Origin: a virus
Strand: one strand, 5' to 3'
DNA length: 17,023 bases
IMG/VR virus record: IMGVR_UViG_3300034024_000028
The notes below the pieces were generated by a model that worked only from the letters and a program-made list of their open reading frames with translations, searched no databases and had not been told where the DNA came from. Positions 1 to 17,023 of this stretch are shown here, one piece after another. Positions within the stretch are counted from its first letter, which is position 1; the number at the start of each line of letters is the position of its first letter. A program made the translations under genes and the position numbers.

Positions 1-127
1 ACATGGCCGCCAGGTACGGCTGATCTTTGAACGTCACCACGTCGAAATCCGCGGACAGCACCGTCATGACTTCCAGCGCCGTCCACGTGTAGCCCTCGAG
101 CACCGCTTTGATCGACTTGGCGCCGGT
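1..127. repeat. 127-bp terminal direct repeat identical to 16897..17023 (circular-assembly overlap; unit genome 16896 bp)
   Basis: Base-by-base comparison: acatggccgccaggtacggctgatc...gatcgacttggcgccggt occurs at both ends of the window with no mismatch. The repeat lies inside a coding region that reads through the junction. Confidence 0.95.
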
Positions 128-373
128 CTCCGCAACGTAGGGCATCAGCTCTTTCACCGACGTGCGACTCTCCGGCTTGCCCACGATGACCAAGACCATC
201 ATGTCGTCGATCCGGGTGGTCCCGGCGCCGTAGGTCTGATGGAACTTCACCGAGTCCGGCAGCGTCACCAGCGCCGCCGGCGGGTTGACCTGATGGCCCC
301 ACTCCGCCACCCGCAACCCGGTGATCGTTCTGAGTGCCGCTTCGATCTGCGTGCGGACCGCCCCGGTGTCCAC
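1..373 (-). CDS. neck / tail-terminator-like head-tail joining protein, 5' part (ORF continues across the circular junction into 16896..16862; 135 aa in total)
   Basis: GTG start at 373, 4 nt after the adaptor stop. My translation is VDTGAVRTQIEAALRTITGLRVAEWGHQVNPPAALVTLPD...DQPYLAAMFHLDIFGRGAV, with high third-position GC. It lies between the adaptor and the major tail gene. Its size and pattern resemble DUF3168/tail-terminator-type proteins (from memory, not searched). Confidence 0.5.
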   Translation of the reverse strand, partial: MDTGAVRTQIEAALRTITGLRVAEWGHQVNPPAALVTLPDSVKFHQTYGAGTTRIDDMMVLVIVGKPESRTSVKELMPYVAETGAKSIKAVLEGYTWTALEVMTVLSADFDVVTFKDQPYLAAM

Positions 374-376
374 GGC

Positions 377-982
377 TCACCCCACCCGCCGGGGCCGGGA
401 CAGCCCGGCCAGGGACACCGCGACGTCCGGGTCAAGCTTCGCCAGCAACCGCAGCTCTGATCCGTCCGTGGGAGACCCGGACACCCCGAACGGGGAATCC
501 CGCCGGGCCGCCCACCGGTTCACCTGCAACCGCGCCGCGACCACCACTTGAGCCGGTACCGCGGTCCACCCCCAGCGGGCCACCACAGTCACCGACGCGG
601 GGGCCCCGGCATAGGACAGGTCCGGCCGGTCCGCGAACCCCAGCGCCGTCCAGGGCACGCTGTCGGCCGGCGCGTTGTCCGGCAGCAGCACCGCCCCGGA
701 CGACGCGTACGCCACCCCGCGGACCGTCATCCCCGTGACATCCTGCACGTCGTCGATCGACAGCAGCCACATACCGGTGACCGGGTCGTACACCGCCGGC
801 CGCCGGTACACCCGCGCCGCAGCAGTAGGGGCGATCGTGCCGAACTGACGGTTACAGCGCTTGTCGATGGCCCGGGATGCGGCCGTGACCCAGGTGCCCA
901 CCTGCGCATCATCGATCGAATCGGGCAACCGCAGGAACGCGTTCGCGTCGACAACCGTGATGTAGTCAGGCTTCCAGGGCAC
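377..982 (-). CDS. head-to-tail adaptor (HK97 gp6 / phage_connect_1-like)
   Basis: 201-aa ORF. The N-terminus PDYITVVDANAFLRLPDSIDDAQVGTWVTAASRAIDKRCNRQF matches the typical adaptor opening (y.t..d...yl......dd..l..li.aA...i...tgr.f). The C-terminus has GWTAVPAQVVVAARLQVNRW. It sits downstream of the capsid gene. Confidence 0.7.
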   Translation of the reverse strand: MPWKPDYITVVDANAFLRLPDSIDDAQVGTWVTAASRAIDKRCNRQFGTIAPTAAARVYRRPAVYDPVTGMWLLSIDDVQDVTGMTVRGVAYASSGAVLLPDNAPADSVPWTALGFADRPDLSYAGAPASVTVVARWGWTAVPAQVVVAARLQVNRWAARRDSPFGVSGSPTDGSELRLLAKLDPDVAVSLAGLSRPRRVG

Positions 983-991
983 GGCCGCTAC

Positions 992-1405
992 CTACTCGGA
1001 GTCCGCGGCCGGGCCGCTGATACCCGGGGTGCCCGCGATGGCCGGGTCGATCTCACCCGGGGCCACGGACGGGTAGACGAAATCCACACCGGGCACCGCG
1101 GCCTGCCGCTCCCGGACCGGGATCGGAGTCACCGGCGCCGACGCGTCCGCGATCTGTAGACCGGCCTGCTTGCCGGTGAGCATCCCGCGAACGTCGTCCG
1201 TGGTCACCTGCCGGCCGCCGACGTTGGTCACCCCGAACGACTCGAGGTCCGACAACTGACCCTGCGACAGCACGAACTCGTGCTGCACCGGGGCGGCCAT
1301 GCCGGGACGGCTGGCACCGGCCGCGGCCAGCTGGCCGCGGAGATTCTCATTCTCGGCACGCAGCGCGTCACGCTCCGCGGCGATGTCTTCCTTGGTCTCC
1401 GCCAT
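992..1405 (-). CDS. hypothetical protein with N-terminal coiled coil (possible head decoration/scaffold-like; function unknown)
   Basis: ATG at 1405 is preceded by a perfect AAGGAG (1418..1413) with a 7-nt spacer. The product is MAETKEDIAAERDALRAENENLRGQLAAAG... (137 aa). The longer 151-aa version in the ORF track lacks an RBS. Confidence 0.7.
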   Translation of the reverse strand: MAETKEDIAAERDALRAENENLRGQLAAAGASRPGMAAPVQHEFVLSQGQLSDLESFGVTNVGGRQVTTDDVRGMLTGKQAGLQIADASAPVTPIPVRERQAAVPGVDFVYPSVAPGEIDPAIAGTPGISGPAADSE

Positions 1406-1450
1406 CGCGGATCTCCTTACGTGGCAACGGATTCGGGGTATGTGCACGGG

Positions 1451-1478
1451 GCCGGACGGGGTGGCGGCCCCGTCCGGC
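1451..1478 (-). terminator. stem-loop just downstream of the capsid polyprotein stop (possible attenuator or mRNA-stabilising hairpin)
   Basis: gccggacgggg (1451-1461) is the exact reverse complement of ccccgtccggc (1468-1478): an 11-bp perfect GC-rich stem with a 6-nt loop. It starts 9 nt after the stop at 1487. No U-tract follows. Confidence 0.5.
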
Positions 1479-1486
1479 AGGCCCGG

Positions 1487-2818
1487 TTACGCCGGGTCGT
1501 ACTTGATCTCTCGCGTGCCGGCGAAGTCGATGACACCAAACGCCTTGTAACCCCAGATGCCGATGTCCACCCACGCCACCCGCCATTCGAGGTCGATACG
1601 CTCCGGGGCGGACGCCGCCGCCCAGACCTTGTCCGGGTCGAACGTCCACGACGACGCTTCGACCGTGCCACTGGCGGCCGTGGCCCATGACGGGATCCAC
1701 AGCATCCCGTGCGCGTCGATCGCGGTATAGCCCTCCTGCACCGTGCCGGACGCGTTCATCGGACCGATCTGCGGATACAGGGCCCGGCCGGCGGAGTCCT
1801 TCGCCGCCACCATCGCCTTATACAGGTCGATCTGCGTGAAGACCCGGCGGAAGCGGTTCCCGCCCCGGATGAACTGCAACGGCACCAGAGCCGCCTTGAT
1901 GGCCTGATCCAGTGCCGAGTCCACCGCCAGCGCCGTAATCGTGATGTCCGGGATCGACGCAGACGCCGCCACGAACTGCGCCTGCACGTACGCCTCGAGC
2001 GCTTCGTAGTAGGCACGGACCATCTGACGCCACAGGATGCCGTCCATTGCCGGATTGCCCAGCTGATCGACAGCCTCGCGGAGCACCTCGAGCTTCCCGG
2101 AGACCGGGGTCGGAGTGATGGTCTGCGTGGTGACCGCCATCGCACCCGGGGTCGGCTCGGTGCCGGACACGTGGTCCGCGACCAGGCCGGACGACGAGGA
2201 ATACTTCGGCAGCGTGAACGGCGTGATGTCGTCCAGCGTGCCCTTTTCCACGGCCTGCCACATCGGGTAGCCGTAATCCATCTGATCGACGTACAGGTCC
2301 GGACGCTGACGGTTGGGGTTCAGGCCGGCCACGTTCGTCGGAGTGACCGCGAAGCCATGCGCCGCGGGGTCCGGCTGTGCGGCCAGTGACACCTGACGCG
2401 CACGTTCGATCGGGTCCGCGAAAACCTGACGGATGAAGCCCGAGATCCGATCCTTGGCAGCCTGGTCACCCTGCTTGGCCGCGGCCACCAAGTCCTGCGC
2501 GAAGGAGTGCGTGCCGCGCCGCAGACGACCCTGCGCGTCGAAGACGTACGGGGACGCCTCTGTCACCTGCACCGGGCCGTGGTGCAGCGAGACCGGGGTC
2601 GGCCCGGCCCCCAGCGCCACGGCACCCTGCGCGGCCTGCCACGCCAGGAACGCATTGAACTGCGCCGCCGGATCGGGGCCCGGGACCGGCGCCGGGGTAC
2701 CCGGGACGGGTGGGGGAACGGGGGCCGGGGCCGGGGCCGGGGCCGTTTGCAGTTGGGCAGCGAACGTGGCGCACGCGATGTTGGGCGCGTGCGGCTTGCC
2801 GCAGTGCTGGCAGTGCAC
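1487..2818 (-). CDS. candidate nested in-frame gene: major capsid protein translated from an internal GTG (443 aa)
   Basis: A perfect AGGAGG (2831..2826), a 7-nt spacer (CAATCCC), then an in-frame GTG at 2818..2816 (codon 587). This falls just after the protease domain ends. By contrast, I see no recognisable SD upstream of the ATG at 4576. Confidence 0.4.
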   Translation of the reverse strand: MHCQHCGKPHAPNIACATFAAQLQTAPAPAPAPVPPPVPGTPAPVPGPDPAAQFNAFLAWQAAQGAVALGAGPTPVSLHHGPVQVTEASPYVFDAQGRLRRGTHSFAQDLVAAAKQGDQAAKDRISGFIRQVFADPIERARQVSLAAQPDPAAHGFAVTPTNVAGLNPNRQRPDLYVDQMDYGYPMWQAVEKGTLDDITPFTLPKYSSSSGLVADHVSGTEPTPGAMAVTTQTITPTPVSGKLEVLREAVDQLGNPAMDGILWRQMVRAYYEALEAYVQAQFVAASASIPDITITALAVDSALDQAIKAALVPLQFIRGGNRFRRVFTQIDLYKAMVAAKDSAGRALYPQIGPMNASGTVQEGYTAIDAHGMLWIPSWATAASGTVEASSWTFDPDKVWAAASAPERIDLEWRVAWVDIGIWGYKAFGVIDFAGTREIKYDPA

Positions 2819-4576
2819 GGGATTGCCTCCTGTCATGCTCGCGGCCACTTTGGTCACGCGCGCGTCGTCGAACGATGGCATGTACGTGGTAGACGTCTCG
2901 CGCCACGTCGCGCGGTGCACCTCGATGACACCCTCGTCATCAACCTTGATGTCGTCATCGGCCGGGTCCAGGCTGAAGTCCACGCCCACGGACAACCCGG
3001 AGTAAAGGCCGTGTTCCGCGTCGTAGAGCAGCTGATCCCGCTGCACCTTGGCCGGTGAGCCTTCCGGTCCGTCGAGCACCGCCAGGGCCACAACCGGGCC
3101 GGCCGCGGTATCGGTCACCGACCGGTGAAACCCGACCGGTGTCCCGTGATCCATCAGATGCGCCATGCGGGCCGGCTCTGAGTATTCGAGACTGCCCGGC
3201 ATGAATTTCATCTTCAGGCCGTATTTCGAGGTCACCACGCCGTACGGGACCGCCAGGCCGGTGATCGTGCGCGCCGCCGCGTCGACCTTCGGCGCCGGTG
3301 GCGGGGTGGCGAAGTCGGTCGCGCCGAACCGGTACGCCGCATCACCGGCGTCGAAGCGCACCGCGGCCCGGCCGCCCGCCGTGATCTCGAGCGGTGCGGG
3401 GCCGGTGGCCGCCGCCGGGGCCGGGCCGGACAGCCCAGCCCACCCGCGGATCTCATCTGCGTCCGTCACGCCCATCCCCTTAAGCGCTGCCCAATAGGCA
3501 GCCTGCTCCGCCGGTGAACTCTTGAGGTAGTCGGTGAGGTCGAACCGGGCAGCGTAGCCACGCTTCGTCACGTCACCCATCGACAGCCGATCCGTAAGCG
3601 CGCTCATGTACGGCGCGTACGTCCGGTTGATCTTGTCCTGTTTCTTGTCGACGGAGTTGAAGTACGTCCGCGACGTCACCGCCACCCCGAGATCCTCCGG
3701 GTCCACCCCCATGCCGTTCGCGATGGCCAGGTGTGCCTGTTGCCGGAGCTCTACCAGCGTGAGGTCCCGCGGCGACGGGGCCGTGACGTCCGCACGCTTG
3801 ACCGTGGACGGGATCCACCCGAACGGCCGCGACTGTCGCATCGCACCATACGACGCGAGGAATTCGTCGATGGCGTCGTCACTCAGCGGGTCCGTGTCCA
3901 GGTCATCCGCGTCGGTGAAGAACTCCCGCAGCGCCGGATTGTTGGCGTACATCTCCGTCAGGTTGTCCAGGAGACCGCAGATCCGGATGGCCCTGGCCTG
4001 CGCAGTGAGCAGACCCGGGTTGGGGGAGTCGAAACGGATCATGTCCGCGGCCGGCCACTCTGTCCACCCGCGGCCGTCGTCGAAGTCGACCCACACGTAT
4101 CGATGCGGCCGCAGCGGATCCGACGAGCGCAGACTGCGGGGGGGGTCCAGCTTGACCCGGGCTGGATCGATGCGCTTGACGGACACCGGGTAACCCTCGA
4201 AGTCCCGGCCGGTCACTTGCCACCACGCGACCTGGTCAAAGACGAGATCCTCGATGGTCATCGCCATGTGCAGGACGTTGGGCACGTCCGGGTCGAACTG
4301 CCGGAACAGCGGCGACTCCACCACGTTCAATCCGAGATACAGCCGCAGCGGAAGGGTGCCGACCGAGCACAGCTCATTGCGGCCGCGGAGCACCGCGGCG
4401 ACCTGCAACGCGGACGTCCGGGTCACCGACGTCCCGTCACGCATCGCCGCGATGACCCGGTCCACCGGCCGCGGGGCCGTGTCGAACGTGTGGAGAGGCT
4501 CGAGCTCAAGCGTCATCGGACGGGGCACGCTGAAGACTTCACGCACCATCTGCGCTGCTGCGCTCACCCATCCCAT
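1487..4576 (-). CDS. head morphogenesis polyprotein: HK97-type portal + prohead (S78/U35) protease + HK97-fold major capsid protein in one ORF
   Basis: Uninterrupted 1029-codon ORF.
- Portal (aa ~45-385, nt 3422-4444): TSALQVAAVLRGRNELCSVGTLPLRLY, SPLFRQFDPDVPN, PYMSALTDRLS...TDADEIRGWAGL.
- Protease (aa ~432-575, nt 2852-3283): ITGLAVPYGV, HLMDHGTPVGF (His477, nt 3146-3148), YSGLSVGVDF (Ser529, nt 2990-2992).
- Linker (aa 585-640): Cys cluster and Ala/Pro-rich stretch.
- Capsid region (aa ~640-1029): ends ...IDLEWRVAWVDIGIWGYKAFGVIDFAG.
It lies directly downstream of the large terminase gene. Confidence 0.85.
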   Translation of the reverse strand: MGWVSAAAQMVREVFSVPRPMTLELEPLHTFDTAPRPVDRVIAAMRDGTSVTRTSALQVAAVLRGRNELCSVGTLPLRLYLGLNVVESPLFRQFDPDVPNVLHMAMTIEDLVFDQVAWWQVTGRDFEGYPVSVKRIDPARVKLDPPRSLRSSDPLRPHRYVWVDFDDGRGWTEWPAADMIRFDSPNPGLLTAQARAIRICGLLDNLTEMYANNPALREFFTDADDLDTDPLSDDAIDEFLASYGAMRQSRPFGWIPSTVKRADVTAPSPRDLTLVELRQQAHLAIANGMGVDPEDLGVAVTSRTYFNSVDKKQDKINRTYAPYMSALTDRLSMGDVTKRGYAARFDLTDYLKSSPAEQAAYWAALKGMGVTDADEIRGWAGLSGPAPAAATGPAPLEITAGGRAAVRFDAGDAAYRFGATDFATPPPAPKVDAAARTITGLAVPYGVVTSKYGLKMKFMPGSLEYSEPARMAHLMDHGTPVGFHRSVTDTAAGPVVALAVLDGPEGSPAKVQRDQLLYDAEHGLYSGLSVGVDFSLDPADDDIKVDDEGVIEVHRATWRETSTTYMPSFDDARVTKVAASMTGGNPVHCQHCGKPHAPNIACATFAAQLQTAPAPAPAPVPPPVPGTPAPVPGPDPAAQFNAFLAWQAAQGAVALGAGPTPVSLHHGPVQVTEASPYVFDAQGRLRRGTHSFAQDLVAAAKQGDQAAKDRISGFIRQVFADPIERARQVSLAAQPDPAAHGFAVTPTNVAGLNPNRQRPDLYVDQMDYGYPMWQAVEKGTLDDITPFTLPKYSSSSGLVADHVSGTEPTPGAMAVTTQTITPTPVSGKLEVLREAVDQLGNPAMDGILWRQMVRAYYEALEAYVQAQFVAASASIPDITITALAVDSALDQAIKAALVPLQFIRGGNRFRRVFTQIDLYKAMVAAKDSAGRALYPQIGPMNASGTVQEGYTAIDAHGMLWIPSWATAASGTVEASSWTFDPDKVWAAASAPERIDLEWRVAWVDIGIWGYKAFGVIDFAGTREIKYDPA
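2721..2744. repeat. perfect hexanucleotide tandem repeat (GGGGCC)x4 on the plus strand; encodes APAPAPAP on the minus strand
   Basis: ggggcc ggggcc ggggcc ggggcc at 2721-2744, preceded by further G-runs (gggacgggtgggggaacg). It lies in the linker of the polyprotein gene. Confidence 0.95.
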
Positions 4577-4612
4577 GATCGGCAGTGTACGGCCCCGCGG
4601 CCTGCTTAGACC

Positions 4613-6142
4613 TCAGCCAGGCGGACCAGCGTGCACCCGTGTCGATCTCACCCGCACGGCTGGCATGGTCCGGGCCAGGTACACCGCACCCGCCGCGGCG
4701 TACGCGGCGTCCACGTGACCGCCGCCGGACCGGGCGAACACCCACCCGCCGCCGGCCGCCATCCGTTCGGCGCCGGTGACGTGATCGGTCAGCAGCGGAT
4801 CATCCGAACGAACCAGGGTGCCGCCGGTAACTTCCTTCGCGAACCCCATCACCACGGCTGGCGTATCCTGCCGGATCTCCGCCACCGTCACCCCCCGGGC
4901 CCGATCGACCGGGGTCCGCAACCGGGCCGCCATCGCCGCACCCGGGCCGGCCGGGAACCACCCGGCTGAGCGTGGCCGAACCTTCCGGAGCAGCCCCGGC
5001 CATGCGCGCTCCGCGTCAGAGAGCGCCATCGGCCCGGACCACGCGGCCACCAGCTCTACCCGGACCCGGCCGTCTTCCATCACCTGCGCGGCCGCGGCCG
5101 TGACGTGCGTGCCGTCCGGCGACGCGTCGATGCACAGCGCGATCCTTTTGCGCTCCGGCTGTAGCGGGCCCGGGTCCAGGGTCTTTTCCCATGCCGGGCC
5201 GGACACCGCCGGCCGTAGCACCTTGACCCGGATACACATGCGTTCCGTCTTGAAACCGTTCAGCGCCTCTCCGCCGAGACGCTTTGCCCGGCGGGCCCCG
5301 GCCAGCAGTACCTCGAGGTCCAGGCCGTGGCCCACCCGCGGGTTGGCCTGCAACAGCGCGTCCACGTCTTCCGGGTCCGCGTCATCCGGCGCCGACCACT
5401 CGAGCAGCCCTAGCCGCGGGTCACCCTCCCCGGTTTCGATGAAGTCCCGGGCCGAATCCTGAAGATCATTCAGCACGACGGACCGGGAGTCGCCGGCGTT
5501 GGACAGGGCCCAGATTTGCGCGTCCGGTGGCGAGCATGCCGGCTCGAATGCCTCCCACGCTTCATACGTGCGGTGCATGCGGAGTTCATCCGCGATGCCC
5601 CGGTTGATGGTCAGGGACCGGCCACCCTCCGCGTTGCTTGCCGCGATGAGGTAGCGGTCCCCCGCGTGCGTCCAAGACTCCGTCTCGCCGTTCGTCATCC
5701 GGAACCAGCGCCGTCCCGGCTCGTGGAAGTTGTGCAGGGACGGGGTCCGGCGGACCAGATTGACCGCCTTCAGCCACGACTCTTTCGCGTACTGAAGCTT
5801 CGTCGACGTGCCGAGGATCAGCGGCACGCGCTGCCGGAACTGCCACCACACGGACAGCCCTACAGGGAGCTCCGTCTTGCCGTTCTGCCGGGCCACGATC
5901 ACCAGCAGGATCCGGAACCGCGGCCGGCCGTCTTCGAGCAGCTCCCCGCCGTGGATAGCCGCGAAGCGCTGCCAGGGCAGCATGGGATGCCCGATCTCAT
6001 CCATGTAGTCGAGATACTCAAACCCGTACGACGTCTCCGGGGTGAGCTCCCGCAGGGGCGGAGTCCACACCCGCGGCGTGGCCCGGCCCAGCACCGGGCC
6101 GGACCCGGGAAGACCCGGCCGGACCACGTCGAGAATCGTCAC
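4613..6142 (-). CDS. terL: terminase large subunit (Terminase_1 / HK97-like)
   Basis: 509 aa. It has LPWQRFAAIHGGEL, a Walker A-like VIVARQNGKTE, a Walker B-like INRGIADELRMH, and a C-terminal nuclease-type region (IALCIDASPDG...). GTG start at 6142. It is followed by the portal-containing ORF. Confidence 0.9.
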   Translation of the reverse strand: MTILDVVRPGLPGSGPVLGRATPRVWTPPLRELTPETSYGFEYLDYMDEIGHPMLPWQRFAAIHGGELLEDGRPRFRILLVIVARQNGKTELPVGLSVWWQFRQRVPLILGTSTKLQYAKESWLKAVNLVRRTPSLHNFHEPGRRWFRMTNGETESWTHAGDRYLIAASNAEGGRSLTINRGIADELRMHRTYEAWEAFEPACSPPDAQIWALSNAGDSRSVVLNDLQDSARDFIETGEGDPRLGLLEWSAPDDADPEDVDALLQANPRVGHGLDLEVLLAGARRAKRLGGEALNGFKTERMCIRVKVLRPAVSGPAWEKTLDPGPLQPERKRIALCIDASPDGTHVTAAAAQVMEDGRVRVELVAAWSGPMALSDAERAWPGLLRKVRPRSAGWFPAGPGAAMAARLRTPVDRARGVTVAEIRQDTPAVVMGFAKEVTGGTLVRSDDPLLTDHVTGAERMAAGGGWVFARSGGGHVDAAYAAAGAVYLARTMPAVRVRSTRVHAGPPG

Positions 6143-6468
6143 GATCCGTGACCATCCGGATCAACGGGGAGAGGGATGCGGGACAGGGCGGGGTGTCCAG
6201 GGGGTGGGCCCGCGGAAAAAACTGCGGTCGTTTCACGTGAAACGGAATCGACCGACGTCGATCGGACGGGTACGGATCGGTCGCAGTGCCGCCGGTGTAG
6301 CGGATGCCCGATCGGGACCGTCATCGACAGGCCGCACGCGCACCACGGCCGACGGTCCGCCCGGTCCGCACGCCACGCCCGGACCGCGGCCGGCAGCGCC
6401 AGCAGCAGCAGCAGCAGCGTCGACAGGTTGACGCACCCAGAGTTGTGGTAGTCCCGGTCTTCACGCAT
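6139..6468 (-). CDS. hypothetical 109-aa ORF in the position usually held by the small terminase; coding status uncertain
   Basis: Coupled at both ends: TGATG with the upstream ORF at 6468 and GTGA with terL at 6142. The first ~70 codons have very high GC3 and include six consecutive CTG (Leu) codons. The last ~40 codons have mixed GC3 and overlap palindromes and an A6 tract. The product (MREDRDYHNSGCVNLSTLLLLLLALPAAV...) does not look like a known TerS. Confidence 0.35.
   Translation of the reverse strand: MREDRDYHNSGCVNLSTLLLLLLALPAAVRAWRADRADRRPWCACGLSMTVPIGHPLHRRHCDRSVPVRSTSVDSVSRETTAVFSAGPPPGHPALSRIPLPVDPDGHGS
6229..6244. repeat. perfect 16-bp palindrome cgtttcacgtgaaacg (candidate packaging/cos-region or regulatory element)
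   Basis: The 16-mer is self-complementary. It is flanked by an A6 tract (6215-6220) and an imperfect palindrome cgaccgacgtcgatcg (6249-6264). GATCGG motifs recur at about 6260, 6274 and 6310. Confidence 0.85.
6401..6418. repeat. trinucleotide microsatellite (AGC)x6 (CTG x6 = Leu6 in the minus-strand ORF)
   Basis: agcagcagcagcagcagc at 6401-6418. Confidence 0.95.
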
Positions 6469-6737
6469 CACAGCACCACGTCTTGGTAGCAAGGGAACAG
6501 CACATGGTCAGCGGCTGGCCGGCCACACCAGCAGCGAGGCACGTCTTCCCCTTTCCTAGCGTGCACCTGCGCGACGTGGTCTAGGGCCCGTTCGTTGATC
6601 ATCGGTAGCGTGTCCATCGGGTTGATGCCCACGCGCCAGGTCACCCCGCATCCCGGGTCTGCGCAGTACATGATCATGGTTTGTGTGGTGTGCATGATCC
6701 CGAATCGGATCATGCCCAGCGGGTCATCGGCTTGCAT
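6468..6737 (-). CDS. hypothetical Cys/Met-rich 89-aa protein
   Basis: ATG at 6737 is preceded by AAGGGGGA with a 6-nt spacer. The product is MQADDPLGMIRFGIMHTTQTMIMYCADPGCGVTWRV...PRCWCGRPAADHVLFPCYQDVVL. It overlaps the HNH 3' end by 28 nt. Confidence 0.6.
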   Translation of the reverse strand: MQADDPLGMIRFGIMHTTQTMIMYCADPGCGVTWRVGINPMDTLPMINERALDHVAQVHARKGEDVPRCWCGRPAADHVLFPCYQDVVL

Positions 6738-7000
6738 GGTGGATCCCCCTTCATCTTCGGTTCCCCCGTACTCAGGTTGCATGGTGCGCACGCCGCCTGC
6801 AGATGGGCCAGGTTGTCAGCCCTGCAGCCGGCGCACTTCGTCTTGCCGTGGACGTGGTGGACGTGCCCACCCCGTAAGAGCGCGTGTACGCGGCACACGC
6901 CAGGTAGGGCCAGCTGGCAGCGGTAGCCGTCCCTGGCGAGCACCGTGGCCCGGATCCGGCGCCATCGGCGCGTCGAGCCGGATTCCCATCCCTCACTCAT
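6710..7000 (-). CDS. HNH endonuclease (terminase-associated type)
   Basis: WRRIRATVLARDGYRCQ...GGHVHHVHGK...ADNLAHLQAACAPCNLSTG fits the HNH pattern (RDG..C, HH, N, C..CN). I placed the start at ATG 7000 because it overlaps the upstream stop (ATGAGTGA). An alternative ATG lies at 7033. Confidence 0.85.
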   Translation of the reverse strand: MSEGWESGSTRRWRRIRATVLARDGYRCQLALPGVCRVHALLRGGHVHHVHGKTKCAGCRADNLAHLQAACAPCNLSTGEPKMKGDPPCKPMTRWA

Positions 7001-7184
7001 CAGGCGACTGATAGACCGTTGGCCCCTGAGCATGCTTCGACTGCAGATGCTGCAGCTTGCCCGCCTCCATCAGCCCAATGGCTTCGATCGTCGTCAGGTC
7101 CTCAGGAACGGTGACCTCAATGCCGATGAGCTTGGAGCTGATGTCTTCCACTAGCGCGATCTCGATGACTCTACGAACGATCAT
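6993..7184 (-). CDS. hypothetical 63-aa protein, first gene after the octamer-repeat intergenic region
   Basis: ATG at 7184 with an upstream GAAGAGGGG. The codon pattern is consistent with coding. Its stop overlaps the HNH start. Confidence 0.6.
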   Translation of the reverse strand: MIVRRVIEIALVEDISSKLIGIEVTVPEDLTTIEAIGLMEAGKLQHLQSKHAQGPTVYQSPDE

Positions 7185-7283
7185 GATCTTGGACCCCTCT
7201 TCGTCGGTGCTGATCTTCCGGAGCTAGAACGGAAGACCAGAAGAAGTAAAACCGCGGGCGTGTGCGTAGATACAGGGCAGATG

Positions 7284-7431
7284 TGCACCCCGCATATGCA
7301 CCCCTTGACAAACCACCATGTGGGGTGCAACGCGCGGGGAAGCGAATCTCAGAAGCGCTTCTGTGGTGCACATGTGCTATCCGCCCAGCTCAAGGGCCAT
7401 TTGATCATCAGGCGGGGTGCACTGGGGTGCA
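7284..7431. promoter_or_regulatory. cluster of GGGGTGCA / TGCACCCC octamers (iteron-like; candidate origin or operator array)
   Basis: - TGCACCCC at 7284-7291 and 7297-7304.
- Reverse complement GGGGTGCA at 7322-7329, 7414-7421 and 7424-7431.
- A 7/8 copy (GTGGTGCA) at 7363-7370.
- A 10-bp palindrome gcacatgtgc at 7368-7377.
The cluster spans the helicase stop codon (7377-7379) and the 192-bp gap that follows it. Confidence 0.6.
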
Positions 7432-8810
7432 TTTTGGGTGTGCTGATCAAGGGTGACGTTCAGCCACGGCTTGTCCCTGTCCTTGATGAACACGGTGCCA
7501 GCGATCCGCACCCCGTAGTACCCGCGCTGCCCGCGCTTGATGGCGTACCGCAAGCCGGCCTGCCGGAGCAGCTCACTGATGTGCTGCACCCCCGTGTGCC
7601 GGTTCGGGTCACCGGAGTCGTGGACCTCCCACTCCCGGAACGCCTGGACGAGAATGGTGCCCTTATTCCACGTGTCTTCGTCCCGGACCGCCACGGAATC
7701 GGGGTCATTGACCCATCGGATGACCCGGTTCGCCTTTTCGGCCAATTCCGCATGTGCCGTATCCGCTGATTCCCCGCGGGTGAATTGGCCCTCTCGCATG
7801 AGCTCCCGGAGTGCGTCGACTGCCTTGACCGCGATGCCGGCCAACTCTTCGGGCGTGGTGCACCGCGCGGACAGTGTCGGGTCCGGTTTCGTTGGCTCGT
7901 AAGGGAAGTTGATGACTTCCCAGCGCCGTAGCCACCCCTTCGACGAGTCCGACGAGCCGATCATGGCGTTGGCTGAGAAGATGGCCTTACCCCAGAACAG
8001 GAACTTGAAAGGGTCTTTTCCTTTCCTCTCCGCGTCGATTTTGTCGTCACCCGCCAGCTCTTTGATCCGCCCCGTGTCCTCGATGAACTTGGCGTCGATG
8101 TCGCCGCACACGTTCGCCAATTTCCCGTGCAATTCGGCCGTGGCGAACTGCGTTTCCGCGAACCTGCGTAGCGGGATGGCCGAGAAGTTGTCATCGCCCA
8201 GCAGCGCGCGCACCACGTTCAGCAGCACCCCCTTCCCGTTCCCGCCGCCGCCGGTCAGCAGGAACAGCCGTTGCAGCGGGTTGCCGGACATCATCAGATA
8301 CCCGAGCAGCTGCCAGGCACGGTTTCGGTCGTCCTCAGGGAGCACCGAGGCCAAGAACGCGTCGAACTCCGGGCACGTGGCCGCGGGATCCCACGTGATC
8401 GGTAGCTGCACGCTCGAGAGACACGCGTCGTGGTGATCGATCAGCACCGGATCCGGGTCACCCCGCCATCGCAGCAGCCCGGACCGCATGTTGATCAGGT
8501 CGGACACCGGGGCCACTTCGAACTCCGCGCACGTACCGGCCAGCACTTCGAGCGTGGCCCGCAGGTGAGCCGGCCGGTACCGCTCTCCGAGCAGATGCAC
8601 GACCCGGCGCCGAATCTCTTTGTCATCGGGGCGCCACACGCCGGCCCGGTACACCCAGAACGTTCCCGCGGCGTCGACGAGCACCGGCCCGGACGCCGTG
8701 ACCGCGTCCGCGAGCTTGCCGGCCTTCAGCCCGTAGTCCGGGTGAAAGTACGCGGCCCCTGTGGACCACGTCACCGAACGATCTCGATGCGAACTCCGGT
8801 CCGAAACCAC
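7377..8810 (-). CDS. D5/P4-alpha-type SF3 helicase (phage/plasmid primase C-terminal domain family NTPase); no recognisable primase or polymerase domain
   Basis: Walker A in RLFLLTGGGGNGKGVLLNVV. D5_N-like CPEFDAFLASVLPEDDRNRAWQLLGYLM upstream of it. Then DAERKGKDPFKFLFWGKAIFSANAMIGSSDSSKGWLRRWEVINFPYEP. The start is uncertain: GTG at 8810 gives the longest ORF, while GTG at 8774 overlaps a small upstream ORF as GTGA. Confidence 0.85.
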   Translation of the reverse strand: MVSDRSSHRDRSVTWSTGAAYFHPDYGLKAGKLADAVTASGPVLVDAAGTFWVYRAGVWRPDDKEIRRRVVHLLGERYRPAHLRATLEVLAGTCAEFEVAPVSDLINMRSGLLRWRGDPDPVLIDHHDACLSSVQLPITWDPAATCPEFDAFLASVLPEDDRNRAWQLLGYLMMSGNPLQRLFLLTGGGGNGKGVLLNVVRALLGDDNFSAIPLRRFAETQFATAELHGKLANVCGDIDAKFIEDTGRIKELAGDDKIDAERKGKDPFKFLFWGKAIFSANAMIGSSDSSKGWLRRWEVINFPYEPTKPDPTLSARCTTPEELAGIAVKAVDALRELMREGQFTRGESADTAHAELAEKANRVIRWVNDPDSVAVRDEDTWNKGTILVQAFREWEVHDSGDPNRHTGVQHISELLRQAGLRYAIKRGQRGYYGVRIAGTVFIKDRDKPWLNVTLDQHTQNAPQCTPPDDQMALELGG

Positions 8811-8890
8811 GTGACGTCAATCCACCATGTTCGCTCCACAGCGTGCCGCTCATACCCGACACGCAGCAGCGGTATCAGTCCGCCGATCAT
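8771..8890 (-). CDS. possible 39-aa bridging ORF (low confidence)
   Basis: ATG at 8890 overlaps the upstream stop (ATGA). Its TGA at 8773-8771 overlaps an in-frame GTG of the helicase (GTGA). The product is MIGGLIPLLRVGYERHAVERTWWIDVTWFRTGVRIEIVR, with GC3 about two thirds by my count. It conflicts with the 8810 helicase start. Confidence 0.25.
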   Translation of the reverse strand: MIGGLIPLLRVGYERHAVERTWWIDVTWFRTGVRIEIVR

Positions 8891-9105
8891 GAATCCCCCT
8901 CGTCTTTGGGCACCGCATAATTACCCTTATGGTGTAACTGCGTTCCGTACCGCTCGTCGAACGCGTCGCCGTACGTGTCAGCCAGGTACCGATCAAACGC
9001 CCGGGACACCCGGGCACGTTCCTTCGCCCGGTACGCCGCACGCCGTGCGTCGCGGACCGGGTCAGGCAGGATCGGCACGATGCGGGGCGGATCCCCCGCT
9101 GTCAT
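8887..9105 (-). CDS. hypothetical 72-aa early protein
   Basis: ATG at 9105 shares one nucleotide with the upstream stop (TGATG). The product is MTAGDPPRIVPILPDPVRDARRAAYRAKERARVSRAFDRYLADTYGDAFDERYG..., with high GC3. Confidence 0.7.
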   Translation of the reverse strand: MTAGDPPRIVPILPDPVRDARRAAYRAKERARVSRAFDRYLADTYGDAFDERYGTQLHHKGNYAVPKDEGDS

Positions 9106-9278
9106 CACTCACCCGGCGGACGGCATATCGGGCAGTCCAGACACGTTTGACCATCGTGAGGATGTACGCCGTGCCCCGGACACGGTGGCACCACGAGCCA
9201 CCCCCGCTCCGCCAGCCGTTGCGCGATGCGCAGGTCTACCATCCGCATCCGCGCTTCTGTCGCCGCTTGAGTCTTCAT
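9105..9278 (-). CDS. hypothetical 57-aa protein with a C-terminal four-Cys (zinc-ribbon-like) motif; apparently leaderless first gene of the minus-strand array
   Basis: This ORF is not in the supplied track (it is under 60 aa). My translation is MKTQAATEARMRMVDLRIAQRLAERGWLVVPPCPGHGVHPHDGQTCLDCPICRPPGE. It has good GC3 and no SD. The ATG lies 7 nt after a TACGTT -10-like hexamer. Confidence 0.55.
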   Translation of the reverse strand: MKTQAATEARMRMVDLRIAQRLAERGWLVVPPCPGHGVHPHDGQTCLDCPICRPPGE

Positions 9279-9285
9279 GGTCAGG

Positions 9286-9329
9286 AACGTAGGTCACGGT
9301 TGACGGTTTCGTCAACCGTGTGCGATGGT
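9286..9329. promoter_or_regulatory. palindrome 9295-9320 carrying two back-to-back TTGACG -35 boxes; putative divergent promoters and operator
   Basis: cacggttgacg-gttt-cgtcaaccgtg: 11-bp perfect arms with a 4-nt centre.
- Minus strand: TTGACG (9315..9310), 18 nt, TACGTT (9291..9286), 7 nt, then ATG at 9278.
- Plus strand: TTGACG (9300-9305), 18 nt, GATGGT (9324-9329). Confidence 0.45.
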
Positions 9330-9337
9330 TGCGCTGC

Positions 9338-9460
9338 GCCTCGGGAGCGGGACGCGGCGAGCGGCACAAGCACTGTGAGAGCCGAACCAGGCGAGGCAGT
9401 GAAGAACGGGGAGTAGTTCTCGAAACCCCTAGGACCGACGCTTTCCTCCGCTCCCGAGGC
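9338..9460 (+). promoter_or_regulatory. 13-bp perfect long-range inverted repeat enclosing 97 nt (structured 5' leader, small RNA, or paired protein-binding sites)
   Basis: gcctcgggagcgg (9338-9350) is the exact reverse complement of ccgctcccgaggc (9448-9460). The left arm starts where the putative plus-strand promoter would initiate. The right arm ends 7 nt before the AGGAGG at 9468-9473. A competing 6-bp partner, cgaggc, lies at 9392-9397. Confidence 0.55.
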
Positions 9461-9482
9461 TGTGACCAGGAGGTTTGCCCTC

Positions 9483-9845
9483 ATGATCATCAACCATCGC
9501 ACCGTGTGCGCTTGTCCATCGTGCGACCCCTACCCCGAGGAAGACACCATGCCCAGAGAAACAGCAGCACAACGCAAGAGCCGGATCAGCATGCTTCTGG
9601 CCGACTACGACGCCAAGTCCAGGGAGCTCCGCAAACTCACGAAACAGGTCGACGAGCTCAAGACGGAGATCCGCGACGCGGTGCCCGTCGGCACCTACGG
9701 GGAGTGGATCCGCTCGGAAGGTACCCCGCGGGAGATCCTCAATCAGCCGGCCGCACGCAAGGCCCTGACCGACGCCGGTCTCGAGGTGCCGACCCTGATG
9801 ACGGCCCCGCCCGTGATCGTGACCCCGGCGGCGGCGACGAAGTGA
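9483..9845 (+). CDS. hypothetical coiled-coil protein (120 aa) with an N-terminal CxCxxC motif
   Basis: AGGAGG (9468-9473), a 9-nt spacer, then ATG at 9483. The product is MIINHRTVCACPSCDPYPEEDTMPRETAAQRKSRISMLLADYDAKSRELRKLTKQVDELKTEIRD... An alternative internal start is ATG 9549, preceded by GAGGAAG. Confidence 0.7.
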   Translation: MIINHRTVCACPSCDPYPEEDTMPRETAAQRKSRISMLLADYDAKSRELRKLTKQVDELKTEIRDAVPVGTYGEWIRSEGTPREILNQPAARKALTDAGLEVPTLMTAPPVIVTPAAATK

Positions 9846-10237
9846 GCACCCCGATCAACGGGTACGGCGGCCCGGACCGCCGGGCTGGCGTCGACAGCGA
9901 CGGCAGCGTCCTGCACGGCCGGGCCATGCGTATCGCCGCGATCCACGCGTTTGCCGACTTCCTCGCGGACCGCCCGGACCTGCCGATGCCGCAGAGCATC
10001 GTGGCGCAGTACACCGTGACCGCCAACGACGAGATCGACGAGTGGACCCGGGTTGCATCGGTGATGTCCGTCCTGCACGGCATGGCCGCGTCACCCTACG
10101 AGGGTGAGCACACCGTGCAAGGTGATCTAGCCGTCGCGACGCTGAAGCTGCACGGTATCGAGATCACTTACCGGGCCGCGGCGATGAAGGATCCGACGCC
10201 GCCGAACCGGTACGTCACCAGAGAGACCGGGCGATGA
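9842..10237 (+). CDS. hypothetical protein (131 aa)
   Basis: GTG at 9842 overlaps the upstream stop (GTGA). GC3 is very high throughout. The product includes ...RIAAIHAFADFLADRPDLPMPQSIVAQYTVTANDEIDEWTRV... Confidence 0.75.
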   Translation: MSTPINGYGGPDRRAGVDSDGSVLHGRAMRIAAIHAFADFLADRPDLPMPQSIVAQYTVTANDEIDEWTRVASVMSVLHGMAASPYEGEHTVQGDLAVATLKLHGIEITYRAAAMKDPTPPNRYVTRETGR

Positions 10238-10410
10238 TGCAGATTAACGGGAAGATCACCACGCGCCTTCTGGCACTACTGAAGGCCGGGAAGCTTGACC
10301 AGTCCGCGATCCACCCCGGCCGGCCGGCCGACGCACCGCCGCCCAAGAAGGCCAAGAAGCTGCCCCGCGGTGTCGACGGACAGTCGCTCGGAAAGCGGGG
10401 CAAGAAGTGA
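10234..10410 (+). CDS. hypothetical small basic protein (58 aa, Lys-rich C-terminus)
   Basis: Not in the supplied track. There is an ATGA overlap at 10234. The product is MMQINGKITTRLLALLKAGKLDQSAIHPGRPADAPPPKKAKKLPRGVDGQSLGKRGKK, and its stop overlaps the next GTG start. Confidence 0.5.
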   Translation: MMQINGKITTRLLALLKAGKLDQSAIHPGRPADAPPPKKAKKLPRGVDGQSLGKRGKK

Positions 10411-10718
10411 GCGCCGGGGGATCCACGTGGCGTGACGACGACGACCCGGTCCGGCCGGCCGTCCCGCCCGTGCACTACGTCCGTGAGTACGACGGGCCGG
10501 ACGTCGTGTCCGGGCTGTGGATGCCGGAGGCAGAGCGCGAGATCCGGCGCCGCCCGTGGTGGCGATGGGCTATCGCCATCGGCGCCGTCCTCGTGGCTAC
10601 CGCCGTGATCGTGATCGTGGCCCTGCACGCTGGCGCCGCCGCTGCTGACAGCTTCGGTCCGCTGCTGCCCGCGGCCACCCCGTACCCGACACCGTTCCCG
10701 GGCGGGTGGACCCCGTGA
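10407..10718 (+). CDS. hypothetical single-pass membrane protein (103 aa)
   Basis: GTGA overlap start. It has one hydrophobic span, WWRWAIAIGAVLVATAVIVIVAL, preceded by RRRP. Confidence 0.65.
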   Translation: MSAGGSTWRDDDDPVRPAVPPVHYVREYDGPDVVSGLWMPEAEREIRRRPWWRWAIAIGAVLVATAVIVIVALHAGAAAADSFGPLLPAATPYPTPFPGGWTP

Positions 10719-10873
10719 TGTACGCAGCACCGGTGGTCCCGGGCAAGGATGGGGCACGGCGGCCGCCGCGGGCCACCGCACTGCCGTCCCGGCTCATCTG
10801 GCCGATCGATCCGCGGGTGGCGTACGAACTGTCCGGCCCGGCATGGCGCACACCAGCAGCATCGACCCGATAG
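10718..10873 (+). CDS. possible 51-aa ORF closing the plus-strand cassette
   Basis: Its ATG shares one nucleotide with the upstream TGA (TGATG). The product is MYAAPVVPGKDGARRPPRATALPSRLIWPIDPRVAYELSGPAWRTPAASTR. GC3 is mostly high, and it ends 33 nt before the terminator hairpin. Confidence 0.4.
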   Translation: MYAAPVVPGKDGARRPPRATALPSRLIWPIDPRVAYELSGPAWRTPAASTR

Positions 10874-10905
10874 CCTCAGGGGGCACGGATCCCCCGTGAA
10901 CGCAC

Positions 10906-10932
10906 CAGCCCCGGACCGATGGTCCGGGGCTG
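10906..10932. terminator. bidirectional hairpin terminator between convergent transcription units
   Basis: cagccccggacc (10906-10917) is the exact reverse complement of ggtccggggctg (10921-10932): a 12-bp perfect stem with a 3-nt centre, followed by ctgtgtgt on the plus strand. A weaker ggggg/ccccc hairpin lies at 10879-10895. The site sits between the plus-cassette end (10873) and the endolysin stop (10947). Confidence 0.6.
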
Positions 10933-10946
10933 CTGTGTGTCCAGGG

Positions 10947-11615
10947 TCAGACGTCGGTCGGCGGTGTCTCCGGAGGCACCACGACCGCGGCCACCTTGCG
11001 CAGCGTGTCCCGGGTCTCCACCACGACCTCCGCCATAGTGGCCCGATTCTCCCCGCGGCCTACCGCGTCATCCCATGCCGACGCGGCCGCGTCGAGCTTC
11101 GGGGACAGCTTCGCCACCACGGCGTTGACGATCTTGTCGATGTCCTGCTGATCCACGATCTCACCCATCTCGCGTAGACGCGCCGTGGTGGCCGGCATCG
11201 GCCACGGGGCGCTGATGTGCTCTTTCGACTGGCGGGATTGCCAATGCACGTGCTTGTCGTGAGGATTCTCGCCACCGTAGTACCGCTCCGACCAGTCGCC
11301 GAAGTCGCGGTTCGCAATCTTCCGATCATGGATCCAGAGCTGCCCGCGGCCGTACGGGTCACGCTCAAAGTCCGTCTTCATCGCCTCGATGACAGACCGC
11401 TCGAGATCGGTGCCGTTCGGGTCCGAAGAGCCGAGAACGTTGACGTCCATGTCGTTCGCGTCGACCGTGCCGTCAGCGTCTTCCTGATGCTGCGACGTCG
11501 ACCCGTGCGCCGCGTCCGCTCGGGCCCCGTCGGAGTCCGTGCCCCGCTTCAGCAGCAGCGCCACGTACGCGTTGCGCCACGCCGTCAGCGCCGCATTCAG
11601 ACCGCCCCAGCTCAC
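10947..11615 (-). CDS. putative endolysin (zinc peptidase-like, M15/LAS-type motifs; assignment tentative)
   Basis: 222 aa with a GTGA overlap to the holin-like gene. YYGGENPHDKHVHWQ resembles the GG.W...D..H.. motif of M15-type peptidases. The upstream STSQHQEDADGTVDANDMD is a loose match to S.H..G.A.D. It is the last gene of the array, directly after a 2-TM protein. Confidence 0.5.
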   Translation of the reverse strand: MSWGGLNAALTAWRNAYVALLLKRGTDSDGARADAAHGSTSQHQEDADGTVDANDMDVNVLGSSDPNGTDLERSVIEAMKTDFERDPYGRGQLWIHDRKIANRDFGDWSERYYGGENPHDKHVHWQSRQSKEHISAPWPMPATTARLREMGEIVDQQDIDKIVNAVVAKLSPKLDAAASAWDDAVGRGENRATMAEVVVETRDTLRKVAAVVVPPETPPTDV

Positions 11616-11911
11616 CGGACCGGCCCTACCTGCCCGGTGTCCTCTTCACGCTGCCGGTCCAGGGCCACCGTGACCGCCGTGGCGATGCGCGCGTCAAGAT
11701 CCCCGTTCGTCTGCTTCGCTGCCTGACCCGCGAAAGCCACGGCGCCGCCGGTGGCGAGCAGCGTCGCCAAGTTGACAACCGTGTTCAGGAACGACCGGAA
11801 CTCAGTACCGTCCGCGCCGATGGCCGACAGCCACGCGAACGCACCCACGACCGCCACAAACGCGACCGTGATGCACACCCACGCCGCGGCCGGGATCTTC
11901 GAAAGCTGCAC
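11612..11911 (-). CDS. holin-like membrane protein (99 aa, two predicted TM segments)
   Basis: GAGGGGGA, a 4-nt spacer, then GTG at 11911. TM1 is IPAAAWVCITVAFVAVVGAFAWL and TM2 is FLNTVVNLATLLATGGAVAFAG, followed by a charged C-terminus. It lies directly upstream of the lysin candidate. Confidence 0.55.
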   Translation of the reverse strand: MQLSKIPAAAWVCITVAFVAVVGAFAWLSAIGADGTEFRSFLNTVVNLATLLATGGAVAFAGQAAKQTNGDLDARIATAVTVALDRQREEDTGQVGPVR

Positions 11912-11964
11912 GTCTTCCCCCTCATGGATCAAGAGCCCCAGCGTACGCCGGGGGTACGACAGGA

Positions 11965-12456
11965 TTAGGGGTTCGTCGTGCGCCCGGTGAACCAGCACTC
12001 AAACCACGACGTGAACTGCGCCGACTGATTCGACGACGTCGCCGCATTGGGGTCAGCGATCAGCTCCACATAGTCCGTGGTGCCGTTCATGTAGACCAGT
12101 GCCCCGGCGCGCTGCCCGCGGGCATTAGCCGCGGCCGTGGTGCCCTCCCGCTGCCCGGACGCCACGTTGGTCACACCGTTCTTGCGGATCCACGTGGCGC
12201 ACACCGCGGCCGTCGACCCGTAGAAGGCGCCGCCCTCGAAGCGGTAGTACCCGGCTTTCGCCGGCGTGATCCGCGACGGGGTGCCCGCGGCATGAATGTT
12301 GTACGGGTCGAAATCCTCACCCGCGAAGTTCAGTGCCACGCCGCCGGCAGCGAGCACCTGCGTAGCCGTGGCCGTGAGACGACAGAGGATCAGGTCGATG
12401 GTTGCGGCACGGATATTCGCGTAGTCCGCGGCCAGGATCGGGTCACCAGCAGCCAC
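11965..12456 (-). CDS. minor tail protein / receptor-binding candidate with a C1q/TNF-like jelly-roll pattern
   Basis: 163 aa. The opening DPILAADYANIRAA is typical of actinophage tail fibre tips. The pattern ...ITPAKAGYYRFEGGAFYG...WIRKNGV...ALVYMNGTTDYVELIA... resembles C1q-like domains. It is the last tail gene before the lysis cassette. Confidence 0.55.
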   Translation of the reverse strand: MAAGDPILAADYANIRAATIDLILCRLTATATQVLAAGGVALNFAGEDFDPYNIHAAGTPSRITPAKAGYYRFEGGAFYGSTAAVCATWIRKNGVTNVASGQREGTTAAANARGQRAGALVYMNGTTDYVELIADPNAATSSNQSAQFTSWFECWFTGRTTNP

Positions 12457-12460
12457 CGGG

Positions 12461-14548
12461 TCACCATGCCTCTCGGTAGGGGGTCGCGACCCGGACGGGC
12501 GCCCCGATGATCTGCGCCTTCACGACGCCGTTCGTCGACCGGGTCAACGTCAACGTCTGGCGCCACGTCCCGGACACCAGCGCCGGGGCCGTGGCCGCGG
12601 TCACCAGCATGCGTTCCCCGGCCACGGCGATCGTGTACGGCAAGGACGTCGTCGACCACACGTCGGCCGGGTCCGGAGATCCCACGACCATCGTGACACC
12701 GGTGCTCGCCGGGGCCGGGGCCGTGATGATCGTGGAAGCGTACGCATCCAGGCGATGCGCGGTGTCGTCCTCACCGCCGACGTCGAACACGTCACCCGGG
12801 ATGCAGGTCAGGGTGAACTTCCACGCGTGCGTGCCGACTTCCTCCGTGATGCCGATGACGTGCAGATCGATCGGGTCGGACAGCCGACCGGTCACCAGGA
12901 TCCGGTCCCCGATCTCAAGCGCTTTGGCCGCGGCACGCAGCCCCGGAGAGCGGATCCCTACCTCAATGGTCACCGTGGGGAACCGCGGCCCGGGTACCGT
13001 GCCGCGGGCCAGATACCAGGCGGCCATGACGGGAAGGTCCGTGGTGGGGTCGAACAGGTTGACTTCCTCGTCCGGGAACGCGCCACCCTTGAAGACCCCG
13101 ATACCGTCCGGGTAGGCGGCCGTCGACATTGGCCCCGTGTTCCGGCTGGCCGCGGCCACGGCCCCTGACCGGTCCGTGATCGTGACGAAGTTCTGCACCC
13201 CGACGTTGTCCACCCGCTCTTTGAACGGGGGCACGATGTCCGTCCCGGCGGCCAGGGTCATCACGGCCGCCTGATTCATCCGGTGCCGCCGGGTCCGCAG
13301 GATGACTTGGATGGCGTCTTTCTTGTCGAAAATCAGCCCGTCTTCAGTGGCCGCTACCTCTTTCAGCAGATCCATCAGCCGGCCGGTCTTCTGCGGGCCC
13401 ATCTTCGTCGTCGTGGTGCCCTGCACTGCGTTCGAGATCCCCGCTTCCGACAGCAGGCGGGTGAACCGTGCCGCAGTGGTCTCCCCGCGGTAGCCCTCGA
13501 ACGACTGCAAGGCAGCGAAGGACTGCAAGTCATCCGCGACCCCAGACAAGGATCCGATCTGGGAATACCGGGTTCCGTTCACCAGGGAGTTGCCGTTGAT
13601 CCGCAGCGAGGTCAGCCGATCGATCGTGCCGGCCACTGACCGGGTCACCCCGAGCACCCCGTTAGCCGTCGTGTACCAGGCCAGCTCAAGCACGATGTTC
13701 CCGCCGGACTGATAGCACTTCGCCCGCCACGCCACCCAATCGAGGAAGTTGGTACCGCCGAACCCGTAACCCCCGGTGTCGATCAGCACCCCGCCGGAGT
13801 AAAGCCGGATCGTGAAGCTACCCGCGTCGATCTCCAAGGACCACAACAGCCCATTCGCACGCCACGTCATGAACGGCACCGGGGTCCCGATCACCGGCAT
13901 CGACCCCAGCTTGGTCGAGAAGAACACCTGAAACCCGGCCGTCGTCGACGCGTTCAGCGGCGACAGGACAACGGACGTGGTGGCCGATCCGACGAAGGAT
14001 GCCGTAGCCCCGGCCGGAGCCGACGCGTCTTGCAACGTCACCCCGGTGTAACTACGGGCCAGCCCGACCCGGGTCGACAGGGCAGCGTCGTCACCCGGCC
14101 ACAACCCGGTGAGGGTGGAGAACTGCAAGAACGTGCGCGTCATCGGCGGCTGTAGTTCGTCGGACCACTGCCCGATCCGGTACAGCGGCCCGTACGCGTC
14201 CAGGTCGATCCACCGCTTACCCCGCGGGCCCGCTTCGGTGAAGTCGGTGGTTTGGTCCGGGTCGAGCAGCGCGGTTTCCATCCAGGCCCGAAGTGACGCA
14301 TCGGCGGACAGGGCCACGCCCATCCCGCGGCCGGTGATGCCGTACAGCAGCGATGCCGGCCGGGACGGGTTCAGCGTGGGGGACGCGTTGTCATTGATCC
14401 GCATCGACATGTGCCCGGGGCGGATCGTGCCCTCATCGGTGTACCCCCGTTCGATCACCGTGGGGCGCTCGCCGGCCAGCACCGGCACCGTGTTCCATGT
14501 CGCGTTGTACCGCAGCTGCGGGGCAACGTTCGCAATCGGGGTCGGCAT
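12461..14548 (-). CDS. minor tail protein, distal-tail (Dit)-like; the only large baseplate-type gene
   Basis: 695 aa, directly after the tape measure gene (TGATG overlap). The N-terminus RPTVIERGYTDEGTIRPGHMSMRINDNASPTLNPSRPASLLYGI matches the siphovirus tail-component pattern. The C-terminus YTIAVAGERMLVTAA...TLTRSTNGVVKAQIIGAPVRV resembles the conserved end of actinophage minor tail proteins. Confidence 0.7.
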   Translation of the reverse strand: MPTPIANVAPQLRYNATWNTVPVLAGERPTVIERGYTDEGTIRPGHMSMRINDNASPTLNPSRPASLLYGITGRGMGVALSADASLRAWMETALLDPDQTTDFTEAGPRGKRWIDLDAYGPLYRIGQWSDELQPPMTRTFLQFSTLTGLWPGDDAALSTRVGLARSYTGVTLQDASAPAGATASFVGSATTSVVLSPLNASTTAGFQVFFSTKLGSMPVIGTPVPFMTWRANGLLWSLEIDAGSFTIRLYSGGVLIDTGGYGFGGTNFLDWVAWRAKCYQSGGNIVLELAWYTTANGVLGVTRSVAGTIDRLTSLRINGNSLVNGTRYSQIGSLSGVADDLQSFAALQSFEGYRGETTAARFTRLLSEAGISNAVQGTTTTKMGPQKTGRLMDLLKEVAATEDGLIFDKKDAIQVILRTRRHRMNQAAVMTLAAGTDIVPPFKERVDNVGVQNFVTITDRSGAVAAASRNTGPMSTAAYPDGIGVFKGGAFPDEEVNLFDPTTDLPVMAAWYLARGTVPGPRFPTVTIEVGIRSPGLRAAAKALEIGDRILVTGRLSDPIDLHVIGITEEVGTHAWKFTLTCIPGDVFDVGGEDDTAHRLDAYASTIITAPAPASTGVTMVVGSPDPADVWSTTSLPYTIAVAGERMLVTAATAPALVSGTWRQTLTLTRSTNGVVKAQIIGAPVRVATPYREAW

Positions 14549-15522
14549 CAGGCACGCAACCCAATGTTTTCCGGCCGGCCACCCAGCCGGCGGATCTCCG
14601 TTGCCAGGGCACCGACCAGCGCAGACATGACGGGGCCGTCCGCGACAACCGTGGTGCCGCCGGCGCCGCCGCCGGTGGTCACCGACGACACCCGTTCACC
14701 GGCCTGCAACAGTGCGACCTGCGGGGTGCCGCGGACACCGCCGACCACGCCGCCGGAGTGGAAGGTCGGCAGGTTGGGCACGCTGAAACCGTTCCCGCCG
14801 ATGCCCGGGATCCAAGACGGGAAGGTGAACGACAGCCGGCCTACCGTGTTGTTCCATGCCCGGGCGATCATGTTGAACGCCGTCCGGTACGGCCGGGAGA
14901 TGAAGTCCGCGACCTTGGCGAACGCCGTGCCGATCCAGCCCGGGATCTTCTTCATGTAGTCCCACGTATTCGACGCCGCGTCCTTGATCCACCGCCACGA
15001 CGCCCGCCACGCCCTCGAAAACCAATCCGTCTTCGTGGCAATCAGCACGATCACCGCGACCAGGGCGATGATCCCCAGCACGATCCACGTGATCGGGGAC
15101 GCCAGCAGTGCCGTGTTCAGCAGCCATTGCATCCCGGCCCATACCTTGGTGGCCGCCGACGTCACCCCGGTCTGCACCGCGGACGCCATAGACGCGATCT
15201 TGAAGTTGTTGGTGGCGAAGACACCGAGGTCCATCAGGCCGGTGAAGCCCGTGACCACCGCGGACGCTTCCTCCATCTTGGCGCCGAACTGGCCTATCGC
15301 GGTGTCCTCACCGAACGCCGTGGTGATGGCGCCGCCAATGTCCCCGATGCCGCCGGACAACAGGGAGCTTTGCGAAGACAGGTAGTCCAGGCGCTCCCCG
15401 GACGAGTTGGCCGCGTCGGAGATCCGGACCGCCATCACGTCGGATGACTGCCCGACCCGGTCCATCGACTGCACAAGGGGCTGCTCTTTACCCGCGAAGG
15501 TCAGGGTGACTTGGTTCGCCAT
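14548..15522 (-). CDS. tape measure protein (unusually short, 324 aa)
   Basis: It has a hydrophobic core (LLASPITWIVLGIIALVAVIVLIA), repeated W..I/W..W motifs (SRAWRASWRWIKDAASNTWDYMKKIPGWI), and the C-terminal NLPTFHSGGVVGG...ALLQAGERV motif typical of TMPs. It lies between the chaperone region and the Dit-like gene. Confidence 0.8.
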   Translation of the reverse strand: MANQVTLTFAGKEQPLVQSMDRVGQSSDVMAVRISDAANSSGERLDYLSSQSSLLSGGIGDIGGAITTAFGEDTAIGQFGAKMEEASAVVTGFTGLMDLGVFATNNFKIASMASAVQTGVTSAATKVWAGMQWLLNTALLASPITWIVLGIIALVAVIVLIATKTDWFSRAWRASWRWIKDAASNTWDYMKKIPGWIGTAFAKVADFISRPYRTAFNMIARAWNNTVGRLSFTFPSWIPGIGGNGFSVPNLPTFHSGGVVGGVRGTPQVALLQAGERVSSVTTGGGAGGTTVVADGPVMSALVGALATEIRRLGGRPENIGLRA

Positions 15523-15938
15523 CAGGACACGTCCATCCCGGCCCCGGCGGCCAGCTCCGCCAGACCCTCACTCATGATCCGGGTTACGTCTTCGTGCTTG
15601 GCTTCCAGGCCGGCATACAGGAAACGGCCGCGCCGGATGAACGGCCGGGTCACGGACCGGTTCGGACCTACGGCGCCGCCGAAATCCAGCCACGGCATGT
15701 GCGGGGCACGCCGGCCGCCCATCGACACTCGAGCCTCACGCTGTGACGACTTGGCCTTGACGGACCCGGCGGCCCGGCCGGTGAGCCGCGGGATCCGGGG
15801 CACCGCCCAATCGATGACGACACCGGTGGCCCGGTTCAGCATGATCCGCAGTTGCTTCGGGAGGTCCCGGTCCATCGCCCGCAGCGACGCCTGAAATTCC
15901 TTCAGACCATCAACCTTGATCGTCATCGGGGCGCTCAT
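15522..15938 (-). CDS. HK97 gp10-family head-tail joining protein
   Basis: IKVDGLKEFQASLRAMDRDLPKQLRIMLNRATGVVIDWAVPRIPRLTGRAAGSVKAK...MPWLDFGG fits the gp10-family pattern (i.g..el...l....., P..tG.L..s., ..fG). Its start overlaps the chaperone-extension stop (ATGA), and its stop overlaps the TMP start. Confidence 0.65.
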   Translation of the reverse strand: MSAPMTIKVDGLKEFQASLRAMDRDLPKQLRIMLNRATGVVIDWAVPRIPRLTGRAAGSVKAKSSQREARVSMGGRRAPHMPWLDFGGAVGPNRSVTRPFIRRGRFLYAGLEAKHEDVTRIMSEGLAELAAGAGMDVS

Positions 15939-16436
15939 CCGGACCTCAGCCTCTCCATCTCCTCGGCTTGCGCCTTTCGGGAGTAGTACCGGGTCCAGTG
16001 CACGAACTCTGTGTTACTCATCCGTTCGATCATCTCAGCCCGGATCATGCGCAGCTTCGACGCCAGGAAGTACTCAAACTCCAAGCCGGTGCCCTCGTCA
16101 TCCAGCGCTTTTGTACGCCTGCTTCCCCGCGTCGGAACTCAGGCCGGAGATCACCCCTACCGCCTGCGAGATCGGCTGGATCTCCCGAGATGACCCCCGC
16201 TCCGCCATCCACTGCTCTACCTCTTCGAGCGTGAACGTCGGATCCGTCAGCGACAGGTGCAGCAGCATCGCTTCCGCGGCAGCCTTGCCGCCCTTGTCCG
16301 CGGCGTCGTGCACCTTCAGCGTTTCGGCCCGGGTCAGCGGCCGGATCCGGAAGTCACCGACCTCCGGCACCGACACAACCCCGTCATCGACCCGGGGCCG
16401 ATTCTTGATCAGCTTCGCCTTGTCTACCTTCGCCAT
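15935..16436 (-). CDS. tail assembly chaperone frameshift product (gpGT-like), requiring a +1 (or -2) shift near 16109-16112
   Basis: The +1 frame is open from 16138 to the TGA at 15937-15935. It has no start codon in the overlap. It encodes a high-GC3 extension: KALDDEGTGLEFEYFLASKLRMIRAEMIERMSNTEFVHWTRYYSRKAQAEEMERLRSG. The -1 frame closes after 22 codons. Confidence 0.5.
16098..16436 (-). CDS. tail assembly chaperone (gpG-like)
   Basis: 112 aa, AGGGGGA RBS, directly after the major tail gene. ...VSVPEVGDFRIRPLTRAETLKV...FTLEEVEQWM...ISQAVGVISGL is typical of this family. Confidence 0.7.
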   Translation of the reverse strand: MAKVDKAKLIKNRPRVDDGVVSVPEVGDFRIRPLTRAETLKVHDAADKGGKAAAEAMLLHLSLTDPTFTLEEVEQWMAERGSSREIQPISQAVGVISGLSSDAGKQAYKSAG

Positions 16437-16455
16437 GCGGATCCCCCTGCGTTGG

Positions 16456-16860
16456 TTACGGCAGCGCCGTGGTGACCACGGGGCCGTCGATCTCGAAATC
16501 TGCCGACCACGTCACCATGTCGTCGACCGGGTTGGTCTCCACGTACTTTGTCAGCACCGCGGAGAATGCGTCGTTCGGCTTGCCGGTGCCGGTGCCCTCC
16601 ACGTTGCGCACGATGGCCAGGGTGTTGCCCTCCTGGCCGTGCAGCGCGTTCCGCGGGCCCACGCTCACCGTGTTGTCGTACGTGCCCGACATGGTGAACT
16701 TGCCATCCTTGAGACCACCGGACTTGCGCTTGTTGGTGGCGCCGTACCCCGTCGTGTCGTGGAAGTCTGCGCCCATCTCGTACGACGACGTCTTGACGTA
16801 CGGACTGATGTCCTTCGTGGCAACGGTGACCTTGGTCAGCCGTCCATGCGATGCGGCCAT
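16456..16860 (-). CDS. major tail (tube) protein
   Basis: 134 aa with a GGGAGAGGGG RBS. The pattern ...KVTVATKDISPYVKTSSYEMGADFHDTTGYGATNKRKSGGLKDGKFTMSGTYDN... resembles small siphovirus tube proteins. It lies directly upstream of the chaperone pair. Confidence 0.65.
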   Translation of the reverse strand: MAASHGRLTKVTVATKDISPYVKTSSYEMGADFHDTTGYGATNKRKSGGLKDGKFTMSGTYDNTVSVGPRNALHGQEGNTLAIVRNVEGTGTGKPNDAFSAVLTKYVETNPVDDMVTWSADFEIDGPVVTTALP

Positions 16861-16861
16861 G

Positions 16862-17023
16862 TCAGACGGCCCCTCTCCCGAAAATGTCCAGATGGAACAT
16901 GGCCGCCAGGTACGGCTGATCTTTGAACGTCACCACGTCGAAATCCGCGGACAGCACCGTCATGACTTCCAGCGCCGTCCACGTGTAGCCCTCGAGCACC
17001 GCTTTGATCGACTTGGCGCCGGT
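16862..17023 (-). CDS. 3' end of the neck/tail-terminator-like gene (same gene as 1..373; 16897-17023 duplicates 1-127)
   Basis: The reading frame from 373 continues through position 1 into 16896 and ends ...FHLDIFGRGAV with TGA at 16864..16862, one nucleotide before the major tail ATG. Confidence 0.5.
   Translation of the reverse strand, partial: TGAKSIKAVLEGYTWTALEVMTVLSADFDVVTFKDQPYLAAMFHLDIFGRGAV
16897..17023. repeat. second copy of the 127-bp terminal overlap
   Basis: Identical to 1..127. Confidence 0.95.

Follow-up and report, generated by a model that had tools for sequence, protein, structure and literature searches.

The window, as the whole stretch of 17 023 nucleotides analysed here is called, represents the genome of a small (~17 kb; 16.9 kb as a circular assembly) tailed phage of actinomycete bacteria. 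Its head-assembly region is occupied by a single frame of 1029 codons on the minus strand. A previous reading made from the letters of the stretch (the sequence-only reading) had described the ORF as portal, prohead protease and major capsid protein with no stop codon between the three domains, and did not give the strand; the single frame was confirmed. Long spurious ORFs are frequent at 68–70 % GC; despite this base composition the ORF is coding. The features of the locus were as follows.

4613–6142, minus strand: large terminase (TerL) gene, directly upstream of the ORF (PHROG 9, E 1e-57)
4584–4589, minus strand: TACACT, −10-like (TANNNT) and 7 nt ahead of the start ATG (4576); putative promoter from which a leaderless mRNA would be made
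1487–4576, minus strand: full-length ORF, 1029 codons plus TAA stop, ATG start; predicted portal-protease-scaffold-capsid polyprotein of 110.9 kDa
3437–4363, minus strand: portal domain (HK97-type), aa 72–380 (Pfam PF04860, PHROG 12, PHROG 2662, PDB profile)
3281–3430, minus strand: linker 1, aa 383–432, Pro/Ala-rich (44 %), variable in length
2837–3280, minus strand: prohead protease domain, aa 433–580 (tblastn, AF2 model, Foldseek BFVD, invariant His/Ser)
3146–3148, minus strand: His477, in the motif MDHGTPVG (aa 475–482)
2990–2992, minus strand: Ser529, in the motif GLSVGVDF (aa 527–534)
2826–2831, minus strand: AGGAGG Shine–Dalgarno (SD) motif inside the coding sequence, in the Thr-Gly-Gly codons ACA GGA GGC, 7 nt upstream of the GTG
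2816–2818, minus strand: GTG as codon 587, the candidate start for internal in-frame translation
1487–2818, minus strand: proposed nested gene of 443 codons (47.2 kDa), scaffold plus capsid precursor, with frame and stop in common with the long ORF
2771–2812, minus strand: C-x2-C-x3-H-x5-C zinc-knuckle-like motif, aa 589–602, directly 3′ of the internal start
2597–2770, minus strand: linker 2, aa 603–660, Pro/Ala-rich (53 %), highly variable in length
2354–2596, minus strand: scaffold-like helical region, aa ~661–741 (boundary approximate; AF2 helices)
1490–2353, minus strand: probable HK97-fold major capsid domain, aa ~742–1029 (PF25209, PHROG 2263, Foldseek)

The Phage_portal model PF04860 matched aa 72–380 with 53.5 bits (gathering score 39.1), covering positions 14–320 of the 321 in the profile, and in a PDB profile search the family profile matched the solved HK97-family portal 3kdr (E 1.8e-9) as well as 9lbn (E 1e-5). 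The narrower equivalog model TIGR01537 was not reached by this region (27.4 vs 112 bits). Profile searches revealed no second portal candidate among the larger ORFs of the window, and the portal-bearing ORF adjoins the TerL gene. As expected of an HK97-type portal, the protein is predicted to form a ring of 12 subunits at a single vertex of the capsid. Within linker 1, Phe residues were conserved, and PAPxVD was found immediately ahead of the protease.

The protease region was compared with the HK97-family prohead serine proteases (MEROPS S78; Pfam PF04586; TIGR01543). PHROG 2263 (‘major head protein’, a protease plus capsid family) matched aa 430–945 with E 3e-23, and by tblastn the region shared 35 % identity with the protease portion of capsid-protease fusions from Arthrobacter phages. 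The AlphaFold (AF2) model of aa 425–586 (pLDDT 80) matched predicted HK97-family prohead proteases/COG3740 in the Foldseek BFVD search (E 4e-9 to 1e-3, probability 1.0, TM ~0.5–0.6); among solved structures, T4 gp21 and the herpes proteases were weakly matched and nothing was significant. TIGR01543 aligned with aa 471–577 (profile positions 38–138 of 142) at E 0.012 and 15.7 bits, below its cut-off of 59, and no Pfam match to the region was found even at E ≤ 10. His477 and Ser529 were invariant in all 50 aligned relatives (37–100 % identity), and their positions in the two motifs, which the sequence-only reading had numbered correctly, suggest that they are catalytic.

The zinc-knuckle-like motif that opens the C-terminal part was invariant across 32 closer relatives and was found in about 40 of a wider set of 50; the stand-alone capsid protein of one relative (L108) also opens with it. 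Residues 90–140 of the putative internal product were modelled by AF2 as helices at pLDDT of about 87–92, and the scaffold-like region corresponds in position to the scaffolding domain in the middle of Nocturne116 ORF18 (PMC13595954). Phage_capsid_4 (PF25209) scored 26.1 bits against the window protein, slightly below its cut-off of 27, and is annotated on several relatives (precomputed). The model of the capsid part was poor (pLDDT 56); its top Foldseek matches were all HK97-fold capsids or encapsulins (E 3e-5, probability 1.0, TM 0.2–0.3). All three domain assignments of the sequence-only reading were supported. On this evidence the single frame joins four parts by way of two variable Pro/Ala-rich linkers: a portal of HK97 type, a serine prohead protease of the HK97 family, a scaffold-like region and a probable capsid protein with the HK97 fold.

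Portal, protease and capsid were found in one uninterrupted frame at 92 of 107 related loci, down to about 30–36 % identity. There were more than 100 full-length relatives (54–96 % identity) and 80 IMG/VR loci (down to 36 % identity); in the latter the frame was open wherever complete, and it comprised 960–1200 codons in every non-truncated relative. Copies of the fusion were present in Micromonospora, Salinispora, Actinoplanes, Amycolatopsis and Kribbella genomes, with isolate-genome copies in at least 10 genera. At E ≤ 1e-30 the family comprised 373 clusters (50 % identity), and ~65 of the best 150 were at least 900 aa long. An in-frame stop between protease and capsid was found at only three of 105 loci. 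These comparisons indicate that the fusion architecture is conserved in a large clade of Actinomycetota phages and prophages. To the sequence-only reading no described triple fusion was known, and searches of full-text literature turned up no natural portal-protease-capsid fusion. Splits occurred at both junctions among the relatives: the portal was separate from the protease-capsid in Decurro, Nocardioides and Nostocoides, and the portal-protease was separate from the capsid in two independent assemblies of one relative (L108 and L109). The covalent linkage is therefore dispensable in principle.

At the column of codon 587, all 50 aligned relatives possessed a start codon (42 ATG and eight GTG). 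An SD score of at least 5 was found at 38 of these 50 homologous sites, compared with 1.5 % of other in-frame starts, and the SD was kept despite changes in the encoded residues (TGG, KGKE, ERN, VKES). GGA, a rare codon, made up 75 % of the Gly codons directly upstream of codon 587 vs 5.9 % elsewhere. Across 105 loci, an SD and start just past the protease domain were present at 101, and the SD was strong at 66, compared with 4.8 % of control windows. In L108/L109 the portal-protease gene stops at a TGA exactly at the homologous site, and GAAAGG, 8 nt and an ATG homologous to codon 587 lead into a separate 403 aa capsid gene, whose product aligned from residue 1 with aa 587–1029 of the window protein (46 % identity, E 1e-121). 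In another relative (L100) the capsid gene lies in a different frame with its own GGGAGG-ATG, capsid-only representatives begin at profile position ~591, and gp7 of Arthrobacter phage Decurro possesses an in-frame ATG after GAAAGAGG at the homologous place, right after the protease.

The sequence-only reading had pointed out that a covalent link between portal and capsid raises a stoichiometry problem needing a special solution. The conserved SD and start at codon 587, a real gene start in the split relatives, would offer such a solution; an internal start held up at this protease/capsid boundary and failed at the portal/protease boundary, where the aligned relatives possessed no conserved in-frame start in linker 1 and the V430 codon is GTC. 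The SD and GTG at codon 587 would start a 443 aa capsid precursor. Through the conserved internal ribosome-binding site, shell protein is probably also produced on its own and in large amounts; a single gene could in this way supply both 12 portals and hundreds of shell subunits.

No SD was found at the start of the full-length ORF in any of 43 relatives or in the window, where SD motifs were present at several other genes. TANNNT was located 6–8 nt ahead of this start in 33 of 39 unique upstream sequences (0.8 % background) and in 13 of 15 isolate-genome copies, in which the hexamers varied. An ATG lacking an SD and preceded at 7 nt by a conserved TANNNT suggests that translation of the long form probably begins at the 5′ end of a leaderless mRNA and does not depend on the internal site. 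TANNNT might instead belong to a different regulatory or structural element, and read-through from promoters upstream via the terminase gene would yield transcripts with a leader. In actinobacteria, translation of leaderless mRNAs need not be weak, and the ratio of the two products is therefore a prediction.

We consider it likely that the ORF, the head-assembly gene of a small tailed actinophage, works as two genes nested in one frame. The predicted products are a rare 111 kDa portal-protease-capsid polyprotein and an abundant 47 kDa capsid precursor, in a ratio that would be set by the two initiation sites. Few of the 111 kDa chains would be made, sufficient for 12 portals per head with one protease on each, and many 47 kDa precursors, about 235 for the T=4 shell that is the size expected at 17 kb. 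Through its C-terminal scaffold and capsid regions the long chain would co-assemble with the free capsid precursor and so bring the portal ring and protease into the procapsid. There the linkers and scaffold region would be cleaved by the protease to give free portal and mature capsid protein. The co-assembly and cleavage steps are proposed by analogy with UL26/UL26.5, lambda C/Nu3 and the Nocturne116 ORF18-type polyproteins.

It is possible, although we put this forward only tentatively, that assembly is nucleated by the covalent chain itself. The portal ring would consist of twelve long chains, whose flexible Pro/Ala linkers would hold out twelve tethered capsid/scaffold domains, seeding the shell around the portal. 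Each procapsid would thereby be certain to have a single portal and a set number of proteases, twelve, and later self-cleavage would free the portal for DNA packaging. How a single portal is placed per capsid in tailed phages and herpesviruses is a long-standing question, to which the chain, if this were true, would be a hard-wired genetic answer.

The nested start may be real and the fusion still have no role in assembly, being a tolerated form of compact expression of adjacent genes in which the linkage drives neither portal incorporation, protease dosing nor shell nucleation; the fusion would be tolerated because the protease separates the parts anyway. We regard this as possible but doubtful. 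The relatives that work with a split at either junction favour it, as do the variable, low-complexity linkers, whereas a single point mutation in such long linkers could restore a stop, and yet 92 of the 107 loci stay open and the protease-capsid linkage is almost universal (3/105 with an in-frame stop). It appears improbable that only the 1029 aa chain is made and then cut by the protease to equimolar portal, protease and capsid, the surplus portal and protease being wasted or degraded as in RNA-virus polyproteins and the SD-like motif serving, for example, translational pausing. An uninterrupted frame with its own protease would suit such a scheme, and self-cleaving capsid polyproteins are known (PMC13595954, PMC8306868), but with all parts made 1:1, about 95 % of the portal and protease would go unused. 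Also against it are the start at 587 in 50/50 relatives, with an SD retained through amino-acid changes and rare codons, and the use of this position as the start of a real, separate capsid gene in L108/L109 and L100.

The portal-protease proteins of ~590–650 aa in some relatives could suggest that the internal SD stimulates programmed frameshifting or termination (in the style of dnaX or prfB), yielding portal-protease that lacks the capsid part. Frameshifting is known to be stimulated by internal SD motifs, but these proteins end at an ordinary stop codon, the conserved element is an initiation codon at the canonical spacing of 5–9 nt, and the aligned relatives possessed no conserved slippery sequence between the SD and codon 587; we consider this explanation very unlikely. 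It is scarcely credible that the merger is peculiar to this contig and stems from faulty assembly or sequencing, or from the decay of a prophage gene. One relative (L098, Micromonospora sp. M12) is broken into several frames, and nothing in this is specific to the window. The sequence-only reading had suggested a search for homologous contigs, and an indel artefact is ruled out by the recurrence of this open frame in about a hundred assemblies made independently from metagenomes, viromes and isolates; together with the invariant residues kept in all domains, these comparative data refute both artefact and decay.

In HK97, gp3 is the portal, gp4 the protease and gp5 a scaffold-like delta domain plus capsid protein. 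The window has the same domain families in the same genomic order, with the scaffold function fused to the capsid protein in both, whereas HK97 uses three separate genes and targets its protease non-covalently. Nested in-frame head genes occur in herpesviruses (UL26/UL26.5, encoding protease-scaffold and scaffold) and in phage lambda (C/Nu3). There the protease is part of a long product made in small amounts, a short and plentiful product with a common C-terminus arises from an internal in-frame codon, and the common part takes the protease into the procapsid. An internal in-frame start with its own ribosome-binding site was found in the window as AGGAGG, 7 nt and GTG. In UL26/UL26.5 and C/Nu3 the common part is a scaffold with no portal attached, whereas in the window it is the capsid protein itself, and homology with these genes is at the level of the protease fold only.

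The nearest cultured relatives by sequence were the ‘Major capsid and protease fusion protein’ genes of small actinophages (35 % identity over the protease), such as those of Arthrobacter cluster AN (Decurro gp7/Maggie gp7), Microbacterium cluster EE and Rhodococcus RRH1. Like the window, these phages have genomes of ~15–17 kb with the order terminase, portal, protease-capsid, adaptor (PMC5513430), but in them the portal is a separate gene in another frame, overlapping the fusion gene by 4 nt, whereas in the window it is fused in frame. The literature found on these phages does not mention a nested capsid start. Nocturne116 ORF18, from a Lactococcus phage, comprises protease, scaffold and capsid and is cleaved at Arg242|Ser243 (PMC13595954); it and the capsid polyprotein of Pseudomonas phage PAJU2 self-process and have the same N-to-C order as the window (PMC13595954, PMC8306868), and a protein of the related phage Q54 was a structural match to the window protease model. 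These polyproteins have no portal domain and are unrelated in sequence to the window beyond the fold, and their cleavage has been demonstrated experimentally, whereas that in the window is a prediction. Portal-MuF fusions of actinophages, for example Arthrobacter cluster AK gene 6, indicate that actinophage portals tolerate a C-terminal head-protein fusion (PMC5513430); unlike the window, their partner is a MuF-like minor head protein with no protease or capsid domain, and since it is needed in low copy no stoichiometry conflict arises. Protease-capsid polyproteins and nested head genes were thus already known, and it is the portal joined to them that appears to be new.

The fusion gene occupies window positions 1487–4576 on the minus strand and comprises 1029 codons between an ATG start and a TAA stop. 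Since long spurious ORFs are frequent at the G+C content of this window (61–72 %), its coding status needed proof. Among 5.8 billion proteins searched, 960 matched; more than 100 of these were full-length (54–96 % identity, 1000–1080 aa), most of them from contigs of about 17 kb. In IMG/VR, an alignment-based scan identified 80 loci with identity down to 36 %, and every locus uncut by contig ends retained an open frame of 960–1200 codons. No loci were found in isolate genomes by a single-sequence scan; the alignment-based scan, with one genome per species, gave 25, many of which lay inside large contigs from chromosomes of Micromonospora, Salinispora, Kribbella, Saccharomonospora, Prauserella and others. 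Carriers of the element include the strains Salinispora vitiensis DSM 45548, Micromonospora mirobrigensis DSM 44830 and M. chokoriensis NRRL B-24750. When 1.84 billion representatives were searched exhaustively with an HMM, 373 clusters (50 % identity) were obtained at E ≤ 1e-30, and roughly 65 of the best 150 of these were at least 900 aa long. The sequence-only reading had claimed a single portal–protease–capsid ORF, and this was borne out: the three parts shared one unbroken frame at 92 of 107 loci. The possibility that the fusion is an artefact was ruled out by the recurrence of the same open frame in the protein, IMG/VR and isolate-genome searches. Public labels of the fusion proteins were ‘phage portal protein’, ‘phage head maturation protease’ or ‘hypothetical protein’. 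In Kribbella jiaozuonensis, fusion genes on two different scaffolds (L093 and L105) were matched identically in the scan, and the copy in Micromonospora sp. M12 (L098) was split into several frames, because the prophage is decaying or because the assembly is error-prone.

Residues 72–380 were assigned to Pfam Phage_portal (53.5 bits, gathering score 39.1), with which the PHROG portal families concurred. When the PDB was searched with a profile of the whole family, portals were the sole matches, including the solved HK97-family portal 3kdr (E 1.8e-9). Residues 430–945 matched PHROG 2263 (protease plus capsid; E 3e-23). In a tblastn search of 50,697 phage records, the protease (aa 433–580) aligned at 35 % identity with the ‘major capsid and protease fusion protein’ that Arthrobacter cluster AN phages encode, over its N-terminal half. 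The isolated protease segment had no Pfam match even at E ≤ 10, and TIGR01543 remained below threshold (15.7 bits, cut-off 59). An AlphaFold model of aa 425–586 (pLDDT 80) resembled predicted HK97-family prohead proteases in a viral predicted-structure library (E 4e-9, probability 1.0); Foldseek comparison of this model with solved structures gave nothing significant, only MCE/MlaD noise and weak matches to T4 gp21 and herpes proteases. His477 and Ser529, named as catalytic residues from sequence inspection, were invariant in all 50 relatives compared. The capsid part scored 26.1 bits against Pfam Phage_capsid_4 (cut-off 27).

When 50 complete ORFs were aligned by codon, a probable second, internal start stood out. 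The column at codon 587, where the protease domain ends, held a start codon in all 50 sequences (ATG in 42, GTG in eight), with AGGAGG, GGAGG, GGAG or AAGGA 5–9 nt before it; in the window this reads, on the minus strand, AGGAGG (2831–2826), caatccc and GTG (2818–2816). The Shine–Dalgarno (SD) motif was kept while the residues it encodes varied (TGG to KGKE, ERN or VKES). An SD score of at least 5 was found at 38 of the 50 codon-587 sites but at just 1.5 % of the remaining in-frame start codons, and the rare glycine codon GGA made up 75 % of glycine codons in the six codons before 587, compared with 5.9 % elsewhere. A scan for synonymous-site conservation did not highlight the SD region, where it is blind because the variable amino acids leave too few same-residue pairs, and was replaced there by the codon-usage and motif statistics. 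In a second test, a uniform tblastn-anchored procedure applied to 105 loci, an SD plus start lay directly 3′ of the protease at 101; a strong SD just after the protease was present at 66 loci, compared with 4.8 % of control windows, and an in-frame stop at only three. Judged by these alignments and motif statistics, the fusion ORF most probably comprises two nested genes. No column of the 50-ORF alignment held a conserved start codon between the portal and protease domains; V430, considered as a relic start at this junction, is nearly invariant but is encoded by GTC in the window.

The predicted internal product consists, in order, of a C-x2-C-x3-H-x5-C zinc-knuckle-like motif, a Pro/Ala linker, a helical region and the capsid fold. 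The helical region was confidently predicted by AlphaFold; the fold search retrieved exclusively HK97-fold capsids (E 3e-5), which is suggestive rather than firm because the model of the internal product as a whole was poor (pLDDT 56). The capsid protein in its mature form is predicted to begin near aa ~735–745. The knuckle (window 2771–2812, minus strand; aa 589–602) begins one residue past the internal start, is invariant in closer relatives and present in about 40 of the 50 sequences of the wider set, and has been lost in some clades. It also opens the stand-alone capsid protein of the relative L108. Phage scaffold/capsid precursors do not usually carry a zinc knuckle at their N-terminus.

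Relatives in which the frame is divided fall on both junctions:

Portal–protease / capsid split, in which a stop or a change of frame coincides exactly with the nested start: L108 (4633–7619), L109 (3577–6563) and L100 (1717–3899)
Portal / protease–capsid split: L097, L099, L104 and L101

In L108 and L109, which come from two independent samples, the portal–protease gene closes with ...VAASAY and TGA, followed by GAAAGG, 8 nt and the ATG of a separate 403-aa gene. Beginning at residue 1, the 403-aa protein aligned with window aa 587–1029 (46 % identity, E 1e-121); the upstream protein aligned with aa 51–532. The capsid gene of L100 lies in another frame with its own GGGAGG-ATG, and capsid-only representatives in the exhaustive HMM search started at about position 591 of the profile. 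In the cultured phage Decurro the portal is a separate gene with a 4-nt overlap with the protease–capsid gene, whereas the window portal is fused in frame. The Decurro gene (L081; KT355471, 3453–5036) is annotated as ‘major capsid and protease fusion protein’, and carries a candidate, unannotated nested capsid start: an in-frame ATG at codon 160 follows GAAAGAGG right past the protease, at the place homologous to codon 587. As L108/L109, L100, the capsid-only representatives and Decurro all point the same way, the nested capsid start looks ancestral to the protease–capsid fusions of this group, to which the window lineage appears to have added the in-frame portal fusion. A nested capsid gene may be general in protease–capsid fusions of this type. 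By the gene layouts compared here, the family shows every fusion state (split at either junction, or triple fusion), and linkage is therefore not obligatory. A frame that one point mutation could break has nevertheless stayed open across deep divergence, which speaks against a neutral fusion. The tether might have an active part in nucleating the shell.

The long form starts in a different way. None of 43 relatives had an SD before codon 1, a motif present at several other window genes. A TANNNT hexamer was found 6–8 nt before the long-ORF start in 33 of 39 unique sequences (background 0.8 %) and in 13 of 15 isolate-genome copies, with varied hexamers; in the window it is TACACT (4589–4584, minus strand). 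In actinobacterial promoters a −10 TANNNT lies some 7 nt before the site where transcription starts, and leaderless mRNAs are frequent in these bacteria. Because the spacing fits such promoters, we infer that the long form has the layout of a leaderless transcript starting at its ATG. A generic scan for sigma-70 promoters gave no hit at the ORF start; it demands an E. coli-like −35/−10 pair, not the TANNNT-only promoters of actinobacteria. In many relatives (e.g. L005, L007 and L014), short palindromes such as aggaaggtttcct lie just upstream of TANNNT, about 20–40 nt further, and could be a late-gene operator or the terminator of the terminase gene.

The two ends of the window are identical over 127 nt (1–127 and 16897–17023), a direct repeat indicating that the 16,896-bp genome is complete and circular (or terminally redundant); contigs of 16.5–18 kb carry many of the relatives. 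Every recognised gene lies on the minus strand; besides the fusion gene, these include:

992–1405, minus strand: 137-aa coiled-coil protein, just downstream of the capsid, with a strong SD
6710–7033, minus strand: HNH endonuclease, near the terminase
7377–8810, minus strand: D5-like primase/helicase (D5_N/DUF5906)
12461–14548, minus strand: 695-aa probable tail protein, PHROG 5313 (unknown function), E 9e-76
Minus strand: TerL
Minus strand: head–tail adaptor, tail completion protein and short tape-measure/lysin-like protein

The 137-aa gene most likely starts at ATG 1405 (AAGGAG, 7 nt, ATG) and not at GTG 1447. Its product, with a coiled-coil N-terminus, had no informative family match; it may decorate the head or act there as an accessory protein. 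A segment of the 695-aa protein resembles the phosphodiesterase family PHROG 24476, and the whole protein probably belongs to the tail or serves in host recognition, with an enzymatic domain as one of its parts. Neither an integrase nor a tRNA gene was found in the window, while some relatives sit within isolate chromosomes; a tRNA search for attachment sites detected none within 10 kb of these chromosomal copies.

Full-text literature searches found neither a natural portal–protease–capsid fusion nor a nested capsid start in protease–capsid fusion genes, whilst protease–capsid fusions, portal–MuF fusions and engineered T4 portal fusions were found. For tailed phages and herpesviruses, it is still debated how each capsid comes to contain just one portal and a restricted dose of protease. 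In this large, diverse clade, portal, protease and shell subunit would form one chain, with the nested start providing the bulk shell protein, and sister lineages split at either junction make the question of single portal and protease dose open to simple genetics. For annotation, the capsid gene nested in such fusion genes is currently missed, and a nested start appears to be present, unannotated, in the protease–capsid fusion genes of cultured Arthrobacter phages.

A single mRNA with two independent initiation sites would give two products, a rare 110.9-kDa portal–protease–scaffold–capsid chain and an abundant 47.2-kDa scaffold–capsid precursor. By analogy, the shared C-terminal part would bring the protease and the portal with it into the procapsid, and the protease would then free the parts of the chain. 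We take herpesvirus UL26/UL26.5 and lambda C/Nu3 to be the nearest functional analogues of these nested head genes. A further analogy is offered by the self-cleaving protease–scaffold–capsid polyproteins of PAJU2 (PMC8306868) and Nocturne116, in which ORF18 is cut at Arg242|Ser243 (PMC13595954).

Follow-up and report, generated by a model that had tools for sequence, protein, structure and literature searches.

Results

One reading frame encodes portal, protease and capsid domains

The window analyzed here is the whole 17,023-nt stretch of viral DNA in IMG/VR record IMGVR_UViG_3300034024_000028. On its minus strand, the ORF 4576..1487 encodes 1029 amino acids plus a stop codon and unites the portal, the head protease and the capsid protein of a small actinobacterial phage from soil in a single gene of 1029 codons. 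The features of the locus are listed below in the direction of transcription.

4613..6142, minus strand: large terminase gene (terL), upstream; phrog_9, E 1.2e-57; 36 nt separate its stop from the portal ATG
4584..4589, minus strand: -10-like hexamer TACACT of the TANNNT type, separated by 7 nt from the portal ATG downstream; predicted to be the promoter for a leaderless late mRNA
1487..4576, minus strand: portal-protease-scaffold-capsid polyprotein ORF, 1029 aa plus stop; ATG at 4576 without a Shine-Dalgarno sequence
3431..4576, minus strand: HK97-family portal domain, aa 1-382 (Pfam, Foldseek, structure model)
3350..3430, minus strand: disordered linker rich in Pro and Ala, joining portal and protease, aa 383-409; pLDDT <50 for aa 388-409
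2834..3349, minus strand: HK97-type prohead protease domain, aa 410-581 (tblastn, phrog_2263, TIGR01543, structure model)
2826..2831, minus strand: internal Shine-Dalgarno sequence AGGAGG, spelled by the rare codons ACA GGA GGC; dG -11.9 kcal/mol
2816..2818, minus strand: GTG at codon 587, in frame, as proposed internal start; separated from the Shine-Dalgarno sequence by the 7-nt spacer CAATCCC at 2825..2819
1487..2818, minus strand: predicted nested scaffold-capsid protein, 443 aa, proposed from the conserved Shine-Dalgarno sequence and start; C-terminus shared with the long ORF
2771..2812, minus strand: CCHC zinc-knuckle-like motif C589-x2-C592-x3-H596-x5-C602, residues 3-16 of the predicted nested product
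2669..2743, minus strand: Pro/Ala-rich flexible linker, aa 612-636; pLDDT <50 for aa 600-636
2261..2668, minus strand: helical region that is scaffold-like or delta-like, together with the N-arm, aa 637-772 (helices of the AlphaFold model)
1490..2260, minus strand: HK97-fold major capsid domain, aa 773-1029 (Pfam PF25209, Foldseek)

The portal assignment draws on several lines of evidence. PF04860 matches aa 72-380 (E 2.8e-14; 53.5 bits against a cut-off of 39.1), Foldseek aligns the domain with 3kdr (TM 0.76, E 2e-14) and also with the HK97 portal 8cez, and aa 50-380 are confident in the AlphaFold model. The protease was recognized through tblastn, in which aa 431-586 match the protease half of proteins annotated as 'major capsid and protease fusion', through a match to phrog_2263, and through a weak match to TIGR01543 (aa 471-577, ending at profile position 138 of 142). 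H477 and S529, the latter within a GLSxG motif, are invariant among the aligned homologues. In the AlphaFold model the protease is confident over aa 410-565, and its last strand (556-565) is followed by a low-confidence linker (566-586). The scaffold-like region contains modeled helices at 636-649, 692-701, 705-720 and 722-733, and the homologous segment in protease-scaffold-capsid fusions has been called a scaffold (PMC7302621). PF25209 spans aa 187-433 of the predicted 443-aa product (E 1.7e-5), and Foldseek matches the capsid domain to the capsids of Bxb1, Cozz, GTA and HK97. Pfam gave no match for the protease segment and most other ORFs, a sequence search of the PDB returned noise only, and for the window as a whole Rfam and tRNA scans were empty and megablast against phage genomes found no match.

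An internal Shine-Dalgarno sequence and GTG follow the protease domain

Around the junction of protease and capsid regions, the minus strand reads gcgagcATGACAGGAGGCAATCCCGTGCACTGC. As an earlier reading of these letters without database searches (the sequence-only reading) had pointed out, it contains AGGAGG (2831..2826), then CAATCCC, then GTG (2818..2816) as codon 587. This GTG is in frame with ATG 4576, as (4576-2818)/3 = 586, and no stop codon intervenes. The same reading had placed the site about 10 codons past the end of the protease, and the domain searches agree: similarity to the fusion proteins stops at aa 580-586, and the TIGR01543 alignment ends at aa 577.

Codon 587 combines complementarity to the 3' end of 16S rRNA with a 7-nt spacing, the two features of a start that depends on a Shine-Dalgarno (SD) sequence. 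The duplex energy of -11.9 kcal/mol ties for the strongest among the 78 in-frame ATG, GTG and TTG codons of the ORF and is on par with the strongest gene-start SDs of the window, such as that of the major tail protein (-11.5). The mRNA is slightly less structured near the site than elsewhere (z = +0.57). AGGAGG is not enriched in the window, with 4 copies against 6.2 expected, so that the hexamer by itself is not significant in one genome. An alternative in-frame start, ATG 2836 (codon 581), was rejected, as it has no SD (-2.8) and its position is not conserved.

Initiation at codon 587 would yield a nested protein of 443 aa. The nested capsid gene proposed in the sequence-only reading is supported with respect to the capsid fold and the shared C-terminus, but the predicted product is more than a bare capsid protein, as it also carries a zinc knuckle, a Pro/Ala linker and a scaffold-like region. 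The CCHC motif is invariant in 55 aligned homologues and was found at 84 distinct junctions; more distant relatives lack it. In the nested product the knuckle is N-terminal, where it might provide nucleic-acid or metal-dependent control.

The long form appears to begin on a leaderless mRNA

The portal ATG is essentially without an SD (duplex dG -1.5 kcal/mol). The sequence-only reading had noted that no SD lies in the 36-nt gap after terL, which is correct, and had taken its absence as a sign of weak initiation, which does not stand in view of a conserved TANNNT-N6-8-ATG/GTG arrangement, the signature of a leaderless start. In 77 of 88 distinct homologues, TANNNT is located 6-8 nt upstream of the start, beginning at -13, -12 or -14. 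The homologous portal starts invariably have a pyrimidine at -1 and A or G at +1, and their mean SD dG is -1.4. Such motifs occur only three times in the whole window, and TACACT at the portal start is one of these occurrences. Actinobacterial leaderless mRNAs transcribed from -10-only promoters share all of these properties (TANNNT 6-8 nt upstream, -1 pyrimidine, +1 purine, no SD), whereas the leaderless start at our locus is predicted from sequence conservation alone. The portal ATG appears to be the 5' end of such a predicted mRNA, and it seems to be without an SD because the start is leaderless. Leaderless initiation in Actinobacteria can be efficient. A scan for E. coli-type promoters and terminators found nothing at the portal start, because -10-only actinobacterial promoters are not modeled by it. 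In the literature searched, we found no description of a head-gene polyprotein as a leaderless cistron.

The internal start signal is conserved across diverse homologues

At least 120 homologues exist, and among the matches listed nearly all are full-length (~1000-1080 aa). Most of the related loci that were fetched contain a continuous ORF and are found on contigs or in prophages of ~17 kb from Micromonospora, Actinoplanes and Salinispora. The junction was compared across 129 distinct homologous ORFs with ~35-96% identity. In 128 of the 129, an in-frame ATG or GTG is found 2-16 codons past the protease-end motif with an SD dG <= -7, and the start codon at the internal site is ATG in 100 homologues and GTG in 29. 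The mean SD dG at the junction is -10.3, compared to -3.3 for 7106 other in-frame ATG/GTG codons, and 125/129 junctions reach dG <= -8, compared to 3.7% of random 15-codon windows; since the homologues are phylogenetically related, p-values overstate their independence, which the diversity of the encoded peptides offsets only in part. A column-by-column scan of the ORF alignment produced a single dominant peak of SD plus start at residues 587/588 (79 + 32 sequences), with a strong SD ahead of every start codon in those columns. Among the 68 homologues that have GGAGG, its spacing to the start is 4, 7 or 10 nt.

The conservation of the SD exceeds what the encoded protein would need, as seen in the rare codons, in a Val that is always GTG and in the retention of the SD across 109 different hexapeptides that precede the internal start. 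Val at the start site is GTG in 29/29 cases (48% elsewhere), the first codon of Gly-Gly is GGA in 69/71 (19/715, or 2.7%, elsewhere), and Thr is encoded by ACA in 43/78 (2.9% elsewhere). The 58 junctions that lack Gly-Gly keep the SD, all with dG <= -7.4. Loss of the hexamer where Gly-Gly is written with other codons, which the sequence-only reading had named as evidence against an internal start, is not the pattern observed: GGA-GGN is used in 69/71, and 58 lineages with other peptides keep an SD. The sequence signals and the domain boundaries are deeply conserved, and synonymous sites within the signals are constrained.

The same internal SD and start are present in relatives in which the portal is a separate gene (L084 and L085), and in the protease-capsid fusions of the cultured phages Decurro, Kels, MasterPitts and Penoan. 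In these four phages the internal start is the best, joint best or second best of the in-frame starts, and the annotated start of the fusion gene has an SD of equal strength. Judged from this presence in relatives and cultured phages with a separate portal gene, the internal start is older than the portal fusion.

One locus (L065) is the only candidate for a natural split at the internal site; it is a single contig whose closest relatives have ~71% nucleotide identity. Two apparent standalone capsid proteins (P0176 and P0198) were rejected: their contigs end 55-58 nt upstream with the upstream frame open, and gene callers choose the homologous Met when upstream sequence is missing. A second internal start was sought at the portal/protease linker, where the alignment scan revealed no consistent column in aa 383-434 and the window has none with dG <= -8. 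Hits around aa 368-373 were discarded as scattered and apparently driven by the amino acids encoded (W/K/E-G codons). Position aa 379 may be an internal start in a distant subclade (11/12).

Discussion

We consider it likely that AGGAGG-N7-GTG is a functional SD-dependent internal start, and that the gene gives rise to a leaderless 1029-aa polyprotein and an SD-driven 443-aa scaffold-capsid protein with a common C-terminus. The conserved signals strongly suggest that the fusion gene also yields the abundant capsid protein as a separate product, from a start within it. We propose that the long form, a 1029-aa portal-protease-scaffold-capsid protein, would be started at ATG 4576 of a leaderless mRNA. 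Binding of the 30S subunit to the internal SD would produce the short form of 443 aa, composed of the zinc knuckle, the flexible linker, the scaffold-like region and the HK97-fold capsid domain. Most of the shell would be built from the short form. The 12 portal subunits would come from the long form, which would also carry the protease into the procapsid in limited amount, tethered covalently to the portal and to one capsid subunit. After entry into the procapsid, the protease would cut the linkers.

We infer the use of the internal site, and the stoichiometry that would result from it, from the sequence; the same applies to the production of both forms, their ratio and their role in assembly. 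More tentatively, it is possible that leaderless 5'-terminal and SD-led internal initiation on one mRNA set the stoichiometry of the virion, with a shell nucleated by the portal and ~12 protease copies per procapsid. Since leaderless initiation can be efficient and the two SDs of the cultured phages are equally strong, signal strength alone is no proof of a 12-to-hundreds ratio.

It is conceivable, if unlikely, that the polyprotein is the sole primary product. The protease would then cut out portal, protease and capsid, surplus portal and protease would be discarded, and the internal SD and start would contribute little. Such a route could draw on an ORF that is continuous and conserved, on a protease with invariant His and Ser and disordered linkers on its flanks, and on the precedent of shorter protease-scaffold-capsid fusions that have been treated as single proteins (PMC7302621, PMC5513430). 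However, it would deliver one portal per capsid subunit where ~1 in 20-35 is needed, and it leaves unexplained an SD and ATG/GTG under synonymous-site constraint in 128/129 lineages. Release of capsid protein from the polyprotein by the protease could in principle occur as well.

We regard it as very improbable that the SD and start survive without function from a capsid gene that was separate in an ancestor and became open to the upstream frame by loss of a stop codon. In HK97-like phages, portal, protease and capsid are as a rule encoded by individual genes, the portal is split from the protease-capsid gene in L084, L085 and L111, and L065 may be split at the internal site. Yet the fused state spans lineages down to ~35% identity and is therefore old. 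Neutral drift in a 69% GC genome would give GGC, ACC and GTC, whereas the rare codons GGA, ACA, CGA and AGA and the start GTG are kept, and the SD has been re-created with different amino acids. A role of the SD-like sequence in elongation, either as a domain-boundary pause for folding or in programmed frameshifting as in dnaX or prfB, deserves equally little credence. The site does coincide exactly with a boundary between domains within the coding sequence, but such a role needs no ATG/GTG at 4-10 nt, and one is always present, with Val always encoded by GTG. Spacers vary in almost every lineage, the downstream codons are variable and include no conserved slippery sequence, and homology continues with both flanks in the same frame, contrary to what a dnaX- or prfB-type site would have. 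Least probable of all, and already largely refuted, is conservation at the protein level only, in which a Gly-Gly hinge plus hydrophobic residue, which might be a site of protease cleavage, would mimic an SD and start: a T-G-G-x-x-[M/V] peptide is indeed conserved in the closest clade, but codon choice is extremely non-random (GGA 97% vs 2.7%, GTG 100% vs 48%), I, L and F never occupy the hydrophobic position, and 58 lineages with an entirely different peptide (REE, QER, DQGD, RKD, KES and others) still keep the SD.

The two-product arrangement that we favor resembles the nested in-frame protease/scaffold genes of phage lambda (C/Nu3), herpes simplex virus (UL26/UL26.5) and phage Mu (I/Z). In these systems, the abundant short form is the assembly-domain part, and the arrangement sets the dose of the protease and targets it into the procapsid. 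The class, to which gp17 of the archaeal virus HFTV1 also belongs, is described in bioRxiv 10.64898/2026.09.13.751334. The parallel to lambda C/Nu3 drawn in the sequence-only reading holds, at the level of the sequence, for a single ORF with two in-frame starts and a common C-terminus, and for a prohead protease in the long form upstream of the internal start (aa 410-581 vs 587). It does not extend to the short form, which here contains the major capsid protein itself rather than a free scaffold. In contrast to the lambda class, the long form also has a portal at its N-terminus, and the two starts are apparently of different mode, one leaderless and 5'-terminal, the other SD-led and internal.

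The small cultured actinophages with protease-capsid fusions are siphovirus-type, with genomes of 15-17 kb and the same gene order as here. Their fusion genes encode a homologous protease (33-36% identity over aa 431-586), have the same order of protease, scaffold-like region and HK97 capsid in one ORF, and contain the same internal SD-ATG after the protease domain. Their portal is a separate gene with an ATGA overlap with the fusion gene, whereas in the window it is fused in frame. Protease-capsid fusions have been published as one fused protein with no mention of an internal start (PMC7302621, PMC5513430), and our literature searches found neither a portal-protease-capsid fusion nor an internal start in protease-capsid fusions. 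HK97 genes 3 (portal), 4 (protease) and 5 (delta domain and capsid) provide the same three functions in the same order, the portal and capsid folds at our locus are of the HK97 family, and the predicted nested product is the counterpart of gp5 in joining an N-terminal assembly domain to the capsid fold. Where HK97 has three separate genes with their own starts, the locus described here has one ORF, and the gp5 equivalent alone keeps its own SD and start.

If true, the proposed scheme would explain how 12 portal, few protease and hundreds of capsid subunits are obtained from one fused ORF, and it would constitute a minimal-genome answer to the 'one portal per capsid' and protease-dosing problems. 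It bears on a stoichiometry problem that 'major capsid and protease fusion' annotations have left open in many cultured actinophages, and it suggests a rule for annotation, namely that a nested capsid CDS be placed at the SD-ATG/GTG after the VAAS motif. The homologues delineate a large and so far undescribed family. Its members are phages and prophages of ~17 kb from Micromonosporaceae and other Actinobacteria, and they encode a portal-protease-capsid polyprotein. Arthrobacter cluster AN and Microbacterium cluster EE phages offer tractable hosts in which portal-nucleated capsid assembly is a testable model, and they could also serve as a model for the tuning of protein ratios by leaderless versus SD-led initiation.

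Domain organization of the polyprotein and its relatives

The 1029-aa product of the minus-strand ORF at 4576..1487 combines a portal domain (aa 72-380; Pfam, above the gathering threshold) with a PHROGs 'major head protein' family spanning aa 430-945 and a Pfam Phage_capsid_4 match at aa 773-1019. By tblastn, aa 431-586 resemble the N-terminal protease half of 'major capsid and protease fusion' proteins from cultured phages of Arthrobacter, Microbacterium and Curtobacterium. A weak NCBIfam match to the HK97 prohead protease ends at aa 577, and H477 and the serine of a GLSxG motif (S529) are invariant across 55 homologues. An AlphaFold model (mean pLDDT 70) contains confident portal (50-380), protease (410-565) and capsid (677-1029) blocks and low-confidence linkers at 388-409, 566-586 and 600-673; Foldseek matched HK97-family portals (TM 0.76) and HK97-fold capsids. 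The remainder of the window, encoding a terminase, head-tail adaptor, major tail protein, tape measure and D5-like primase, is that of a complete small siphovirus-type genome.

The portal-protease-capsid fusion is real. A protein search returned approximately 960 relatives; nearly all of the best 120 are about 1000-1080 aa long, and most of these lie on contigs of about 17 kb. Viral contigs, metagenomes and genomes yielded 192 related loci for comparison, including prophages or episomes of Micromonospora, Actinoplanes, Salinispora, Plantactinospora, Prauserella, Amycolatopsis and Saccharomonospora, and the frame is broken in only a few of them. In L084, L085 and L111 the portal gene is separate and overlaps the protease-capsid gene. 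The copy in L117 (10001-13086, Micromonospora sp. M12 chromosome) carries many frameshifts, with at least 10 frame-shifted pieces, which points either to a prophage in decay or to a long-read assembly full of errors. The sole candidate for a natural split is L065 (3380-3560), which may be divided at the protease/capsid junction: the capsid ORF begins, in a different frame, at a AAGGAAGGA-N7-ATG, and the portal-protease frame stops about 50 nt past this point. Since L065 is a single 7.4-kb metagenomic contig without a close relative, this split may also reflect an assembly error or a defective variant.

A different fusion occurs in L079, where an ORF at 722-3847 (+) joins the portal to a ~650-aa extension in place of the protease-capsid, which forms a separate downstream ORF. 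The extension contains an ADP-ribosyltransferase exoenzyme toxin domain (PF03496, E 2.5e-9). The portal C-terminus thus looks like a site to which capsid-targeted cargo has been attached more than once.

A Shine-Dalgarno sequence and predicted start codon at the protease/capsid junction

The sequence-only reading had proposed that a nested capsid gene starts at a GTG preceded by a Shine-Dalgarno sequence (SD) near the end of the protease. On the minus strand the site reads ...GCG AGC ATG ACA GGA GGC AAT CCC GTG CAC TGC..., and its elements lie in the position and frame claimed:

2831..2826, minus strand: internal SD, AGGAGG
2825..2819, minus strand: spacer from SD to start, CAATCCC
2818..2816, minus strand: predicted internal start GTG, codon 587 of the 1029-codon ORF 4576..1487, in frame with the ATG at 4576

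Its placement near the protease end also holds, since the domain matches and the model set the protease and linker boundaries such that codon 587 lies at the end of the post-protease linker. The predicted duplex with the 16S 3' end has an energy of -11.9 kcal/mol, compared to -1.5 at the portal ATG, and is tied for best among the 78 in-frame ATG, GTG and TTG codons of the ORF. AGGAGG occurs four times in the window against 6.2 expected, and the evidence from the window alone is modest.

Directly after the internal start, an invariant C-x2-C-x3-H-x5-C motif (2771-2812, minus strand; aa 589-602) resembles a CCHC zinc knuckle and would occupy residues 3-16 of the predicted nested product. Members of the closer clade have the motif; distant relatives and the cultured phages lack it.

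Conservation of the predicted internal start and constraint on its nucleotides

Using the conserved protease end FDDARVxxVAAS as an anchor, we extracted 129 distinct homologous ORFs, whose identity to the window ranges from approximately 35 to 96%. Each of the 129 contains, 2-16 codons past the anchor, an in-frame ATG (100) or GTG (29), with an SD energy of -7 kcal/mol or lower in 128; the lone exception, L102, is a false anchor match. Mean SD energy at the junction is -10.3 kcal/mol, compared to -3.3 for 7106 other in-frame ATG/GTG codons, and values of -8 or lower occur at 125 of 129 junctions versus 3.7% of 15-codon windows drawn at random from the same ORFs. A column scan of the whole ORF alignment placed residues 587/588 (79 + 32 sequences) far above all other positions, with a strong SD on every start codon there. 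The sequence-only reading had named loss of the SD where Gly-Gly is kept by other codons as evidence against a nested start; the opposite was found, as the SD and start are conserved beyond coding need.

Codon usage places the constraint, at the level of sequence, on nucleotides rather than the peptide. A valine in the start position is encoded by GTG every time (29/29, versus 48% elsewhere), Gly-Gly begins with the rare GGA codon in 69/71 cases versus 19/715 elsewhere, and threonine at the junction is ACA in 43/78 versus 2.9% elsewhere. GGAGG lies 4, 7 or 10 nt from the start, and mRNA structure near the site is slightly weaker than in the rest of the ORF.

If the 1029-aa polyprotein were the sole source of capsid protein, this synonymous-site constraint would be left without explanation. 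A pause or frameshift element is not favoured, as a slippery site is missing and such an element would not require a start codon. Retention of rare codons over deep divergence is incompatible with an inert relic. Conservation of the peptide only conflicts with the codon statistics and with the 58 junctions that lack Gly-Gly (REE, QER, DQGD, RKD, KES and others), all of which have SD energies of -7.4 or lower. Over the whole set, the start is preceded by 109 different hexapeptides. The comparative evidence for a nested start is strong and supports this interpretation, and the site is quite likely a functional internal start.

In a distant subclade (e.g. L103, L181, L191), 11 of the 12 sequences with a start codon at the end of the portal domain have there an in-frame ATG/GTG preceded by a strong GAGGAGG-type SD. 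This position, equivalent to aa 379 in the window (about 3440-3442, minus strand), where the window itself has none, may be a second nested start yielding protease-capsid.

A leaderless signature at the portal start

The portal ATG, 36 nt past the terL ORF end at 4613, had been described as SD-less, with initiation there suggested to be weak. The first part stands: SD energy is -1.5 kcal/mol, and its absence is common to relatives (mean -1.4 kcal/mol, 90 homologues). The second is better reread as predicted leaderless initiation, which may be weak or efficient, because a conserved TANNNT signature replaces the SD. Among 88 distinct sequences, 77 have TANNNT beginning at -13, -12 or -14, which leaves 6-8 nt between it and the portal ATG/GTG; the base at -1 is invariably a pyrimidine, and the one at +1 is A or G. 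In the window this element is:

4589..4584, minus strand: TACACT, upstream of the portal ATG at 4576-4574

In actinobacterial promoters and leaderless mRNAs, such a signature marks a transcript with the start codon at its very 5' end. The portal start codon is accordingly a predicted 5' end of a leaderless late mRNA. TANNNT-N6-7-Y-[AG]TG occurs three times in the window, once at the portal start.

A second leaderless-type signature, TANNNT-N7-ATG (TACGTTCCTGACCATG; 9276-9278, minus strand), stands at the head of a 57-codon ORF in a region with little annotation (8.8-10.2 kb); the product of this ORF may be a small regulator. In a Pseudonocardiaceae-associated subgroup (L046, L048, L103, L115), a near-palindromic CCGGTATTTCTATACCGGTAT lies 30-40 nt before the portal start, where it overlaps the predicted -10 region; it may be an operator for late-gene control.

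Proposed mechanism and distribution

We propose that a single late mRNA has its 5' end at the portal ATG. Ribosomes entering there would make the full portal-protease-scaffold-capsid polyprotein, and 30S subunits binding the internal SD would make a 443-aa scaffold-capsid protein. The shell would be built from the short form, while the long form would supply the portal dodecamer and bring a limited number of protease domains, tethered via long disordered linkers, with the parts then severed by the protease. Production of both forms, their ratio and their assembly role are what we infer from the observed signals and their conservation.

Nested in-frame protease/scaffold genes are known from lambda, HSV-1 and the archaeal virus HFTV1, the last backed by Ribo-seq (bioRxiv 10.64898/2026.09.13.751334). 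The window's case would work the same way, judged here by sequence signals only. Unlike in that family, its nested product would be the capsid protein itself, its long form includes the portal and its two predicted starts differ in initiation mode. Full-text literature searches found no portal-protease-capsid fusions; protease-scaffold-capsid fusions of small actinophages have been described, in accounts that regard each as a single protein and say nothing of an internal start (PMC5513430, PMC7302621).

Two metagenomic proteins, P0176 (L197 1-60) and P0198 (L198 1-57), start exactly at the homologous internal Met. They are ruled out as standalone capsid genes: their contigs end 55-58 nt upstream of the Met, and the upstream frame is open. 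They show only that a gene caller prefers the site; nested-type capsid entries are therefore already in databases by accident.

The SD-start signal is also present in L084 and L085, where the portal is a separate gene, and in four cultured phages whose hosts belong to three genera:

Arthrobacter phage Decurro: AGGAAAGAGG-cagta-ATG, codon 160
Arthrobacter phage Kels: internal SD-start signal present
Microbacterium phage MasterPitts: internal SD-start signal present
Curtobacterium phage Penoan: internal SD-start signal present

When all in-frame starts of the fusion gene in these phages are ranked, this one comes first, shares first place or comes second. Since the SD at their annotated start matches the internal one in strength, signal strength alone gives no ratio of long to short form. 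Presence of the signal in both separate-portal relatives and cultured phages indicates that the predicted internal start is a trait of the whole protease-scaffold-capsid fusion family and is older than the portal fusion.
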